In this document: piece after piece, positions 1 through 64,000 of the stretch
Layout of the letters: each line of letters starts with the position of its first letter
Position numbering within the stretch: the first letter of the stretch is position 1
Source of the DNA: Longimicrobiales bacterium
GTDB taxonomy: Bacteria; Gemmatimonadota; Gemmatimonadetes; Longimicrobiales; Gaopeijiaceae
Direction: 5' to 3'
DNA length: 64,000 bases
Assembly: GCA_963664435.2 (NCBI GenBank)
Contig: CAXXKM010000002.1
Coordinates: 640,001-704,000, forward strand
Notes under the pieces: model-generated
The model's database searches: none
The model's input: the letters and a program-made list of their open reading frames with translations, nothing else
What the model was told of the DNA's origin: nothing
Program-made: the position numbers and the translations under genes

Positions 1-468
1 CAGCCGGCTCGGATAGCCCTCGAGCTTCCCGCCCCGGTACCGGATCTCGGTGAGCAGGCGCCGGTACTCGTCGCGCAGCCTCTCCTCGTTCTCAAGCACG
101 GACGGGTTGTGGAGATGAACGAAGCGGCCCAGCGCGAGCACGTTCTCGACGAAGGTGACGCAGTCGAGTTCCCTCAGGTTGATGACCAGCCGCTCGGGAC
201 CGTCCACCTCCAGTGTCGCGGGCACATACGCGGTGCCCACGAAGGTGACCCCGATGCGTGCCATGGTCTCGCCCAGCGGGCGCAGGTGAAGCTCCTCGTC
301 CCAGGCCCGGGCGAGGGCCGAGCGCACGATGTCCCAGTCCTCCGCCGTCCCCTCGGACATCGCCAGCAGGCGGGCCTCCTCGGCGTCAGACCCGGAATCG
401 CCGGACTCGCAGGATGCGGCGGCGAAAACGGCTGCGGCGACCGTGGTCCATCGCACCAGGCCGTGCAT
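1..468 (-). CDS. DUF1460-family (NlpC/P60-like N-acetylmuramoyl-L-alanine amidase) lipoprotein, runs off window edge
   Basis: Manual translation from ATG 468: MHGLVRWTTVAAAVFAAASC (lipobox-like)...GTAYVPATLE...LVINLRELDCVTFVENVLAL...IRYRGGKLEGYPSRL. TGATG overlap with upstream gene. Not in ORF track. Confidence 0.8.
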   Translation of the reverse strand, partial: MHGLVRWTTVAAAVFAAASCESGDSGSDAEEARLLAMSEGTAEDWDIVRSALARAWDEELHLRPLGETMARIGVTFVGTAYVPATLEVDGPERLVINLRELDCVTFVENVLALGRFVHLHNPSVLENEERLRDEYRRLLTEIRYRGGKLEGYPSRL

Positions 469-2987
469 CAACCCACTCCCGCAGTCGCCGCGCCGGCGTG
501 CGCCGATTCCCCTGGCGCGGCGGCGCGTCGCCGGGGCGGCTTCAACGACCTCGGGCCCCCGGCGTCCCGGATGGCCTTCCACACGTTCGGCGGCGAGAAG
601 GGCAGACGGTCCATGCGAACTCCGGTTGCGTCGTAGATGGCGTTGGCGATCGCGGGGATCGAGGAATGGAGCGGGCCCTCGCCCGCCTCCTTGGCGCCGT
701 AGGGCCCCTCCGGATCGATCGACTCGACGATCAGCGACTCGATTTCCGGGGTGTCCAGGCTCGTGGGGATGCGGTAGTCGAGGAGCGAGGGCGCGTTGTG
801 GAGCCCGGCGCGCCCCTGCGAGGCCGTCTTGAAGATATGCTCCTCCATGAGCGCCTCGGCGAAGCCCATGTAGACGGACCCCTCCATCTGGCCTTCCACC
901 AGCACGGGGTTCAGGGCGCGCCCGCAGTCGTGCGCCACCCAGATCCGGGCCACGTCCACGACCCCGGTCTCGACATCCACCTCGACCTCGGCCACATGGG
1001 CCGTGAAGGAGTACGCGGGCGACGCGCCGATGGTCCCGCCCCGGTAGTCGCCGTGATTGTCGCGCGGGGTGTTGTACCAGCCGGTGGCCCCCAGCGTGCC
1101 GAAGCGCGCCTCGGCCAGGTTGAACGCCTGCGCGATGGGCATCCGGCGCTCGGTGTCCGGCGCGTAATACGCCCATCCCCCGGCCAGTTGTACCTCGCCC
1201 GGACGACACTCCCAGTCCCCGGAGACGGCCTCCCGCACCTTTCGCCGCAGCTTCCGGGCGGCGTCGATGCAGGCGTTGCCGAGCATGAAGGTGATGCGCG
1301 ACGAATAGGCGCCCAGGTCCACCGGGGTGAAGTCGGTGTCGCCGGCCAGCACGCGCACGTACTCGAGCGGCACGCCCAGCTCCTCCGCGGTGATGTACGC
1401 GACCATGGAATCGCAGCCCTGCCCGATCTCCGAAGCGCCGCTCAGCACCGCCACCCGCCCCGACCTGTCCACCTGCAGCTGGATCGCCGACTGCGGCATC
1501 TCGTTGGGATAGACCGGGTAGTTGGTCCCGGAGATGTAGCACGATCCGGCCACCCCGAGTCCCCGTCCCCGGGGCAGCCGCCGGAAGCGTTCCCGCCAGC
1601 CGCTGGCCTTCTCCACCGCTTCCAGGCACTCCAGGAAGCCGTTCGAGGTGACGCGCAGCTCGTTGACCGTGCGCGTGTCGCTGCCCATGAAGTTGACGCG
1701 CCGGAGCTCGATGGGATCCATGCCCAGCCTCTCGGCCAGCTTGTCCAGCTGCACCTCGAAGGCGAAGCGCGGCTGCACCGAGCCGTGGCCGCGTTTGGGG
1801 CCGCACGCGGGCTTGTTTGTGTACACGCGCGTGGAATCGAACCGGTACGCGGGCATGGCGTAGGGCGCGGTGAGCAACTGGCCGGCGTAATACGTGGTCA
1901 CCAGCCCGAAGGACGCGTAGGCGCCTCCGTCCAGCACGACCTGCGCGTCCACCGCCTGCAGCCTGCCCTCTTCGTCGGCGCCCGTCCGGTACTTCATGTG
2001 GAAGGGATGCCGCCCGCGGTGGGCGTAGAACACCTCCTCGCGGGTGTACAGGATCTTGACCGGGCGCCCCGTCACCATGGCCAGGCGGGCGACGCAGAAC
2101 TCCAGGTCGAAGGGCTCGGACTTTCCGCCGAACGCCCCGCCCACGGGCGGCTGGACGACCCGGATGGTCGCGGGATCCAGCCCCAGCACCGAGGCCAGCT
2201 CGCGGTGCAGGTAGTGGGGGACCTGCGTGGCCGACCACACCGTCAAACGTCCGTTCTCGTCGTAGCGGCCGATGGCGCAGTGCGGCTCGATGGGCGTGTG
2301 GGTGGTGCCCTCGAAGAAGTACTCGCCCTCCACCACCACCTCCGCGCCCGCCATGCGCCCGTCCACCTCGCCGAAGCTGAGCTCCACGCGCTTGGTGACG
2401 TTGCCGTTCCGCCCCTCCCGGCGCGGCTCGTGGATGAAGGGACGCTCCTCGCTCCCGTCCGCCGCGAGCGCCTCCTCCGGATCCAGACAGGCCGGCAGTT
2501 CCTGGTAATCGACGCGGATGCGCGACAGCGCCCGGATGGCCGTGTCCTCGTCCACCGCCGCCACCGCGGCAACCCCGTCACCGATGTAGCGCACCCGCTC
2601 CACGCACAGCGGATATTCGTCGGGCGTCCAGGGAATGATGCCGTATCGGACCGGCATGTCCCGCCCGGTGATGACGGCGTGCACGCCCTCGAGCGCAAGC
2701 GCCCGGGAGGCATCGATGGAGAGGATGCGGGCGTGGGGATGCGGGCTCCGCAGAATCTTGCCGTGCAGCATGCCCGGGAGCGAGATGTCGTCGGTGTATG
2801 CCGCCTTGCCCGTGGCCTTGGCCAGGCCGTCCACTTTGCGCTGCGGCTTGCCGATCAGGCGGAAACCGGACCCGCCCCCCGAATCCGGCCTGGACCCGTT
2901 CCCCGAATCCGGCTCGGGTGCGTCTCTCGTTTCCGCCCACAGGGGAAGATCCGCCGGAGCCTGGCCACCTCCCCCGCTATCGCTCAT
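468..2987 (-). CDS. Xanthine dehydrogenase-family molybdopterin subunit, 4-hydroxybenzoyl-CoA reductase alpha-like
   Basis: KVDGLAKATGKAAYTDD, LRSPHPHARI, GGAFGGK, KRGHG, GAYSSR, GQMEGS, GAKEAGEG motifs. Start ATG 2987 overlaps stop of the 2Fe-2S gene (ATGA). Confidence 0.9.
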   Translation of the reverse strand: MSDSGGGGQAPADLPLWAETRDAPEPDSGNGSRPDSGGGSGFRLIGKPQRKVDGLAKATGKAAYTDDISLPGMLHGKILRSPHPHARILSIDASRALALEGVHAVITGRDMPVRYGIIPWTPDEYPLCVERVRYIGDGVAAVAAVDEDTAIRALSRIRVDYQELPACLDPEEALAADGSEERPFIHEPRREGRNGNVTKRVELSFGEVDGRMAGAEVVVEGEYFFEGTTHTPIEPHCAIGRYDENGRLTVWSATQVPHYLHRELASVLGLDPATIRVVQPPVGGAFGGKSEPFDLEFCVARLAMVTGRPVKILYTREEVFYAHRGRHPFHMKYRTGADEEGRLQAVDAQVVLDGGAYASFGLVTTYYAGQLLTAPYAMPAYRFDSTRVYTNKPACGPKRGHGSVQPRFAFEVQLDKLAERLGMDPIELRRVNFMGSDTRTVNELRVTSNGFLECLEAVEKASGWRERFRRLPRGRGLGVAGSCYISGTNYPVYPNEMPQSAIQLQVDRSGRVAVLSGASEIGQGCDSMVAYITAEELGVPLEYVRVLAGDTDFTPVDLGAYSSRITFMLGNACIDAARKLRRKVREAVSGDWECRPGEVQLAGGWAYYAPDTERRMPIAQAFNLAEARFGTLGATGWYNTPRDNHGDYRGGTIGASPAYSFTAHVAEVEVDVETGVVDVARIWVAHDCGRALNPVLVEGQMEGSVYMGFAEALMEEHIFKTASQGRAGLHNAPSLLDYRIPTSLDTPEIESLIVESIDPEGPYGAKEAGEGPLHSSIPAIANAIYDATGVRMDRLPFSPPNVWKAIRDAGGPRSLKPPRRRAAAPGESAHAGAATAGVG

Positions 2988-3493
2988 TCGCCGGTCTCCA
3001 CTCCGCCGGTCTCCGTTCGCAACACCGCGGCCGCCGACTCGACGGCATCGTAGATCTTGGTGTAGCCGGTGCAGCGGCAGAGATTGCCGGCGAGCGCCTC
3101 CCGGATCTCCGTCCGGCTCGGGGAATCGTTGCGCTCCAGGAGGGCGACCGCCGAGCACAGGATGCCGGGCGTGCAGAACCCGCACTGCGCCGCTCCGTTG
3201 AGGTCGAAGGCGTCCTGCACCGGATGCGGCCGCCCCGCGCCGGCGAGCCCTTCGACGGTGCGAATCTCGCGCCCTTCCGCCTCGAGAACCGGGGTGATGC
3301 AGGACAGCTGAGGCTCTCCATCGAGGATGACCGTGCATGCCCCGCAGTCGCCCTTGTCGCAGCCCTGCTTGGAGCCGGTGAGCCCGATGACGTAGCGAAG
3401 CGTCTCCAGCAGCGTGTAGTGCGACGGGACGCCCGGTGCGTAGTCGTCTCCGTTTACGCGCAGGTGAACGATGTAGGTCGTGGCCTTCGCCAT
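2984..3493 (-). CDS. (2Fe-2S)-binding small subunit (CoxS/HcrC-like)
   Basis: GSKQGCDKGDCGACT and QCGFCTPG...GNLCRCTGY motifs. Confidence 0.95.
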   Translation of the reverse strand: MAKATTYIVHLRVNGDDYAPGVPSHYTLLETLRYVIGLTGSKQGCDKGDCGACTVILDGEPQLSCITPVLEAEGREIRTVEGLAGAGRPHPVQDAFDLNGAAQCGFCTPGILCSAVALLERNDSPSRTEIREALAGNLCRCTGYTKIYDAVESAAAVLRTETGGVETGE

Positions 3494-3735
3494 GCGAGTC
3501 CGTCAGCCTCCTGCTTCTTCCGGGCCGCATCGAGCGCCCCGCGGCGCGCTCCGATCGGGGTCGCCCGTCGGACAACGCGCGACCGCCATGCACGAAGTAG
3601 TACCAGGACTTGAGGCGACAGTTCGCTCCTCGTTACTTTCCGCCCATTGGGATGCCCCGGCGGCGATCCGGTAACCGCCATCGCCGACTCCGTGTCCCGT
3701 TCCCCGTTGTCCCCCGCGATCGGAGTGATTTCGCG

Positions 3736-4155
3736 ATGCCATACCCGGAGATGATCGTCGCCCCCATGCGCGCGGAACTCGTCCGCATGGGTTTTCAGGA
3801 GCTGCGCACGCCCGACCAGGTCGATGCGCTCGTTGACGGTGAAGACCGCACCCTGCTGCTGGTCGTGAACTCGATCTGCGGTTGCGCGGCGGGAGCGATG
3901 CGGCCCGGCGTCGCCCTGGCGCTGGAGCACAAGAATCGCCCCGAGATCCTGACCACGGTTTTCGCGGGTCAGGACATGGACGCCACGGCGAAGGCCCGCG
4001 AGTACATCGCCGGCTACCCGCCGTCGTCCCCCTCGGTCGCGCTGTTCAAGGACGGCGAGCTCGTGTACATGATGGAACGCCACCAGATCGAGGGGCATTC
4101 GGCCTACCAGATCGCCGCCGACCTGGGCAGCGCCTTCGACGAGCACTGCGCCTAG
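3736..4155 (+). CDS. BrxA/BrxB family bacilliredoxin
   Basis: MPYPEMIVAPMRAEL, VNSICGCAAG (CGC motif), TVFAGQD, PPSSPSVALFKDG, RHQIEG. Confidence 0.92.
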   Translation: MPYPEMIVAPMRAELVRMGFQELRTPDQVDALVDGEDRTLLLVVNSICGCAAGAMRPGVALALEHKNRPEILTTVFAGQDMDATAKAREYIAGYPPSSPSVALFKDGELVYMMERHQIEGHSAYQIAADLGSAFDEHCA

Positions 4156-4213
4156 CTCCTGCTGCACGGCCATCGCCCGGCTGACGGGCGGCCTGCGCCT
4201 CAGGGGCGACCCT

Positions 4214-5125
4214 TCAGAGGATCGTCTGTCCCAGCGCGGAGGCGATCAGCCCCACCGCCATTTGCGCGGTGCGGTTGCGGGCATCCAGCACGGGGTTGAG
4301 CTCCACCACCTCCAGGCTGAGCAGCCGTCCCGACCGGGCCACCTTCTCGCAGATCAGGTGTCCTTCGCGGAAGGTCAGCCCGCCGGCCACGGGCGTGCCC
4401 ACCCCGGGCGCGATCATGGGATCGAGGCTGTCCAGGTCGTAGGACAGGTGGAATCCGGCGGTGCCCGCGCCGGCTCTGGCGATCGCCTCGTCGACACAGG
4501 GGGCGATGCCGCGCTCGTCGACTTCCGACATGGTGAACACGCGCACGCCGGATGAGATGACGACCTCCCGTTCGGCGGCGTCGATTTCGCGCACGCCGAT
4601 CATGCTCACGTTCTCCGGCCGCACCGCCGGGTGTCTGTCCGCCAGCGACCGCAGGACCTGCGGCCCGTGGCCCGTGAGCACCGCCAGCGGCATCCCGTGC
4701 ACGTTGCCGGAGGGACTGGTCCCGGGCGTGTTCATGTCCGAGTGCGCATCGACCCAGATGAGCCCGACCCTCTCCCGGCTGCGCCCGTAGAAGCGGCTCA
4801 CCCCCGCCACGGATCCGATGGCGATGCTGTGGTCACCGCCCAGCACGAGGGGCATGCATCCCCGCACCAGCGCATCCTCGACCATGTCCCGCGCGCGGCG
4901 GCATACGGACTCGATTTCGGGCAGATAGCGCGCGTGCAGGTCCTGCTGGTCGGACCGTTCGGGATCGGTCGCCACCACCGTTCCCATCTCGCGAATGCGG
5001 TAGTCCAGCCCTTCCAGCATGTTCCGCAGGCCGGCGATACGGATCGCGGACGGTCCCATGTCCACGCCGCGCCGCCCGGCGCCGAGGTCCATCTGCACCG
5101 ACACCAGCGCCAGCTCCTTCACCAT
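4214..5125 (-). CDS. rocF: Arginase
   Basis: GGDHSIAIG, WVDAHSDMNTP..SPSGNVHGMP, SYDLDSLDP, GGLTFREG, VELNP. Confidence 0.92.
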   Translation of the reverse strand: MVKELALVSVQMDLGAGRRGVDMGPSAIRIAGLRNMLEGLDYRIREMGTVVATDPERSDQQDLHARYLPEIESVCRRARDMVEDALVRGCMPLVLGGDHSIAIGSVAGVSRFYGRSRERVGLIWVDAHSDMNTPGTSPSGNVHGMPLAVLTGHGPQVLRSLADRHPAVRPENVSMIGVREIDAAEREVVISSGVRVFTMSEVDERGIAPCVDEAIARAGAGTAGFHLSYDLDSLDPMIAPGVGTPVAGGLTFREGHLICEKVARSGRLLSLEVVELNPVLDARNRTAQMAVGLIASALGQTIL

Positions 5126-5832
5126 CCGCGGAGCTCCTTTCGGCGCGCCTTCCGCGCCAGCTTGCGGCGGCGGGCCGCGTCCTTCGCCCTTTCGCCGGGC
5201 AGCCGCGTGCTGACGTCAACGCCACCCATCAGCGCCACCCCGTTGACCCGCAACACGGGAGATCCCGGATCCAGGGAGGCCGCTGACGCATCCGCGAGCT
5301 CGTCGGGCGTCCGTTCAAACCCTCCCAGGATGCCCGCGCCGCTGCATTCGACCTGAAGGCCCGGCGGAACGATGATGTCCACGCCGCCCCACATGGCAAA
5401 CGCGGTCACCTCGGTGACGCCCGGCCCGAACTCGGCCTCCCGAAAGTCGAGTTCCACTCCTCCCATCAGCGCGAACGCGTACATCTCGCGGGGCGCAACC
5501 CAGGAGCCACCCCGCGTGCTGCCGCCCAGAACGCCCGCCAGGAACTGCCGGGAAGGCACCCTCTCCGGAGGAACCACCTTCGGGGGGAGCTTCGGGCGCG
5601 GGAGGATCGCCGCCTCGCGGCCGCCCCGGTCCGGCTGAGGGAGCGTGCCGGGGATATCGGCCACCAGCGACGCGAGCTGACGAGCCGTGGTCGCCTGGTG
5701 CGCGAGATCGAGACGGCGCTCGAAGTCGTCCATCGACAGGCGATCCTCGGCGAAACGCTCGCACAGTCGGTCGATGGTGGCCTGGCGCACCTCGCTCAGC
5801 CCCCTGCCACCGGCCTGTGGGTCGCTCTTCAT
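5119..5832 (-). CDS. DUF1707 (SHOCT-like) protein with LiaF-like beta-rich C-terminal domain
   Basis: RQATIDRLCERFAEDRLSMDDFERRLDLA N-terminus; FALMGGVELDFREA / AMWGGVDIIVPP repeats. Confidence 0.8.
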   Translation of the reverse strand: MKSDPQAGGRGLSEVRQATIDRLCERFAEDRLSMDDFERRLDLAHQATTARQLASLVADIPGTLPQPDRGGREAAILPRPKLPPKVVPPERVPSRQFLAGVLGGSTRGGSWVAPREMYAFALMGGVELDFREAEFGPGVTEVTAFAMWGGVDIIVPPGLQVECSGAGILGGFERTPDELADASAASLDPGSPVLRVNGVALMGGVDVSTRLPGERAKDAARRRKLARKARRKELRGW

Positions 5833-7008
5833 CTACCTCCCTCCGGACAGAAATCCCCGGCCGAAGTCTTCCAGCACGCGCGCGCACGTCTCGATCTCGT
5901 CGACCGCGATCCATTCGTCGGCGGAGTGCGCCTGAGCAATCGAGCCGGGACCGAAACATACGGCCGGCGTCCCCGACTGGTTCAGAAAGGCGGCGTCGAC
6001 CCAGGCGGTCATGCCCTCGATGGCCGGGTCCCCTCCGCGGCCAGCGATCGCCTTGAGCAATCCCTGCACCAGGGGTGACGCCTCCGGCACCTCGGTGCCC
6101 GGTCGCTCCAGCGTCATCCTCAGGGCGGCGCCTGCCCGTGCCTGCTCTCCCAGCCCCGCCACCACGGCCGCGAGCTCCCCCATCACGGTTTCGGGCGACT
6201 CACGGGGAAGGGTTCGCCGCTCCACCACGACCTCGCAGTGCTCCGGGTAGACCGACGGGGCGGCTCCCCCGGAGATGGTTCCCGCGTGAATCGACCCCCA
6301 GCCCAGCAGAGGATGCGGCGCCCGCTCGAACAGGCTCTCCTCGTATTCCGCCATGGCGACGAGAAACTCGGCGGCGTGCAGAATCGCGTCCATCCCCTGA
6401 TCGGGCCGCGAGCCGTGCGCGGCGCGGCCCGAGAAGCCGGCCTCGACCCAGACGAACCCCTTGTGGGCGGGCATGACCGCGAGCCCGGTAGGCTCGCATA
6501 CCACGGCGGCGTCGGCCCGCACTCCCGATTCGGTGAGCCCGGCCATTCCGGTGCTCGCGTGCTCCTCGTCGGCGGTCAGCGCGACGATGAGTTCATTCGG
6601 CGGACCCCACCGCGCCAGCGCGGCCGCGGCGCTCAACAGGGCCGCCACTCCGCCCTTCATGTCGCACGACCCGCGACCCCACAGGCGTCCGTCCCGAACT
6701 TCCGCGCCGAACGGATCGATGGTCATGCCCGCGACACCCACGGTATCCAGGTGCCCGTTGAACATCAGGCTCCGAGATCCCTCGCCAATGCGCCCGACCA
6801 CGTTGGGGCGGCCCCGCTCGGGTTCCGTCAGCGAAACATCGAATCCCCAGCCTTCGAGCAACTCGGCCGAGCGGGCGGCGATCTCCGCTTCACCGTTCCC
6901 CGAGGCCTCGATCCGCGGATTGACGGACGGCACGGCCACCAGGAGTCGCGCCAGCGCGAGTGCGTCGCCCTCCCGCGCTCGGCTGCGGACGTTCTTCTGC
7001 GGGGTCAT
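5833..7008 (-). CDS. M20 family ArgE/DapE-type deacylase
   Basis: FNGHLDTV, GRGSCDMKGG, ADEE, CEPT, GRAAHGS, AHSADEW. Confidence 0.92.
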   Translation of the reverse strand: MTPQKNVRSRAREGDALALARLLVAVPSVNPRIEASGNGEAEIAARSAELLEGWGFDVSLTEPERGRPNVVGRIGEGSRSLMFNGHLDTVGVAGMTIDPFGAEVRDGRLWGRGSCDMKGGVAALLSAAAALARWGPPNELIVALTADEEHASTGMAGLTESGVRADAAVVCEPTGLAVMPAHKGFVWVEAGFSGRAAHGSRPDQGMDAILHAAEFLVAMAEYEESLFERAPHPLLGWGSIHAGTISGGAAPSVYPEHCEVVVERRTLPRESPETVMGELAAVVAGLGEQARAGAALRMTLERPGTEVPEASPLVQGLLKAIAGRGGDPAIEGMTAWVDAAFLNQSGTPAVCFGPGSIAQAHSADEWIAVDEIETCARVLEDFGRGFLSGGR

Positions 7009-7130
7009 CGCGGAGTCCCGTCCAGGGCCGGATCGTGAGCCCCGATGGCATCAGTTTTCAGTGGCTCCGGCCTGATCATTCCCGGTTTTCCGTTTCCAGG
7101 CGTCCGCCCCGATTCGCGACAGCGCGCCCG

Positions 7131-7196
7131 AGGCACGGGAATTGCTGTCTCCGAGCCGGGTTTGGGGCTCACGGTCGGCGGGGCACGGTTCCTGCT
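7131..7196 (+). promoter_or_regulatory. Two tandem sigma54 (-24/-12)-like promoter motifs
   Basis: AGGCACGGGAATTGCT (7131-7146) and GGGCACGGTTCCTGCT (7181-7196) versus consensus TGGCACG-N4-TTGCW. Confidence 0.5.
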
Positions 7197-7218
7197 GTAG
7201 AATGGCGGCGAAGGCTGG

Positions 7219-7401
7219 TTGGAAAAATGGGATCTGCGACCTGGGGAGGGGATCATCCGAGTCTTTACCGTTGGCCTGCTGGGTGCCGCTGCCGTGGCTA
7301 CCCTTATCCTCGTCGGCACCCGGACCCGCCACCGCACGCGGGCTCGGGATGCCTACCGGCGAGCGCTTACCCCGGAGCAGGTGCGGGAACTGGGCATCTG
7401 A
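7219..7401 (+). CDS. Small single-TM hypothetical protein (60 aa)
   Basis: TTG start after GAAGG; hydrophobic IIRVFTVGLLGAAAVATLILVG followed by basic residues; fills intergenic gap. Confidence 0.5.
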   Translation: MEKWDLRPGEGIIRVFTVGLLGAAAVATLILVGTRTRHRTRARDAYRRALTPEQVRELGI

Positions 7402-7490
7402 TCACCTGACGCCCCGATTCCCCGGCGCGTTCCGCTGGTGCGCCCGCAGGGAGGGGTGAGGGTTCGGCACGGATCGGCCGTCCGGCGCGA

Positions 7491-7724
7491 TCAGCCGAAG
7501 TGGTCCTTGTTTTTCTCGATGTAGTTCGTCCACTCCTCCGGGACATCCGTGTCCGGGAAGATGGCCTGTACCGGGCACTCGGGCTCACACGCTCCGCAAT
7601 CGATGCACTCATCCGGATGGATGAGATACTGATCGTCGGTTTCGTAGATGCAGTCCACTGGACACACCTCGACGCAACTGGCGTCCTTGGTCCCGATGCA
7701 CGGCTCCGTGATGATGTATGTCAT
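7491..7724 (-). CDS. 7Fe/8Fe-type ferredoxin
   Basis: [26 protein letters not shown]...[16 protein letters not shown]. Confidence 0.95.
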
Positions 7725-7821
7725 GGTCCCTCCTGAGACTCGGAGTGCCCCCGGGCATGGCGCATTGCCGCTCTCTCCCCGCGGACCCGCCGAGCGTGGT
7801 TCCGGCTCGATATCGCGCTAA

Positions 7822-7850
7822 ATGATGCAGGAAGCCGATAGGGGTTGCAA
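7822..7850 (-). promoter_or_regulatory. Putative sigma70 promoter of ferredoxin
   Basis: Minus strand TTGCAA-N17-CATCAT. Confidence 0.45.
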
Positions 7851-7920
7851 GGACCACGCCCCTCGCCGGGGCCGCGCTTGCGCCCGGCTGTTGCGTCATG
7901 ACCTCACGCGCCGGAGCGGC

Positions 7921-8472
7921 TCACTTCTCCCAGGTCTCGTCCGACACGCCGGCAGCGTGGTTCTCGAGCCGCGCCAGCACGAAGAGGAGGTCCGACAGCC
8001 GATTGAGGTACGGGAGGATTCCCTCGTCGACGGCTTCCGCCGCGGCGAGCGACACGGCGACCCGCTCGGCCCGCCGGCACACGGAGCGGGCGAGGTGCAG
8101 CGTCGCGGCGGCCGGGGCGCCGCCCGGCAGGATGAAGTTGCGCAGCGGGGGCAGGTCGGCGTCCGCTTCGTCCATCCATGCCTCCATCTCGCCGATCCGG
8201 TCGACCGGCAGCTCCGGCACCGGCGGCCGTTTGCGTCCTTCCGCGGCCGGCGCAAGGGCCAGGGAGGCGCCGATGGCGAAAAGGTCCCGCTGGATCCGGA
8301 CCAGCCGGGCGGCGGTGGCCGGAACCCCGGTCTGGCCGCGGGCGAGCCCGAGGCACGAGCTGAGTTCGTCCACCGTGCCGTACGCGTGCAGGCGCGGATG
8401 ATCCTTGGCGACCCGGCCGCCCCCCAGCAGGCCGGTGTCTCCCTCGTCCCCTCGTCTGGTATAGATCTTCAT
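7921..8472 (-). CDS. Cob(I)alamin adenosyltransferase, PduO type
   Basis: MKIYTRRGDEGDTGLLGG, AYGTVDELSS, FILPGG, CRRAER, YLNRLSDLLFVLAR. Confidence 0.95.
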   Translation of the reverse strand: MKIYTRRGDEGDTGLLGGGRVAKDHPRLHAYGTVDELSSCLGLARGQTGVPATAARLVRIQRDLFAIGASLALAPAAEGRKRPPVPELPVDRIGEMEAWMDEADADLPPLRNFILPGGAPAAATLHLARSVCRRAERVAVSLAAAEAVDEGILPYLNRLSDLLFVLARLENHAAGVSDETWEK

Positions 8473-8595
8473 GGGACTTGTGCCGGTGACTGGACAAGGC
8501 ATGATTCGACGCGCTCGCACCGGAGGTCCGTGCACCACGCCGCCCGCATCCACGGCAGAGTATAATACCGGTGCGCGACCCCTGCTCCGGGCAGA

Positions 8596-9219
8596 GTGCC
8601 GGGAGCCGCACTCCGGGAGGGAGATGTGACGATCGCCGAGCTTGGCGGCCAGCCCGACGCCGTTCGCGAACAGGCAGCGGCGCTGCTCGTGGACGGCTTC
8701 GACGAACATCCGCGGGGATGGCCGCACCTGGAATCCGCCACGGAGGAGGTTGCGCAAGTCATCCGCCAGGGCTTCGCCTTCGCCGCCCTCGCGGATACAC
8801 GCCTTCTGGGGTGGATCGGGGGTCTGCCGGAATACGAGGGCCGCGTGTGGGAGCTGCACCCGCTCGTCGTACGGCTGGAGCACCGTCTTCGCGGGGTCGG
8901 GAGGGCGCTCGTAGCCGCCTTCGAGGATGAGGCGCGGCGGCGCGGCGCCCTGACGTTCACCCTCGGCACGGATGACGACGGTGGCCAGACCTCGCTCGCC
9001 GGGGTGGACCTCTACGAGGATGTTCCGCGTCATATCGCCGAACTGCGGGACCTGGGCAGCCGGCACCCGTTTCTCTTCTATCGCCGCCTGGGCTACGTGG
9101 TCACGGGGTGCATGCCGGACGCCAACGGCCCGGGCCGGCCCGACATCTACATGTCCAAGCCCGCCCGGCGGGACGGCGGACGTCAGCGGCCCCGGAGCGA
9201 ACGCCCCGCGGAACGGTGA
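8596..9219 (+). CDS. GNAT acetyltransferase, AAC(6')-Ia/Ii-like
   Basis: GWIGGLPEY..VWELHPLVV, GVGRALV, TLGTDD...TSLAGVDLY, HPFLFYRRLGY, PDANGPGRPDIYMSK. True start may be GTG 8626. Confidence 0.85.
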   Translation: MPGAALREGDVTIAELGGQPDAVREQAAALLVDGFDEHPRGWPHLESATEEVAQVIRQGFAFAALADTRLLGWIGGLPEYEGRVWELHPLVVRLEHRLRGVGRALVAAFEDEARRRGALTFTLGTDDDGGQTSLAGVDLYEDVPRHIAELRDLGSRHPFLFYRRLGYVVTGCMPDANGPGRPDIYMSKPARRDGGRQRPRSERPAER

Positions 9220-9252
9220 AGCGTCCTTCCGTTGCGGGACGACCGCAGCCGG

Positions 9253-9504
9253 CTACCTGAGCTTGACGGCCCTCCTTAGGACCTTCGCCTTGTCGATCAG
9301 GCTCGTGGCCTTGTCCACGGCGCCCTCGGCTTCGGGGAGGAGCAGGTCGCGGATGTCGAGCAGCGTTTCCAGGTAGAGCTGGTCGCGCTGGAAGGCGAAG
9401 TCCAGCCGATCCATCTCGGCACGGTCGTTCTCGCGTTCGGCCTTCCCGAAGGCGCTCGTGTAGATGGCCTCCAGGTTGCCCACGATGCGGCTGCGATCTC
9501 TCAT
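9253..9504 (-). CDS. Hypothetical helical protein (83 aa)
   Basis: MRDRSRIVGNLEAIY...FQRDQLYLETLLDIRDLL; ATGA overlap with upstream hydrolase. Confidence 0.7.
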   Translation of the reverse strand: MRDRSRIVGNLEAIYTSAFGKAERENDRAEMDRLDFAFQRDQLYLETLLDIRDLLLPEAEGAVDKATSLIDKAKVLRRAVKLR

Positions 9505-10199
9505 CCTGTCTCGACCCGCTTCCGTTCCAGTGCCCGGGCGACCGCCGGCCGGGTGAGAAACTCCCGTATGCCGCGGCGCAGTTCGTCGAAGTGCCCGTGA
9601 AAGTAGTGGTCCGCTCCCGGGATGACGACCGCTTCCACCGGATTCCCCAGCTTGCGGGCGAATTCCGCGGCACGGGCGCCCGAACCGAACTCGTCGCGTT
9701 CGCCCTGAACGATGAGCACCGGGCAGCGCGCATCCGCCAGGAAGCCGTAGTCGTGGACGTCGAAGGCGAGCCCCACGCCCACCATGGCCGCGACGCGCGC
9801 GTGGCCGGCACCCGCCCTCAGCGCGACCAGCGACCCGAACGAGAATCCACCGGCCACCAGCGGCAGGCCCGGAAAGAGACGCTCGACGTGCCGCAGCGCC
9901 GCGCGCGCGTCCTCGGTCTCGCCGAGTCCCCCGTCGTAGGAGCCGGTGCTGCGCCCCACGCCGCGAAAGTTGAAGCGGAGCGCCGCCAGCCCGGCTTCGG
10001 TCATGGCCTGGGCGGCGCGGTACACGGCCTTGGTGTGCATCGTGCCCCCGTGCAGGGGATGCGGGTGGCACATGACCGCGGCCGCGCGCGGAGCTTCCCG
10101 CGGCTGGCGCAGCACAGCCTCCAGCAGGCCGTGCGAGACGGGTATCGGGAGGAAGCCTCCCGTCGATGGAGGGGGCATGGGGAACCGGTTCGTTCGCAT
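9501..10199 (-). CDS. Alpha/beta hydrolase
   Basis: CHPHPLHGGTM, LRFNFRGVGRS, GFSFG nucleophile elbow, QGERDEF, GADHYF. Start uncertain (10178-10247). Confidence 0.9.
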   Translation of the reverse strand: MRTNRFPMPPPSTGGFLPIPVSHGLLEAVLRQPREAPRAAAVMCHPHPLHGGTMHTKAVYRAAQAMTEAGLAALRFNFRGVGRSTGSYDGGLGETEDARAALRHVERLFPGLPLVAGGFSFGSLVALRAGAGHARVAAMVGVGLAFDVHDYGFLADARCPVLIVQGERDEFGSGARAAEFARKLGNPVEAVVIPGADHYFHGHFDELRRGIREFLTRPAVARALERKRVETG

Positions 10200-10270
10200 G
10201 TCGATCAGGGCGGGGCTATTCTGTCCGCCTGCCGAGAGCCGGGTCAAGGGCAGCCGGAGGACCAGGATCG

Positions 10271-10669
10271 ATGACCGTCGAACCGACCGAGTTGGCGAAA
10301 GTGGTAAACCGCATGTACTGGGACTCCGACGAGAGCGTCAACCGGATCGCCGAGCGGCTCGATCTCTCCAAGGGCGCCCTCTACGGCATGATCGAGCCGG
10401 CGCCCGCCGGCGGCACCTGCCCCGATTGCGGTTCATCCCTGAACTTCGGCAACCGCACGGCCCGTGACCGCGGGCTCGCCGAATGCGCCGCCTGCTCACT
10501 TGTCGGCGAGCCGACGGACCGGGTATCATCCCCCGCACCCGCCGCGCACCCCCCGGAGTGGCCGGCGGTCCGCGAGCCCCGCCGCTGGAGCGGGCGAACG
10601 CTGGCCGGTTCCCTGCTTCTCGGAGTGGTCGCGGGGGTGCTGATTGCCGGCCTCCTGCGCCGCCGGTGA
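10271..10669 (+). CDS. Hypothetical protein: HTH-like N-terminus, Zn ribbon, C-terminal TM helix
   Basis: SVNRIAERLDLSKGALY; CPDCG...CAAC; LAGSLLLGVVAGVLIAGLLRRR. Confidence 0.75.
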   Translation: MTVEPTELAKVVNRMYWDSDESVNRIAERLDLSKGALYGMIEPAPAGGTCPDCGSSLNFGNRTARDRGLAECAACSLVGEPTDRVSSPAPAAHPPEWPAVREPRRWSGRTLAGSLLLGVVAGVLIAGLLRRR

Positions 10670-10718
10670 CGGCGCCGCCCCATTCCACACCCACATCAGA
10701 CGAGATCGTTACCTGACG

Positions 10719-11486
10719 ATGAAGCTACAGCACCCCACGCCGCCAGCTGGGCATCGGTCCGCCGCACGCTTTCGCCGCGGGGCTCTGCTCCCGCTCGTTC
10801 TCGCGCTGGCCACCGGCTGCGCGGGCGGGGAGGGCGACGCGAACCCCCCCGCGGAGGAGGCATCCACGGAGTCCCTCACCCGGAGCCTCGTCACCACTCC
10901 GCCCGAAACGCTCCCCGGAGAGGAGATCGACTTTCCGGGCCTGGGCTACGACTTCGGAGACCCTGAAGCCACGCTGCGCATCGCCGAACTGAGCGACTTC
11001 GGCTGCGGCTTCTGCCGCCAGTTTCACGAAGAGACCTTTCCTGTGCTCCAGGAGGAGTACATGGACGCCGGAACCGTGCTGTGGAAGTACATCCCGATCG
11101 TGACCGGGATGTTTCCCCATGGAGACATGTCGGCGCTCGCGGGCGAGTGCGCGGGTGAGCAGGACGAGTTCGAACCGATGCTCGAGCGGCTGTACGAGGA
11201 TCAGGGAACGTGGAAGAACAGCAGCGACCCCATGCCGCACTTCCTCGGCTACGCCGCCGAGCTGGGGCTGAACTCCGAGCAGTTCGAGTCCTGCATCGTC
11301 GAGGAGCGCCCCGGAGACCGCATCGCCGACGGCGGGCGGGCCGCCCGGGCGCTGGGCCTGCGCGGAACGCCGAGCTTCCTGATCAACGGATTCCCCGTCC
11401 AGGGCGCCCTTCCCACCCAGCTCTTCCGCGACATCCTGGACAACGAGCTGGCGGCGCTGGCCGAGGCTGCGGGGTCGGGGGACTAA
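10719..11486 (+). CDS. DsbA-family thioredoxin lipoprotein
   Basis: Lipobox LATGC; SDFGCGFCRQFH; GLRGTPSFLING. Confidence 0.9.
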   Translation: MKLQHPTPPAGHRSAARFRRGALLPLVLALATGCAGGEGDANPPAEEASTESLTRSLVTTPPETLPGEEIDFPGLGYDFGDPEATLRIAELSDFGCGFCRQFHEETFPVLQEEYMDAGTVLWKYIPIVTGMFPHGDMSALAGECAGEQDEFEPMLERLYEDQGTWKNSSDPMPHFLGYAAELGLNSEQFESCIVEERPGDRIADGGRAARALGLRGTPSFLINGFPVQGALPTQLFRDILDNELAALAEAAGSGD

Positions 11487-12373
11487 CCTCCCGGCCGCCG
11501 CTGCACGCGGTCGAGCGGGCGCGCCGTGTTCGCCGACCGCCGGGCCTCACGGGTGGCCATGTTGAACCGGTCGCCGGGAGCCAGGAAGTAGAAGTCGCCG
11601 CCGGTGTCGATCTGCGCCCCGGTGTCGTAGATGACGACGTAGCTCTCGCCGATCACCTCGAATTCGTCGCCCTGGACCACGATCGCGGTGTTTTCGTCGA
11701 TGCCGATGCCCAGGAGATCGGGCATCGCCTCCATCACCTCGAGCATGTCGAACTGGCGGTTGCGGCGCAGCAGGTGCTGGTCGACGCCCACGTTGCGCAG
11801 AAAGCCGAACCCCTCCTCGTGGTCCCCCATCATGATGGTGTTGGTCTGCGTGTCCCCGCGGATCAGGTATGATCCCTGGATCGAGGCGCCGGCCGACGAG
11901 CCGCCGATGACGCCGCCGCGCTCGAGCACGCGGTGGAGCTCCTCCTCGGTGCGCGTGTCCAGGTAGGAATCCGCGATGCGCCACTGCCTCCCGCCCGGGA
12001 ACCAGACGCCTCCGGCTTCCTGGATGGGCCGTACGAAGGCCTCGCTGTCGGCCTCGTCGCGGTCGTTGGTGTGGATCACCGTCAGGTTGGTCGCGCCAGC
12101 CGCACGGAACTGGCGCAGGCCGGGGTAGAACTGGTCGTACTCCGCCGCGCCGCCTGCAGTCGGGATCACGACGATCGGGGCGTCGGGGCCGCCCGCCAGG
12201 TCGATGAAGCGGCGCACGATGCCCAGATCCTGCATGGCGCCCCCCACCACGACAAGCGAGCCGTTGGCGGGACCCACCTCCTGGGCCCCCAGCGGCGTCG
12301 GTGTGCCGTCTCCGGCGGTCCCCGCGAGGGCGAGGGCAATTCCGATGGCGATCACGGTTGTGCTCCGGTTCAT
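11483..12373 (-). CDS. Cyanophycinase-like peptidase S51 with signal peptide
   Basis: VVIPTA, WFPGGRQW, GGSSAGA, DQHLLRRNR, GIGIDENTA; hydrophobic N-terminus. Confidence 0.9.
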   Translation of the reverse strand: MNRSTTVIAIGIALALAGTAGDGTPTPLGAQEVGPANGSLVVVGGAMQDLGIVRRFIDLAGGPDAPIVVIPTAGGAAEYDQFYPGLRQFRAAGATNLTVIHTNDRDEADSEAFVRPIQEAGGVWFPGGRQWRIADSYLDTRTEEELHRVLERGGVIGGSSAGASIQGSYLIRGDTQTNTIMMGDHEEGFGFLRNVGVDQHLLRRNRQFDMLEVMEAMPDLLGIGIDENTAIVVQGDEFEVIGESYVVIYDTGAQIDTGGDFYFLAPGDRFNMATREARRSANTARPLDRVQRRPGG

Positions 12374-12636
12374 CTGCGACCTCCTGGACGTCGTCCGCTT
12401 CGTGGTATTCCCGATCGTGGCCGGGCTGGCGGGCAACCCGGACTGGAATCATTCGGTCTGGAGCCCGGTTGCGCCAGCCGCGGGAGCGGACCCGGCGAAT
12501 TACGCATTTTACGTAAATTGTGTAATTGCCGACCCTGGAACCGTCCGGCGCGCGCGCCGCGTCATCGGTTGCTGATAGGGTGCTGATGGCGGGCTAGTAC
12601 CTTGGTCCGTCACCTTCACCACACCGAGGAAGCGCC

Positions 12637-13509
12637 ATGTCCGGAGGAAAGCGCCCGCAGTCGCCGTTTCTACTCCTGTCCGTCCCCTACCGGAACCTCG
12701 TTCCGCTCACGACGCCAGCCGAGTTCATCAAGCGCGAACGAGGGCTCAAGGGATCGGCTGTGATCTGGCGCCTGAGGACGGGGGAACTGGCCGACAACCT
12801 GACGATCGCGCGCCGCCGGCCGGCGGGCGTTGTCCTGATTCTCGTTCTTCCGCCCGCTTCTTCGCTGACGACCGAGACCGATCTCCTCCATGTCATCGGG
12901 CGATGCAGACCGACAGCCATCGTTCCTCACCACGAGGACATCGATCCGGAAGATATGAAGTCTCTCATTCGCCGGCCGCCGACCGACCTCCCGGTCGAGT
13001 TCACCGAGTACCTGGCGTGGAGGGGACTGCACGTCGACCGCGGAACATGCGACATCATTCGCCGCACGGTCAGGTTGGCAACGCAGCTCACCACGATCGC
13101 CAGCCTGTCGCGGACGATCTACCTGTCGCGCCGTGCACTGGGTCGCCGCTTCGTGTCGAGGGGACTGCCGGTGCCTTCCCACTGGTTGCAATTCTGCCGG
13201 ATTCTCCACGCGGTCCTTCGGCTTCAGAACTCCTCGCAGAGCCTGCACTCCGTTGCCTGTGACCTGGGTTATCCCGACGGATTCGCGCTGAGCAATCAGA
13301 TGAACCGGCTAATCGGAGTCAGGCCCTCGACCGCCCGGCGGTGTCTGGGTTGGGAGTGGCTGATCGAGTGCTGGTTGCAGAGGGAGAAGGCGATCGGAGC
13401 GTTGGCTCATGACTTGCATCAAGGCGGTCCGGCGGCCGGACCGCCGCGCGCATTCCGTTCCCCTCGAGATTCGGCCCGACGAGCGAGGAAACTGGCCGTT
13501 CGGCGATAG
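12637..13509 (+). CDS. AraC-family HTH regulator
   Basis: LSRRALGRRF...PSHWLQFCRILHA...SLHSVACDLGYPDGFALSNQMNRLIGVRPS. Confidence 0.82.
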   Translation: MSGGKRPQSPFLLLSVPYRNLVPLTTPAEFIKRERGLKGSAVIWRLRTGELADNLTIARRRPAGVVLILVLPPASSLTTETDLLHVIGRCRPTAIVPHHEDIDPEDMKSLIRRPPTDLPVEFTEYLAWRGLHVDRGTCDIIRRTVRLATQLTTIASLSRTIYLSRRALGRRFVSRGLPVPSHWLQFCRILHAVLRLQNSSQSLHSVACDLGYPDGFALSNQMNRLIGVRPSTARRCLGWEWLIECWLQREKAIGALAHDLHQGGPAAGPPRAFRSPRDSARRARKLAVRR

Positions 13510-13539
13510 GCCTCCAAGTGACTCCAGCAACAGTGAAAA

Positions 13540-16500
13540 ATGTCCGATTGGCCTTTCGGGACGGGAAACACGGAAGTCCACCAAGACAATACCCGCCCAA
13601 CCTTTCGGCTAATGACCTTCGGCGGTCCCAAGTTGATCGCCGGCCCCAAGACTCATCCGTTGTCTCCTCTGAGAGCGGCTCTGCTCGGCCTGCTCGCGAC
13701 AGCGCCGGATGACGGCCTGTCCACAGCGCGCGTCATCGCCCTGCTCTGGAAACCAGGGCCTTCCAGTCGGCTGAGACACCGGGTCAGCCAGTTGATCTAT
13801 GCGCTGAACCGGGGACTCCCCGAGAAAGTGGTTGTGAAGAGACGTCACCGCCACTGCGTGAGCAAGGCGATCCCGACGGATTACCAGCTGTTCGAGGCGG
13901 CGTTGCGGAATCATCGAACCATGGAAGCCGCGGAACTGGTGAGGCGCGGCTTTCTCCTGGAGCTGACCAGGCCCCCTTCGGATGCGTTTCTTGAGTGGCT
14001 GGACAAGACGAGGCTCGAGCAGCGAGCCCGGACCCGACAGACCGCTGCCGAACAGTGGACCCGCCTGACCGACCAAGGCCGCTGGAGGCAGGCTGTCGAA
14101 CCGGCCCGGGCTCTGCTCTTGTTGAACGCCGATGACGAACGGGCTCTTCGCATGGTGATTCGCGCCGAAGCCATCGCCGGAAGCGTACGCGAGGCCGAGG
14201 CCGCCTTCCACAGTTTCGTGGAACGTGCCAAATCGGATAACCGGGACTGGGTTCCACAAGCGGAGACGCTGTCGCTGGTCGACTACATCCGCAACATGCC
14301 TTTTCGCGGCAGCACGAAGTTCGCTGCGCACGCGCTGGACGCGTCTCCCCTGATCGGGCGCTCGGAGGAGCTCGCCGCCCTTTCGGCCGCGATGCTCCCA
14401 CGACCCGGAGACGGGTTGCGCCTGGTTGTCATCAGAGGAGAGCGCGGCACCGGCAAGACCCGGCTTCTCGAGGAATCCCTGGCCACCGATCTGCTGAGCG
14501 GCATCCGGACATTGCGCTTGCGGGCGTCGAAAACCGGACGGCGAGCCTTCCTCAACTCCGTTCTCGATGCCCTGGCATCCTCCGATGTCGGCTCTGACCT
14601 GCGCGACCTCGCGGAGCCGTGGCGCGCGGCGCTGCTGGAGTCCATCCCGGAGACCCCTTCCGGGACCAAGCTCCCTGTCGAACCGCGTGCGGCCGAACCC
14701 GACCAGGTCCTCCGGCGATACCCTGAAGCCATCCGTCAGGCGCTTCTCGCGGTGGCCGGGAATGAGCCCGTCGTCCTCGTCGTTGACGATTGCCACCGGG
14801 TCGACGAGGAGTTCGCCGAGGTTCTCCGGTACGTCGTGCAGCGGTGGCCCTCGCTGCCGCTGGCGGTCACGCTCACGGTAGCGACGGAGAGCTTGCACCG
14901 GAAGGATCCGTTCATCCGGCTGCTCGGCGATTCGCTCCATGAGTGTGAGCTGGCCGAGTTTACCCTCGGTAAACTCACCCGGGAAGCTGCCGCGGAGCTG
15001 GTGGACACCGTTGCGGATGGTCGCATTGAGGAAGAAGTGCGGGACCGGATCGTCGAGTTGAGCGACCAGAACCCGCTGTTCCTCCTGAAGCTCTCGGAAC
15101 TGCCTCTGGCCGGCTTGCCCCTGCCGAACCTGGATCCCGACGACTTCGTGTCCGTCCCTCAATCCATATCGGATGTCTTTTCGGGGCGCGTGGCGGAACT
15201 GGATGATGACACCGAGCGCACTCTTCAGCTTCTCAGTGTCATGGGGCGTCCCCTGGGCGTCGGCACCTTGTCGAAGCTGAGCGACCGATCACGCGACTCG
15301 TGCGTCGACGCTCTGGACATCCTGCAGCAGTCCCGGCTGGTCAGGAGGGCTGCACGCGGGTTTTCCGTGCGCTACGAACTGATCCGCCATGTGGTCTACG
15401 ATCGCATGACGGTCGCGCGGCGGACCTGGGTTCATGGTCGCGTGGCAAGTCATCTTGATGACCCGAACACCTCGGCAACTCCCGCCGAACTGGCGATTCA
15501 TTACCGTCATGCCGGGATTCCGACCAAGGCGCTGCGGCACGCGCTGGCCGGAGCCAGTGCCGCCGAGAAGTCCGGTGCCCTCGCAGAGGCGACGACGCTC
15601 TTCGCGCTCGCCCGGCGAAATATCCACGATCCCCGGACTCACGCCCGGATGGCTGAACGCCTTGCTCGCCTCCACTACGTGCGCCGGGACATCGCGGACG
15701 GACCGGATCGGTTGGCCGAGGCAGCGTATGAGCTTCGCAAGGTCCATCATCACCAGAGCGCTCTTGTCGCGGACATCCAACGCGTCGATCTCCTCGCAGG
15801 CAGCGGCTCCTGTTCTCCGGAGGAGGCAGTCGCTCGCATCCGCGAGTTCGGACGCACCGCAGAGCAGGCGAAACATTGGAAGGCGGCTGCCAGGGCCATT
15901 GACATGGAGCTCCATATCCACAGGAAGGAAGGAGAGGGTCCTGAGGCGGACACGCTGGCCGCGCACGCCCGCAAGCTGCTGCGTCAGGTCGAACCAGGGC
16001 GGCGCGGTCCCCTCCATGCCAGCCTTGCCTTCCATCATCAGGGTGACTTCGATGCGGGGCTCGGGCATGCCCGCGAGGCAATCGCCGTCGCTCGCCGGAT
16101 GCGCGCCCCGGATGAACTGCTGCGAGCCCTGGTGCGCTTCGTCGCGATTCAAGGCGCAAGGGGACTCATTACCGACCCGGAGGCCGCCTCGGCCCTGGAA
16201 GAAGGGGAGTCCCTTGCCAGGGACCATGACGATTTCGTGGAACACCACGCCCTGCTCGTCAGCGCAGGTAGCGGATACCGCGCGACCGGACGCCTCGACC
16301 GGGCAAGGAGCTGGTTTGTAAGGGCCGGAGCGGTGCTTGCCAATGTCAAGACCTGGGAATCGCATGTTTCCCTGGAATGCAGGCTGGGAGAGCTGGCGCT
16401 GGAGGCGAGGCAGCTGGACCAGGCCGCCGCGCATTTTGGCCGCGCCCGACTACTCTGGAAGCCCGGAATGGGCCGCTGTGCGGGCATCATCAGCCATTCG

Positions 16501-16887
16501 GGCGTCGGTCTCACCGCGGTTCGAATGGGAGAACTGTCCCAGGCCCGCGAGATGGGGGCCCAGATCCCCGAACCACCCGGGAGCTGGTTCGAGGATCCCT
16601 GGGTGTTCGCTTTGTTCCAGGCGCACCTGTGCGAGTTGCAAGGCGTAGCCGGAAACGGGGCGGACGCTGTAGGCAGAATCGCGAGTCATATCGAGGCGTC
16701 CCAGCCCGCGAATTGGGCGCGGCTCAAGTTCGAGGAGGCGCTCCTGCGGCTGCGGCACTCGCTTCCACAGCGCGCCGAGATCGCTCAAACGGCGGCGGAC
16801 GCCGCCGCCGACCTGGGGATTGACCGCCGGATAACGGCCCTGAAAGCGGCGCGGCAAAGAGCGCGCAGGCGTGAGATGCCCGGCTGA
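13540..16887 (+). CDS. Large BTAD/SARP-like + AAA (STAND) ATPase + TPR transcriptional regulator
   Basis: N-terminal winged-helix/BTAD-like region (FLEWLDKTR, DDERALRMVIRA); Walker A GERGTGKT; Walker B VLVVDDCH; NPLFL; helical repeats. Start may be 13612. Confidence 0.82.
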   Translation: MSDWPFGTGNTEVHQDNTRPTFRLMTFGGPKLIAGPKTHPLSPLRAALLGLLATAPDDGLSTARVIALLWKPGPSSRLRHRVSQLIYALNRGLPEKVVVKRRHRHCVSKAIPTDYQLFEAALRNHRTMEAAELVRRGFLLELTRPPSDAFLEWLDKTRLEQRARTRQTAAEQWTRLTDQGRWRQAVEPARALLLLNADDERALRMVIRAEAIAGSVREAEAAFHSFVERAKSDNRDWVPQAETLSLVDYIRNMPFRGSTKFAAHALDASPLIGRSEELAALSAAMLPRPGDGLRLVVIRGERGTGKTRLLEESLATDLLSGIRTLRLRASKTGRRAFLNSVLDALASSDVGSDLRDLAEPWRAALLESIPETPSGTKLPVEPRAAEPDQVLRRYPEAIRQALLAVAGNEPVVLVVDDCHRVDEEFAEVLRYVVQRWPSLPLAVTLTVATESLHRKDPFIRLLGDSLHECELAEFTLGKLTREAAAELVDTVADGRIEEEVRDRIVELSDQNPLFLLKLSELPLAGLPLPNLDPDDFVSVPQSISDVFSGRVAELDDDTERTLQLLSVMGRPLGVGTLSKLSDRSRDSCVDALDILQQSRLVRRAARGFSVRYELIRHVVYDRMTVARRTWVHGRVASHLDDPNTSATPAELAIHYRHAGIPTKALRHALAGASAAEKSGALAEATTLFALARRNIHDPRTHARMAERLARLHYVRRDIADGPDRLAEAAYELRKVHHHQSALVADIQRVDLLAGSGSCSPEEAVARIREFGRTAEQAKHWKAAARAIDMELHIHRKEGEGPEADTLAAHARKLLRQVEPGRRGPLHASLAFHHQGDFDAGLGHAREAIAVARRMRAPDELLRALVRFVAIQGARGLITDPEAASALEEGESLARDHDDFVEHHALLVSAGSGYRATGRLDRARSWFVRAGAVLANVKTWESHVSLECRLGELALEARQLDQAAAHFGRARLLWKPGMGRCAGIISHSGVGLTAVRMGELSQAREMGAQIPEPPGSWFEDPWVFALFQAHLCELQGVAGNGADAVGRIASHIEASQPANWARLKFEEALLRLRHSLPQRAEIAQTAADAAADLGIDRRITALKAARQRARRREMPG

Positions 16888-16953
16888 CACCCGGAGTCCG
16901 CCAGCGGGTGCGCCAGCGCGAGGACGGCGCTGTCGGCCGCAAGCCGACCGCCG

Positions 16954-18549
16954 CTACCGGAACAGATCCCGGCCCGCGAGGTCCGCCGGCGCCGGGATGC
17001 CCGCCAGCGCGGCCAGGGTGGGCGCCACGTCCACCGTGCGCACGCGCGCGTCCGAACGGCCCGGCCGCACCCCCGCGCCCAGGAAGATCAGCGGCACGTG
17101 GCGGTCGTGCCGGTACGGCGATCCGTGGTTGGTCCCGCCCCCGGTGTATTCCACCGTCCCGGGGGTGAGCCGGATCTCCAGGTGGACGCCGTAGCGGTGC
17201 AGGGGCCCCGGCATGCGCCCGGCGAAGTACGAGTTCTGCTGCAGCCGGATCAGCGAGTCGGGGGAGGGTTCGCCGGCGAGCTCCGCCTCGGTGATGGCGT
17301 CGGCCACGAAATCCAGTTCCTCCAGCACCACCGCGACCCGCTCCTGCTCCGGGCTCGACACGGGTTCCGTCCCGTCCGGGAACGCCTCGCGCACCAGCCG
17401 GGCGGCGGCCCGAAAGTCCCTGCCGCCCACGCGGCCCCCCGGCTGCCCCAGTTCCTGCAGGTATTCGGGCACCGGCTGTACGCCGTGGTCGGCACTGAAG
17501 GCCAGCACCCACCGGCCTGAACCGATCTCGTCGTCCAGGAAGCCGAAGAACTCCCCGAGCAGCCGGTCGAGGCGCAGAAGCGTGTCGAACTGCTCCACGC
17601 TGAACGGCCCGTAGCGGTGCCCCACATAGTCCACCTGGGAGAGCGACACGCTCAGGTAGTCCACGATGCCGTCGTCTCCCATGCCCAGCTCCTGCACCGC
17701 GGCCATCGCCAGCGCCAGGGTCGCCGCGTCCACCATGGGCCGCTCCGCCATCCACTCGTTGAATCCGGCGGGCGACGACGCGTCGCCTTCCTGGTCGAAT
17801 CGATGCGGAAAAGTCGTGTGGATTCCGTCGGCCTCGTAGGGGGCCCGGTCCCCGCGCGGAACGATCCGTTCCAGGCCGGGAGGGATGGTGCTGGACCAGA
17901 CCGAGTCGGAAAGCAGGCGCGCACGGGCGTCCCGGTTGAAGTCTTCGAGCCAGTCGGGAACGGCCGGCCGATACCAGGTCGAGGTCACGTAGCGTCCCTG
18001 TTCGGCATCGAGCCAGTAGACGTGGCCGGGCGCCCTTCCGGCCATCGTGATCGCCGCCCGGTCCTTCTTGGAGACCGACACCACATGCGCCCCGGAGTCG
18101 GCGTTCAAAACCCAGTCCGCCATGCCGCCACGCTCCAGGTTGCGGGGCGAGCGACCCGGGCGCTCGGGGATGCCCACGATGGCGGCAAGGCTGTCGGCGA
18201 CGGCGTAGACGTAGGTCGGTTCGCCGGCCTGGTCGAACTCGAACCAGTCGTTGGCGACGATCCCGTGCGTTTTCGGGTAGACGCCCGTCGAGAGGGTCGC
18301 ATGCCCCGCCGCGGTCTCGGTCACGCCATGGTCGTGAGCCGCGTTGTCGAAGCGGAATCCTTCGTCGAGCAGCCTGCGAAGGCCTCCCGAATAGTGCTCG
18401 TCGTAGCGCTCCAGGAGGTCCGGGATGAGCTGATCCACCACCACCGTCACCATCAGGCGCGAACCGTCCTGTGGCTCGGTACCGCTGCACCCGGCCGCCG
18501 GGAGGAGCAGGAGTAACGCGACGAGTGGGCGCTGGATGGAACGCAACAT
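16954..18549 (-). CDS. Alkaline phosphatase family lipoprotein (PafA-like)
   Basis: Lipobox AAGC; VVVDQL, TETAAGHATLSTG, SKKDRAAI, DYVGHRYGP, SADHG, HGSPY..DRHVPLIF. Confidence 0.9.
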   Translation of the reverse strand: MLRSIQRPLVALLLLLPAAGCSGTEPQDGSRLMVTVVVDQLIPDLLERYDEHYSGGLRRLLDEGFRFDNAAHDHGVTETAAGHATLSTGVYPKTHGIVANDWFEFDQAGEPTYVYAVADSLAAIVGIPERPGRSPRNLERGGMADWVLNADSGAHVVSVSKKDRAAITMAGRAPGHVYWLDAEQGRYVTSTWYRPAVPDWLEDFNRDARARLLSDSVWSSTIPPGLERIVPRGDRAPYEADGIHTTFPHRFDQEGDASSPAGFNEWMAERPMVDAATLALAMAAVQELGMGDDGIVDYLSVSLSQVDYVGHRYGPFSVEQFDTLLRLDRLLGEFFGFLDDEIGSGRWVLAFSADHGVQPVPEYLQELGQPGGRVGGRDFRAAARLVREAFPDGTEPVSSPEQERVAVVLEELDFVADAITEAELAGEPSPDSLIRLQQNSYFAGRMPGPLHRYGVHLEIRLTPGTVEYTGGGTNHGSPYRHDRHVPLIFLGAGVRPGRSDARVRTVDVAPTLAALAGIPAPADLAGRDLFR

Positions 18550-18842
18550 CGGAAGCCGGACTCCGTAAACGCGTGGTCTTGATCTGGCAGCCCGCAGACC
18601 TTCCCGCTCGCGGTGCTCTCGCGGATTCCTCGGCGGACTGCTAGTGAGATCGCTCATTCCGCGATCGAGGGCAACCGTCGCGGGCGCCTGTTCCGCGGCG
18701 CCTGCCACGATCCAACGGACGAACAGGGTGATTTCGTGCGCCGGGGGGCTTTGCCGGCCTGCGCCTGTGCGCGTGTCCGTCGCCCCCGCCGTCGTCCCAT
18801 CCGGCCATTCCTCCGCCCGGGGTCTTCCGCTTGCTTGTAACC

Positions 18843-19391
18843 ATGCAGCTGACGCGCAGCGAACTGATCCACGACCGCTCTCGCCGGAGTCTCCGGACCG
18901 TCTACGGCGACCTCGCCCGCGAGGCCCGACGCATCGACGCGGCCGTAGATCGGATCCGGCTCTCCGGCCTCGATCTCGCCTACGAAGCGCTGGCCTCCGT
19001 GGAGGAATTGCGCGTGCTCGTCACCGAAATCAATGCGGCGACGCTCAAGTTCGAGGCCGAGGCGATTCTGGCGGATGCTCAACGCGCCGACAACCTGCGG
19101 GTGGTCATGCGCCTGCTCGCCGAAGAGCGCCTCCGGGTTCGCTGCGCGCCCCTCCTGGACTGGGCGCCCAACTTTTCCGTTTTCGCCGATCCAAAGGGAC
19201 GCTGCAATCTCTTCCTGGGCGTCCACTGGTTCCAGATTCCCTACCCCTCGCGCGGTCCGGCGCTCGCCGTGGTTCACAGGGGCGGGGAGGCCGGCGGAGT
19301 GCGGGCGCGATTTCAGGAGATGTGGGACCTGGCGCACGACATCGGTCCGGCGCTGCGCGGCGTCTTCGAGGCCGCCGAGCGCGCAACTTGA
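18843..19391 (+). CDS. Hypothetical protein, possibly degenerate PLD-like fold
   Basis: GC3-biased ORF filling the gap; WAPNFSVF...LFLG...RFQEMWDLA ending. Confidence 0.7.
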   Translation: MQLTRSELIHDRSRRSLRTVYGDLAREARRIDAAVDRIRLSGLDLAYEALASVEELRVLVTEINAATLKFEAEAILADAQRADNLRVVMRLLAEERLRVRCAPLLDWAPNFSVFADPKGRCNLFLGVHWFQIPYPSRGPALAVVHRGGEAGGVRARFQEMWDLAHDIGPALRGVFEAAERAT

Positions 19392-19439
19392 CACGCCGGG
19401 TAGGCTTAAGATACGGTTGCTGGCTACTGGAGGCGGTCT

Positions 19440-19512
<73 letters not shown>

Positions 19513-19692
19513 CTGGGAATTCTCCAACGTTGGTACTGGGCGCCCATATGCGCGGGGCCCCGGAGGGCGGCTGCCCCCGGGGCCTCGTCATGTCCGGCTC
19601 CCGACCGGCTGGCGAGTGCGTCGCTCGGACCGGTGGGCTGGCCGGGGGATCCGGGCGGCCGACGCGGTAAGCAAGCGAAGCGTGCGCAGCCC

Positions 19693-20847
19693 TCAGGGCC
19701 GGTAATTGAAGAGCAGGGATCCGCTGTAGCGCTCGAAATAGGCGTCACCGATCTCCGTCTCCGCCCGTGTCCAGCCAACTCGGAAGGTCCCGGTGACGGC
19801 GTCGGTGAGGTACTTGCTGACGCCCATGTACACCTGCGACGCATTGTCCGCTTCTTCACCCGGAATCAGACGGATGAACTCCGTTTCGGTCAGATAGTCC
19901 TTCGCGGTCAGCACCGCCGTGATGTTGAGCCTCAGGTCCGCGGGAAGGAGGGTCGACACCTCGGCGTTCACCGAAACTGCGTTGTATTCGGTCCGGCTCG
20001 CGTTGGACCTGTTGATCGTGCCCTGGATGCCGACCCCCGCGGTGATCCCGGACGACTCGAACCCGTCCGATGACTCGAGCCCGTCATACTGCCAGAGCGC
20101 GCCCAGCTGATAGGCCTGGTCCCGGCGGAAGGGGTCCGGGAGATAGCCGGTGCCCTGTTGCGGATACCGGAATTCGGTGAACGATCCGTAGAACCGCATC
20201 GTCAACCTCGCCGCGTTCCACATCCGCCCCTGCGCGCCACCCAGCTCGAATCCGATCTTGTTGCGGTCGAGCAGATCGAGTTGCGGCACGATATCCTGGG
20301 CGTTGTAGTCGGCTCGGCCGCCCTCGATGCTCACATCCCAGTAGGTTCCGCCAATTTCCCGTGTCTGGAAGCGCGCCGCCCCTTCGTAGTTCGCGTAACC
20401 CGGCTCCAGGAACAGGGGAGTAGGCGTGCGGTCAGCCACATCGCGGCCTCCTGCTCGCCCGCTGAACTGCAGGACGCCGTCATTCGTCGTCGTGCGGAAC
20501 ACGGCGTCGATGACCCCGCTCGCAACGCGGGGCGCATAGTCGCGCAGCTTGAAGCCGTACGCGTCGAACTGTCGGACACCGCCATCCAGCGTGACGGTGA
20601 GACCGTCGAACCCGTTGGGGCTCGAGCTCAGAACGGCTCGGACCCCCAATTCGGCGCTCGTCGCCCAGGCCTGATCCACGCTGTCGACCACGGCAAGCGT
20701 CACGGACGGAATCCCGCCGCGATACCGTTCCACATGCGTCCCACCGGTAAAGACCAGGTCCGTCACGCGCGCCTGGGCGGAGAGCGTCGCAGCCGATCCC
20801 GTCCCCATCAGAACGACGAGCGCCGCGATTCGGAGGGAGCGGCTCAT
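19693..20847 (-). CDS. Secreted hypothetical protein, probable outer-membrane beta-barrel
   Basis: Signal peptide; alternating amphipathic beta strands; terminal ..YSGSLLFNYRP. Confidence 0.7.
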   Translation of the reverse strand: MSRSLRIAALVVLMGTGSAATLSAQARVTDLVFTGGTHVERYRGGIPSVTLAVVDSVDQAWATSAELGVRAVLSSSPNGFDGLTVTLDGGVRQFDAYGFKLRDYAPRVASGVIDAVFRTTTNDGVLQFSGRAGGRDVADRTPTPLFLEPGYANYEGAARFQTREIGGTYWDVSIEGGRADYNAQDIVPQLDLLDRNKIGFELGGAQGRMWNAARLTMRFYGSFTEFRYPQQGTGYLPDPFRRDQAYQLGALWQYDGLESSDGFESSGITAGVGIQGTINRSNASRTEYNAVSVNAEVSTLLPADLRLNITAVLTAKDYLTETEFIRLIPGEEADNASQVYMGVSKYLTDAVTGTFRVGWTRAETEIGDAYFERYSGSLLFNYRP

Positions 20848-21737
20848 GCGGTCTCCTCCCCCCCGATCCGCCGGCGAAACTCCTCCGCTCGCGCCATGGC
20901 AATGTTCCGCCTCTCGATCACGAACTCCCTGGACTGTTGCAGTTCCTCGAGGCGCTGCGACAACTCTTCGCCACCGATCAGGTCTTCCGCATTGTCGGAG
21001 TTCGCGTCCGGACGTCCCACGGGCACACGAAGGTCGCCGAATCGGGAGAGATCCGCTCCGAAATCCCGCACCATGCGCGCATGACGCTCCCGTTGTTCGA
21101 GCAGTTCGATCTGGGCGTCGATGTCGTCCAGCACCAGTCCGTAACGCGCTACCTGCCCATCGAGGAGATCCGCCTTGGCTCTGATTTCGTCCCGGGTGTC
21201 TCCCGGCTCGATGTTGATTTCAGGAAACGGATCGTCATCGATCTCGATGGGGCGTTCCAGCTGGTCGGCCTCGTTGGTCAGGACGTCGATCCGGCGACCG
21301 ATGAGGTCGCGCGCGCGTGCATCCGGCGCCTGTGGAAGCTCCTCGAACAACTCGCCCAGTTCGTCCAGCACACTCAACAGGTAGGAGCGCCGGGCCTGGT
21401 CCAGCCGTCCCGCGGCGGTAGCAAGATCCCGGTTGCTCTGTTCCAGCTGCCGACCCAGGTCCTGGTAGATGGCCAAGGCACGCTCGTAGCGCGCCTGATC
21501 ACCGGACTGACGAGCCTCGATGGCCTCGTCCAGGGCGTCGGCGACCAGGTCATTCGCGAGATCGCGGGCGCTGAGGGCGGCATTGTGCGCGCTCTCCGCC
21601 GCATGATACGCGGAGCGCTCCACATCCTGCGATGTTGCGGCGGAGGGAAGGACGGCGCACAGAGCCGCTGCCAGGGCCACCAGTCGGAGCAGGCCCGCCG
21701 GCTTCCTTCCCTTGCCCTGTGCGGCCGATAGGGCCAT
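20844..21737 (-). CDS. Secreted coiled-coil hypothetical protein
   Basis: Signal peptide (LVALAAALCAVLPSAATSQ); long A/E/R/L heptad helices; overlap with next gene. Confidence 0.7.
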   Translation of the reverse strand: MALSAAQGKGRKPAGLLRLVALAAALCAVLPSAATSQDVERSAYHAAESAHNAALSARDLANDLVADALDEAIEARQSGDQARYERALAIYQDLGRQLEQSNRDLATAAGRLDQARRSYLLSVLDELGELFEELPQAPDARARDLIGRRIDVLTNEADQLERPIEIDDDPFPEINIEPGDTRDEIRAKADLLDGQVARYGLVLDDIDAQIELLEQRERHARMVRDFGADLSRFGDLRVPVGRPDANSDNAEDLIGGEELSQRLEELQQSREFVIERRNIAMARAEEFRRRIGGEETA

Positions 21738-21750
21738 GACCCGCCTCGGG

Positions 21751-23139
21751 TTACGCTTCGATACCGTATTTCTCGAGCTTGTAGTAGAACGCACTCGACT
21801 TGAGTCCCAGCAGTCTGGCCGCCTCTGCCTTGACGCCCCCCGCCCGCTCGAGAGCCTGTCGGAGAAGCCTCTCCTCAATACCCTCGACCACCTCGTTCAG
21901 GTTCTTTCCGCCCTCGGGCAGGTCGTCCGTCCGCGGCACGAGGTCCCCGGCGTTCATCGCAGGCAGATCCCCGGCATCGATGGTGGGACCGTCCGCAAGC
22001 AAGAGTGCCCGCTCGATCACGTTCTCGAGCTCGCGAACATTCCCCGGCCACGCGTAGCGGGCCAGCCGGTCCATCGCTTCCGTCCCGACCCTGCCGACCT
22101 GCGAGTTGGTGCGTTTGCGCAGCTTCGCGATGAAGTGGTCCGCCAGGAGAGGGATGTCCTCGACCCGGTTCCTCAGCGGCGGCAGCACGATCGGGACGAC
22201 GTGCAGGCGGTAGAAGAGGTCCTTGCGAAAATCGTCGCCGGCCAGGAGTTCGTCCGCGGGGGTGTTGGTCGCCGCGATGATGCGCACATCCACGGGAATC
22301 GTCTTCTCTCCCCCCACGCGCTCGAGTTCGCGCTCCTGGATCACGCGCAGGAGCCTGACCTGCGTCATGGTGGAGATGGTGGCGATCTCGTCGAGAAAGA
22401 TGGTCCCGCCGTCGGCGAGTTCGAAGCGCCCGCGCCGCCTCCGGTCCGCGCCCGTAAACGCACCCTTCTCGTGCCCGAACAGCTCGGAGTCCAGCAGGCT
22501 CTCCGCGAGGGCTCCGCAGTTGACGCGGACAAAGGGACCCTCCTTGCGCGTCGAGCTGGCGTGAATGGCGCGGGCTACGAGTTCCTTGCCCGTGCCGGAT
22601 TCCCCGTAGATCATGACCGTCGACTCGCTGGGAGCCACCCGGGTGATCCAGTCGTACACCTGCTTCATCGCGGGCGCCTCGCCGATGATCTGCCCGTAGC
22701 GGGCCTCGGTCTGCTCCTTCAGCGACGTGTTCTCGATCCGCAGCGCCACGTTCTCCCGGCGCAGCTTGTCGCGCTCTTCGCGCTCCCGCAGCAGGCGTCC
22801 CACCTTGACCGCGAACTCCTCGGGAGAGAACGGCTTGGTGATGAAGTCGACGGCCCCCAGCTTCATCGCCTCCACGGCCCTGTCCACGGTGCCGAATGCC
22901 GTGATCATCATCACATCGGTCTCCGGCGCCTGCGCCCTGATCCGCCGGAGCACTTCGATTCCGTCCATGCCGGCCATTCTGAGGTCGGTGACGACCAACT
23001 CGGCGCCATGCTCGCTGAGCAGATCCAGCCCCTGCTTGCCGTTCTCGGCCGAATAGGTCCGGTGGCCGTGTTTGCGCAGCAGCAGCTCGAGGCCTTCGCG
23101 GATCGTATCGTGATCGTCGATGATCAGCACTCGCGCCAT
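21751..23139 (-). CDS. Sigma54-dependent NtrC/AtoC-type response regulator
   Basis: Receiver (VLIIDD, TDLRM, KP), GESGTGKE, GAFTGA, FLDEI, WPGNVRELEN, Fis HTH. Confidence 0.95.
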   Translation of the reverse strand: MARVLIIDDHDTIREGLELLLRKHGHRTYSAENGKQGLDLLSEHGAELVVTDLRMAGMDGIEVLRRIRAQAPETDVMMITAFGTVDRAVEAMKLGAVDFITKPFSPEEFAVKVGRLLREREERDKLRRENVALRIENTSLKEQTEARYGQIIGEAPAMKQVYDWITRVAPSESTVMIYGESGTGKELVARAIHASSTRKEGPFVRVNCGALAESLLDSELFGHEKGAFTGADRRRRGRFELADGGTIFLDEIATISTMTQVRLLRVIQERELERVGGEKTIPVDVRIIAATNTPADELLAGDDFRKDLFYRLHVVPIVLPPLRNRVEDIPLLADHFIAKLRKRTNSQVGRVGTEAMDRLARYAWPGNVRELENVIERALLLADGPTIDAGDLPAMNAGDLVPRTDDLPEGGKNLNEVVEGIEERLLRQALERAGGVKAEAARLLGLKSSAFYYKLEKYGIEA

Positions 23140-23286
23140 GGCACCAGCCAGATGAGCCCGCAGGGGGCGGTAGGAGAAAGGGGAACACGGGTCGGAGCCC
23201 GGGGACACCGATCGCGCCGAGCCCGGGATGGGAACGCCGCTCGATTGCCGGGCGACCGGGCGGCAGGCATGGACCGTGCGCGGGCG

Positions 23287-24789
23287 CTACAGGTCATTCG
23301 CTTCGCTGCGCGCAACCGGGAACACCTCCGAGCCCGGCAAATATAGACGGAACTCCGCGCCATTCCCAGAAGCGCCGTCGCCCGCGACCAGTTCGACCCG
23401 GCCGTCGTGGGCCCGTGCCACGCCGGCCACGATCGCGAGCCCCAGGCCTGCGCCCCGTTCCTTGCTGGTCACAAAGGGCTGGAAGATGCGCCCCTGCAGC
23501 GATTCCGGCACACCCGGCCCGTTGTCGCGCACGGACACGATGACTTCGCCGTTGCCGAAGGTACCCTTGAGCCTCACCCGGTCACCGGCGTCGGCCGCGT
23601 TGCGCAACAGGTTCAGAACCATGCGCTTGACCTGCCCGGAGTCCGCCACCACCTCCAGCTGGGCATCCGGCAGATCGACCTCGAGGCTGCCTCCCCTCGA
23701 CGCGAGTTCCGTCGCAACCAGCTCGGCCGCCTCCTTGAGCGGAGCCCGGATGTCGTGCAGCGTCGGCTGCGGCGCCCGGGGGCGGGCGTACACCAGGAAG
23801 TCCGTGATGATGCTGTTGAGGGCGTCCACTTCCGCCTGGATCTTTCGGAAGAGCCGGGCGCGTTCCTCCGGATCGGCGCTGTCGGCCGCGATGGAAGAGA
23901 AGAGCTTCAGCCCGCCCAGGGGATTCCGGATTTCGTGCGCGACCTGAGCGAGCATGAGCCGGAGCTGCTCGTCCCGCTGAATGATCCCCAGGCGCATGCG
24001 TTCCATGGCCCGCGACAGACGGCCGATCTCGACGCCCGCCTCCACCTCGACCGACCGGGTGATCCGGCCCCGCTGGATGCGAAGCGCCACCCGGCTGAGC
24101 CGTTCCAGAGGCTCGGCGATGCGGGCGGCCAGGCCGATGGCCACGAGAACCGAGAGCACGACCGCGATCGCGGAAGCGATGAGGACCGACCGCCGCAAAC
24201 TTTCCAGGGGAGCGAGGTAGTCCGCGCGCATGAGCACCGCCAGGGCGACGTCGGAGTCCTCCAGCCGCGCGAAGCCGTACTTGTAGGAGCGACCGTCCGT
24301 GCCCTCGAACGCAGTCGAGGTCGCTGATCCGTCCTCCCAGAGTCCGCTCAGGTCGTAGGCCGAGAAAATGGCAACCGAGGTCCCGATGATCGGAAGGGAG
24401 TCGGCCGATTCCGTCGAAACGATCGCCGTATAGGAGGGGGGCAGATCGATGGCGGCGTCTCCCCCGGGCACCGTGCTTTCTCGGGGAGAGATCGGATTCT
24501 CGCGGCGAATGATCCAGGCCGCGTCCACATATCCGCGGTCGACCAGGCTGCGCAGGCGATCGTACGCCTCCCTCCAGAAGAGATTCCCTTCGTCTCCGCG
24601 GCCGAGAAGGAGCAGATTGGTCGCGTCGAGCCCGGTCTCCGCCGCCACTCCTGCGGTGACCTCCAGCTTGTCGTCCAGCTCGGCCTCCAGCGCCCGACTG
24701 GTCACCGAGTAGGCCATCCAGCTGCTGGTCGCCGTGAAGATGACCGCGAAGGCCACCAGCACCAGCACGTACAGGCGTCGAAGCGGCAC
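23287..24789 (-). CDS. Membrane HAMP sensor histidine kinase
   Basis: Two TM helices, HAMP, AHEIRNPL, NLLRNA, DNGPG, GAGLGL. Confidence 0.93.
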   Translation of the reverse strand: MPLRRLYVLVLVAFAVIFTATSSWMAYSVTSRALEAELDDKLEVTAGVAAETGLDATNLLLLGRGDEGNLFWREAYDRLRSLVDRGYVDAAWIIRRENPISPRESTVPGGDAAIDLPPSYTAIVSTESADSLPIIGTSVAIFSAYDLSGLWEDGSATSTAFEGTDGRSYKYGFARLEDSDVALAVLMRADYLAPLESLRRSVLIASAIAVVLSVLVAIGLAARIAEPLERLSRVALRIQRGRITRSVEVEAGVEIGRLSRAMERMRLGIIQRDEQLRLMLAQVAHEIRNPLGGLKLFSSIAADSADPEERARLFRKIQAEVDALNSIITDFLVYARPRAPQPTLHDIRAPLKEAAELVATELASRGGSLEVDLPDAQLEVVADSGQVKRMVLNLLRNAADAGDRVRLKGTFGNGEVIVSVRDNGPGVPESLQGRIFQPFVTSKERGAGLGLAIVAGVARAHDGRVELVAGDGASGNGAEFRLYLPGSEVFPVARSEANDL

Positions 24790-24865
24790 TGTCGAGATCT
24801 CCGTTTGCGGTTTGGCCCCAGCTCGGGAGCACGCTCTCTGATTTCGCCCGGCCTAGGGCCCCATT

Positions 24866-25867
24866 TCACAGCCCACAGGGCACCCGCTCCAGGTCAACCT
24901 CGCTGAATTGAATCCTCGAAGCCGTCCGTGGCGCGACGATGAGGTGGAAGGGCGTTTGCACCACCGCCGCGGGCGAACAGAAATCACCCGGGGCGAACTC
25001 CACGAGCTGTATGATCGCACCGTCGCGCACAGGCAGGATTTCCCTGATCTCCAGCTTGCTCCCCGCTTCCTGGCGGGCGCCGTCCGCCGCGACCACCACC
25101 ATGTCCGCGGACCAGTCGATGTCGGGCGCTGAAGCCCCATCGCCGTGCCACCCCCAGAAATCCCCCCAGTCGTCCGGTGCATCGCGGGCGCCCGGTCCTC
25201 CGAAGAAGGCCCGGGAGGCCAGTGCCGGTTGACCGGGCTTTTCCCCCTGGTCGAGGGTCGCGAACGGGATGCTCAGGTTGTAGACGCTGGTGGCGGAGTC
25301 TCCAAGGGTACGGTCGTGCAGGAATTTCGACACCTGGATCACCCGACTGGCGTGCAGGTCGGGCCCGGATCCGGCGGGATTCAGTGATCCGAGCGGCCCC
25401 TGCGCACACCGGGTCCAGCTTCTCTCCTCGCCCCGGATCTCATCCTGAATTCGCAGAGTTATGCGGGCTTCGTCCTCACATGGCGGATCAAGGTTCGGAT
25501 CGAGGTCCTCGATGAAGAGATCCAGTCCGGCCGCGCCGTGGATCTGGGTGACCAGCGTGGCGTAGGCTGCGGCGAACGCCGCCGGGAGCCCCGGACTCGC
25601 AATGGTGGCCTCGCTCCCGACCACCCCCCGGTAGGCAATCGACTCGAACAGTTGCCAGGCACCGGTCGACCGCCAGGTGAGAACCTGACGCAGCTCTCCG
25701 TTGCCGGGGGACGGGAGAAACTGTCGCGGAGTCGCGACCTCCACGACCATCTGACCGGTTTGGCCAAAGCGCAGCATGGGCGGCGCGACGCCGTTTTCCT
25801 CGCACGCGGATACCGCAGCCGCCAACATGGCCGTCCAAACCCATGGAACCCCGAACTTCCTCGTCAC
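24866..25867 (-). CDS. Lipoprotein with PrcB-C-like C-terminal domain
   Basis: Lipobox AVSAC; DIDWSADMVVVAADG...LEIREI...PGDFC...TPFHLIVAPR. Confidence 0.65.
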   Translation of the reverse strand: MTRKFGVPWVWTAMLAAAVSACEENGVAPPMLRFGQTGQMVVEVATPRQFLPSPGNGELRQVLTWRSTGAWQLFESIAYRGVVGSEATIASPGLPAAFAAAYATLVTQIHGAAGLDLFIEDLDPNLDPPCEDEARITLRIQDEIRGEERSWTRCAQGPLGSLNPAGSGPDLHASRVIQVSKFLHDRTLGDSATSVYNLSIPFATLDQGEKPGQPALASRAFFGGPGARDAPDDWGDFWGWHGDGASAPDIDWSADMVVVAADGARQEAGSKLEIREILPVRDGAIIQLVEFAPGDFCSPAAVVQTPFHLIVAPRTASRIQFSEVDLERVPCGL

Positions 25868-26015
25868 ACAGATACCCCTGTCAGCCTCTTCGCTGGTTTG
25901 ACGATGCCGAACCGGCAGCATCAATATACGGCGCTAGCCGCTTTCCGCCCCTGTTGCCCCGCCGCGGGAGGGGGCGCGTGATCGATCCCCGGGCCCTCCC
26001 GTGCCAAGGAGCCGC

Positions 26016-26603
26016 ATGGACACCCGCGACCGCCTGCTTGCCCTGCTCATCAAGCGATCCCTCCGGGTTGGCCGCTTCACGCTCGCCAGCGGTATCCGCT
26101 CGACGTACTACGTCGACGCGCGAGCGACGACCATGACCGCCGAGGGGCAGGCACTCGTCGGCCGGGTATGCCTGAGTTACCTCCGGCGCGCCGGTCTGGA
26201 TCCCACACACGTCGGCGGTCTGACGATGGGCGCCGACCCGATCGCCTTTGCCATCGCCCGCCAGAGCTGGGAGGAGGGCCGGCCCATGGACGCGTTCTCC
26301 GTCCGCAAGGACGCGAAGGAGTACGGCACGCGGCGCAGGGTCGAGGGCGGGCTTCCGACAGATGCGCGCGTGGTGGTCGTCGAGGATGCCATGACCACCG
26401 GCCGGAGTACGCTCAAGGCCATCCGGGCGGCCGAGGAGCACGGCGCCCGGGTTCTCGCCGTTCTGGCGCTCGTCGATCGTGAGGAAGGGGCCCGCGAGCG
26501 CATTGCGGCCGAAGGCTATGCGGTGACAACCGTGTTTCCTGCGAGTGAACTCCTGGCCGCGCGCGAAAAGCGGGCTGGCGCCGAGTCGCAGACGCCGGGT
26601 TAG
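26016..26603 (+). CDS. pyrE: Orotate phosphoribosyltransferase
   Basis: FTLASG..STYYVDAR, GGLTMGADPI, VRKDAKEYG, VVVEDAMTTGRS. Confidence 0.95.
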   Translation: MDTRDRLLALLIKRSLRVGRFTLASGIRSTYYVDARATTMTAEGQALVGRVCLSYLRRAGLDPTHVGGLTMGADPIAFAIARQSWEEGRPMDAFSVRKDAKEYGTRRRVEGGLPTDARVVVVEDAMTTGRSTLKAIRAAEEHGARVLAVLALVDREEGARERIAAEGYAVTTVFPASELLAAREKRAGAESQTPG

Positions 26604-26654
26604 CATCGCCCGAAGTCCGCCCAACCCGATTTCGGCCCATCGCCGGGGGCGGTT

Positions 26655-27770
26655 TCAGTCGAGCAGTCGGAGGGGCATCACCAGGCAGAGGTAGTCGATC
26701 GCATCCGCGTCCTCCGCGGGCACCGGCTCGACGGTTGCAGCACGCTCCGGCGCCTTGAATCCCAGCCGCACATCATCCGTGGGCATGTGCTGCAGCACCT
26801 CGATCAGATAGCTGGCGTTGAACCCGATTTCGAGGTCGTCGCCCTCGTATCCGAGATCCACTTCGTCGTAGCCCTCGCCCAGATCGGGAGTACTCACGCT
26901 CAGGTTCATCCGGCTACCGGAAAAACTGAGCTTGATCCGGTGCGTCTGATCGCTCGCGACAACGTCCATCCGCTTCACGGCCGCAAGCAGGCTGTCCTTG
27001 TCGACCACCGCGAACTTGTCGTTGTCCTTGGGGATTACCTGCTTGTAGTTGGGGTAGGTGCCGTCGATCAGCCGCGTGAACACCTCGGTTGCCCCCGAAC
27101 GAAAGCCGAGAAAATTGCCGTCACGGCCCAACTCCAGTTCATCCCCTTCAGCGAAGAGCCGCTGAACCAGCCTCAATGCCGAGGGGGGAACGATGAGGTT
27201 GGAGGCCGCGGGCCCGGACGACTCGGTCTTCACCGTCCTCCTTGCGAGCCTGTGGCCGTTGGTCGCCACCATTCTCATCTCGTTCCCCCGCAACTCCCAG
27301 AGCACCCCGCTCAGGATTGGCCGTCTCTCTTCGCTCGAGACCGCGAAGGACGTGTTGCGGATGAGCGACAGGAGATCGGCCCCGGAGGTGGTCCATGCCT
27401 GGTCGAAGTCCAGTTGGGGCGACGACGGGAAATCATCAGCAGGCAGACCGTTGAGCTTGAAGCGGCTCTTGCCGCAGACCAGCTCCATCTGGCTGCCCAG
27501 CGTACCGGCCAGCACCGGGCGGTCGGGAAGCGCCCGCACGATCTCCTGGATCTTCTTCCCCGGGACCGTCAGCGAACCTGCCTCCTGAACCTCCGCGGGG
27601 ACGCGGGTTCGAACCGTGACATCCAGGTCCGTGGCCGTGATCCAGAGGCCCTCCTCGGTTGCGTCGAAGAGAATGTTTGAGAGAACCGGCAGCGTGGTTC
27701 GGGCCGGGACGGATTGGGAGACTGCCGTGAGTCCCTGGTACAGGTTCTGGCGAGTCAGGGCAAGTTTCAT
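26655..27770 (-). CDS. dnaN: DNA polymerase III beta sliding clamp
   Basis: TLPVLSNIL, ATDLD, VATNGHRLA, RLIDGTYPNY, IGFNASYL, LVMPLRL. Confidence 0.98.
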   Translation of the reverse strand: MKLALTRQNLYQGLTAVSQSVPARTTLPVLSNILFDATEEGLWITATDLDVTVRTRVPAEVQEAGSLTVPGKKIQEIVRALPDRPVLAGTLGSQMELVCGKSRFKLNGLPADDFPSSPQLDFDQAWTTSGADLLSLIRNTSFAVSSEERRPILSGVLWELRGNEMRMVATNGHRLARRTVKTESSGPAASNLIVPPSALRLVQRLFAEGDELELGRDGNFLGFRSGATEVFTRLIDGTYPNYKQVIPKDNDKFAVVDKDSLLAAVKRMDVVASDQTHRIKLSFSGSRMNLSVSTPDLGEGYDEVDLGYEGDDLEIGFNASYLIEVLQHMPTDDVRLGFKAPERAATVEPVPAEDADAIDYLCLVMPLRLLD

Positions 27771-28066
27771 GTGGATCGGGTCCTGGAGAATTGAGTTGCG
27801 TTCTTGAGCGAATCCACGAGAGGTAGTTCGGGTTCTACCCTTACATAGCTAATAAGTAGTAGTAGTAGGGGCTGTGGAGTTGTAGACAATGCCTCGCTCC
27901 CGTCCGGGTAACCTGCTTCACCCCAACGGTCTCGGGAATGGAGGGATGCCGTGGATTCCGGTTGCAAAAGAGCATCCGGTTTTCCATGAATCCACAACGG
28001 GGGCCTCGGGAGCGGAGCAAGCCACGAAGTTTCCCCGGTTGTTCCCCACGGTTTGCACATGGGTCT
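27771..28066. other. Chromosomal replication origin (oriC) with DnaA boxes and DnaA-trios
   Basis: dnaA-dnaN intergenic; (TAG)4 27857-27868, GGGC, TGTGGAGTT / TGTAGACAA 27873-27889; further boxes GAATCCACA 27988, TTCCCCACG 28042, GTTTGCACA 28051. Confidence 0.85.
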
Positions 28067-29455
28067 TCAGGCTCCTCCAGCGAGAATCTGCTCCCGCAGC
28101 CGGGCAACGCGCCTGGCGAATTCCTCGTCCGTCTGCACGTCGCGATCCACCTTTCGGATCGAGTGGATGACGGTGGAATGATCCCGCCCACCGAAGGCCG
28201 CGCCGATCCGGGTAAGGGGCGGGTCGAGAATCTCCTTGATCAGGAACATGGCGACCTGGCGGGGCACGGTGACGTCACGGGTTCGCCGCTTCGAGATGAG
28301 GCCTCGGGGTTCCACTCCCCATGCCGACGCGGCGGCATTGAGGATGTCGGTTACCGATGTGGGCGGGGACGGGACGCCGGTCGCGATTCGGGATTCCAGC
28401 AGGGCCTCGTGCGCGAGCGCGAGCGTAATTTCCTGATTCGTAAGGGATGAGAAGGCGAGCAACTTGATGATGGCGCCTTCCATCTCACGGACGGACGAGG
28501 TACACGAGCGGGCCACGAGATCGATCACGTCATCCTCCAGGAAGAGCCCGTCGGCGGCTGACTTCTTCCTCACGATCGCGATCCGGGTTTCGTAGTCCGG
28601 GGGCTTGATGTCGGCCACCAGACCCCACGCGAACCTCGACACCAGGCGTTCTTCGAGCCCGGACAGGCTGTTGGGCGCGCGGTCGCTGGTCAGAACAATC
28701 TGCTTCTGCGCGTCGTACAGGGCGTTGAAGGTGTGAAAAAACTCTTCCTGTGTGCGTTCCTTCCCCTCGAGGAAGTGGATGTCGTCGACGAGCAGGAGAT
28801 CGATATGCCGATAGCGCCGGCGGAAGCCGGGCGTGGCTCCCTCCTGGATGGATGTGACCAGCTCGTTGGTGAATTGCTCGGTTGGAACGTACGCGATGTG
28901 TGTCTGGGGAGCGTGCTGCTGCAGGTAGTTGCCGATCGCGTGCATGAGATGGGTCTTTCCCAGTCCCACCCCCCCGTACACGAAGAGGGGATTGTACATG
29001 CGGGCCGGCTTCTCCGCGACGGCGCGGCAGGCCGCGACGGCAAGCTGGTTGTTGTTGCCCACCACGAAGCGGTCGAAGGTGTAGCGTTCGTTCAGCTTGT
29101 CGGAGGGTATCGTCGGCTTTGACTCGGATATGCTGGACCGATACGGCGTCGTGGCGTAGGAAGGGGTGTCCGCAGCCAGGTCGAAGGTCGTCGGCGCGGT
29201 GTGTGAAGCCGATGAACGGTAGGAGACCGACAAGGGACGTCCCAGCCTCTGCTCGATGCTTCTGCGGAGAAACGCGCCGTACTTGTCCTCGATCCACTCC
29301 ACGTGGAACTGGCTGGGAGCCTCGACGAGAAGTTCGTCGTCGGAGAAGCCGACCGCCTCGGTGCCGGAGAGCCAGGTCTGAAAACTCTGTTCCGGAAGGT
29401 AGCTCCGCGCGGCTGCCAGGGCGTGAGCCCAGATTTCGGAAGCAGAGAGTTCCAT
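28067..29455 (-). CDS. dnaA: Chromosomal replication initiator DnaA
   Basis: YTFDRFVVG, NPLFVYGGVGLGKTHL, LLVDDIHF, QEEFFHTFN, GGRDHSTVIHS. Confidence 0.99.
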   Translation of the reverse strand: MELSASEIWAHALAAARSYLPEQSFQTWLSGTEAVGFSDDELLVEAPSQFHVEWIEDKYGAFLRRSIEQRLGRPLSVSYRSSASHTAPTTFDLAADTPSYATTPYRSSISESKPTIPSDKLNERYTFDRFVVGNNNQLAVAACRAVAEKPARMYNPLFVYGGVGLGKTHLMHAIGNYLQQHAPQTHIAYVPTEQFTNELVTSIQEGATPGFRRRYRHIDLLLVDDIHFLEGKERTQEEFFHTFNALYDAQKQIVLTSDRAPNSLSGLEERLVSRFAWGLVADIKPPDYETRIAIVRKKSAADGLFLEDDVIDLVARSCTSSVREMEGAIIKLLAFSSLTNQEITLALAHEALLESRIATGVPSPPTSVTDILNAAASAWGVEPRGLISKRRTRDVTVPRQVAMFLIKEILDPPLTRIGAAFGGRDHSTVIHSIRKVDRDVQTDEEFARRVARLREQILAGGA

Positions 29456-29527
29456 CGAGGAAGGACTAAGGGAGGAGAATCAAGGTCGGGGCTTGCGCGG
29501 AAAGCCCCCGGAGCAGCGAAGGATGCA

Positions 29528-29556
29528 ACGGTACCCCGGGAGTGTGGAAAAGTCAA
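29528..29556 (-). promoter_or_regulatory. Putative dnaA promoter with an embedded DnaA box
   Basis: Minus strand TTGACT-N17-TACCGT; TTTTCCACA (29543-29551) in the spacer. Confidence 0.6.
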
Positions 29557-29622
29557 TCGCCGAAGGCGGGCCCGCGCCCCCGCGCGGCTGCGCTCGAGCG
29601 CGGAGGGCCGAGCGGGACGGGG

Positions 29623-29652
29623 TTGACGGCCCGCGCGGATTTCCGGTAGGTT
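29623..29652 (+). promoter_or_regulatory. Putative rpmH promoter
   Basis: TTGACG-N18-TAGGTT upstream of rpmH. Confidence 0.4.
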
Positions 29653-29733
29653 CCTCGCCCGTCCCGCGTTTGCCAGGCGGTTGGTACGAATGGCCCGGAA
29701 GGATGCGGGTGGTTCCTTTCACGAACGTTCCCC

Positions 29734-29883
29734 ATGAAACCGACATACAGACCACGGAATCGAAAGAGAAAGAACACCCACGGATTCCGCGCTCGGATGA
29801 GCACTCGGGCGGGCCGCAAAACACTGTCGAGGCGGCGGAGGAAGGGACGCCGCAGGCTGGTCGTGGAGGTCGGCTCGAAGTAG
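29734..29883 (+). CDS. rpmH: 50S ribosomal protein L34
   Basis: Manual translation [49 protein letters not shown]; below ORF-track length cutoff. Confidence 0.97.
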
Positions 29884-29933
29884 ACGGCGCAGCCGCCGCC
29901 GAGGGGCCTCCAGGAGCAGTATGCTTTCCGCCC

Positions 29934-30263
29934 GTGAGACGCATTCGGCGCTCCGGCGAAATCCGGGGCTTGCTAAGGCGGGGGAAGCGACGGAGGACGT
30001 CGGAGTTCGACGTCTTCCTCGCGGCTTCCGCCGCTTCTTGTGCCCGCTTCGGGGTGATCGTTCCGAAGCATGGGCATACCATCGTGGATCGCAACCGCTT
30101 GAGGCGCCGGCTGCGGGAAATCGGCCGACTCGAGGTGCTGCCACGGCTCGACACTCTCCCCGGGGAACTGGACTTCCTGGTCAGAACGAGACGGGAAGCG
30201 TACGGCGTGTCGTTCCAGCGGCTCAGGAATCAACTGGTGAAGCTGACCGAGGAGCTACTCTGA
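29934..30263 (+). CDS. rnpA: Ribonuclease P protein component (start uncertain)
   Basis: ARFGVIVPK...[12 protein letters not shown] (RNR motif); synteny after rpmH. Confidence 0.9.
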
Positions 30264-30481
30264 AGTTCTTGCTGAGCGGCATTCGATTCTATCGCGCGGC
30301 CATCTCTCCGTTGAGGCCGCCCGCCTGTCGCTTCGTGCCCAGCTGTTCGGCCTATGCGCTGGAAGCACTCGAACGGCACGGAACCCTTCGCGGCTCCCGG
30401 CTGACGCTGCGGCGGCTCTGCCGGTGCCATCCCCTTGGCGGGAAGGGGTTCGATCCGGTGCCTCGAGGACACGCGCGATGA
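30260..30481 (+). CDS. yidD: Membrane protein insertion efficiency factor YidD
   Basis: [44 protein letters not shown]; probable CTG/TTG start after GAGGAG. Confidence 0.92.
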
Positions 30482-32148
30482 GGCCGGAACTCCGCTTCGT
30501 CCTCGCCATCTTTCTGATGATCGGCGTCCTGTTCGGGACCAACCTGCTCTTTCCGCCTCCCCCGGCCACCGAGCCGCCCGTCCCGGCGGCCGCGGAAAGC
30601 GAGCCCCAGGCCGAGGAGCCGGCGGAGCCCGCGGTCACGACGCCCACCGGGATTGCGGCCACGGCCCTTCCGGATGCGCCCGTGGTGCCCGAGCGCAGGA
30701 TCCGCGTGCAGGGACCGCTCTACGAGTTCGAGTTCAGCAACTACGGGGCGCAGTTGCATTCCGCGATGCTGCCGGGATTCAGGTCGTTCGCGGATGATGG
30801 TCCCGTACAGCTTCTCCTGCGCAGCGGACCGGGTGCGCTCGGCAGCCGGGTGGCGGTCACCGGCGACACGCTCGATTTTTCCGTGGTGCCGTTTGAAGTG
30901 TCTCCTGCGGAAGGACTTATGCTGGCCGAGGGAGATGACCCGCAGGAGCTGAGCTTCACCTTCCTGAGTCCCGACGGAAGGACCGGTTTCGAGATCCGGT
31001 ACCGTTTCGATCCCGACTCCTATCTGATCGACGTCCACGGGCGCGTGCTCGGGGTCGATCGGGGTCTTCTGCTCACCGACCTCGGCCAGGGACTGGCGTT
31101 CAACGAAACGCGCCCCGCGGATGACGAAACGGCGCTGGCCTATGTGGTCAACCATTCCCAGGACGGAATCCGGCAGCGGCCGCTCCGGAACTTCGAGGAA
31201 GACCGGGTCGAGGACGGCCCGCTGCTATGGGTGGCGCTCAAGAGCAAGTACTTCCTGGCGGCGCTGCTGGCAGGGGACGGCCCGGAGGCGGAGCGCTTCC
31301 TGGGCGGGGTGTTCGCGCGGCGCCCGGTCGACCTGTACGGCGGGGAGGAGCCGCGAGTATCGGTAACCGCCGCGCAGAGTCTACTGCCCGACGATTCGTT
31401 CGCCTATCGGGTCTACCTGGGGCCGCAGGACTTCACCCGGCTGAGGGCGATCGGCAGCGACCTCGAGGATGTAAACCCGGTCGGCTGGAGGTGGCTGCGG
31501 CCCGTCATCCAGCCGTTCGCAGCCATCATCACGACGATCCTCATCTACCTGCACAACCAGCTGGGCTGGGGCTATGGATGGGTGTTGATCCTGTTCGGCG
31601 TCATGATGCGCGTCGTGCTCTTTCCGCTGAACCAGAAGGCCATGCGCGCGCAGTTGAGGAACACCGCGGTTGCACCCATGGTCAAGGAGATCCAGGCCAA
31701 GTACAAGAGTGACCCGGAGCGGCAGCAAAAGGAGATGATGAGGCTGTACAAGGAGCACGGATTCAATCCGCTGGCCGGATGCGTGCCGATGCTCATTCCC
31801 TTCCCGGTGCTCATCACGCTCTTCTTTGTGTTCCAGAACACCATCGAGTTGCGCGGCGTCTCCTTTCTCTGGCTCCCGGATCTCTCCGCCCCGGATCCGT
31901 TTTATCTGCTGCCCGTCTTCCTCGGCCTTTCCATGTTTCTGCTTCAGTGGGTGAGCATGCGTACGATGGAGCAGGTGAACCCGCAGATGAAGATGATGCT
32001 GTGGTTCATGCCGATCTTCATGGTATTCATCTTCTTCCAGTTGGCATCGGGGCTGAACCTCTACTACGCGACGGCCAACATCGCCACATTGCCCCAGCAG
32101 TACTGGATCGCCAGGGAGCGACAGAAGGCCAGGAACAAGGCATCCTAG
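30478..32148 (+). CDS. yidC: Membrane protein insertase YidC
   Basis: [46 protein letters not shown]. Confidence 0.96.
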
Positions 32149-32197
32149 GGTCGGGAGCCTGCCGACCAGGGTGGCCAGGCGGGGACAGGGAGCAAGA

Positions 32198-33634
32198 TTG
32201 ACGGACACCATCGTGGCAGCGGCGACGCCGCCGGGTCCGGGGGCCCTTGCGGTGGTGCGAATCTCGGGACCGGGCGCGTTTTCCATCCGGCGCGCGCTTG
32301 CGGCGGATCTGCGTGACCCGGACGACCGGCGAGCGATGCTGGCGGGCCTGCACGACCCGGAAACCGGAGAGCTCGTCGACCGGGGCATCGTCACCAGCTA
32401 TGCGGCGCCGGCCAGCTACACGGGAGAGGACATGGTGGAGATATCCTGCCACGGCGGGTATCTCATCCCGGGCCTCCTGGTCGAGCACGCGCTCGAAGCC
32501 GGCGGACGCATGGCCGAACCCGGAGAATTCACCCGGCGGGCCTACCTGAACGGGAAGATGGATCTGCTGCAGGCGGAAGCGGTGTGCGATCTGGTGGCGG
32601 GCCGCAGCCGGGCGCTGCACCGGGTGGCGGTGCATCAGATGGAGCGTGGGCTTTCGGCCAGGATGACGGCGGCGCGCGCTTCCCTCGTCAGACTGGAGGC
32701 GCTCCTCGTCCACCATCTTGACTTTCCGGACGAGGACGAGCCCCCGACGAGCCTGGAGGCAGTGGCCCACGAGGCGCGCGAGGTGCGTCTCCGGTTGGAG
32801 GGCGTGCTGGCCACGGCACCCGAGGGGGAGCTGCTCAGAGAGGGTGCTCTGACCGTTCTGGCGGGGCGTCCCAATTCCGGTAAGTCAAGTATTTTCAATG
32901 CGTTAGTAGGATACGAGCGTGCCATTGTGACGGAAGTGCCGGGGACCACGCGAGACGCGCTCGAGGCCACCGTGTCGTTGGGCGGCTATCCATTCCGACT
33001 CGTGGATACCGCCGGGCTCCGGGAAACCGGAGAGCGCGTCGAGGCGTTGGGGATCGAAGTGGCCCGCCGCTATTTGGCGCGGGCGGACCTGGTGCTGTAT
33101 TGCACGGAGCTGGGCGAAGGGGTCTCGGATGCGGATGCGGAATTCCTGGGTGCACGCGATTGCCCGTTCCTGGTTCTGGAAACCAAGGCCGATCTGGCCC
33201 GGCCGGACAACGGCACGCCCGGGTACGTGGACGCCCGGGAGAACGGCGGCTCCAATGCGGAAGGCCGGACCAGGCACCCTCTCGCCGCCGGCACGGTTGA
33301 CGTCGAGGCACTGCCTGACCGGATCGCCACCTCCGTGGTCACGGGCGAGGGACTGGAGGAGATGGGCAGGGTCCTTCCGCGCATGGTTTTCGGAGGGCTG
33401 GTCCAGGCGACTGGAGACCTGCCGGTCGTGACCCGCAGGCGCCACCGACGCTGCCTGGCACGAGCGGTAGAGGAGCTGGACGCGTTCGAACGCGCGCTGG
33501 CGAACGGGGTTCCGGCCGAAGTGGCGGCGACCCATCTGAGGCCGGCGGAGACGGCCCTGGAGGATGTCCTCGGGATCGTTACTCTGGATGAGGTGCTCGA
33601 CCGGGTGTTCCGGGACTTCTGTATCGGAAAATAG
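32198..33634 (+). CDS. mnmE: tRNA modification GTPase MnmE
   Basis: DTIVAAATPPG, SYTGED, GEFTRRAYLNGK, GRPNSGKSS, GTTRD, DTAG, FCIGK. Confidence 0.97.
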   Translation: MTDTIVAAATPPGPGALAVVRISGPGAFSIRRALAADLRDPDDRRAMLAGLHDPETGELVDRGIVTSYAAPASYTGEDMVEISCHGGYLIPGLLVEHALEAGGRMAEPGEFTRRAYLNGKMDLLQAEAVCDLVAGRSRALHRVAVHQMERGLSARMTAARASLVRLEALLVHHLDFPDEDEPPTSLEAVAHEAREVRLRLEGVLATAPEGELLREGALTVLAGRPNSGKSSIFNALVGYERAIVTEVPGTTRDALEATVSLGGYPFRLVDTAGLRETGERVEALGIEVARRYLARADLVLYCTELGEGVSDADAEFLGARDCPFLVLETKADLARPDNGTPGYVDARENGGSNAEGRTRHPLAAGTVDVEALPDRIATSVVTGEGLEEMGRVLPRMVFGGLVQATGDLPVVTRRRHRRCLARAVEELDAFERALANGVPAEVAATHLRPAETALEDVLGIVTLDEVLDRVFRDFCIGK

Positions 33635-33657
33635 GCAGGCGAGACGGGGAACGCGGG

Positions 33658-35613
33658 TTGCAGATCGTGGATCGAGAATTTGACGTCATCGTAGTAGGCG
33701 GAGGCCACGCCGGAGCAGAGGCAGCGGCAGCGGCGGCGCGCCTCGGAACTCGCGTGTTGCTGATTACCCCCGACCTTGGGCGCATCGGACAGATGAGCTG
33801 TAATCCCGCGATCGGGGGCATTGCAAAGGGTGTCGTCGCGCGCGAGGTCGATGCCCTCGGGGGTGTCATGGGCCGGGCTACGGACGCGGCGCGCATTCAC
33901 TTCCGCATGCTCAACCTCTCCAAGGGACCGGCCGTATGGGGTCCGCGCGCGCAATGCGACAGGACCCTGTATGCGCTGGCGGTGCGGCGAGTGCTGGAAG
34001 AACTGCCGACGCTGGAGCTCTTTCAGGACATGGTTTCCGACCTTGTGCTCGGGGGCGACCGGATTGCCGGCGTGCGGACGCGCACGGGGCTGGAGTTCCG
34101 CGCTTCGTCCGTGGTCATCACGACGGGCACGTTTCTTCGCGGACGCATTCATGTTGGCCTTGGAGACGGGGTCGAGGGGGGGCGCGCCGGCGAGGAAGCC
34201 TCGGTCGCGCTGGCCTGTGCGCTCGAGGGTCGGGAGTTGGAGGTGGCGCGTTTCAAGACCGGTACTCCGCCTCGCATCGATGGCCGGTCCGTGGACTACG
34301 GAAGGGTGAAAGAGCAACCGTCGGAACCGGGTGTCGTGCGGTTCTCCGCGTATGTACGTGAGCAATATCCGGGCGAGCGTTCCTGCTGGATTACTTGGAC
34401 GGGGGACGAACTCCGGGACATCGTGCAGGAAAACCTCGAGCGGAGCGCGCGGTTCGGGGGGGCCATCGCGGGCCGGGGGCCGCGATACTGCCCGTCGATC
34501 GAAGACAAGGTCGTACGTTTCCCCGACGCCCGCGGGCACCAGGTCTTCCTGGAGCCGGAGGGGTTGGACACGACCGAGCTCTATGTAAACGGCTTGTCGA
34601 CCTCGTTGCCACCGGAAGTGCAACTCCGATTCCTGCGGACCGTGCCGGGGCTGGAGCGCGTGCGCATGACCCGCAGCGGGTACGCGATCGAGTACGACTA
34701 CTTCCTTCCGCATCAGCTGCGGCACACGCTGGAGGTGAAGTCGATTGAAGGCCTTTTCTTTGCAGGGCAGATCAACGGCACGACCGGCTACGAAGAGGCC
34801 GCCGGGCAGGGGCTGATCGCGGGTGCCAACGCCGGTTTGGCCGCTCTGGGGAAGGCGCCGTTGGTCCTGGAGCGCGACCAGGCGTACATCGGCGTGCTGA
34901 TCGACGATCTGGTCACCAAGGGGGTGGATGAACCCTATAGACTCTTTACCTCGCGCGCAGAGTTCCGTCTTCTGCTCAGACAGGACAACGCGCTCTCCCG
35001 CCTGGGACCGGTAGCGAGCGAGAGGGGTCTGTTGTCGCCCGGCCAGACCAGGGTGCTTGAAGAACGCCTGGAAACCGAAGCGCGGCTGCTCGAGTGGTTC
35101 CGCTCGACGCGCCTGCAACCCGATCAGGTGAACGACGCGCTGGTGGAGGCGGGATCGAGCCCGGTGCGCACTACCGCAAGAGCGGTGGATCTGTTGAGAA
35201 GACCGAAGGTGACGTCAAAAATGCTGATTCAGGCGGCCGGCGCGTCGTTTGTCGAGGTTGGTTGGGAGGATGCCTTGCTGGCTGTCGAGGTAGACCTGAA
35301 GTACAGGGGATATGTGCAGCGCGAGCGGGATCGGGCGGCCGCACTTCGAGCGCGCGCGGAGTTTCGCATTCCCCAGGATCTCGTGTACCAGGACCTGTTG
35401 ACGCTGTCGCAGGAGGCCCGCGAAAAGCTTGGTCAAGTACGTCCCCTCACCCTGGCGCAGGCCTCGAGGGTCTCGGGCGTCTCGCCGGCAGATCTTCAGA
35501 ATCTGGTCCTGGAGATCCGGAAGCAGGGGGGCGTTCCCTCACGACGTTTCACGGGAAACATGACGGTGAAACAACACGGTGGCACGTCGAGCCATGTTTC
35601 ACGGGAAACATGA
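33658..35613 (+). CDS. mnmG: tRNA uridine-5-carboxymethylaminomethyl modification enzyme MnmG (GidA)
   Basis: GGGHAG, MSCNPAIGG, KTGTPPR, GPRYCPSIEDK, GQINGTTGYEEA, EPYRLFTSRAE. Confidence 0.98.
   Translation: MQIVDREFDVIVVGGGHAGAEAAAAAARLGTRVLLITPDLGRIGQMSCNPAIGGIAKGVVAREVDALGGVMGRATDAARIHFRMLNLSKGPAVWGPRAQCDRTLYALAVRRVLEELPTLELFQDMVSDLVLGGDRIAGVRTRTGLEFRASSVVITTGTFLRGRIHVGLGDGVEGGRAGEEASVALACALEGRELEVARFKTGTPPRIDGRSVDYGRVKEQPSEPGVVRFSAYVREQYPGERSCWITWTGDELRDIVQENLERSARFGGAIAGRGPRYCPSIEDKVVRFPDARGHQVFLEPEGLDTTELYVNGLSTSLPPEVQLRFLRTVPGLERVRMTRSGYAIEYDYFLPHQLRHTLEVKSIEGLFFAGQINGTTGYEEAAGQGLIAGANAGLAALGKAPLVLERDQAYIGVLIDDLVTKGVDEPYRLFTSRAEFRLLLRQDNALSRLGPVASERGLLSPGQTRVLEERLETEARLLEWFRSTRLQPDQVNDALVEAGSSPVRTTARAVDLLRRPKVTSKMLIQAAGASFVEVGWEDALLAVEVDLKYRGYVQRERDRAAALRARAEFRIPQDLVYQDLLTLSQEAREKLGQVRPLTLAQASRVSGVSPADLQNLVLEIRKQGGVPSRRFTGNMTVKQHGGTSSHVSRET
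35545..35560. other. parS site 1
   Basis: CGTTTCACGGGAAACA versus consensus TGTTTCACGTGAAACA, about 0.7 kb upstream of parAB. Confidence 0.75.
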
Positions 35614-35626
35614 CGGTGAAACAACA
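35546..35626 (+). repeat. 31-bp perfect direct repeat, 50-bp period
   Basis: GTTTCACGGGAAACATGACGGTGAAACAACA at 35546-35576 and 35596-35626. Confidence 0.95.
35595..35610. other. parS site 2
   Basis: TGTTTCACGGGAAACA (15/16 to consensus); encodes the MnmG C-terminal VSRET. Confidence 0.85.
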
Positions 35627-36014
35627 AGCATCCCGGGACTTCGACGTCGGGTTCCTGGTGGGAGTCCTCGTTGGTGAGGGGCATTTCGGTGGAGATGGGC
35701 GACAGCCGCACGTGACTCTTCGCATGCACACCGACCACAAGGCGCTTTTCGACTGGATCATGGAGAACTTCCCCGGGGGCAAGCTGTACGGTCCCTATCG
35801 GCACGGCGGACGGCATTACTACCAGTGGATGGCTCGCGGAGCCTTCCTCAGAGAACAACTGGTGCCCTTGCTGGACCGTTACCTGGATGAACGGCTGGAC
35901 GGGAAAGCCGCGCGGCGCTTCCAGGAAATGAAGGCGCGTTACCTTACCGATTCGGCCCCTGCCGCAGGTTCGGCGAGCGCTCCCCCGGCCCCGGAGCCGC
36001 CGCGGGACCGCTGA
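35610..36014 (+). CDS. Small single-motif LAGLIDADG-like protein (134 aa)
   Basis: FDVGFLVGVLVGEGHF helix, then PHVTLRM / LFDWIMENFPGGKLY / YYQWMARG; ATGA overlap with mnmG stop. Confidence 0.7.
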   Translation: MTVKQQASRDFDVGFLVGVLVGEGHFGGDGRQPHVTLRMHTDHKALFDWIMENFPGGKLYGPYRHGGRHYYQWMARGAFLREQLVPLLDRYLDERLDGKAARRFQEMKARYLTDSAPAAGSASAPPAPEPPRDR

Positions 36015-36181
36015 CTCGTGTCGGGGCCACCCGGATCCATGTCGGGATGACGTCCAGAAGGGCGCGAATCCAGCCTGCCATCGACGCGCATCCACCTTTT
36101 CTGCAAACCGGGGGTCAGGTAGCTTTCGAGGTGGGATCTCTCTCCCCCTATCCGGAGTTCGATCCCGGGACGGTTCCCTGT

Positions 36182-36190
36182 TGTGGAAAA
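36182..36190 (-). promoter_or_regulatory. DnaA box upstream of parA
   Basis: TGTGGAAAA (= TTTTCCACA) 35 bp before parA ATG. Confidence 0.5.
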
Positions 36191-36225
36191 CCCCTCACCC
36201 CGGCCCAGGCTGACCGCTGCTTTCC

Positions 36226-37029
36226 ATGTCCAGAGTCATTACCATCGCCAACCAGAAGGGGGGTGTCGGGAAGACGACAACCGCGATCAATCTGGGAGCC
36301 GCGTTGGCTGTGGCCGAACAGCGCACGCTGGTCATCGACATGGATCCACAGGCCAATGCGAGCAGTGGCCTGGGCCTTTGGGGCCATGATCAGGTCTCGG
36401 GCATGTACGACGTCATGATCGGGGGAAGCTCGATCGAGGAATCAAGGGTTCGTCAGCTTCACTTCCCCTACCTGGACATGGTCGGCACCACGCGCGACCT
36501 GGCGGGCGCGGAGATCGAACTGGTAGGCGTGGAGGCCCGCGAATCCGTTCTGCGTACGGCACTTGCGCCGATTCGCGACGAATATGACTACATTCTCGTG
36601 GACTGCCCCCCGTCGCTGGGGCTCCTCACACTCAACACCCTCACGGCGGCCGACTCCGTACTCATCCCGATTCAGTGCGAGTTCTACGCGCTGGAAGGCC
36701 TCAGCCAGCTCCTGAACACGGTTCGAGTAGTACAGCGGGGGCTCAACACGGGCCTGGAGATCGAGGGCGTGCTCCTTACCATGTTCGACAAGCGGCTCAA
36801 CCTGTCGAAACAGGTCGCCCGGGAAGCCCGCGAATACTTTGGAGACAAGGTCTTTACGAACGCGATTCCCAGGAACGTTCGCCTTGCGGAGGCGCCGAGT
36901 TTCGGCAAGCCCATCATCATATACGATGTCCTGTCGGCCGGGGCCCGCTACTACCTCCGTCTGGCGAGGGAAGTCATTCAGCGAACGCAACATAGACTTG
37001 CTACAACGAGAGCTCGCGTACCCTCATGA
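36226..37029 (+). CDS. parA: Chromosome partitioning ATPase ParA/Soj
   Basis: NQKGGVGKTTT, DMDPQAN, DCPPSLG, PIQCEFYALEG, IPRNVRLAEAPSFG. Confidence 0.97.
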   Translation: MSRVITIANQKGGVGKTTTAINLGAALAVAEQRTLVIDMDPQANASSGLGLWGHDQVSGMYDVMIGGSSIEESRVRQLHFPYLDMVGTTRDLAGAEIELVGVEARESVLRTALAPIRDEYDYILVDCPPSLGLLTLNTLTAADSVLIPIQCEFYALEGLSQLLNTVRVVQRGLNTGLEIEGVLLTMFDKRLNLSKQVAREAREYFGDKVFTNAIPRNVRLAEAPSFGKPIIIYDVLSAGARYYLRLAREVIQRTQHRLATTRARVPS

Positions 37030-37943
37030 GCGTTGCTCCGAACACTCGACTCGGGCGCGGCCTGGGCGCCCTTCTTGGGGATCATCTTGATCGACCGGTG
37101 GAAGGCGAGGTCGCCGGCCTGGCGCTGGATTCCGTGGTGCCCAACCCGTTCCAGCCCCGTCGTGAGTTCAAGGAAGAGGAAATCCGGGAACTCGCGGCGT
37201 CGATCAGGGCAAACGGATTGCTCCAGCCCGTTCTCGTCAGATCCGCGCCGGTGCCCGACCAATGGGAGCTGGTAGCGGGAGAACGCCGATTCCGAGCTGT
37301 CACGAGGCTTGGATGGAGCGAAGTGCCGGCCATCGTGCGCGACGTAGATGACGAAACCATGCTCGTACTGGCGCTTGTCGAGAACCTCCAGCGCCGCGAC
37401 CTCGGCGCGCTGGAGGAGGCTGAGGGCTACAGGGTGCTTGTGGACAAATTCAAGCGCACACAGGAGGATATCGCGCTGGCTGTCGGAAAGAGCCGTGCTG
37501 CGGTGACCAACATCCTCCGTCTTCTGAAGCTTCCCGTTGAAGTCCGGCAGCTGCTTGCGGAAGAAAAGCTCACGCCGGGACATGCGCGGGCACTCCTCGC
37601 CATCGACGACCAGGAATGGGCGGCGGAACTGGCTCGAATGGCGGTCGAAGGCGGTTGGTCGGTCCGCATACTCGAGGAGACCGTGCGCACCAGGCCGACG
37701 CGCCCGGCTCCCAATGAAGATGCACCGGACGACCGAAAGCGCCGGACCCGGCCGTCGCACGCGGTGGACCCGGTGTTGAACGCGTTGCAGGAGGAGTTGC
37801 GGGGCGCGCTCGGGACACGAGTAGTCGTTCGACGGCAGAGGGGAAGCAAAGGCCGCATCGAAATCCCCTTCCACGACGATCAGGATCTTGAACGCGTGTT
37901 TGCCCTGGTGTCCGGCCGGGAGGTCTCGGATGTTCTGGAATAG
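37026..37943 (+). CDS. parB: Chromosome partitioning protein ParB/Spo0J
   Basis: LGRGLGALL, PNPFQPR, GLLQP, AGERRFRA, ENLQR, GKSRAAVTNILRLL, GHARALL. Confidence 0.97.
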   Translation: MSVAPNTRLGRGLGALLGDHLDRPVEGEVAGLALDSVVPNPFQPRREFKEEEIRELAASIRANGLLQPVLVRSAPVPDQWELVAGERRFRAVTRLGWSEVPAIVRDVDDETMLVLALVENLQRRDLGALEEAEGYRVLVDKFKRTQEDIALAVGKSRAAVTNILRLLKLPVEVRQLLAEEKLTPGHARALLAIDDQEWAAELARMAVEGGWSVRILEETVRTRPTRPAPNEDAPDDRKRRTRPSHAVDPVLNALQEELRGALGTRVVVRRQRGSKGRIEIPFHDDQDLERVFALVSGREVSDVLE

Positions 37944-38682
37944 GACATCTCGAAACCGCCGACTGCTGACGGTCGTGCTCCTGGCCGAAGGGTCGGCGAA
38001 TGCCCGCAACTATGAGTTGACCGTGACGCATGCCGTGCTGGTTTCGCTTGCCTTCATCGGACTGATTTCCGTGGGCTACGTGGCCGGCGTTGCAGTGACC
38101 ACGCATCGCGTGGACATCCTGTCGGACTCGCTTGCGGTCCAGGCGGAGGGGATTCAGGCGCTGAGCACGCACATCGACACGGTCGAAGCGCGCTATCTGC
38201 GCATCGCCGAACTGTTTGGTGCCCGCGCAAACGCGCTGTCGGACCTTTGGCTTCCTCCGGTGGGGGGTGACGGAAACTCCGGTCGGTCGGTCGCGGACGA
38301 AACCAGGCCCACCAGCTGGCCCCTGACCGAAAGGGGGTTCGTGACCCAGGCCCTGATTGAAGGCGTGGTGGGCGAACACCCGGGCCTGGACATCGCCATA
38401 ACTACGGGCTCGTATATCCGCGCCGCGGGTGGGGGCGTCGTACTCGAAGCAGGAGACGATCCGCTCTACGGGCGGTTTGTTCGCCTTGACCACGGCGACG
38501 GATACGGCAGCTTGTATGCGCATGCATCCGCGACGTTTGTCGAGACCGGGGACCTGGTGCGGCAGAACGAGGTCATCGCGTTGAGCGGTTCGACGGGCAG
38601 ATCGACGGCTCCGCACCTTCACTTTGAAATCCTTCGAAACAATGAACCTGTCGATCCGTTGACAATCCTTGACCAACCTTGA
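37930..38682 (+). CDS. M23 family metallopeptidase
   Basis: TM + coiled coil; HPGLD, YAH, GSTGRSTAPHLHFE. Confidence 0.92.
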   Translation: MFWNRTSRNRRLLTVVLLAEGSANARNYELTVTHAVLVSLAFIGLISVGYVAGVAVTTHRVDILSDSLAVQAEGIQALSTHIDTVEARYLRIAELFGARANALSDLWLPPVGGDGNSGRSVADETRPTSWPLTERGFVTQALIEGVVGEHPGLDIAITTGSYIRAAGGGVVLEAGDDPLYGRFVRLDHGDGYGSLYAHASATFVETGDLVRQNEVIALSGSTGRSTAPHLHFEILRNNEPVDPLTILDQP

Positions 38683-38745
38683 AGGGTTGGCGGAACCCCT
38701 CGATTTCCGTGGTTCGTTTCAACTACCAGTAAGGGAAACAACAGG

Positions 38746-39132
38746 ATGAGCAAACAGCGCCTCGCTTCGCCCCCCGCGTCTCCAGACAACACGATTTCGA
38801 TCATCGGACCCGGGATGACCGTAGTGGGTGATTGCAAGACCGAGGGGACCATTCGCATCGAAGGCAGGATCGAGGGGGGAGTGGAGGCCGGAAAGGCTGT
38901 TGTCGTCGGGAAGGACGGAATAGTCGTCGGCGACATCTCCACCCAGGACGCGGTCATCTCGGGAAGGCTCAAGGGTACCCTGAAAATCGGTTCGCGCCTG
39001 GAGCTCCAGTCATCCTGCGATGTCGACGGGAATATCGACACCCGCCGCATCGTGCTCGAAGAGGGCGCAACGGTCAACGGAACCGTCAAGATGGGAAGCC
39101 GAGGCGCCAAGCCGCCCTCTACCCGGGAATGA
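38746..39132 (+). CDS. Bactofilin (polymer-forming cytoskeletal protein)
   Basis: SIIGPGMTVVGD...IRIEGRIEG...VVGKDG.V.GDI...LEEGATVNG. Confidence 0.93.
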   Translation: MSKQRLASPPASPDNTISIIGPGMTVVGDCKTEGTIRIEGRIEGGVEAGKAVVVGKDGIVVGDISTQDAVISGRLKGTLKIGSRLELQSSCDVDGNIDTRRIVLEEGATVNGTVKMGSRGAKPPSTRE

Positions 39133-39144
39133 GCGGTGAGCAGG

Positions 39145-39350
39145 ATGTCCACGCCCGGGGAATCGGGTCCTGGCTCCACCGGATTTGGAAGCACCGGGAA
39201 TCTCGGCGGGAGCTGCCTTTCCCCACCTCTCCGCCGTTGTCGTGGAAAACCTCTGAAGTCACTATAATATCGACTCTTCGGAAGGTATATCCACGCTCCC
39301 CGCAGAGCGTGTTATCCACGCGTCTGTCGTTTTCCACAGATCGTGGAAAC
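39145..39350. promoter_or_regulatory. Intergenic DnaA-box cluster
   Basis: ATGTCCACG 39145, CGTGGAAAA 39241, ATATCCACG 39287, TTATCCACG 39312, TTTTCCACA 39330, CGTGGAAAC 39342; TATAAT at 39263. Confidence 0.7.
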
Positions 39351-39418
39351 CCCTTGCGCGCACGCTTCGGCGCGGGGGAGTTCATATGCAAGGTGCAAGG
39401 ACGAACGAGGGCCGGGGG

Positions 39419-40171
39419 ATGAAGCTGAAAGCGCTCGTTGAGTATGTCGACGAATACCTCCGCGTGCCCGGCTTCCCGGACTACCCCAACGCCTACAACG
39501 GACTCCAGGTTCAGGGGGCGGCCCGGGTTGGCAGCATCTGTGCCGCCGTGGATGCCAGTGAAGCCGCCATCAACGCCGCCGCCGAGCGCGGAAGCGATCT
39601 CCTGCTCGTGCACCACGGGCTCTTCTGGGATGGGGCGGCTCCCGTAACCGGCAGACGTTTTCGGAAGCTGTTCGCCCTCCTCCGCAACGAACTGGGTCTT
39701 TACTCGGCTCATCTGCCGCTGGACGCACACCCCGAGGTCGGCAACTGCGCCTTGCTCGCCCGCGCTCTGGACATCGAAATCGAGAAGGGATTCGGCTCCT
39801 ACCAGGGCGTGGATGTGGGCTGGATCGGGACGACCTCGGAGACACGCAAGGCCCTCGGTGACCGGTTGGCGGAGTCACTACAAGTGACAGTCCGACTTAT
39901 AGATGGCGGACCTGACCAGATACACAGGGTCGCGGTTGTGACGGGTGCGGGCGGGTCCATGATCGCCGAGGCGGCGGCGTCCGGCGCCGATGCCCTCGTG
40001 ACCGGCGAAGGCGCGCATCATACGTACTTCGATGCGATGGAATACGGCATCAACGTTTACTATGCGGGCCATTACGCCACCGAGACGCTCGGGGTGCGCG
40101 CGCTCGCCTCCCATCTGGAGGCGCGCTTCGGCATTCCCTGGGAGTTTCTGGATTTTCCGACGGGCATGTAG
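39419..40171 (+). CDS. Nif3-like dinuclear metal centre hexameric protein
   Basis: NGLQVQG, LVHHGLFW, YSAHLPLDAHPEVGN, VTGE, AGHYATE. Confidence 0.94.
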   Translation: MKLKALVEYVDEYLRVPGFPDYPNAYNGLQVQGAARVGSICAAVDASEAAINAAAERGSDLLLVHHGLFWDGAAPVTGRRFRKLFALLRNELGLYSAHLPLDAHPEVGNCALLARALDIEIEKGFGSYQGVDVGWIGTTSETRKALGDRLAESLQVTVRLIDGGPDQIHRVAVVTGAGGSMIAEAAASGADALVTGEGAHHTYFDAMEYGINVYYAGHYATETLGVRALASHLEARFGIPWEFLDFPTGM

Positions 40172-40369
40172 GCCCCGCCGGTCATGGGCACTGGCCTCGC
40201 CTCGACGGCTCAGGCCGTTGCGCATCGGAGGAGGAGGTACCCATGATCGCACGGGGCCTCAACAGGTGTTTGTCGCAATCCTTCCTGGCGTGCGCCATGC
40301 CCGGGAGGATGGGCGACCCTGTCCAGGGACCCGGCGCCGGAAGCCGATGACCGAGAAGCGAGGCACATC

Positions 40370-41128
40370 ATGAAATGCCCACAATGCGGCGTGAACGCCG
40401 CCGGCAAGTTCTGCGCGGAATGCGGGGCGGCCATCCGTGAGCCGTCGTGCCCCTCCTGTGGGGAGACGGCCCCGGCGGGCGCGTCGTTCTGCATCTTCTG
40501 CGGCACACCCCTCCGGCGCCGCCGGCCGGCGGCGGCCAGCGCGGGCGGCAGGAGGGTGCTGTGGGCCAGCGGCGTGTTCGCCGGCGTATTGATCATCGGC
40601 GCCGGGTACTGGGCGCTGGAACGGGATGATCCGGGCGATGCTCCGCCCCCCGACCCCGCGGCGGGCCTGGTGCCCGCTGCCGGGGCGCCTCCGGATCTGA
40701 GCTCCATGACGCCGCGGGAGGCCGCGGATCGGCTGTACGATCGAATCATGCGGGCCGCGTCCGCCGGGGACACCGCCGAGGCGCTGGCATTCCTGCCGAT
40801 GGCCCTTGACGCCTACGACCTGACGGTCCCTCTGGATGCGGATGGCCACTACCACGTGTCCCTGCTGCACGCTCTGGGCGCGGACTACGAGATGGCGCGG
40901 GAGGCGGCCGAGCGGGCGCTGGCCGACACGCCCAACCACCTGCTCCTCCTGGGCGCGGCGGCGCGGGCGGCCGCCGAACTCGGCGACGATGACCGAGCCA
41001 ACGGCTATTACGCTCGATTCCGGGGGGCGTGGGACAGCGAACAGGCGCGCGGGCTCGAAGAGTACTCCATGCACGCCATCCCGCTCGCGGAGATGAGGGA
41101 GGCGGCAGAGGCGCGAGCCGGTGGGTAG
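40370..41128 (+). CDS. Double zinc-ribbon membrane protein with TPR-like domain
   Basis: CPQC..FCAEC..CPSC..FCIFC; TM helix; helical C-terminus. Confidence 0.8.
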   Translation: MKCPQCGVNAAGKFCAECGAAIREPSCPSCGETAPAGASFCIFCGTPLRRRRPAAASAGGRRVLWASGVFAGVLIIGAGYWALERDDPGDAPPPDPAAGLVPAAGAPPDLSSMTPREAADRLYDRIMRAASAGDTAEALAFLPMALDAYDLTVPLDADGHYHVSLLHALGADYEMAREAAERALADTPNHLLLLGAAARAAAELGDDDRANGYYARFRGAWDSEQARGLEEYSMHAIPLAEMREAAEARAGG

Positions 41129-41179
41129 TGCCGAAGAACGTCGGCCGGCACTGCAGTCGGGCGGGAGCATCGGCCCCTC

Positions 41180-42355
41180 GTGATCGACTCCCCCCTGGCG
41201 CTGCTCGCGACCATTGCGGGCGTGGTGGTGCTCGCCCTGTGGCTGGAGCGTCGCCGGGTGCCGGGGCTCTGGAAGCTGGGAGCCACCCTGCTCGCGATCG
41301 CCATCGGCGGAGTTCTCTCCAACGTGGGGCTCGTGCCCCCGGCTTCGCCCATCTACCAGGCCATCACGGGCACCGTGACCGACTTGGCCATCGTGTGGCT
41401 GCTCCTCGCGGTCAACCTGGCCGACCTGCGGAAGGCGGGCGGGACCATGCTGGTCGCGTTCGGCATCGCGGTGGTGGGCACGGCCCTGGGGGCGTTTGCG
41501 GGGGCGTTCCTGTTCGGAGGCGCGATCGGCGAGGAGACGTGGAAGCTTGCGGGGGCGCTCACGGGAACGTATTCGGGAGGATCACTGAACTTCACCGCGG
41601 TAAGCCGGGCAGTCGACATGTCCGATGCCCTCTTCGTGGGCGCCACCGCCGCGGACAACGTCGTCACCGGACTCTGGCTGGCGGCGTGCGTGGTGCTGCC
41701 CCGGTGGATCGGGCGGTACTACCCGGCGCCGCCATCATCGCCAGACGCCCCGCCGGCCTCGCCCTCGAACCACCCCGGCCGCGATCCCGATCTTTCCGAC
41801 GACGAATCCGCGCATCCGCTCTTCGCGGGCGCCTCGGTTTCCACTCATCAGCTGGCGATTCTCGTCGCGGCAGGGCTCGCGATCATGATCGCGTCGCGGG
41901 TCCTCGCGACCGTCACCCCCGCAATCAACCCGGTGCTCTGGCTCACCACCCTGGCCCTTGCCACGGGCCACGCCATGCCATCCGGCGCGAAACGGGGCGC
42001 GCTCCAGCTCGGCAACCTCGCACTGCTGTTCTTCTTCGTGGTGATCGGCATCTACTCCCGGATCGCCGAAGTGCTTGCCGTGGGTGTCCAGGTGCTCTTC
42101 TACGCCCTCTTCGTCGTCGCCGTCCACGGCGTGCTGGTCTTCCTGGCGGGCCGCTTCCTGCGCGTGGACATCGGCACGCTGTGCGTGGCTTCCCAGGCCT
42201 CGGTGGGAGGACCCGGAAGCGCGCTGGCGGTAGCGGTAGCCGGGGGCTGGCGATCGCTCATTCTGCCCGGTATTCTGGTGGGTCTGCTGGGCTACGCCCT
42301 GGGCACGTACGCAGGTATGGGCATCGCGCAGGCGTTGCGGGGATTCGGCTTCTAG
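41180..42355 (+). CDS. DUF819 family membrane protein
   Basis: Multi-TM; GTYSGGSLNF, AADNV, ASQASVGGP, GLLGYALGTY. Confidence 0.88.
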   Translation: MIDSPLALLATIAGVVVLALWLERRRVPGLWKLGATLLAIAIGGVLSNVGLVPPASPIYQAITGTVTDLAIVWLLLAVNLADLRKAGGTMLVAFGIAVVGTALGAFAGAFLFGGAIGEETWKLAGALTGTYSGGSLNFTAVSRAVDMSDALFVGATAADNVVTGLWLAACVVLPRWIGRYYPAPPSSPDAPPASPSNHPGRDPDLSDDESAHPLFAGASVSTHQLAILVAAGLAIMIASRVLATVTPAINPVLWLTTLALATGHAMPSGAKRGALQLGNLALLFFFVVIGIYSRIAEVLAVGVQVLFYALFVVAVHGVLVFLAGRFLRVDIGTLCVASQASVGGPGSALAVAVAGGWRSLILPGILVGLLGYALGTYAGMGIAQALRGFGF

Positions 42356-42380
42356 AGCTGCGCCGCACAGGTGCGCTCCG

Positions 42381-42410
42381 TTGCCGTAGAAAGCGTCTGG
42401 GTTTTATCAT
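42381..42410 (+). promoter_or_regulatory. Putative lipA-pdh promoter
   Basis: TTGCCG-N18-TATCAT. Confidence 0.45.
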
Positions 42411-42566
42411 TCCACGCTACGCAACGGGACGCGCGCATCGCGCCGGACCCCGACATAAAGACCCTTCGCGGGCCCGCGTTGCCGGCGGACCCAAACCAGC
42501 CAGGACTGCGATCCCGGGGGCCGATCCGGGTCCGGCTCAAGGGAACGAGCGACGGAGAACTCGAGG

Positions 42567-43688
42567 TTGAGCCAGCCCCTCAAAGCCTGGACAGGATACG
42601 CGCCGGCGCGCAAGGACACGGGCACCGTCACGCCCAAGGGCTCTTCCCGCATCCGCGCGCACGATGGCCTCGCCACCATATCCCCGAGCGACCGCAAGCC
42701 GTCCTGGCTGAAGGTGCGTTCTCCCGGGGGACCGAACTACCTGCGGCTGAAGCGCCTCATGCGCAGCCAGGCGCTTCACACCGTGTGCGAGGAGGCGGGC
42801 TGCCCCAACATCGGCGAATGCTGGGAGGCCGGCACCGCCACCTTCATGATCCTGGGTGATGTCTGCACGCGCGCGTGCAAGTACTGCGCTGTCGCCCACG
42901 GACTGCCGACCGTGCTGGACCGGGACGAACCCCGGCGTGTCGCGGATACCGTGGCCGCAATGGACCTCGAGCACGTCGTGATCACCAGCGTGAACCGCGA
43001 TGAGCTGCCGGACGGCGGGTCCGCCATCTATGCAGAGACCATTCGCCGCATCGGCGACCGCCTTCCCGCATGCTCGGTCGAGGTGCTGATCCCGGACTTC
43101 AAGGGGGACGAAGACGCCCTGGCGACGGTTCTGGCCGCTCGACCGGCGATCCTCGGGCACAACCTGGAGACCGTCGAACGGCTCCACCCGGAGGTGCGCC
43201 CGGGAGGCCGCTACTGGCGCTCGATCTCCTTCCTCGGAGCTTCCAAGCGCCTCGCGCCGCACATCCTGACGAAGACGGGCATCATTCTGGGGATGGGGGA
43301 GCGCGCATCCGAGATCCGGCAGGCGATGAGCGACCTTCGCGAGGCCGGTGTCGACATTCTCACCCTGGGCCAGTATCTCCGTCCGTCGCTTCAGCACATC
43401 CCCGTTGCCCGCTGGGTTACGCCGCAGGAATTCGAAGACTGGAAGCGGATCGGCGAGGAAGGATTCGGCTTCCGCCACGTGGAGTCGGGTCCCCTGGTCC
43501 GCTCCAGTTATCATGCCAAGGACCAGGCGCGCCAGGTATCCGCCGGCGCAGCGGGTTCGATTCGGCACGTGCAGGAGGCCGATCTTCCCGCGCCCGCTGA
43601 GGTGCCGGGGCTCAGGCTGGTGCAGATCGAGACGAGGCGTTCCGCGAGAGACGGAACGGAGGGAGGGGAGGTGGCACATGCCCGATAG
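42567..43688 (+). CDS. lipA: Lipoyl synthase
   Basis: RKPSWLK, CEEAGCPNIGEC, CTRACKYC, HNLETV, GQYLRP, GPLVRSSYHA. Confidence 0.97.
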   Translation: MSQPLKAWTGYAPARKDTGTVTPKGSSRIRAHDGLATISPSDRKPSWLKVRSPGGPNYLRLKRLMRSQALHTVCEEAGCPNIGECWEAGTATFMILGDVCTRACKYCAVAHGLPTVLDRDEPRRVADTVAAMDLEHVVITSVNRDELPDGGSAIYAETIRRIGDRLPACSVEVLIPDFKGDEDALATVLAARPAILGHNLETVERLHPEVRPGGRYWRSISFLGASKRLAPHILTKTGIILGMGERASEIRQAMSDLREAGVDILTLGQYLRPSLQHIPVARWVTPQEFEDWKRIGEEGFGFRHVESGPLVRSSYHAKDQARQVSAGAAGSIRHVQEADLPAPAEVPGLRLVQIETRRSARDGTEGGEVAHAR

Positions 43689-44742
43689 CGCCGTGCGGGA
43701 CGCATCCAGGTCCGCCGCTCCGCCTTTCATCGAAGGCTTTCCGGCCGAACAGGTGCTTGGCTTCCTGCGCGAGATGCTCATATACCGGCGATTCGAGCAG
43801 GAGGCGGAGGAGGCATACGCGATCGGCAAGATCGGGGGCTTCTGCCACCTGCATACCGGGCAGGAAGGGGTGGCGCTGGGCTTCATCGGGCCGCTCCGCC
43901 CCGACGACTATGCCCTTTCGGCCTACCGGGAACACACCCTGGCGCTCGCCAAGGGCATCTCCGCGCGCGCGGCCATGGCCGAGTTGTACGGGCGGGCGGG
44001 CGGCTGTTCCGGCGGCAAGGGCGGCTCGATGCACCTCTTCTCGGCGAAGCACAACTTCATGGGCGGATGGGGCATCGTCGGGGGCCAGATTCCGCTGGCG
44101 ACCGGTCTGGGCTGGGCGATCCGCTACCGCGGGGAAGACCGGGTCTGCGTCTGCTTCCTGGGCGACGCGGCCGTCAACCAGGGCTCATTCCACGAGTCGC
44201 TCAACATGGCGGCCATCTGGAAGCTGCCGGTCATCTACGTCGTCGAGAACAACGGGTATGGCATGGGGACGGCGTTCAACCGCGTGACCACGACCCCCAT
44301 GGTCGAAAAATCGCGGGCGCACGGTATTCCCGCGCACTACGTTGACGGCCAGGATGTGCTTGCGGTCTGGCGGCTGATGGAAGACCTGCTGGAGCAGGTG
44401 CGCGACGGCGCCGGACCCCAGTTCGTGGACGCCGAAACGTATCGCTTCAAGGGCCATTCGATGTCCGATCCGGTGTCGGGCACGTACCGCAGCAAGGAGG
44501 AGGTCGAGTCGCGGGTCCGCGAAGACGACCCCATCGCCCATGTGCGCGATCTCCTGATCCAGAGCGGGCATCTCACGCGCGAGGGCCTCGAGCGCATGGA
44601 CGAGGAAGTGCGCGAGCTGGTCGCTGACGCCGCCGACTTCGCGGACCGCTCGCCGCTCCCCTCCGACGACAGCCTCCACGAATTCGTCTACAGCGACATG
44701 GACGTGCACGGCAGGCTCTTCTTCGATGGGCGGGGAGGCTGA
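43678..44742 (+). CDS. pdhA: Pyruvate dehydrogenase E1 alpha
   Basis: GGFCHLHTGQE, YREH, GKGGSMH, GDAAVNQG, ENNGYGMGT, YRFKGHSMSDP. Confidence 0.95.
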   Translation: MPDSAVRDASRSAAPPFIEGFPAEQVLGFLREMLIYRRFEQEAEEAYAIGKIGGFCHLHTGQEGVALGFIGPLRPDDYALSAYREHTLALAKGISARAAMAELYGRAGGCSGGKGGSMHLFSAKHNFMGGWGIVGGQIPLATGLGWAIRYRGEDRVCVCFLGDAAVNQGSFHESLNMAAIWKLPVIYVVENNGYGMGTAFNRVTTTPMVEKSRAHGIPAHYVDGQDVLAVWRLMEDLLEQVRDGAGPQFVDAETYRFKGHSMSDPVSGTYRSKEEVESRVREDDPIAHVRDLLIQSGHLTREGLERMDEEVRELVADAADFADRSPLPSDDSLHEFVYSDMDVHGRLFFDGRGG

Positions 44743-44743
44743 G

Positions 44744-45724
44744 ATGGCGGTCATGACCTACCGGGACGCCCTCAACGAGGCGCTCGCGGAGGAGATGGAG
44801 CGCGACGACTCCGTTTTCCTCATGGGCGAGGAAGTCGCCGAGTACGATGGCGCCTACAAGGTGTCCCGGGGCCTGCTCGAGCGCTTCGGCGACGCACGGG
44901 TGGTGGACACGCCGATCAGCGAACTCGGCTTCGCCGGACTGGGCGTGGGCGCGGCCATGGCCGGGCTCCGGCCCGTCATCGAGTTCATGACCTTCAACTT
45001 CGCGTTCCTGGCCCTCGACCAGGTCATCAACAACGCGGCCAAGACCCACTACATGACCAACGGGCAGCTGCACGTGCCCATCGTCTTTCGCGGACCCAAC
45101 GGGGCGGCCCTGCAGCTCGCCGCGCAGCACTCGCAGGCGTGCGAGTCCTACTATGTTCACGCCCCGGGGGTCAAGCTGGTGAATCCGGCGACGCCGTCGG
45201 ATGCCAAGGGCCTGCTCAAGGCCGCGATTCGCGACGACGATCCGGTGGTCGTGATGGAATCCGAGATGCTCTACAACGCCCGCGGCGACGTTCCCGAGGG
45301 CGAGCACTTCGTACCTCTGGGCGTAGCCGATGTGAAGATGGAGGGTACGGACGTCACGATCGTCTCGCACGGGCAGATGGTCCATGTGGCGCTTCAGGCG
45401 GCCCGCATGCTCGAGAAGGAAGATGTTTCCGCCGAGGTGCTCGACTTGCGCTCGCTGCGTCCCCTGGACATGGAGGCGATTCTGCGCTCCGTCCACAAGA
45501 CCAATCGCGCGGTCTACGTGGAGGAAAGCTGGCCGTTCGTGGGCGTCGGCGCACAGATCGTCGCGCTGATCCAGGACGAGGGTTTCGACGATCTGGACGC
45601 GCCGGTGCAGCGGATCACCCAGGCGGACGTGCCCATGCCCTACGCCAGGAATCTGGAGAAGCAGTCGAAACCGGACGCGGCGCGGGTCGTGGACGCGTGC
45701 AGGAAGGTTCTCTACCGCAACTGA
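44744..45724 (+). CDS. pdhB: Pyruvate dehydrogenase E1 beta
   Basis: GEEVAEYDGAYKVS, DTPISE, EFMTFNF, AAQHSQ, DVPMPYA. Confidence 0.95.
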   Translation: MAVMTYRDALNEALAEEMERDDSVFLMGEEVAEYDGAYKVSRGLLERFGDARVVDTPISELGFAGLGVGAAMAGLRPVIEFMTFNFAFLALDQVINNAAKTHYMTNGQLHVPIVFRGPNGAALQLAAQHSQACESYYVHAPGVKLVNPATPSDAKGLLKAAIRDDDPVVVMESEMLYNARGDVPEGEHFVPLGVADVKMEGTDVTIVSHGQMVHVALQAARMLEKEDVSAEVLDLRSLRPLDMEAILRSVHKTNRAVYVEESWPFVGVGAQIVALIQDEGFDDLDAPVQRITQADVPMPYARNLEKQSKPDAARVVDACRKVLYRN

Positions 45725-45782
45725 CCCTGGTCGCTCCATCCGACGCGTGGCAAACACCGATCCGACCACCCGAGGCTAGTCG

Positions 45783-47111
45783 ATGGCCACCAAAGTGCAC
45801 ATGGAAGCCCTCTCGCCCACCATGGAAGAGGGGCAGGTCGTCAGGTGGCTCAAGGCGGAGGGTGACCGGATCGCGGCCGGCGAACTGCTGGCCGAGATCG
45901 AGACCGACAAGGCGACCATGGAACTCGTTGCGCGCGGCGACGGCGTGTTGCGGGCCATCCTGCTGAACCAGGGACAGACGGCGCCCGTGGGAGACGTGAT
46001 CGCCGTCATCGCGGCCGATGACGAAGATGTGTCGGACCTGGTGGCGGCGGCGGCCCCGGCTTCGACGGCATCCCCGGCCACGGAGACCGAGGAGGAGCCT
46101 GTTCGGGCGGCAGCGCCTTCATCAACGGCTCCCACCAGCACGCCACCTCCCGGCACACCGCCTCCAACAACGCCGCCAGGTGGCCCGCAGCCCGCACCGC
46201 CGGTGGTCCAGGCGACCCTTCCGGCAGAGCCGGCTGCCGAGGCCCGCAAGGACGGTGAACGGCTGAGGGCGTCACCCCTCGCCCGCCGCCTGGCCCGGGA
46301 GGCCGGGCTCCGCCTGGAGGCGGTCGTAGGGTCCGGGCCCCGGGGCAGAATCGTCAAGCGGGACATCGAGGCCGCGCTGGCCGCCGGGACGGCGACGGCT
46401 CCCGCGCCCAGGCCGGACGTCCCGGGCGAGGATTTCGTGGACGTCCCGCTCACGCAGATACGCAAGACGATCGCGCGCCGGCTGGTCGAGTCCCTGGGGC
46501 CGGTGCCGCACTTCTTCCTCACGGCCGATGTCGACATGGCCCGGGCAACCGAGCTGCGCCAGCAGTTCAACGAGCTCGAGCTTGGCGCGCGCATCTCCTT
46601 CAACGACATCGTCATCAAGGCGACGGCGCTTGCGCTGGCCCGCCATCCCGAGTGCAACGCGTGGTGGGGTGGCGATCACGTCCGCAGACACAACCGCGTG
46701 CACATCGGCGTCGCGGTGGCCATCGACGACGGTCTCATTACTCCGGTGGTGCGGGATGCCCATGCGCGCCGGATCGCCGAAATGTCGAACGAGGTGAAGG
46801 AGCTGGCGGCCCTGGCGCGAGCGAAGCGGCTGACGCCGGAGCAGTACACGGGATCCACCTTCTCCCTCTCCAACCTGGGGATGTTCGGGATCGAGCAGTT
46901 CACCGGGGTCATCAACCCGCCCGAGGCCGGAATCCTGGCCGTGGGCGCGGTCGAGGATCGGCCGGTGGCGGCCGACGGTCAGGTCGTGGTGCGTCGTCGC
47001 ATGCGCATGACGATGAGCTGCGACCACCGGATCATCGACGGGGCCCAGGGCGCGCGCTTCCTCGCCACGCTGAAGGACATCCTGGAGAAACCGTTGAGCG
47101 TGCTGCTCTAG
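45783..47111 (+). CDS. pdhC: Pyruvate dehydrogenase E2 dihydrolipoamide acetyltransferase
   Basis: LSPTMEEG, ETDKA lipoyl lysine, ASPLARRLA, SNLGMFGI, DHRIIDG. Confidence 0.95.
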   Translation: MATKVHMEALSPTMEEGQVVRWLKAEGDRIAAGELLAEIETDKATMELVARGDGVLRAILLNQGQTAPVGDVIAVIAADDEDVSDLVAAAAPASTASPATETEEEPVRAAAPSSTAPTSTPPPGTPPPTTPPGGPQPAPPVVQATLPAEPAAEARKDGERLRASPLARRLAREAGLRLEAVVGSGPRGRIVKRDIEAALAAGTATAPAPRPDVPGEDFVDVPLTQIRKTIARRLVESLGPVPHFFLTADVDMARATELRQQFNELELGARISFNDIVIKATALALARHPECNAWWGGDHVRRHNRVHIGVAVAIDDGLITPVVRDAHARRIAEMSNEVKELAALARAKRLTPEQYTGSTFSLSNLGMFGIEQFTGVINPPEAGILAVGAVEDRPVAADGQVVVRRRMRMTMSCDHRIIDGAQGARFLATLKDILEKPLSVLL

Positions 47112-47177
47112 CAGGCCCGCAGACGAACTCCGCCCGGCGTTTGCGCGGGTCCGTCCCAGGAGCCGCCAGAGTTCCCG

Positions 47178-47738
47178 TCAGCCGGAGGCGGGTGCCTTCT
47201 TCAACCTGTCGAAGAACTTCGCCCGCGCTTTCGCGACCTTGGGCGCCACCACCGCGCGACAGTATCCCTGGCCCGGATTGCGAGCGAAGTAGTTGCGGTG
47301 ATAGGCCTCGGCGGGGAAGAACCGACCGGCCGGAACCAGCTCGGTCACGATCGGCGAACGCCACACTCCCTCGTCCTCGAGCCCCGCGATCACCTCGCGT
47401 GCCACCCCTTCCTGCTTCGCTGAATGATGGAAGATGGCCGAACGGTACTGGCTGCCCACGTCGGCTCCCTGGCGGTTCAGGGTGGTGGGATCGTGAATCG
47501 TGAAAAAGACCTGGAGCAGCTCCCGGAACGAGATCTCGTCCGGCGAGAACATGATGCGGACCACTTCGGCGTGCCCGGTGGAACCGGTGCAGACCTGCTG
47601 GTAGGTCGGCTGGCGCACGTGTCCGCCGGCGTACCCCGATTCCACCCGCCGCACGCCCCGCAACTCCAGGTATACCGCCTCCAGGCACCAGAAACATCCC
47701 CCGGCCAGCGTCGCGGTCTCGAGCCCCTTCTCGCTCAT
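47178..47738 (-). CDS. msrA: Peptide-methionine (S)-S-oxide reductase
   Basis: GGCFWC, GHAEVV, HDPTTLNRQG, QYRS, AEAYH. Confidence 0.97.
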   Translation of the reverse strand: MSEKGLETATLAGGCFWCLEAVYLELRGVRRVESGYAGGHVRQPTYQQVCTGSTGHAEVVRIMFSPDEISFRELLQVFFTIHDPTTLNRQGADVGSQYRSAIFHHSAKQEGVAREVIAGLEDEGVWRSPIVTELVPAGRFFPAEAYHRNYFARNPGQGYCRAVVAPKVAKARAKFFDRLKKAPASG

Positions 47739-47923
47739 CTCGATCGGTCGCCTCCTTCAAGAGCCGTCTGCTTGCAGCTATTATTCGCCGCACTCGTTCC
47801 CCTCCCCGCGCCCGTGATCGCGGACGGATCCTTCCTGGAGAGGTTGCCGTGCTGCCGGAAGCCGTGAAGATGACCGCAGAGCGTCAGCGCTACAAGGGGA
47901 CTTGTGCGCGGGGAGGATTGTGG

Positions 47924-49249
47924 ATGGGCGGAGGACGCCTGCGCGCCCCGTGCCTGATGGCGGCGGCCATCGTCATTCCGGTGCTCTGGCTGGTTGGCTG
48001 CGCCGCCGTGCAACAGCCCCCCGCAGGCGGCGGATCGGTTGGGGCGGCCACGACCGTCGAATCGGGCCCGGCCGGCGGCCGCAACGACCCCCGCCATCTC
48101 GACAAGCCCTACGTGGTGGTGGTGTCGTTCGATGGTTTTCGGCACGACTACATCGAGAGGTTCGACACGCCCAACTTCGACCGCGTGGCGGCCGGGGGCG
48201 CTCGCGCCGATGGGCTGATCCCGGTTTTCCCTTCGCTGACCTTCCCCGCACACTACTCCATCGCAACCGGGCTCTATCCGGGAACCCATGGGCTGGTCGC
48301 CAACACCTTCCATGACCGGGAACTCGATCGCACCTATTCCCTCTCGGACCGGGAGACCGTGGAGGACGGGGAATGGTACGGAGGAGAGCCGATCTGGGTG
48401 ACCGCGGAGAAGCAGGGCATGGTGAGCGCGGCCTTCTATTTCGTCGGATCCGAAGCCGACGTACAGGACCTTCAGCCCAGTTACTGGAAGCGCTTCGACC
48501 CGATCATTCCCAACGAAGTGCGCGTCGATACGGTCCTGACCTGGCTTGCCCTTGCCGAGGAGGAGCGACCCCATCTCGTCTCCCTGTATTTCGCCGAAGC
48601 CGACTACGCCGGACACCGGTTCGGCCCCGGCGAGAGCCCGGAACTGGCACAGGCGGTCGCGCAGGTGGACCAGGCGCTCGGACGTCTCCTGGACGGTCTG
48701 GATGAACTTCCCCACGGCGACCAGGTCTTCGTCCTGCTGGTCTCCGACCACGGTATGAGCGAGGTCCTTTCCGAGGGGCACTACGCGGTCGACGAAATCG
48801 CGGACCTGTCCGGGGTTCGGCTGACGTCCGACGGAACCGTGGGCATTCTGTTCGTGGAGGGGGGCGAGGAGCGCATCGAGGAACTGCGCACACAACTCGA
48901 CGAGGGGATGCCGGAGGCGGAGGTCTACCGGCCCGGCGCAGCTCCAGAGCGACTTCGCCTCAAAGGTCATCCTCGCTTCGGGGATCTGGTGATCGTTCCG
49001 GAGGAGGGGTACACGATCGGCATCGGACCTCGCCGGGGCAGCAGCCGGGGGATGCACGGATGGGATCCCCGGGTCCGGTCCATGCACGGCATCTTCCTTG
49101 TTAAGGGGCCCGGCATCGAGGGGGGCACGCGGCTTCCCCCGATCGAAGGAGTGGACATCTATCCCTTCATGGCCCGGGTGCTCGGTCTCCAGCCTGCCGA
49201 CGGAATCGAGGGCGATCCGGAGGCGCTGGCGGGGTTGGGTCGCCGTTAG
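47924..49249 (+). CDS. Ectonucleotide pyrophosphatase/phosphodiesterase lipoprotein
   Basis: Lipobox LVGC; SFDGFR, FPSLTFPAHYSIATG, DYAGH, SDHGM, GMHGWD. Confidence 0.92.
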   Translation: MGGGRLRAPCLMAAAIVIPVLWLVGCAAVQQPPAGGGSVGAATTVESGPAGGRNDPRHLDKPYVVVVSFDGFRHDYIERFDTPNFDRVAAGGARADGLIPVFPSLTFPAHYSIATGLYPGTHGLVANTFHDRELDRTYSLSDRETVEDGEWYGGEPIWVTAEKQGMVSAAFYFVGSEADVQDLQPSYWKRFDPIIPNEVRVDTVLTWLALAEEERPHLVSLYFAEADYAGHRFGPGESPELAQAVAQVDQALGRLLDGLDELPHGDQVFVLLVSDHGMSEVLSEGHYAVDEIADLSGVRLTSDGTVGILFVEGGEERIEELRTQLDEGMPEAEVYRPGAAPERLRLKGHPRFGDLVIVPEEGYTIGIGPRRGSSRGMHGWDPRVRSMHGIFLVKGPGIEGGTRLPPIEGVDIYPFMARVLGLQPADGIEGDPEALAGLGRR

Positions 49250-49359
49250 GCGCAGCCTCCGAGCCGCTTTCGGGGGCACCTCGGAGGTGTGAGAATTCGG
49301 GCCGTGGCACCACGGGGCCGAGGGGCCGGTGGAGGTCCGTTTTTTCTGCCGACCTCCGC

Positions 49360-49389
49360 TTGACACGCTTCGCGGGATTGCTTTACCTT
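49360..49389 (+). promoter_or_regulatory. Putative sigma70 promoter of the tRNA array
   Basis: TTGACA-N18-TACCTT ending 11 nt before tRNA-fMet. Confidence 0.65.
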
Positions 49390-49400
49390 TCGCTTCTCGT

Positions 49401-49474
<74 letters not shown>

Positions 49475-49478
49475 CTTG

Positions 49479-49504
49479 AAAGCGCCGCCGAATGGCGGCG
49501 TTTT
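49479..49504 (+). terminator. Hairpin with short U-tract after tRNA-fMet
   Basis: AAAGCGCCGCC-GAAT-GGCGGCGTTTT. Confidence 0.55.
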
Positions 49505-49560
49505 CCACGTAGCAGGACGGTTTGACGCAGGCAACAACACAGGAGACCGAGGCGAAGATC

Positions 49561-49689
49561 ATGCCGGAAGCGACCGAAATCCGTCGGCCGTGGGCCTTCC
49601 AGAGGCCGGGCCGCGCGCGGGCGCTTCGCTGGTTTCCGTCCGATACGTGGTCGAGCCCTCGCGGGCGGGGAAGCGGGACTCGCCGGTAG
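49561..49689 (+). CDS. Putative Trp/Phe attenuator leader peptide (42 aa)
   Basis: MPEATEIRRPWAFQRPGRARALRWFPSDTWSSPRGRGSGTRR*; GAGG 8 nt upstream; overlaps alternative helices. Confidence 0.55.
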   Translation: MPEATEIRRPWAFQRPGRARALRWFPSDTWSSPRGRGSGTRR

Positions 49690-49713
49690 CCCCCGGCAGA
49701 CTCCCGACCCAGC

Positions 49714-49745
49714 CGCCCGCACCGAAAAGGTTCGGGCGTTTTTTT
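49714..49745 (+). terminator. Intrinsic terminator (attenuator 3:4) abutting tRNA-Phe
   Basis: CGCCCGcACC-GAAAA-GGTtCGGGCG followed by T7. Confidence 0.75.
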
Positions 49746-49818
49746 GGCCAGGTAGCTCAGTTGGTAGAGCACGCGACTGAAAATCGCGGTGTCGGCGGTT
49801 CGATTCCGCCCCTGGCCA
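49746..49818 (+). tRNA. tRNA-Phe(GAA)
   Basis: CGCGA-CTGAAAA-TCGCG; full cloverleaf. Confidence 0.97.
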
Positions 49819-49861
49819 TCTACCGGCTCACCGGCCGGAGGATGGCCGGGTGTGTGCGCGG

Positions 49862-49934
49862 GGGTCCGTAGCTCAACTGGTAGAGCACCGGTCTCCAAAA
49901 CCGGGGGTTGGGGGTTCGAGTCCCTCCGGGCCTG
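49862..49934 (+). tRNA. tRNA-Trp(CCA)
   Basis: CCGGT-CTCCAAA-ACCGG. Confidence 0.97.
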
Positions 49935-49950
49935 TACAACTGGGGGGAGA

Positions 49951-50022
49951 GCCCTCATCGTCTAACGGCTAGGACACCACTCTTTCAAGGTGGCGGTCGG
50001 GGTTCGATTCCCCGTGAGGGCG
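49951..50022 (+). tRNA. tRNA-Glu(TTC)
   Basis: CCACT-CTTTCAA-GGTGG. Confidence 0.95.
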
Positions 50023-50052
50023 TTTGGAAGGACGCGCCAAGAGCGCGAAACA

Positions 50053-50126
50053 GGGGCTGTAGCTCAGTTGGTTAGAGTGCCGGTCTGTCACACCGGAGGC
50101 CGCGGGTTCGAGTCCCGTCAGCCCCG
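50053..50126 (+). tRNA. tRNA-Asp(GTC)
   Basis: CCGGT-CTGTCAC-ACCGG. Confidence 0.97.
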
Positions 50127-50167
50127 CTTGTTTGTTTCTTGACAAATCGGGTCATCGGCGAAGGATC

Positions 50168-50240
50168 GGGGCCGTAGCTCAGTTGGGAGAGCGCCTGAAT
50201 GGCATTCAGGAGGTCAGGGGTTCGATTCCCCTCGGCTCCA
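50168..50240 (+). tRNA. tRNA-Ala(GGC)
   Basis: CTGAA-TGGCA-TTCAG arm; G3:U70. Confidence 0.97.
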
Positions 50241-50269
50241 TGGCGCAGTCTGTTCGCGAAGGCGAGCGA

Positions 50270-50354
50270 GCTCGGATGGCGGAATTGGTAGACGCGCAGG
50301 ATTCAGGATCCTGTGGGGGTTAACCCCGTGAGGGTTCGAGTCCCTCTCCGAGCA
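50270..50354 (+). tRNA. tRNA-Leu(CAG)
   Basis: CAGGA-TTCAGGA-TCCTG; long variable arm. Confidence 0.96.
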
Positions 50355-50403
50355 TGACAGGCCGCGGCGGCAAGCGGCGGCAGCGTTTCGATGGAGGACA
50401 TTT

Positions 50404-50487
50404 GCCCACGTGCTGGAATTGGTAGACAGGCTGGTTTGAGGGACCAGTGTCGGAAACGGCGTACAGGTTCGAGTCCTGTCGTGGGCA
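50404..50487 (+). tRNA. tRNA-Leu(GAG)
   Basis: CTGGT-TTGAGGG-ACCAG; long variable arm. Confidence 0.96.
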
Positions 50488-50539
50488 CTTGCCGGCCATC
50501 AACGGTCGGCCTTCCTTGCCGAAGGCGGTCGGCAAATCA

Positions 50540-50613
50540 GCGCCCGTAGCTCAATTGGACAGAGCGCTTGACTACGGATCAAGAGGTTGGGGGTTCGAGT
50601 CCTCCCGGGCGTA
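50540..50613 (+). tRNA. tRNA-Arg(ACG)
   Basis: CTTGA-CTACGGA-TCAAG. Confidence 0.97.
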
Positions 50614-50658
50614 TTCCCCTCCGGGGGAGGTGAAGGCCAGGACCTGTTTTCCGGCCGA

Positions 50659-50732
50659 GGGCGCGTAGCTCAGCTGGTTAGAGCGCTACGTTGACATCGT
50701 AGAGGTCAGAGGTTCGAGTCCTCTCGCGCCCA
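50659..50732 (+). tRNA. tRNA-Val(GAC)
   Basis: CTACG-TTGACAT-CGTAG. Confidence 0.97.
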
Positions 50733-50769
50733 TGCGCCGACGCGGCATCCGTGGAGGCGAGCAGGGGCA

Positions 50770-50842
50770 GGGGCCGTAGCTCAGTTGGGAGAGCGCAGCG
50801 TTCGCAACGCTGAGGTCAGGGGTTCGATTCCCCTCGGCTCCA
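50770..50842 (+). tRNA. tRNA-Ala(CGC)
   Basis: CAGCG-TTCGCAA-CGCTG; G3:U70. Confidence 0.97.
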
Positions 50843-50885
50843 TTCCCGGTTGGCCGGCGAGATTCGCGAGGCGGTCGGTATGGTC

Positions 50886-50958
50886 GCCACCATAGCTCAG
50901 CTGGTAGAGCACGTCACTCGTAATGACGGGGTCGTCGGTTCGAATCCGACTGGTGGCT
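50886..50958 (+). tRNA. tRNA-Thr(CGT)
   Basis: CGTCA-CTCGTAA-TGACG. Confidence 0.97.
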
Positions 50959-50964
50959 TGCCGC

Positions 50965-50992
50965 TTGCCAGCCGGCCTGGCGAGCGTAAAAT
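50965..50992 (+). promoter_or_regulatory. Putative internal promoter for tRNA-Gln/Ser
   Basis: TTGCCA-N16-TAAAAT ending 10 nt before tRNA-Gln. Confidence 0.55.
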
Positions 50993-51002
50993 TGGGATTG
51001 GA

Positions 51003-51075
51003 TGCCCCGTGGTGTAACTGGCAACACGTCTGACTCTGGATCAGAAGAGTCCTGGTTCGATCCCAGGCGGGGCAA
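51003..51075 (+). tRNA. tRNA-Gln(CTG)
   Basis: TCTGA-CTCTGGA-TCAGA. Confidence 0.96.
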
Positions 51076-51079
51076 TATC

Positions 51080-51165
51080 GGAGGGGTGGCCGAGTGGCTT
51101 AAGGCGGCGCCCTGCTAAGGCGTTGACCCGAGAGGGTCTCGTGGGTTCGAATCCCACCCCCTCCG
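51080..51165 (+). tRNA. tRNA-Ser(GCT)
   Basis: GCGCC-CTGCTAA-GGCGT; long variable arm. Confidence 0.96.
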
Positions 51166-51186
51166 CTTGCGGGCGAAGCCCGCGAT

Positions 51187-51350
51187 CAGAGGGGGCGTGA
51201 TTCGAACCCGGGGTTCGAGCCTCCGGTGCTTCGCATCCTCGGCTCACCTTCGGCCCGGCTGGCGCCGGCCTCGGTTGCGAATCCCGCGGGCAGATATCAC
51301 CGGGCACGGTCGCGGGCCGCTATCCGAGTCCAGGATTGAGGTTGCCGGTC
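51187..51350 (+). repeat. tRNA-Ser-linked repeat element, copy A
   Basis: Aligns over about 165 bp with 51605-51768; begins with antisense of the tRNA-Ser(GCT) 3' end. Confidence 0.85.
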
Positions 51351-51501
51351 GGGCATCTCGTCCTGGGTTCTGAGGCCCCGGCTTCACTTCGTTCCTTGGG
51401 CGGGTTGCTTCTGACCTCGCGTCAGATATGCTCCGCTGCGGTCAAGCCGGCCGTGCTTCTCTCACCGGTTTCCCTGCAGGTTGTAGTGGCCACAATTGTT
51501 C

Positions 51502-51585
51502 GGACGGGTGGCCGAGTGGCTTAAGGCGCACGATTGGAAATCGTGTGGGCTCACGCCCACGTGGGTTCGAATCCCACCCCGTCCG
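51502..51585 (+). tRNA. tRNA-Ser(GGA)
   Basis: CACGA-TTGGAAA-TCGTG; long variable arm. Confidence 0.96.
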
Positions 51586-51604
51586 CTGACGGCGGAGCCG
51601 CCCT

Positions 51605-51835
51605 CGGACGGGGTGGGCTTCGAACCCAGGGTTGAGCCTTCCGGTGCTTCGCATCCTCGGCTCACCTTCGGCCCGCTGGCGCGGGCCTCGGTTGCGAATC
51701 CCACCCCGGGTAGATACAACGGACACGGTAGGCGGCCGGTCTTCGAACCTAGAGTTGAGGTTGCGGGCGCTTTGCGTCCCCGGCCCGCCTTCGGCACCGC
51801 TGCGCGGCCTCTCGGCTGCGAATCCCACCCCGTCC
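51605..51835 (+). repeat. tRNA-Ser-linked repeat element, copy B (two tandem units)
   Basis: Starts with 23/24 antisense of the tRNA 3' end; units end in CGAATCCCACCCCG (to 51708) and CGAATCCCACCCCGTCC (51819-51835). Confidence 0.88.
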
Positions 51836-51964
51836 TTGGTTCGGACGAGCTGGAGGCTTGGGAGGGCGAATCCTAGGCGCTTTCCGCCGGGGGAATCACC
51901 TTGCCGGGTGGGTGGAGCACCTGCCAATTGTTTGCATCGCCGTCTACGGGCGGTACCCACATTT

Positions 51965-52038
51965 CGGGGCGTGGCTCAGTCCGGTAGAGCGCTGCGTTCG
52001 GGTCGCAGAGGTCCCCGGTTCAAATCCGGGCGCCCCGA
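51965..52038 (+). tRNA. tRNA-Pro(CGG)
   Basis: CTGCG-TTCGGGT-CGCAG. Confidence 0.97.
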
Positions 52039-52094
52039 TTTTGACAGCAGGTGGAGAGGTTTCCGTCCTCAAGCCGATCGGCCCGGTTTCGTCC

Positions 52095-52177
52095 GGAGGC
52101 GTAGTCTAATTGGTAAGGCACCGCACTCGAAATGCGGCGGGCGAAAGCCCTTGGGGGTTCGAGTCCCCCCGCCTCCG
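52095..52177 (+). tRNA. tRNA-Ser(CGA)
   Basis: CCGCA-CTCGAAA-TGCGG; variable arm GGGCGAAAGCCC. Confidence 0.94.
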
Positions 52178-52283
52178 CTTCCATTCCGGTGTCCGTCCCC
52201 GCGCCCTCCCATGACCAGTCGGGGCGACGATCATCACGGTCGCAGCTGGCACATGGGCATCTGATCGCCGGGAGGTCCAGGCC

Positions 52284-53141
52284 ATGCTCGGGCTCGATTT
52301 CATCGCCCATCCCCTGTCAGGCACGCCGTTCGGGACCGCGCTCGAGTTGTGCCTCGTCCTCGCGCTGGTGGCCTGGCTCCTGTCCCTGATCACCCGCGAA
52401 GTCTCCTGGATCGACCGCCTCTGGTCCATCTGCCCGCCGATCTATTGCCTGATCGTCGCGGCTGCGGCGGGCTTCGACTCCCCACGCGTGACGCTCATGA
52501 CGACGCTCGTGGTCGCGTGGGGCATCCGCCTGACGTACAACTTCGCCCGCAAGGGCGGGTACCGGCCGGGCGGGGAGGACTACCGGTGGGCGCACGTCCG
52601 CAAACAGTACGGTCCGGTGGGCTTCCAGCTGCTCAGCGTCACCTTCGTCCATCCCGGCCAGATGCTGCTCATCTGGCTGTTCACCTCCCCGATCCACCGC
52701 GCCTGGCAGTTCCCCGACGCGACGCTCGGCTGGCTGGACTACCTGGCGGCGGCTCTGTTCCTGACCCTGCTGGTCGGCGAAACCGTTGCCGACAGGCAGA
52801 TGTGGGACTTCCAGCAGGACAAGAAGCGACGGATTGCCAACGGCGAAGACGTCCGGCAGCCGTTCATGACCAACGGGCTCTATCGCTACTCCCGGCACCC
52901 CAACTACTTCTGCGAAATCGCCATCTGGTGGGTTTTCTACCTGTTCGCGGTTGCGGCGTCCGGTGAGTGGCTGCACTGGACGGGACTCGGGTTCATCGGC
53001 CTTACGCTGCTGTTCATTCCGTCCCTCCGCATGACTGAAGCGATCTCTGCGGAAAAGTATCCCGGCTACCGTGACTACCAGGCGGCCGTCCCGGCGTTGA
53101 TCCCGCTGCCTCGGAAGGACAGGGCAAAGGCTGCCGGCTGA
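52284..53141 (+). CDS. DUF1295 family membrane protein (steroid 5-alpha-reductase-like)
   Basis: SWIDRLWSICP, WGIRLTYNFARKGGY..GEDYRW, ETVADRQMW, GLYRYSRHPNYFCE. Confidence 0.92.
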   Translation: MLGLDFIAHPLSGTPFGTALELCLVLALVAWLLSLITREVSWIDRLWSICPPIYCLIVAAAAGFDSPRVTLMTTLVVAWGIRLTYNFARKGGYRPGGEDYRWAHVRKQYGPVGFQLLSVTFVHPGQMLLIWLFTSPIHRAWQFPDATLGWLDYLAAALFLTLLVGETVADRQMWDFQQDKKRRIANGEDVRQPFMTNGLYRYSRHPNYFCEIAIWWVFYLFAVAASGEWLHWTGLGFIGLTLLFIPSLRMTEAISAEKYPGYRDYQAAVPALIPLPRKDRAKAAG

Positions 53142-53258
53142 GCTGAAACCGGCGACGTCCCGGGATCAATCTTCCGCCCGGTGCCCCCTCCGCTCGCCCC
53201 GCCCCTGCTCCCGGCATAACTTGCCTGTTCGGGTCAATTCGTTACCGGGAGGTGCCTC

Positions 53259-54398
53259 ATGTTCGTGACCGACGACTCCAAGCTTGCCATCAGCCTCGCC
53301 ATGGCCCTCGTTCTCGCAGCAGGGGCGTGTGCTCCGGCCGACAGCGGAGGAGATGAATCAGCGGAGGCCGAAATGGCCAACGCTGCCGAAGTGACCGATC
53401 CTGCCATGGCGGGCCTGCCCAATCCCACATCCGAGGTGATCACCGGCTTCGGACCGCTTCCGGATGACAGGGAGTGGGGGTCCACCGCAGGCGTGGACAT
53501 CGGGCCCGACGGGCAGCTGTGGGCCTACGATCGCTGCGGCGGCAACGCACTCACGGACGGCTGCGGCACCTCCGATGTGGATCCCATCCTCAAGTTCGAC
53601 CGTGAAACCGGCGAGGTGCTGACCAGCTTCGGGGCCGGGCTCTTCATCCTCCCCCATGGACTGCACGTGGATCAGGACGGGAACGTCTGGGTCACCGACT
53701 CATCGGGTGACGCGGAGCAGACCAAGGGCCATCAGGTCTTCAAGTTCAGCCCCGAGGGCGAGATCCTCATGACGCTGGGGACGCGCGGTGTCGCCGGGGA
53801 TGGTCCGGATCACTTCAACCAACCCTGCGACGTCATCACCACGCCCGAAGGCTACATCTTCGTCTCCGACGGCCACAGCGGCCAGAACGAGAACGTTCCT
53901 CCCGGCGCGACCGGTCGCATCGTGAAGTTCAGCCCCGAGGGCGAGTACATGATGGAATGGGGCCAGATCGGGACCGGACCCGGGGAATTCCGGACGCCGC
54001 ACGCGTTGGAGATGGACTCCCAGGGTCGCCTCTTCGTGGCGGACCGCGGCAACCACCGCATCCAGATCTTCGACCAGGAAGGCAACCTCCTCGACACGTA
54101 CCACCAGTTCAGCCGCATCAGCGGGCTCTTCATCGACGACAACGACATGCTCTACGCGATCGACTCGGAGTCGAACCCGGGTAACCATCCGGATTGGATG
54201 ACCGGCATCCGCGTCGGTCACGCCAGCGAAGACAGGGTCACCGCGTTCATTCCCCCGCACCCGGTGGACGACCGGCCGCATGGCGCGGCTGGAGAGGGTG
54301 TGGCGGTCGACGCTGACGGCAACGTCTACGCTGCCGAGGGTCCGATTTCCCGCCCGTTCGCGGGTGGAGGGCTGACGAAGTACGTGCGGTCTCCCTGA
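53259..54398 (+). CDS. NHL-repeat lipoprotein, peptidyl-alpha-hydroxyglycine alpha-amidating lyase-like
   Basis: Lipobox AAGAC; FILPHGLHVDQDGNVWVTD, FNQPCDV, FRTPHAL, VADRGNHRIQIFD. Confidence 0.88.
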   Translation: MFVTDDSKLAISLAMALVLAAGACAPADSGGDESAEAEMANAAEVTDPAMAGLPNPTSEVITGFGPLPDDREWGSTAGVDIGPDGQLWAYDRCGGNALTDGCGTSDVDPILKFDRETGEVLTSFGAGLFILPHGLHVDQDGNVWVTDSSGDAEQTKGHQVFKFSPEGEILMTLGTRGVAGDGPDHFNQPCDVITTPEGYIFVSDGHSGQNENVPPGATGRIVKFSPEGEYMMEWGQIGTGPGEFRTPHALEMDSQGRLFVADRGNHRIQIFDQEGNLLDTYHQFSRISGLFIDDNDMLYAIDSESNPGNHPDWMTGIRVGHASEDRVTAFIPPHPVDDRPHGAAGEGVAVDADGNVYAAEGPISRPFAGGGLTKYVRSP

Positions 54399-54411
54399 GC
54401 GGGAAGCTGCT

Positions 54412-56067
54412 TCAGCGTCCGCCGGAACCAGCCGTCCGCGGCACATTCTCCCCCGGCAACGGCGGCGTGTGGACCGGATCCCGGCGCGCGCGCGTGGCCT
54501 GCTCGAAGGCGTAGCCGAGGGCGAACAGCCTGGGCTCGCTGAAGGCGCGTCCGAGGAAGGAAATCCCCACGGGCAACCCCCTTGGGGTGAACCCGGCCGG
54601 AACGATGAGGTCGGGGACGCCCGCCAGGCTCGCGATGTTGGTGCCGAGCATGCCGCCGAAGTGATTGACGGCGGAGCGCAGGGTCGGCGGGTTGGCCGAG
54701 GGAGGATAGACGATGGCGTCCAGGTCGTGGGCGTCCAGCATCCCGTGCACGATCGCCTGCACCATCGGGAAGCCGTGCTCCCGCATGGCTACGTACTCGA
54801 AGTCGGTGAGTTCGCCGCTGGCCTCCTCCTGCCTGAAGATGTTCCAGCGGACCGGGTTCGGGCGGGAACCGTCCGGCATCAGCGCGACGATCTCGTCCGA
54901 CCGCTCGATCATCTCCTGCAGCGTCTTGGGGTATTCGGGCCCGAGAGTCGCGAGATAGTCTTCGATCTGGGACCGGAACTCCGGATAGCGAACCGTAGTG
55001 TACCAATCGCCCTTCACGGCCAGAAGCCACGGCGGATAACGCACGTCCACGACAGTCGCCCCCTGGGCCCGCATGGTCTCGAGCGCCGCCTCCATGACCC
55101 AGGTGACGGATTCGTCGTCCCCCATCAGGTCGCGCGCGATCCCGATGCGGGCGCCCTCCAGTGCGCCGGCGTCCAGGAACTGCGTGTAGTCGGTCTCGAA
55201 TCGGCCGTCGCTCTTCTGCGTCGTAGGGTCGGCCGGATCGACGCCGGTCATGACCCCGAGCATCGCCGCGACATCGTACACGTGACGACCCATCGGACCG
55301 GCCATGTCGAGGGTGATGGACAACGGAATTACCCCGTCGTGACTCAACAGTCCGTGGGAGGGGCGGAGCGCGACGATGCCGTTGTCCGTCGCAGGTCCGC
55401 GAATGGAGCCGCCCGTGTCGGTTCCGACGCCCAGCTGGGCCATGGCCGCGGCGACGGCGATGCCGGCCCCGGTCGATGATCCGGAAGGCGTTCGCGCCGG
55501 GTCGTGGGGATTCTTGGGGAAGAAGTTGCCCACGGAGCTGAGGATGCCGCCGGACGCGAGCTCGCTCAGGGCGGTCTTGGCGAGCATGATCGCCCCGGCG
55601 TCGCGGAGCTTCTTCACGATGAACGCATCGTCGGGGGGGATGGCGCCGGCCAGCAGGGCCGATCCACCAGTGGTGGGCATGTCTCCCGTGTCGACGTTGT
55701 CCTTGAGCGCCACGGGGATGCCGTGGAGCGGGGACCGGGGCCCGCTCCGCCTGCGTTCCTCATCGAGCTCCCGGGCCCGGGCGAGCGCGTTCTCGTTCAG
55801 CCACAGCATGGCGTGAAGTTCGGGGCCGGCCTGGTCGTAGGCTTCGATTCGCGCCAGGCTCATCTCGATGAGCCGTTCCGAAGTCAGCTCGCCGGCATCG
55901 AACGCCGCGTTCAGGTCCTCGATGGTGGCCCATCCGATCCCGCTCGGCTCTGCGGGTGTCTGGGCCTGGGCCGGCATCACCGAGAAGAGAAGGGCAAGCA
56001 GCGCCGATCCGCGGCGGTGGACGAGCGACTGCGCGATGTGCGGCCGGGGGAGTATCAGGGCGAGCAT
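54412..56067 (-). CDS. Amidase-signature family enzyme with signal peptide
   Basis: PLHGIPVALKDN, PSGSSTG, GTDTGGSIRGPA; start 56067 after GGAGG (alternative 56082). Confidence 0.92.
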   Translation of the reverse strand: MLALILPRPHIAQSLVHRRGSALLALLFSVMPAQAQTPAEPSGIGWATIEDLNAAFDAGELTSERLIEMSLARIEAYDQAGPELHAMLWLNENALARARELDEERRRSGPRSPLHGIPVALKDNVDTGDMPTTGGSALLAGAIPPDDAFIVKKLRDAGAIMLAKTALSELASGGILSSVGNFFPKNPHDPARTPSGSSTGAGIAVAAAMAQLGVGTDTGGSIRGPATDNGIVALRPSHGLLSHDGVIPLSITLDMAGPMGRHVYDVAAMLGVMTGVDPADPTTQKSDGRFETDYTQFLDAGALEGARIGIARDLMGDDESVTWVMEAALETMRAQGATVVDVRYPPWLLAVKGDWYTTVRYPEFRSQIEDYLATLGPEYPKTLQEMIERSDEIVALMPDGSRPNPVRWNIFRQEEASGELTDFEYVAMREHGFPMVQAIVHGMLDAHDLDAIVYPPSANPPTLRSAVNHFGGMLGTNIASLAGVPDLIVPAGFTPRGLPVGISFLGRAFSEPRLFALGYAFEQATRARRDPVHTPPLPGENVPRTAGSGGR

Positions 56068-56154
56068 CTCGTGAACCTCCATTCATGGGCGTCCAAAGGC
56101 GTATCGCTAGAGGTACGCGGGCCTCCGCACGGCTGCAAGCGCCGACCCTGCGCG

Positions 56155-57567
56155 CTACCCCAGCCCCCAGGGACCCGGATCGGGAACCGGACGCCCCGCG
56201 CCGAGCGCGCGCTCCAGCCCGCCGGCGACCGTGAGCAGCGATGCGTCCCGGCCTTGGGGCGCGAGCAGTTGAAGCCCGAGAGGCATGCCTTCCGCGTCCC
56301 GGCTGGTGGGGAGGGCGATCGCCGCTGCGCCGAGGAAGTTGGCGGGCCGGAGGAAGGCCCCCAGTCCCGCGTGGCGCTCATCCTCCGGATCGAGGACTCC
56401 AGCGCTCTGATCCGAGCCGGGCATCAGCAGTCCGTCGGTGGCACCCATCTCCCGGGCGAAGCGCGTCCTGACCGCCCGTCTTCGGTCGAGCGCGGCCTCG
56501 TAGTCGGGTCTGGAGATGTCGCCGCCGGCCCGGATCCGTTCACGTATGACGCTCCACAGCGGCGTGGTCTCGTCCACGGCCAGCGCACCGTAGTGCCGCC
56601 AGGCCTCGAAGGCGAGGACAGTGGAGTTGTCCCGTCCCAGGCCAGTGAAGTCGAGGATGTGGGGTGGAGACCAGGCCTCCAGCGTCCAGCCCGAACCAGC
56701 GATGCGCTCCAGCGCCAGCCGCCAGTGCTCCGCCGCCTCCGGATTCATCGGGAAAGGCCACGCGTCCTCGGCCAGGACCGCGAGCGTGCGCGTGCCGGCG
56801 GGCATCGAGGGCCGCTGCGCGGTCAGCGTTACGGGATCGCCGAAGTCGGGTCCCGTGAGAACGTCGGTCATCACGCGAGCATCCTCCACCGTCCGCGCAA
56901 TGGGGCCCGGCACATCCAGCGTTGAGCTGAGCGGCAGGCAGCCGGCCCGGCTGATCAGGCCGGAGGAGGGCTTGTATCCCACCAGGTGGTTCAGGAGCGC
57001 CGGCGCGCGCACCGAGCCTCCCGTGTCTCCCCCGATCGCGATCGGCGCCAGACCCGCGGCGACGGCCACCGCGGAACCGCTGGACGACCCGCCGGGCGCT
57101 CGAACGTGCAGCGGATCCCACGGATTGCGGGCGGTCCCGCAGGTCGGGTTCTGTCCGGAGAGACCGAAGGCAAACTCGGTCATGGAGGTCTTTCCGAGGA
57201 CGACCATGCCGGTCGCGATCAGGCGCCGGACCACGGCGCTGGTGTGATCGCTGATGCAATCGGCGCGAGCCAGCGATCCCCCGGAAAGCGGCGTTCCCGC
57301 CCAGGCGAGGCTGTCCTTGACGGCCACCGGGACGCCGTGGAACGGTCCCAGGATGATTCCGGCGGAGGCAAGGGCGTCCGCCGCTTCTGCCAGAGCTTCG
57401 GCCCGCTCCGACGCCACGTGCGTGAAGGCCTTCAGCTCCGAGGCGCGTTCGATCCGGTCGAGAAAGAGGCGCGTGATGGTGCGGGAATCGGTCTCGCCGG
57501 CCCGGATGGCTCGGGCGAGTTCCCGGGCGCTGCGGAGGTGCAGCGGCGTCTCCGGCTCTGTCACCAT
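56155..57567 (-). CDS. Amidase-signature family enzyme (cytoplasmic)
   Basis: PFHGVPVAVKD, GGSSSGS, GGDTGGSVRAPA, GYKPS. Confidence 0.93.
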   Translation of the reverse strand: MVTEPETPLHLRSARELARAIRAGETDSRTITRLFLDRIERASELKAFTHVASERAEALAEAADALASAGIILGPFHGVPVAVKDSLAWAGTPLSGGSLARADCISDHTSAVVRRLIATGMVVLGKTSMTEFAFGLSGQNPTCGTARNPWDPLHVRAPGGSSSGSAVAVAAGLAPIAIGGDTGGSVRAPALLNHLVGYKPSSGLISRAGCLPLSSTLDVPGPIARTVEDARVMTDVLTGPDFGDPVTLTAQRPSMPAGTRTLAVLAEDAWPFPMNPEAAEHWRLALERIAGSGWTLEAWSPPHILDFTGLGRDNSTVLAFEAWRHYGALAVDETTPLWSVIRERIRAGGDISRPDYEAALDRRRAVRTRFAREMGATDGLLMPGSDQSAGVLDPEDERHAGLGAFLRPANFLGAAAIALPTSRDAEGMPLGLQLLAPQGRDASLLTVAGGLERALGAGRPVPDPGPWGLG

Positions 57568-57580
57568 ACGCGAGGAATCG

Positions 57581-58873
57581 TCAGTCCAGCGGCTGGCCGA
57601 CCTTCTCGGGCATCTGGACGAAGGTCACGAGCGAGACGACCGCGCCTGCCAGCACCACGAGAAAGAACGACTGCTCCCTGCCGATGCTCTGCAGCCAGGT
57701 GAGGAGGTAGGGCGTGAGCCCCCCCAGCAGAGCGACCGTCAGGTTATAGGGGATGCCGATGCCGACGGCCCGCACGTTGGCGGGGAACTGCTCCGACATG
57801 ATCGCCGGCGCGATGGAGGAATACATCGCGTAGAGCCCCAGGCCGAACAGTTCCAGCATGAGAATCGAACCGAAGGTCGGCTGGATCGCGGACATCAGGG
57901 GATAGAAGAGGACGAGGTAGCCGAGGGCGAAGAAGATGAGCTGGGGTTTGCGTCCGATCCGGTCGGAGAGTGCGCCGAAGACCGGCTGCAGGAGCATGAA
58001 CACGATGAGGCCGACGGTGTTGGCCGCGAAGGCCACCGAGGCTTCAGCGCCGACGGCGCGGATCGCGTATGTGGGCAAATAGGGGACGAAGATGTAGAAG
58101 GCGAAGGTCGTCAGCGTGGCGAACCCCACGATGCGCAGCAGCGCGACCGGATGCTCGCGCAGAAGAACCTGCAGCGGGCGCTTCACGACGTCCTTGCCGG
58201 ACGCGGCCGGCGATGCCTCGGGTTCGGGGACCGCCGCTCGAATCCAGAGGCCGATCAGCCCGCCGACCCCGCCGAGTATGAAGGGAACGCGCCATCCCCA
58301 GGTTCGCATCGCTTCTTCGGTCAAGGCCGTCGTGAGCCCCCAGCCGAGCGCCGAAGCCACGAGGATGCCGGCGGCCAGGCTGAAGAACACGAAGCTCGAG
58401 AAAAAGCCGCGACGGCTGGCGGGCGCGATTTCGGCGAGCAGGGTGGTGGCCGAGGCGTAGAGTCCGCCCAGCGACAGTCCCTGTACCAGACGCGCCGCGG
58501 TCAGGATGACGGGCGCGAGGATTCCCACCGAGGCGAACGTCGGGGACAGGCCGATCACCAGTGAACCGCCCGCCATCATGAGGATGCTCAGAACGAGCGC
58601 CGCCTTGCGGCCCCTGCGGTCCGCGAAGACGCCGATGATCCAGCCGCCGAGCGGGCGCATGATGAAGCCCACGGCGAAGATGCCGTAAGCGGCCAGCAGC
58701 GCGGTCGTCTCGTTCCCCGGCGGGAAGAACTGGCTGCTGAAGAAGATCGCGAACGTGGCGTACACGGTCCAATCGAACCACTCGAGCGCGTTCCCTACGC
58801 TCGCGGCTACGATGGCGCGGCGGCGCGAGGGAATTGAGGCGGGAGAGGAAGCGACCATGGGCGCGCCTGTCAA
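57581..58873 (-). CDS. MFS transporter, metabolite:H+ symporter (KgtP/ProP-like)
   Basis: GNALEWFDWTVY, MRPLGG..G.FADRRGRK, RLVQGLSLGG, WGWRVPF, SDRIGRKP. Start 58873 (TTG) or 58858 (ATG). Confidence 0.93.
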   Translation of the reverse strand: MTGAPMVASSPASIPSRRRAIVAASVGNALEWFDWTVYATFAIFFSSQFFPPGNETTALLAAYGIFAVGFIMRPLGGWIIGVFADRRGRKAALVLSILMMAGGSLVIGLSPTFASVGILAPVILTAARLVQGLSLGGLYASATTLLAEIAPASRRGFFSSFVFFSLAAGILVASALGWGLTTALTEEAMRTWGWRVPFILGGVGGLIGLWIRAAVPEPEASPAASGKDVVKRPLQVLLREHPVALLRIVGFATLTTFAFYIFVPYLPTYAIRAVGAEASVAFAANTVGLIVFMLLQPVFGALSDRIGRKPQLIFFALGYLVLFYPLMSAIQPTFGSILMLELFGLGLYAMYSSIAPAIMSEQFPANVRAVGIGIPYNLTVALLGGLTPYLLTWLQSIGREQSFFLVVLAGAVVSLVTFVQMPEKVGQPLD

Positions 58874-58878
58874 GGGAC

Positions 58879-58968
58879 CTGGTATGTCACAACAAACTGG
58901 TACGTCACAACAAACTGGTACGTCACAACAAACTGGTACGTCACAACAAACTGGTATGTCACAACAAA
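58879..58968. repeat. Tandem repeat, 5 x 18 bp CTGGTAYGTCACAACAAA
   Basis: Units start at 58879, 58897, 58915, 58933 and 58951; outer units have T and inner three have C at position 7. Confidence 0.97.
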
Positions 58969-59038
58969 GACGGCCCGTTCGCGGATGGTGGCACGAACGG
59001 GCCGCTTGTTCCTTCCCACGCGCAAGCGCGCGCGAGAA

Positions 59039-60841
59039 TCAGCAGAATACGCAGAGATGGTTGTTGATGGCGCCCATGCTATCGAGCAACTCGATCGTGT
59101 CGTAGAAAGGCGTCAGGCCATTCGCGGGACCGTTGGCCAGGTCGATGGTCGTTCGTCCCGACCGTCCCACGATAAGGGGATCGGCGCCGTGCTCGACGAG
59201 ATAGAGGATCACGTCGTTCATGCCGCGCCCCGCCGCGCCGTGGATGGTCCCGTAGCCGAGGTGGTCGCGAAGCGTGACGTCGGCGCCCAGTTCCTCGACC
59301 AGGTACTTCAGCGCGGGCAGCCATCCGTCCGGAACGTGCCGGTGGAAGTTGCCGGCGCGCCCCGCGCCTTCGCCGGAGTTTCCGGACGCCGCGTGAATCG
59401 GGTAGGTGCCGGGACCGCCCGGGGGAATGGGCGGAATTCCGGACTGGTCTTCCTCGGGTGCTTCGATTTCGAGGCCCACGTAGAGGTTTCCGGCCGGCGC
59501 CCTGGTCGGCATGTGAGGATCTGCTCCGTATTCCACCAGGAGCTTCATCGCGGGAACGTCGAGCCCGTGTGCCGCCCGCCAGAAGGGCGTGGCGCCCCAG
59601 GTGTTGACGCCGATCCCGCCGAAGTTGTACGCAAGAAACCAGTAGTCGAGGGTGAGCCGGGCATTGACATCGGCTCCGGCCTCCAGCAGGGCCCTCATCG
59701 TTTCGATGTGGCTCGACTCCTGCTGTTCGAATGCACGCTGCTGCGGATATCGGGACTTGGATGCCCAGCGGGTGTTGATGACCGCGTAGAGCGGCGTGAT
59801 GCCCGACGGATAGTTGGCGGTGTTCGGGTCGGCTCCGCGCTTCAGCAGCTCCAGGCCCAGGTCGTAGTGCCCGTTGATCATGGCGCTGTTGATGGGCGTG
59901 TTCAGGTCGCCGCCGCTGGGCTGATTGATGTCCGCGCCGCCTTCGAGAAGCGTGATGACAGCCTCGCGGTGACCCTCCCGCACCGCGTGCAGAAGGGCGG
60001 TCAGGCCGCCGTGGTAGCCGGCCCGCTCCTGTGAGGTCGGGGCTCTGCCGGCCGCCTGCGCCGAATCCCAGTCGATGCGCACCACCTCCGACGCCTCCAC
60101 CGGCGCTACCGCCTCATGGGCGCGCGTGGCCCGCAACGCTTCCTGGGTCTGGGCCAGGGTGGGTGCCCAGGTGTCCGGATCCGGTGACTTCGCCCTGTAG
60201 ATCTCGAGCACCGAGTCTCGCACCGCGGCCGTGAGCTTCTCCCGGTCCGCGAGATCCTGGAAGAGGACGACCTTGCTGGTGATGCCTGCGTCAGCTCCCC
60301 GGTCGATCAACGCCTCGATCACGGGAACGCGGTTGCGGGAGGCCGCGAACATCAGCGGGGTCTGGCCCCACCTGGCCTCTCGGGCGTTGACATCCGCCCC
60401 GTGATCGGCAATTGCGGCCACGGTTTCCACGCTCCCGGACATCGCCGCGAAGTGGAGAGGGGTGGTCCCGTTGGCGTTGCGCGACTCCGCGTTCGCGCCG
60501 GCTTCCAGCAGGGCGCGCACGGTACTGCTCCGGCCCAGCTCCGCGCCAATATGCAGCGGAGTGAGGTAGCCGATGCGGGTAGGGGCCTCAAGGTCGGCTC
60601 CCGCGTCGACGAGCAGCCTGACCACCTCCAGGTTGCCCAGTTCGGTGGCCCAGTGGAGCGCGGTCATGCCGTCGCTCTGGGCCATGTTCACCTCGGCGCC
60701 TTCTTGCAGCAGTGAACGCACTGCGTCGACGTCGTCGCGCATGGCGGCATCGGCGACGGGCGAGTCCGGCGGTGGCGTCGCCCAGAGGAGGGCGAGCATC
60801 GCCGCCGGCAGCCACACGTTCACATGAGCCCTGGCCTTCAC
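59039..60841 (-). CDS. Secreted ankyrin-repeat protein
   Basis: DGMTALHWA, TPLHIGA, TPLHFAA, GQTPLMFAA, GLTALLHAV repeats; GTG start at 60841; C-terminal CVFC. Confidence 0.9.
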   Translation of the reverse strand: MKARAHVNVWLPAAMLALLWATPPPDSPVADAAMRDDVDAVRSLLQEGAEVNMAQSDGMTALHWATELGNLEVVRLLVDAGADLEAPTRIGYLTPLHIGAELGRSSTVRALLEAGANAESRNANGTTPLHFAAMSGSVETVAAIADHGADVNAREARWGQTPLMFAASRNRVPVIEALIDRGADAGITSKVVLFQDLADREKLTAAVRDSVLEIYRAKSPDPDTWAPTLAQTQEALRATRAHEAVAPVEASEVVRIDWDSAQAAGRAPTSQERAGYHGGLTALLHAVREGHREAVITLLEGGADINQPSGGDLNTPINSAMINGHYDLGLELLKRGADPNTANYPSGITPLYAVINTRWASKSRYPQQRAFEQQESSHIETMRALLEAGADVNARLTLDYWFLAYNFGGIGVNTWGATPFWRAAHGLDVPAMKLLVEYGADPHMPTRAPAGNLYVGLEIEAPEEDQSGIPPIPPGGPGTYPIHAASGNSGEGAGRAGNFHRHVPDGWLPALKYLVEELGADVTLRDHLGYGTIHGAAGRGMNDVILYLVEHGADPLIVGRSGRTTIDLANGPANGLTPFYDTIELLDSMGAINNHLCVFC

Positions 60842-60849
60842 CGGACGCC

Positions 60850-62274
60850 TCAGCTCGAGGAAGCGGCGTCGGCGGCCAACCCGCCCGAGTATCCCAGGCT
60901 GAAGGCTCCGGTGCTGTCGCCGAAACTGGTGAGGTCGGTGTGCCCCAGCTTGTGCAGCAGGGTGAGCATGACGTTCGCCAGAGGCGTGCCTTCGGGCGCG
61001 TGCAGGTGCGCGTTGCCGTCCATCTGCCCGTTGGCCCCGCCCAGAACGATGAACGGCACCCTGAGGTGGTTGTGCACGTTCGGATCGCCCATCGGCGAGC
61101 CGTAGATGATCATGCTCTTGTCGAGCAGAGTTCCGTCGACTTCCTCGACCTTGTGCAGCTTCTCCATGAGGTAGGGGAGCATGCTGACGTGATAGTTGTT
61201 GATTACTGCGAAGTCGGCGATCGCCTCTTCGCTGTCCCCGTGGTGGGAAGCCGGGTGGAACGGGGTGTCGACGCCGCTCTCGGGGAAGGTGCGCGCCGAG
61301 GAGTCGCGCGACAGCTTGAAGGAGAACACGCGCGTCATGTCGGTCTGGAAGGCCAGCACCTGCAGGTCGAACATCATCTGCATGTGCTCGGTGAAGGAAT
61401 CCGGCACCCCGGCGGGCGCCTCCGGCATGTCGCGCGGATCGCCGCTGGTGTTGCGTTCCTCGACCATCTGGATGCGCCGCTCGATCTCGCGCACGTTCTC
61501 CAGATACTGGTCCATGCGCTGCCGGTCGCCGGGTCCGAGCGTTTGCCGCATCTGTGCCACCCGCTCCGCGATCCAGTCGAGGATGCTGCGGTTGGTGGAG
61601 CGTCGCGCGAGCCGCTCTTCCGCCGTCGATCCGGCCCCGAACAATTGTTCGAAGGCGACGCGCGGGTCGCGAATCACAGGGAGCGGCTCCGTCGGGGAGG
61701 CCCAGCTCAGCGAGTCCGTGTACACGCACGTATAACCGTACGCGCAGCCGCCGGCCTGGTTGATGTTCTCAATGCACAGCTGCATCGAGGGGATGGGCGT
61801 GTCCTGGCCGAAGCGGTCCGCGTAGATCTGGTCCAGCGAAGCGCCCACGTAGACGTCCGAGCCTTCCGTCTGCTTGACGTGCGCCTGCGTCAGGAAGGTG
61901 GCCGTGGAGCGGAAATGGTCGCCCCCGATCTCCTCGGGGATGAAGGCCTCGGCCATCTTTACGTCGGTGTTGCTGACGATGGTGAGGTACTTGCGCCACG
62001 GCTCCAGGCTGCGGAGGGAGGTGGGCGACAGGTCGAAGTCGCGGCCGATCGTGGAAGGGCTCCAGAAGTTCTGCTTCGCCCCCCACGTGGTGCAGCCGGC
62101 GGCCCCGTGCGACATCTCCATCGCGATCAGGCGCGTGGCGTCCAGCGCCCGAACCGCCTCCGCCCCTCCAAGACCCGCCGGGATCATGGAGTCCAGAAGC
62201 GGCAGGGCCACGGTCGCTCCCATGCCCTTCAGGAAGATGCGGCGCGGAATGTGCTTGCCCGTGATCAGTCTCAT
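60850..62274 (-). CDS. DUF1552 domain protein (Tat-like RR leader)
   Basis: RRIFLKGMGATVALPLLDSM, SLDQI, PRVAFEQLFG, SILD, AFQTDMTRV, HPASHH, GTLLD. Confidence 0.9.
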   Translation of the reverse strand: MRLITGKHIPRRIFLKGMGATVALPLLDSMIPAGLGGAEAVRALDATRLIAMEMSHGAAGCTTWGAKQNFWSPSTIGRDFDLSPTSLRSLEPWRKYLTIVSNTDVKMAEAFIPEEIGGDHFRSTATFLTQAHVKQTEGSDVYVGASLDQIYADRFGQDTPIPSMQLCIENINQAGGCAYGYTCVYTDSLSWASPTEPLPVIRDPRVAFEQLFGAGSTAEERLARRSTNRSILDWIAERVAQMRQTLGPGDRQRMDQYLENVREIERRIQMVEERNTSGDPRDMPEAPAGVPDSFTEHMQMMFDLQVLAFQTDMTRVFSFKLSRDSSARTFPESGVDTPFHPASHHGDSEEAIADFAVINNYHVSMLPYLMEKLHKVEEVDGTLLDKSMIIYGSPMGDPNVHNHLRVPFIVLGGANGQMDGNAHLHAPEGTPLANVMLTLLHKLGHTDLTSFGDSTGAFSLGYSGGLAADAASSS

Positions 62275-62403
62275 CGTCTTTCTCCCTCGGTACTGCGATG
62301 TGAGCTTCGCGTTCGGCGAAGCGACTCTGCTTGCTGTATCCGTCTCGCGCGATCCGGTGGTTGGGGCCTCTTGAGGGCTCGTTTCCCGGGATCGCGATCG
62401 CGG

Positions 62404-64000
62404 CTATCTGCTCTGCGCCTCCTCGACGACGACATCCGGCACCTGGCTGTAGCGAAAGGCGTCGCTCTCGATGACGCCCGTCAGGAAAGAGGACATCCGG
62501 TAGTCGTTGGCTTCGGCGGCCGCTACGATCGACCGGATCTCGGGCATGTCGTAGTACTCGACCCGCCGGCCGAGCGCGTAGGCCATCAGGTTCACCGTGA
62601 AGTTGCGAATCAGAGGAATGGGGCGCTTGAGGAGCGCTTCCTGGAGCGCAGCCGGGCTCTCCACCGGGGTGCCGTCCCAGAGAGTGCCCCGCGTGTCCAG
62701 CGGCATGCTGTTCTCGCGGATGCGCCACTTGCCGGTCACGTCGTAGTTGTCCAGCGCGAGGCCGATCGGGTCCATGAACTGGTGGCAGGCGGCGCACACC
62801 GGGCTGGCCCGGTGACGCTCCATGCGCTCGCGCGTAGTCAGCATGCGGCCGCCATCGCTGCTCTCGGTCTGATCGAGATCCGGAACGCCGGGCGGCGGTG
62901 GCGGCGGCGGCGTGCCCAGCATCACCTCCATCACCCACTTGCCGCGCAGCACCGGGGAAGTGCGGTTGGCGTGGGAGGTGAGGGTGAGGATGCTTCCGTG
63001 TCCGAACAGGCCGCGGCGCTTGTCGTCGGGGTACTGGACCCGCTGGAAGGCCTCGCCCGCGACGCCGGGAATGCCGTAGTGTCGGGCGAGCCTCTCGTTG
63101 ACGAACGTGTAGTCCGCCGTGAAGAGCTCGATGACGCTGCGGTCCTCCTGGACGATGTTGTTGAAGAAGAGTTCGGTCTCGGCGAGCATCGCATTGCCGA
63201 GCTGTTCATGATAATCGGGGAACAGCAGGCGGTCGGGGTTGACCTTCTCCAGGTCCTCGAGCCGCAGCCACTGGGCGGCGAAGCGCGAGCCGAGCGCCTG
63301 CGCGCGCGGATCGGCGAGCATGCGCCCCAGCTGTGCACGCAACGTGGCCGGATCGGAGAGCTGGCCCCGGTCGGCCAGTTCAACCAGGGTCTCGTCGGGC
63401 AGGGTCCCCCACAGGAAGTAGGAGAGCCGCGAAGCCAGATCGAGATCGGCGATGGGATACAGGTCGCCCGCCCTTGCCCCGGCTGGCGTTTCCTCGACCC
63501 GGAACACGAAGTCGGGGCTGGCCAGAATCGCCTGGAGCGCCGTGCGAACGCCGTCCTCGAACCCCTCTTCGGCCTTCAGGTCGTAGAAGGCCATCAGCGA
63601 CTCGACCTTGGAGGTATCCAGCGGACGCCGGAACGCTTTGCCGCCGAGGCGCTCCACGATTGCGCGGGCGCAGGGGCGTGCTTCGGCCGGAGACGACGGC
63701 ATGCAGCTGAAGATGGCGCGGCGGCTGGGCGTGTCCGAGATCCCGGTCGGGTTCTCGGGGCCCAGAATGACCAGGTCCTTGAGATGCGCCAGCACGGTGA
63801 TGCCGTAGCCGCTCCCGCTCCCGATTTTCCGGTCGCTGAGCGACCAGTCGTGGGGCGAGAGGATGTCCTCGACCGGTCCGTCCGTCTGTCGAATGAAGAC
63901 GGCGCTCACCCGATGCGGTCCCGCGGTCACATGGAAGGGCTCGGTCGTGAAGCTCATGCCGTTGGGATCGGCGACGTGCATCCAGCGATCCACCTCGAGC
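62404..64000 (-). CDS. DUF1592/DUF1588/DUF1585 (PSD) domain protein, 5'-truncated by window
   Basis: AFRRP, LASPDFVFR, LASRLSYFLWGTLPD, FAAQWL, TSPVLRGKWV, CAACH, AYALGR. Confidence 0.92.
   Translation of the reverse strand, partial: LEVDRWMHVADPNGMSFTTEPFHVTAGPHRVSAVFIRQTDGPVEDILSPHDWSLSDRKIGSGSGYGITVLAHLKDLVILGPENPTGISDTPSRRAIFSCMPSSPAEARPCARAIVERLGGKAFRRPLDTSKVESLMAFYDLKAEEGFEDGVRTALQAILASPDFVFRVEETPAGARAGDLYPIADLDLASRLSYFLWGTLPDETLVELADRGQLSDPATLRAQLGRMLADPRAQALGSRFAAQWLRLEDLEKVNPDRLLFPDYHEQLGNAMLAETELFFNNIVQEDRSVIELFTADYTFVNERLARHYGIPGVAGEAFQRVQYPDDKRRGLFGHGSILTLTSHANRTSPVLRGKWVMEVMLGTPPPPPPPGVPDLDQTESSDGGRMLTTRERMERHRASPVCAACHQFMDPIGLALDNYDVTGKWRIRENSMPLDTRGTLWDGTPVESPAALQEALLKRPIPLIRNFTVNLMAYALGRRVEYYDMPEIRSIVAAAEANDYRMSSFLTGVIESDAFRYSQVPDVVVEEAQSR

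What the first reader, a model, noticed from the sequence alone, without database searches (positions are those of the whole stretch)
49549..49934. Candidate ribosome-mediated attenuator controlling tRNA-Phe/tRNA-Trp genes (tRNA supply feedback)
Seen: SD + 42-codon ORF (49561-49689) with W11, F13, W24-F25 and W30. Mutually exclusive helices: 1:2 = TTTCCGTCCG(49633-42, starting at the Phe codon)/CGGGCGGGGA(49662-71); 2:3 = GCGGGCGG(49661-68)/CCGCCCGC(49713-20) plus CGGGA(49674-78)/TCCCG(49702-06); 3:4 = terminator 49714-38 + T7 ending at the base before tRNA-Phe. The next genes are tRNA-Phe and tRNA-Trp, then Glu and Asp, whose codons also occur in the leader. Known: this is the geometry of trpL/pheL/pheM attenuators, where stalling on control codons frees segment 2 and permits read-through. 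Inference: shortage of charged tRNA-Trp/Phe turns on transcription of the cognate tRNA genes themselves. I know of no described leader-peptide attenuator for tRNA genes. Caveat: no clear dedicated promoter, so it may rely on read-through past the weak hairpin after tRNA-fMet.
Basis: partly seen in the sequence, partly recalled or inferred. Interest (0 to 1): 0.9.

Follow-up and report, generated by a model that had tools for sequence, protein, structure and literature searches.

The report
Leader-peptide attenuator gating a tRNA operon
A tiny translated gene with a conserved tryptophan codon, wired to a stop/go RNA switch, sits between the initiator tRNA gene and sixteen other tRNA genes of this Gemmatimonadota bacterium, and probably lets slow translation turn up tRNA production.

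Summary

The element is conserved. It recurs in 85 stretches of public genomes, nearly all titled Gemmatimonadota, always between tRNA-fMet and tRNA-Phe-Trp. In 82 unique copies:
- Each helix (1:2, 2:3, 3:4) is about 87-88% paired, with more compensatory changes than shuffled or slid controls.
- The reading frame from the conserved Trp codon to the stop is kept in 80/82, while neighbouring non-coding segments vary freely.
- The core peptide is W-[T/L]-V-[A/S]-D-T-W-S.

Masking RNA as a ribosome would gives a terminator at the stop codon (81/82) and an antiterminator when stalled at the Trp codon (52/82; yes in the window). The only sigma-70-type promoter lies upstream of tRNA-fMet, and the downstream tRNAs are mostly sole copies.

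Best reading: a ribosome-dependent attenuator of a tRNA operon (about 0.65). The sensed signal is inferred, not shown. Phe codons, W11 and F13 are not conserved outside the genus.

Eight literature searches found no such control of tRNA genes. Earlier unchecked notes of this scan report similar elements on other DNA, mostly phages. No experimental 3' ends were available.

The parts
49360..49389 (+). Sigma-70-type promoter of the whole array: TTGACA (49360-65), 17-18 nt spacer, TTACCT/TACCTT (49383-89), about 12 nt before tRNA-fMet
   Evidence: Read. TTGACA-N17/18-TACCTT / TATACT / TATAAT / TATTAT stands at the same place in 20 of 20 related loci examined. No such pattern was found in 16 of 16 Met-Phe spacers or in the window's spacer.
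49401..49475 (+). tRNA-Met (CAT), initiator type
   Evidence: The sequence shows an unpaired 1:72 position and three G-C pairs closing the anticodon stem. That these are initiator determinants is recalled knowledge. Two other CAT tRNAs lie elsewhere in the genome.
49478..49505 (+). Hairpin GCGCCGCC-GAAU-GGCGGCG plus U4 directly after tRNA-fMet, followed by the conserved CCACGUAG motif (49505-12)
   Evidence: fold. Conserved across the order, including lineages that lack the leader. Where the ATG follows directly (L112, L132, L140) there is no room for a separate promoter.
49549..49552 (+). Shine-Dalgarno GAGG, 8 nt before the ATG
   Evidence: An SD-like motif occurs at -17..-4 in 47 of 72 unique ATG-started leaders, against 0.20 of background windows.
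49561..49689 (+). Leader ORF of 42 codons with UAG stop at 49687-89. An alternative TTG start at 49522 is not conserved.
   Evidence: ATG, a length of 42 codons and the same stop are kept with no indel in 13 of 13 close same-genus loci. The frame from the Trp codon to the stop is kept in 80 of 82 family members.
49630..49635 (+). W24-F25 codons (UGG UUU). W24 corresponds to the family's first conserved Trp (position -6).
   Evidence: TGG at position -6 in 73 of 82, a position not fixed by my search pattern. F25 is specific to this genus.
49633..49642 (+). Segment 1 (UUUCCGUCCG) of the window, which pairs with segment 2
   Evidence: -17.2 kcal/mol. The family consensus uses GCCCGC (the S-P-R codons) instead: 87.2% paired, 19 cells changed on both sides against 5.4 in shuffles.
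49642..49650 (+). D28-T29-W30 codons (GAU ACG UGG). W30 is the candidate control codon.
   Evidence: D-T-W recurs about 100 nt before tRNA-Phe in 85 stretches. The covariance-model search also found E-A-W, D-S-W and D-A-W variants. A ribosome with W30 in the A site would cover to about 49660, masking segment 1 and leaving segment 2 free (geometry inferred; folds).
49661..49678 (+). Segment 2 (GCGGGCGG plus CGGGA), the 5' strand of the antiterminator, inside the ORF
   Evidence: Family-wide 87.3% paired with segment 3, with 16 cells changed on both sides against 4.9 in shuffles, 0 of 500. The same nucleotides are read in another frame in this genus, so the constraint here is at the RNA level.
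49702..49720 (+). Segment 3 (UCCCG ... CCGCCCGC), shared by antiterminator and terminator
49714..49745 (+). Intrinsic terminator: stem 49714-19 and 49721-23 with 49729-31 and 49733-38, loop GAAAA, U7 at 49739-45
   Evidence: -16.7 kcal/mol. Family-wide 88.4% paired, 42 cells changed on both sides against 16.1 in shuffles, 0 of 500, and all slid controls are lower.
49746..52178 (+). Regulated unit: 16 tRNA genes (Phe, Trp, Glu, Asp, Ala, Leu, Leu, Arg, Val, Ala, Thr, Gln, Ser, Ser, Pro, Ser)
   Evidence: By my reading of ARAGORN's list, 11 of the 16 anticodons occur nowhere else in the genome (Phe among them). Second hits exist for Trp (70 nt, odd), Ser-GCT, Ser-GGA and Arg (TCG, overlapping an antisense Gln hit), and a separate Glu-CTC gene also exists. 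The gene order is conserved across the order.

Best explanation
This is a ribosome-dependent (leader-peptide) transcription attenuator placed inside a tRNA operon.

Proposed sequence of events:
1. Transcription starts at the single sigma-70-type promoter before tRNA-fMet and runs through that tRNA and its trailing hairpin into the leader.
2. A ribosome loads at GAGG/AUG (49549/49561).
3. If it translates without delay to UAG (49687-89), it melts segments 1 and 2 and sits on the apex of the antiterminator. Segment 3 then pairs with segment 4, and RNA polymerase terminates in the U7 tract, one base before tRNA-Phe.
4. If it is held at the conserved Trp codon W30 (in this genus also W24/F25), it masks segment 1 and leaves segment 2 free. 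The much stronger 2:3 hairpin (-40 against -17 kcal/mol) forms first, and the polymerase reads on into tRNA-Phe, tRNA-Trp and 14 more tRNA genes.

The loop is a feedback. Slow decoding, most simply scarce Trp-tRNA(Trp), raises synthesis of the elongator tRNAs relative to the initiator tRNA. Fast decoding lowers it.

Shown here: the parts, their conservation, the covariation of all three helices, reading-frame conservation, and the single promoter.

Inferred: that the hairpin terminates, that the leader is translated, and what stalls the ribosome.
For: - Anatomy in the window fits the three-state logic. Folding free RNA gives a terminator with no ribosome, an antiterminator with a ribosome stalled at W30, and a terminator with a ribosome at the stop.
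- Conservation within the genus: 13 same-genus genomes keep the whole spacer at 79-95% identity, with ATG, 42 codons and the stop unchanged and no indel inside the ORF.
- Conservation beyond the genus: a pattern scan of one genome per species found 85 stretches, nearly all titled Gemmatimonadota. In 85 of 85 the D-T-W codons lie in an ORF whose stop is 55-78 nt before tRNA-Phe.
- Covariation on 82 unique sequences:
  - terminator 88.4% paired, 42 cells changed on both sides against 16.1 in shuffles;
  - antiterminator 87.3%, 16 against 4.9;
  - helix 1:2 87.2%, 19 against 5.4;
  - each 0 of 500 shuffles, and each above all slid controls.
- Translation: the length from W to the aligned stop is the same modulo 3 in 80 of 82, while the adjacent non-coding segment splits 37/21/24 and the terminator loop 31/33/18. 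SD-like motifs occur in 47 of 72 against 0.20 background.
- Peptide-level conservation at positions my pattern did not fix: Ser at +1 in 81 of 82, encoded by both AGY (41) and TCN (40) codons, and Trp at -6 in 73 of 82.
- Ribosome-mask folds across the family: at the stop codon 81 of 82 form the terminator. Stalled at the Trp codon, 52 of 82 form the antiterminator.
- Read-through is required. tRNA-Phe and 10 other tRNA species of the array are sole copies by my reading. The conserved promoter lies before tRNA-fMet in 20 of 20 loci, with none found in 16 of 16 spacers.
- Co-loss: lineages of the same family without the ORF (for example genus g20, 0 of 20 by the covariance model) also have a degenerate hairpin, judged by eye.
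- Specificity: the covariance model finds one strong copy in the own genome (93.6 bits) and one per positive genome. Two positive genomes drew weak partial matches only, and one genome has a second, weak match.
- Weak support from RNA libraries: in three metatranscriptome runs from two studies, one contig each (375, 352 and 347 nt, about 95% identical) bridges tRNA-fMet, leader, terminator and tRNA-Phe.
Against: - No experimental 3' end, translation or regulation data exist. The RNA-library contigs cannot show ends or strand, and DNA carry-over is not excluded.
- In equilibrium folds, 25 of 82 sequences still form the terminator when stalled at the Trp codon, and 34 of 82 form the antiterminator with no ribosome. 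The thermodynamic picture is therefore not uniform, and kinetics were not modelled.
- Only one Trp codon sits at the effective position, with a second six codons upstream where a stall would not mask the consensus segment 1. Classical attenuators use tandem or many control codons.
- Residues around the Trp (W-T-V-A/S-D-T-W-S) are conserved as amino acids. A pure control-codon model does not need this.
- One species of the same genus (G006) has lost start, Trp and stop but keeps the hairpins. One f3 leader has Arg in place of Trp.
- The shuffle control ignores relatedness, and the structures were drawn from the consensus (caveats stated).
- Several compensatory-looking cells in 2:3 are matched by similar numbers of mismatched ones, for example A in segment 2 opposite C in L091, L113 and L152.
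- Raising stable-RNA synthesis when ribosomes stall runs against the usual stringent logic.
Confidence: 0.65

Rival explanations
1. The switch works as an attenuator, but the sensor is the nascent peptide. The conserved W-T-V-[A/S]-D-T-W-S stretch acts in the exit tunnel as an arrest peptide (in the manner of TnaC or SecM). It would hold the ribosome in response to a ligand or to ribosome state, rather than to scarcity of Trp-tRNA.
For: - Amino-acid-level conservation is not needed for codon sensing. Ser at +1 occurs in 81 of 82 through two unrelated codon families, and Trp at -6 in 73 of 82 lies where a stall would not mask the consensus segment 1.
- Asp/Glu at -2 is kept in the variants found by the covariance model and recurs 1-4 residues before Trp in most of the f3 leaders.
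- The Trp lies a near-constant 11-12 residues before the C-terminus in 74 of 82.
Against: - No similarity to any known arrest peptide family: Pfam and NCBIfam gave 0 hits.
- The R-A-G after the Trp, which recalls SecM's RAGP (motif as quoted in PMC10987492), is read in another frame in this genus. It is therefore an RNA constraint, and no proline follows.
- The constant Trp-to-stop distance is equally explained by segment 2 lying between them.
- Positions -3 to 0 were fixed by my own search pattern, so their invariance in the 82 is not evidence.
Confidence: 0.13
2. The ORF is an independent small-protein gene with its own, constitutively leaky, terminator. The leak merely sets a fixed ratio of initiator to elongator tRNAs, and the alternative pairings are by-products of G+C-rich sequence.
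For: - Frame and peptide conservation fit any translated gene.
- Terminator-like hairpins also stand between tRNA-fMet and tRNA-Phe in relatives without any ORF (family f2, spacers of 52-215 nt). Leaky hairpins inside this array therefore exist without a leader.
- 34 of 82 fold as antiterminator even without a ribosome.
Against: - Helices 1:2 and 2:3 each show more compensatory change than shuffled or slid controls.
- The stop codon sits at the apex of the antiterminator, and its frame is kept in 80 of 82.
- The N-terminal half is highly variable in length and sequence, as in leader peptides.
- The peptide is absent from protein collections by exact look-up and matches no family.
- The ORF and the strong hairpin are lost together in genus g20.
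Confidence: 0.12
3. A purely RNA-level element. The hairpins guide processing or stabilise pieces of the polycistronic tRNA precursor (RNase P/E/Z sites, 3'-exonuclease barriers), and the ORF is incidental.
For: - The hairpin abuts the RNase P site of tRNA-Phe.
- The trailing hairpin of tRNA-fMet and its CGUAG motif are conserved even where there is no leader.
- G006 keeps the hairpins without an ORF.
Against: - Modulo-3 length conservation holds only in the ORF part, 80 of 82 against 37/21/24 in the neighbouring segment.
- SD-like motifs are enriched.
- Ser is kept across AGY and TCN codons.
- Synonymous GAU/GAC and TCU/TCG/TCC variation is seen.
Confidence: 0.05

Closest known systems
Leader-peptide transcription attenuators of amino-acid operons and of pheST (E. 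coli trpL, pheL, hisL, leuL, thrL, pheM)
   Same: A short SD-led ORF overlapping segment 1. Three mutually exclusive helices (1:2, 2:3, 3:4). A G+C-rich terminator with a U tract just before the first regulated gene. A codon for a rare amino acid placed so that a stalled ribosome masks segment 1. The textbook model is as described in the introduction of PMC3082878 (passages read).
   Different: - The regulated genes are tRNA genes, not biosynthetic or synthetase genes.
- The leader is internal to the transcription unit, downstream of tRNA-fMet.
- There is one effective Trp codon rather than a tandem run.
- The surrounding residues are conserved as amino acids.
- The phylum is Gemmatimonadota.
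- No Rfam leader family matches, even at E up to 10.
T-box riboswitches
   Same: They also couple tRNA charging status to read-through of a terminator through an antiterminator.
   Different: They sense uncharged tRNA directly by RNA-RNA contact and need no translation. No T-box match was found, and the element here carries a conserved translated frame.
Regulatory arrest peptides (TnaC of the tna operon; SecM with F150xxxxWIxxxxGIRAGP166, as quoted in PMC10987492)
   Same: A short conserved peptide with an essential-looking Trp some 11-12 residues before the C-terminus, controlling downstream expression in cis. TnaC's conserved residues (W12, D16, P24) are recalled, not checked here.
   Different: No sequence similarity and no terminal proline. 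The R-A-G codons are an RNA constraint. The read-out here is an intrinsic terminator, not Rho (tna) or SD unmasking (secA). Arrest was not tested.
Leader-plus-terminator elements before tRNA arrays noted earlier in this scan (e1-2978539; phage cases such as e1-5886956 and e1-5943215)
   Same: The same idea: a small ORF and a switchable terminator directly before tRNA genes. Those agents also found no publication.
   Different: - Those are AI notes on other DNA, mostly phage arrays or spare tRNAs, and I did not test them.
- There is no sequence relation: the look-up by sequence found nothing.
- The present case gates a bacterium's main, mostly sole-copy tRNA operon.
- It shows no significant codon matching to the array.

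Membership tests
Ribosome-dependent (leader-peptide) transcription attenuator | Short ORF with ribosome-binding site upstream of the regulated genes, under selection to stay open | tested here: met
   ORF 49561-49689 with GAGG 8 nt upstream. Intact in 13 of 13 close relatives. Frame kept in 80 of 82. SD-like motif in 47 of 72 against 0.20 background.
Ribosome-dependent (leader-peptide) transcription attenuator | Intrinsic terminator (G+C hairpin plus U tract) between the leader and the regulated genes | tested here: met
   49714-38 plus U7, -16.7 kcal/mol. 88.4% paired, with 7 of 11 pairs showing changes on both sides. That it terminates was not shown.
Ribosome-dependent (leader-peptide) transcription attenuator | Antiterminator mutually exclusive with the terminator | tested here: met
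   49661-78 with 49702-20, -40.1 kcal/mol. 87.3% paired, 16 cells changed on both sides against 4.9 in shuffles.
Ribosome-dependent (leader-peptide) transcription attenuator | Segment 1 inside the ORF pairs with segment 2 (anti-antiterminator) | tested here: met
   Window 49633-42 with 49662-71, -17.2 kcal/mol. Family consensus GCCCGC/GCGGGC is 87.2% paired, 19 against 5.4.
Ribosome-dependent (leader-peptide) transcription attenuator | Run of control codons for the sensed amino acid, placed so that a stalled ribosome masks segment 1 | tested here: inconclusive
   One Trp codon sits at the right place. It is invariant in intact copies except one f3 leader, which has Arg. A second Trp lies six codons upstream in 73 of 82. 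There is no tandem run, and Phe is not conserved.
Ribosome-dependent (leader-peptide) transcription attenuator | Read-through responds to charged-tRNA supply | not testable with these tools
   Only contigs from RNA libraries were available, and they cannot show ends.
T-box riboswitch | Match to the T-box model (specifier loop, T-box sequence) | tested here: not met
   No Rfam match other than tRNA at gathering score. No T-box among matches with E up to 10 on 49300-49800.
Known Rfam amino-acid leader families | Covariance-model match | tested here: not met
   None among the 15 matches with E up to 10. All non-tRNA matches are far below their gathering scores.
SecM / RAPP-like arrest peptides | C-terminal R-A-(P/G)-(P/G) motif at the arrest site (PMC10987492) | tested here: not met
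   R-A-G is present in many members, but no proline follows and it is frame-shifted to R-G-R-G in this genus. Pfam gave 0 hits.

The most novel reading that the evidence does not exclude
The leader is a dedicated decoding sensor. Its conserved nascent peptide (W-T-V-[A/S]-D-T-W-S) programmes the ribosome to pause at the Trp codon. The cell thereby uses one test translation to set the output of its main elongator-tRNA operon relative to initiator tRNA. This would be a translational-capacity feedback on tRNA synthesis, acting by attenuation rather than at the promoter, and an arrest peptide of a new kind.
Probability: 0.25. Interest if true: 0.9.

Novelty: new variant of a known kind. Interest (0 to 1): 0.8.

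Why it matters
- Control of tRNA gene expression in bacteria is known mainly at the promoter (growth rate, ppGpp). A leader-peptide attenuator in front of tRNA genes would be a direct feedback from decoding speed to tRNA supply.
- Placing it after the initiator tRNA would let a cell change the initiator-to-elongator tRNA ratio.
- It extends leader-peptide attenuation to Gemmatimonadota and to a new class of target.
- The element is small, conserved in about 80 species-level genomes and rich in natural variants. These include one decayed copy in the same genus and lineages that lost both ORF and hairpin. It is therefore directly testable with reporter and in vitro systems.
- Together with the unchecked notes of similar elements before phage tRNA arrays in this scan, it suggests a wider, undescribed regulatory theme.

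Tried and rejected
- **Codon matching.** The idea was that leader codons are chosen to match the array's tRNAs. 28 of 41 codons are cognate against a genome fraction of 0.585 (binomial P = 0.13). A run of 12 has simulated P = 0.02 but was picked post hoc. Codon usage came from long ORFs, some of them spurious. About a quarter of family members use ACC/ACA/ACU for Thr at -1, which the array's Thr-CGU tRNA does not read. Rejected as evidence.
- **Long-range helix.** The MFE pairs 49505-20 with 49637-51. Relatives with ACC UGG show no compensating change upstream (by eye, 3 loci). The upstream CGUAG motif is also kept where there is no leader. Rejected.
- **A remembered precedent.** I recalled a Phe-rich leader before E. 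coli tRNA-Phe genes. The 106 nt between yqgA and pheV of K-12 hold a promoter-like TTGACG...TTTAAT and no such ORF or terminator. pheU was not checked. Recollection not supported.
- **Database look-ups.** Rfam at permissive threshold, Pfam and NCBIfam and an exact look-up of the peptide in protein collections found nothing.
- **Weak covariance-model matches.** Of the four weak, partial matches (E 7e-8 to 1e-3), one lies at the tRNA array itself (G006, the decayed copy). The other three lie in loci without tRNAs. The one inspected (L188) is the ordinary terminator of a protein gene. L186 and L187 were not inspected.
- **RNA libraries.** Contigs bridge the element but cannot show 3' ends, strand or level. 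I first took the uncovered stretch 49250-49373 as a silent-DNA control. That is not valid, because the covered organism is a relative whose upstream sequence differs.
- **Strict pattern outside family f1.** 0 of 332 genomes of other families were positive. This shows only that the exact D-T-W / tRNA-Phe pattern is missing there. Family f3 has a variant leader (A-D-S-W type).
- **Earlier findings by place and by sequence.** None.
Full report
**What is there**

The window holds an array of 17 tRNA genes at 49401-52178. The first is a tRNA-Met of initiator type. Its sequence shows an unpaired 1:72 position and three G-C pairs closing the anticodon stem; that these mark initiators is recalled knowledge.

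It is separated from the next gene, tRNA-Phe, by 269-270 nt, whereas most other spacers are 4-50 nt (two are over 300 nt).
- a hairpin with U4 directly behind tRNA-fMet;
- GAGG and an ATG-started 42-codon ORF, 49561-49689;
- three mutually exclusive helices: 1:2 at -17.2, 2:3 at -40.1 with the UAG stop in its apical loop, and 3:4 at -16.7 kcal/mol;
- a U7 tract that ends one base before tRNA-Phe +1.

**The hairpin cannot be a simple strong terminator**

By my reading of ARAGORN's list, tRNA-Phe and 10 other tRNA species of the array have no second gene for that anticodon in the 4.5-Mb genome. Trp, Ser-GCT, Ser-GGA and Arg have second hits; the Trp one looks dubious and the Arg one overlaps an antisense hit.

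A TTGACA-N17/18-TACCTT / TATACT / TATAAT promoter stands about 12 nt before tRNA-fMet in 20 of 20 related loci. No such pattern occurs in 16 of 16 spacers or in the window's spacer.

In some relatives the leader's SD and ATG follow the tRNA-fMet hairpin directly. That leaves no room for a promoter of the usual kind. The elongator tRNAs therefore depend on read-through of this hairpin.

**Conservation**

Within the genus, 13 genomes keep the whole spacer at 79-95% identity. The ATG, the 42 codons and the stop are unchanged, and there is no indel inside the ORF although indels occur on both sides.

In other genera of the family, and in a second family of the order, the Met-spacer-Phe-Trp-Glu arrangement persists. 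Many spacers hold a small ORF ending in ...[A/S]-D-T-W-S-(S)-P-R... or ...A-D-S-W..., followed by a hairpin and a U tract.

A pattern scan of one genome per prokaryote species looked for [A/S]-D-T-W codons 85-115 nt before the tRNA-Phe 5' end. It found 85 stretches, nearly all titled Gemmatimonadota, Longimicrobiales or Gemmatimonadales, with five labelled otherwise. In 85 of 85 the motif lies in an ORF whose stop is 55-78 nt before tRNA-Phe.

In an even sample of the phylum the strict pattern hits 22 of 401 genomes. All are in the window's family (21 of 69 without the window; 0 of 332 in other families). The reversed control pattern hits none.

A covariance model built from 82 unique copies gave these results:
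- one strong match in the own genome (93.6 bits), plus one chance-level match (E = 0.2);
- 20 of 50 sampled genomes of the family, one copy each (one genome has a second, weak match; G006's match is weak and partial);
- one weak, partial match each in families f2 and f3, in loci without tRNAs.

In other families of the class examined (one genome each of f4, f5 and f8; f10 of another class), tRNA-Phe stands apart from tRNA-Trp. In the three class genomes it has no tRNA within 1.5 kb, and in f5 and f10 a sigma-70-like promoter is visible.

**RNA structure**

On the 82-sequence alignment all three helices are supported:

| Helix | Cells paired | Cells changed on both sides | Same, shuffled mean |
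|---|---|---|---|
| Terminator 3:4 | 88.4% | 42 | 16.1 |
| Antiterminator 2:3 | 87.3% | 16 | 4.9 |
| Helix 1:2 | 87.2% | 19 | 5.4 |

In each case 0 of 500 shuffles reach the observed percentage paired or covariation score, and every slid control is lower.

Two caveats apply. The shuffles ignore relatedness, and I drew the structures from the consensus. Some A-for-G changes in segment 2 are compensated (L074, L109, L131) and others are not (L091, L113, L152).

**Translation**

- The length from the Trp codon to the aligned stop is constant modulo 3 in 80 of 82. The next non-coding segment splits 37/21/24 and the terminator loop 31/33/18.
- SD-like motifs precede 47 of 72 unique ATG starts, against 0.20 of background windows.
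- At positions my pattern did not fix, Trp stands at -6 in 73 of 82. Ser stands at +1 in 81 of 82 through AGY (41) and TCN (40) codons.
- The R-A-G that follows in most members is the same GCGGGCGGG that forms segment 2. In this genus it is read in another frame, so that part is constrained as RNA.

**Does the geometry work?**

I masked the RNA as a ribosome would (A-site codon plus 12 nt) and folded the rest. Results were classed by how the terminator's 5' arm pairs:

| Ribosome position | Terminator | Antiterminator | Other |
|---|---|---|---|
| At the stop codon | 81 of 82 | 0 | 1 |
| Stalled at the conserved Trp codon | 25 | 52 | 5 |
| No ribosome | 41 | 34 | 7 |

The window itself gives terminator, antiterminator, terminator for no ribosome, stall at W30, and stop.

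In the consensus, the Asp, Thr and Trp codons are the three A-site positions at which a stalled ribosome would cover segment 1 yet leave segment 2 free. This follows from the alignment columns and an assumed footprint; it is inferred.

**What is sensed?**

The simplest reading is scarcity of Trp-tRNA(Trp), whose gene is the second one downstream.

General matching of leader codons to the array's tRNAs is not significant (28 of 41 against 0.585, P = 0.13).

The amino-acid-level conservation of W-T-V-[A/S]-D-T-W-S leaves room for a nascent-peptide effect. No known peptide or RNA family matches.

**Losses**

One species of the same genus (G006) has lost start, Trp and stop but keeps the hairpins. 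Genus g20 (0 of 20 by the model) keeps only remnants of both the ORF and the hairpin's 3' arm, judged by eye. Family f2 has short spacers, mostly 52-111 nt, holding only the tRNA-fMet hairpin and a U5-6 tract.

**RNA data**

Three metatranscriptome runs from two studies each hold one contig (375, 352 and 347 nt, about 95% identical to the window). Each runs from inside tRNA-fMet through leader and hairpin into tRNA-Phe. This shows that the bridged form is present in RNA libraries of a close relative. Contigs cannot show ends or strand, and DNA carry-over is not excluded.

**Literature**

Eight full-text searches listed no paper on leader-peptide or attenuator control of tRNA genes. I saw listings and abstract starts only, and read passages of three papers:
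- PMC3082878;
- PMC2965389, which has no mention of tRNA genes among its attenuated families in the terms searched;
- PMC10987492.

Subscription-only papers are outside this library. My recollection of a leader before E. coli tRNA-Phe genes was not borne out by the pheV upstream sequence.

Earlier, unchecked notes of this scan describe similar leader-plus-terminator elements before tRNA arrays on other DNA, mostly phages. None is related in sequence.

**Unpublished genomes**

Three genomes flagged as unpublished (G025, G052, G097) count only in the tallies (G025 also, and they may count).

**Verdict**

The attenuator reading is well supported by comparative evidence, though no experiment bears on it. 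The specific Trp/Phe sensing claim is only partly supported.

It is a new variant of a known kind: leader-peptide attenuation applied to a tRNA operon, with an unusually conserved peptide.

Noticed in passing
window 51180-51843: Three copies of a roughly 100-nt repeat fill the two unusually long spacers of the array, after tRNA-Ser(GCU) and after tRNA-Ser(GGA). Each begins with TTCGAACC and ends with a T-arm-like GCGAATCCC. They may be decayed tRNA-derived units or a small structured element.
   Followed up: partly
window 49478-49512: The hairpin directly after tRNA-fMet and the following C(C)ACGUAG motif are conserved across the order, including lineages without any leader ORF. In some lineages the motif doubles as the leader's SD. 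Its own role (processing site, weak terminator) is unknown.
   Followed up: partly
window 49645-49650 with 49748-49753: RNAalifold pairs the Thr-Trp codons (ACNUGG) with bases 3-8 of tRNA-Phe (CCAGGU) in 82 of 82 sequences. Both sides were fixed by my search pattern, so this may be coincidence. The covariance-model variants (UCC, GCU, GCG before UGG) all keep C in the middle of the codon.
   Followed up: partly
L185 (G006, same genus), locus 1364-1592: A natural knock-out. The leader has lost its ATG, Trp has become Arg and the stop has become Gln, while segment 2, the middle hairpin and the terminator plus U6 remain.
   Followed up: partly
L040 and L067 (family f3), Met-Phe spacers: Partial tandem duplications of the 5' part of tRNA-Phe, together with its upstream sequence, lie inside the spacer.
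   Followed up: no
window 49401-52178 and G000 genome: 17 of the genome's 55 ARAGORN tRNA calls sit in one 2.8-kb array, whose order is conserved across three families. It includes tRNA-Trp, which I recall usually lies by the tuf/secE genes. In the class genomes checked outside this order, Phe and Trp are adjacent only in f7.
   Followed up: partly
window 49323-49345: A terminator-like hairpin plus T6 lies after the stop (49247-49) of the 466-aa ORF at 47849-49249 and just upstream of the array promoter. That ORF's family was not searched.
   Followed up: no

Follow-up and report, generated by a model that had tools for sequence, protein, structure and literature searches.

Hairpin cores in split T-loop copies behind Gemmatimonadota tRNA genes: probable traces of a non-autonomous, strand-specific DNA insertion element

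What kind of sequence places antisense and sense copies of a tRNA 3'-end directly behind the tRNA gene itself? This question is raised by a 64,000-nt stretch of a Longimicrobiales genome (the window; its source genome is termed G000, with further G-numbers denoting genomes and L-numbers loci of the comparison set), in which tRNA-Ser(GCT) and tRNA-Ser(GGA) are each followed by an array of hairpin-rich repeats. Both genes lie in an operon-like cluster of 17 tRNA genes (49401-52178), the order of which is similar in other families of the order. A sequence-only reading of the window had described the arrays as copies of a MITE-like, tRNA-targeting element with the tRNA ends as its terminal inverted repeats, and the figures that it gave for the copies of the tRNA-Ser 3'-ends all hold upon re-examination (antisense matches of 23/24 and 20/24, an identical core and an exact 17-nt end). 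The parts of the two arrays are as follows, in window positions:

51080..51166, plus strand: tRNA-Ser(GCT), host gene of the first array
51169..51183, plus strand: trailer hairpin (hp1), which closes the fold-back between the tRNA end and the antisense arm
51187..51210, minus strand: antisense copy of the tRNA-Ser(GCT) T-arm and acceptor 3'-strand, 20/24 match
51215..51276, plus strand: 62-nt hairpin core, between a GGGT copy of T-stem/T54 and the T-loop where it resumes
51277..51400 (end approximate), plus strand: short sense copy of the T-loop end, then a strongly decayed second unit
51502..51586, plus strand: tRNA-Ser(GGA), host gene of the second array
51572-51698: 127-bp tandem unit of the GGA array
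51591..51599, plus strand: core of the trailer hairpin (hp1) of the GGA array
51605..51628, minus strand: antisense copy of the tRNA-Ser(GGA) T-arm and acceptor 3'-strand, 23/24 match
51633..51693, plus strand: 61-nt hairpin core, placed at T54/T55 of the tRNA 3'-copy
51694..51708, plus strand: sense copy of the tRNA 3'-end, resuming at the T-loop
51740..51817, plus strand: second, more decayed GGA unit with a remnant antisense T-loop and a 62-nt core (51756-51817)
51819..51835, plus strand: exact 17-nt copy of the tRNA-Ser(GGA) 3'-end (equal to 51568-51584), a hallmark of tRNA-linked repeats (TLRs)

The cores of the two arrays are identical over 34 nt (51223-51256 and 51641-51674), the antisense arms form 32-nt inverted repeats with the tRNA, and the 3'-copy of the tRNA is decayed in the GCT unit and exact over 17 nt in the last GGA unit. 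Position 55 is G, not T, in the core copies of the window, and the GNA and GNNA loops of the core at 51215..51276 lie on the minus strand. Elsewhere in the window, a short intergenic 18-bp tandem repeat at approximately 58834-58930 is read as QQTGTS or HNKLVR repeats in spurious ORFs.

Within G000, an antisense match of at least 20/24 within 150 nt occurs at 3 of the 55 tRNA genes called by ARAGORN, the next best match being 16/24. A third array of two units lies on another contig behind tRNA-Ser(TGA) (G000:C3:358492-358577): the GCT, GGA and TGA genes have one common T-arm and all carry units, one to three per gene and directly downstream of it, whilst tRNA-Ser(CGA) has a different T-arm and no unit. 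BLAST of the region against the genome confined the core to these three loci. Database records that bear the same element are titled as Longimicrobiales or Gemmatimonadetes and in some cases as Gammaproteobacteria; the best-matching sequencing runs are sponge metagenomes, and a metagenome scan yielded four stretches with the element, with ARAGORN giving a tRNA-Ser at all four. A Haematobacter match from the GTDB scan was dropped as apparent coding sequence with no tRNA. Viral scans gave 0, 5 (chance) and 0 matches to the window-type core, and BLAST returned nothing from phages and short chance pieces only from plasmids.

The genus sample comprised 18 genomes, namely G000 and, of its 18 listed relatives, all but G015. 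Units were found at 14/15 GCT, 13/15 GGA and 0/15 CGA loci and at 15/17 TGA loci, the last value being biased upward since most TGA loci were fetched because they matched; one further filled locus has no anticodon call. The element is absent from all four tRNA-Ser genes of G006, and some other loci are empty as well. Each tandem unit of approximately 127 bp runs from the tRNA 3'-end, starting at the T-loop, through the trailer hairpin, the antisense arm, the short GGGT copy and the core to the resumed T-loop; first units are the most intact and distal units are decayed, with three identical 128-bp units standing behind tRNA-Ser(TGA) in G008. At this locus (L046, G008:C1:2599160-2599930) the three units are followed by approximately 250 bp of other hairpin-rich DNA and then by a further core unit, and at another locus (L022:251-470, G023) a different small antisense and direct copy of the tRNA-Ser(GCT) 3'-end is present with no core.

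The arms of first units match the tRNA beside which they lie, as the sequence-only reading had supposed: the C/G position of the local acceptor is tracked in 10/12 GGA, 14/14 GCT and 11/12 TGA first units. The cores behave differently. Across 39 first units from 17 genomes, core likeness within a genome was 0.853 against 0.822 expected (0/2000 permutations), with a weaker effect by locus (0.833 against 0.824; 10/2000 permutations), whilst the hairpin and antisense part goes with the tRNA locus (0.76 against 0.709; 0/2000 permutations). This combination, core likeness by genome and tRNA-side likeness by locus, indicates that the copies exchange cores and that the arms stay matched to the local tRNA. 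A structure of 28 pairs fitted to 47 units is paired in 95.2% of cells with 78 double changes, a value reached by 0/500 shuffles, although the kin are not independent; slid controls of the same structure were 37-46% paired.

Beyond the genus, strict patterns over 401 genomes of the phylum proved too narrow (7/401, all from the genus, and 5/401 including one chance coding match), which was corrected by a core-only covariance model (R2). A first covariance model (R1) matched 5/151 family and 12/151 class genomes; with R2, at E <= 0.05, matches were obtained in 48/141 genomes of family f4 and 51/150 genomes of family f1, the weak end of which includes chance matches. The conserved part of the element is a core of 38-110 nt made of small hairpins. 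For the orientation survey we took the best match of each of 51 genomes outside the training set (60 loci were returned): by strict script, 22 were assigned to orientation A and 10 to orientation B, with 19 unassigned; inspection by eye shows several of the latter to be more strongly mismatched tRNA or tmRNA fragments, and about five look like chance. In orientation A, the window type, the core stands between T54 and T55 of a tRNA T-loop copy; orientation B has it on the opposite strand, at the mirror site A58/A59, so that the sense strand reads GGTTCGA, reversed core, ATCC. By script or by eye, the targets include the tRNAs for Ser, Phe, Ala, Arg, Lys, Pro, Met, Leu and Cys, at least nine amino acids, together with tmRNA.

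The junctions of 40 core copies were compared with a tRNA of the same genome, using a script that tested T54/T55 and its mirror only, both of which lie between two T's: 21 A copies (one of them mis-assigned) and 6 B copies join with no skipped base, one skips a single base and 12 are weak. Target bases are mostly neither lost nor duplicated at these junctions, and the first bases of the insert vary (TGAG, GGAG, TCAC, GCAC, ACAC, AGGG). The element does not have the tRNA ends as its terminal repeats: its tRNA-like flanks are target sequence split at the T-loop, and the core also occurs at many sites with no antisense arm at all, including attR-type tRNA fragments. The earlier description as a MITE-like element is supported in that the element is small, non-coding, targeted to tRNA and probably mobile, and unsupported as regards its terminal inverted repeats.

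In G457, three units stand behind tRNA-Lys(TTT) with arms rewritten to match tRNA-Lys. The idea that a single ancestral duplication of tRNA-Ser accounts for the repeats fails. In G063, units follow tRNA-Ser GGA and CGA, and the remaining R1 matches outside the genus are tRNA fragments with no gene nearby; in many relatives the tRNA 3'-copies are longer, at 19-20 nt. The empty alleles that the sequence-only reading had proposed to look for exist. G302 has a row of gene cassettes behind a tRNA-Lys gene, and every cassette closes with a tRNA 3'-half that starts at the anticodon loop; the T-loop is plain in the first of these fragments and holds a core of approximately 42 nt in the second and third. 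In G077, the gene for tRNA-Arg(CCG) is intact with an integrase beside it; at a distance of 40 kb lies a fragment of it in which a 38-nt core separates T54 from T55 exactly. These two genomes show empty and filled versions of one site. In G317, a whole tRNA-Arg(ACG) gene in an apparent phage tRNA cluster (L191:1360-1760) is interrupted by a core at the T54/T55 site with no duplication; an intact tRNA-Arg(ACG) was not found by pattern in this genome (95% complete, about 160 contigs), and splicing of the interrupted gene is unsupported.

The core is not confined to the neighbourhood of tRNA genes: besides the attR-type fragments, G163 has 11 matches, two of them behind tRNAs and at least seven between ordinary genes, and several of its copies sit inside 6-bp tandem repeats at GT^TC-like joins (L247-L255). 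As to the gene cassettes, stretches of 1-2 kb behind tRNA-Lys(TTT), each ended by a tRNA 3'-half from the anticodon loop, were seen in G302 (L170:14655-19710), G559 (L246) and G590 (L264). Two tRNA-Lys(TTT) cassettes have a common upstream arm, with no integrase among the ORFs listed in 5 kb.

The loops of the core bear on the strand and the nucleic acid that may be at work. Among 47 related cores, matches to GNA loops on the strand opposite to the sense strand number 51 for GC-GNA-GC and 62 for CC-GNA-GG, against 0 on the sense strand; GNA loops lie opposite to the model strand in 27/31 A copies, and GNA or GNNA loops do so in 12/13 B copies, a census that is biased because the models were trained on TNC loops. 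Within the genus, length and middle bases of the loops change and the flanking G and A are mostly kept, and most tetraloops (GCCA, GACA, GTCA, GATA) are not GNRA. As d(GNA) triloops are very stable DNA loops (according to the accessible part of PMC3201870) and as the GNA strand flips with the core rather than following transcription, the loop types point to folded single-stranded DNA, and we infer that the working form of the core would be single-stranded DNA folded on the GNA-loop strand. Wobble pairs are in conflict, with G-T favouring the sense strand at three positions and A-C the other strand at one. In predictions, the circular unit takes the shape of a dumbbell in which an invariant G is bulged out, and for whole units the more stable DNA fold is that of the minus strand in 38/38; for the core alone, the minus strand is predicted to be better in 29/38 as DNA and 16/38 as RNA, with energies so close that this carries little weight. 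In the contigs of four sequencing runs, no join left out a unit; one RNA run has 63 nt of the core in its assembled contigs, which does not establish transcription.

The design of the units is that of the TLRs described in E. coli. According to the accessible part of PMC8144298, these have been known since 1978 with neither origin nor function and comprise 22 sequences at ten loci, the last 18-19 bp of which equal the 3'-end of the upstream tRNA or rRNA gene; they are treated there as RNA genes and not as insertions, and three are transcribed, processed and bound by Hfq and CsrA. TLR RNAs are further reported in bioRxiv 2024.07.17.603846. Read with the Gemmatimonadota copies in mind, several TLRs of strain MG1655 contain a piece of antisense T-arm, a sense copy of the T-arm with a split in its T-loop, GNA/GNNA hairpins and a 3'-copy: of 13 E. 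coli TLR rows, 5 consist of a T-arm copy, a 64-74-nt insert and ATCC, 4 are short Lys units with no 5'-copy and 4 have no such copy within 110 nt. The first of these patterns is the arrangement of the B-oriented Gemmatimonadota copies. The window's core has the opposite orientation, at T54/T55 as against A58/A59, and the GNA loops of the E. coli TLRs lie on the tRNA-sense strand, those of the window's family on the opposite one.

In 47/47 cases, window-type cores align better to 13 E. coli cores when reverse-complemented than in the forward direction (26.0 against 14.2), with genome pieces scoring 17.1 +/- 2.4, 4/2000 GC-matched controls reaching 26.0 and the complement control being high at 20.9. 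A motif of the arm, with TGAGA in place of the antisense T-loop, occurs seven times in MG1655, always in TLR loci (Ser, Tyr, Pro), twice in the B-type genome G483 and four times in G487; it was not found in G000, G163 or the reversed control, its complement is present in a few A copies, and 3 of 9 viral-contig matches to it look like B units. Covariance model R1 found no match in E. coli, and a profile of 9 B elements, too weak to use, matched neither the E. coli loci nor the window's copies.

Which enzyme could move such a core? Y1 transposases and RAYTs gave no match in G000, G008, G487 or G457, and small GIY-YIG proteins none in G000 or G008, each of which has one long GIY-YIG reading frame; the cut-off of the integron integrase model (TIGR02249) was exceeded in one of five genomes, G163, and not in G000. 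A core stands beside none of 26 Y1, GIY-YIG or IntI loci. An all-against-all comparison of the ORFs around cores returned syntenic neighbours only and no recurring mobile gene. G000 does have 41 tyrosine-recombinase matches, one of them approximately 7.5 kb from the TGA copy and 0 of the 41 in the window, where the absence of a nearby integrase had been correctly noted. About 26 of its tyrosine integrases are related (closest pairs 74-99% alike) and several lie beside tRNA genes (examples: C3:366152-367486, C3:41193-42593, C3:1150803-1153605); their clade is also found beside tRNA-Arg(CCG) in G077 and in 35/141 genomes of family f4. This clade was tried as the mover and rejected, with no association to the core (7/24 core-bearing genomes against 35/141 overall). 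Since every tested mover failed, the window's copies may be old ones that today spread through recombination among themselves alone. The most promising genome for a mover is G163, where dispersed cores occur together with several small GIY-YIG genes, an integron integrase and a RAYT.

Three other readings of the units have to be weighed. The unit as a whole might be a minimal integrative element, a single-stranded circle of approximately 127 nt whose dumbbell stem mimics the T-arm and for which a tyrosine recombinase exchanges one T-loop strand. Integron cassettes and the CTX phage are precedents for one-strand exchange on folded DNA by a tyrosine recombinase, and clean tandem units that restore the tRNA end, the predicted dumbbell with its bulged invariant G and minus-strand preference as DNA (38/38) and the 41 tyrosine-recombinase matches in G000 would all suit it. 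We nevertheless consider it unlikely: many copies have no antisense arm or duplication, a fixed circle cannot match the tRNAs of at least nine amino acids unless it is rebuilt, G000 has no IntI and the one integrase clade tested showed no association. Very improbable, in our judgement, is an origin as relics of large integrative elements, in which the core would be part of an island's att arm at the tRNA and the short units would be left after deletion of the island body. Many cores do lie in island-end fragments, the G077 island has an integrase beside its tRNA, and tRNA-Lys fragments of three families have cores and arms that resemble each other; against this, such fragments start at the anticodon loop and so have a T-arm derived from the target, a common upstream arm is shared by two junctions of which one has the core and one has not, and copies are found in a whole tRNA gene and in simple repeats with no island context.

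The units could also be domesticated RNA structures of the pre-tRNA trailer, maintained by selection as a processing signal, an antisense brake on tRNA-Ser maturation or a small RNA like rtT or RrB, with mobility being ancient or absent. First units kept at orthologous GCT, GGA and TGA genes in the proportions given above and covarying stems speak for it, as do the processed E. coli TLR RNAs and the predicted equilibrium fold, from which T-stem and acceptor stem vanish once the trailer reaches 45 nt. Yet the core occurs either way round with respect to transcription, in attR-type fragments and at intergenic sites away from tRNA genes; G006 has no units and some loci are empty; and the loop types fit DNA, not GNRA or UNCG RNA loops. 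As the main explanation we hold this to be distinctly unlikely, although an RNA role can hold as a later use of some copies: a secondary role of this kind is possible, given the existence of E. coli TLR RNAs and the predicted competition of the antisense arm with pre-tRNA folding, by which the T- and acceptor stems would be opened at equilibrium.

In our view, the units are probably tRNA-linked repeats built around a non-autonomous, strand-specific DNA insertion element that mostly survives in spare tRNA ends. The core would fold as single-stranded DNA on its GNA-loop strand, and an enzyme acting in trans would join it to a GT^TC-like site on one strand; because the T-loop sequence around TCGA is close to a palindrome, an enzyme that joins one strand 5' of this motif would produce both orientations. 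A cell would not survive the loss of a needed tRNA gene to an insertion, and the surviving cores are accordingly to be expected in spare 3'-copies or alongside a duplication of the tRNA end. Duplications of the window type would include a fold-back (antisense) copy as well, allowing the unit to form a dumbbell resembling the double-stranded T-arm. Next to the tRNA, repeated insertion or unequal exchange could then keep the first unit intact, let distal units decay and mix cores between loci. Occupancy in the genus is nearly fixed per locus, which fits old, inherited copies and counts against this view. Judged by its chemistry, an HUH (Y1)-like single-strand transposase would be the best candidate enzyme and a tyrosine recombinase acting on a folded substrate the second, a route kept available by the predicted dumbbell with its bulged invariant G.

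The resemblance to E. coli suggests that the tRNA-linked repeats of this organism are scars of a tiny mobile DNA element. Tentatively, and a little short of calling it probable, we extend this to TLRs across bacteria: they could form one widespread family of protein-less single-stranded-DNA micro-elements with precise insertion into either strand of the palindromic T-loop. Such elements would take their arms from the target and in this way be re-programmed by the tRNA at hand, their mover would be an enzyme other than a linked RAYT, Ssn or integron integrase, and they may lock islands in place. Through their exact junctions, empty and filled sites and two orientations, the Gemmatimonadota copies turn the origin of TLRs into a testable question of DNA insertion at a nearly universal 7-base target; the enzyme, if it is identified, would amount to a site-specific single-strand inserter that leaves no scar and has its target in nearly all genomes. 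Were the proposal true, a core in the T-loop of an attR site might lock a genomic island, since excision would hand the host a broken tRNA, and such cores bear on the stabilisation of islands at tRNA genes and on how island-finding tools read tRNA fragments.

How, then, does this element compare with known systems? Like integron attC sites and the folded attP of CTX phage, which combine a long imperfect hairpin, an extrahelical G and strand-biased loops with single-strand exchange, the unit has an imperfect long hairpin, an extrahelical G and strand-biased loops and might be exchanged as a single strand; it differs in that G000 has no integron integrase, the unit holds no gene and the target is a tRNA T-loop. 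Islands that integrate at tRNA genes by means of tyrosine integrases, reportedly described by Williams in 2002 and 2003 with sites in the anticodon loop and the T-loop, resemble it in their tandem arrays at tRNA genes, displaced 3'-fragments and newest member next to the gene; here, however, the unit carries no gene and the core interrupts the displaced fragment, in either orientation, instead of flanking it. A MITE would have element-encoded terminal inverted repeats and a short target-site duplication, whereas here many insertions have no inverted tRNA copy, those copies that exist vary with the target, and insertion at T54/T55 or its mirror duplicates no bases.

With REP/BIME, REPIN-RAYT and IS200/IS605 elements, as presented in the accessible part of PMC3333891, it shares small non-autonomous DNA hairpins, local tandem amplification and strand-specific joining with no target duplication: IS200/IS605 transposition is strand-specific and leaves no target repeat, and TnpA-REP has been proposed to amplify BIMEs in tandem (PMC3333891). 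In contrast to REP and REPIN sequences, it has no constant GTAG tag at the hairpin foot, a GT^TC target in the T-loop and not C^T, and few copies per genome; G000 has no RAYT, and none is flanked by the core. The hairpin repeats (NTS/SRM) of Ssn nucleases are likewise processed as single-stranded DNA, as far as the accessible part of PMC11893778 goes, but G000 and G008 have no small GIY-YIG gene and no core adjoins such genes in other genomes. No Rfam family other than tRNA reaches its gathering score within 49000-52500. The design is that of the E. coli TLRs, among them the tyrT-tyrV 178-bp repeats with the rtT RNA, which likewise form short tandem arrays behind tRNA genes, with one to five repeats per locus in tRNA or rRNA operons, and end in a copy of the upstream tRNA's 3'-end. 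From these the window's copies differ in a 3'-copy of at most 17 nt as against the 18-19 bp of the accessible TLR description (PMC8144298) and in an antisense arm that is an almost perfect 24-mer. No T-loop insertion element is described in the literature covered; Rudd 1999, Egan and Landy 1978 and Williams 2002/2003 lie outside this coverage and may bear on the point. New here are the exact insertion site, both orientations in one family, empty and filled sites, copies away from tRNA genes and the motif link to E. coli.
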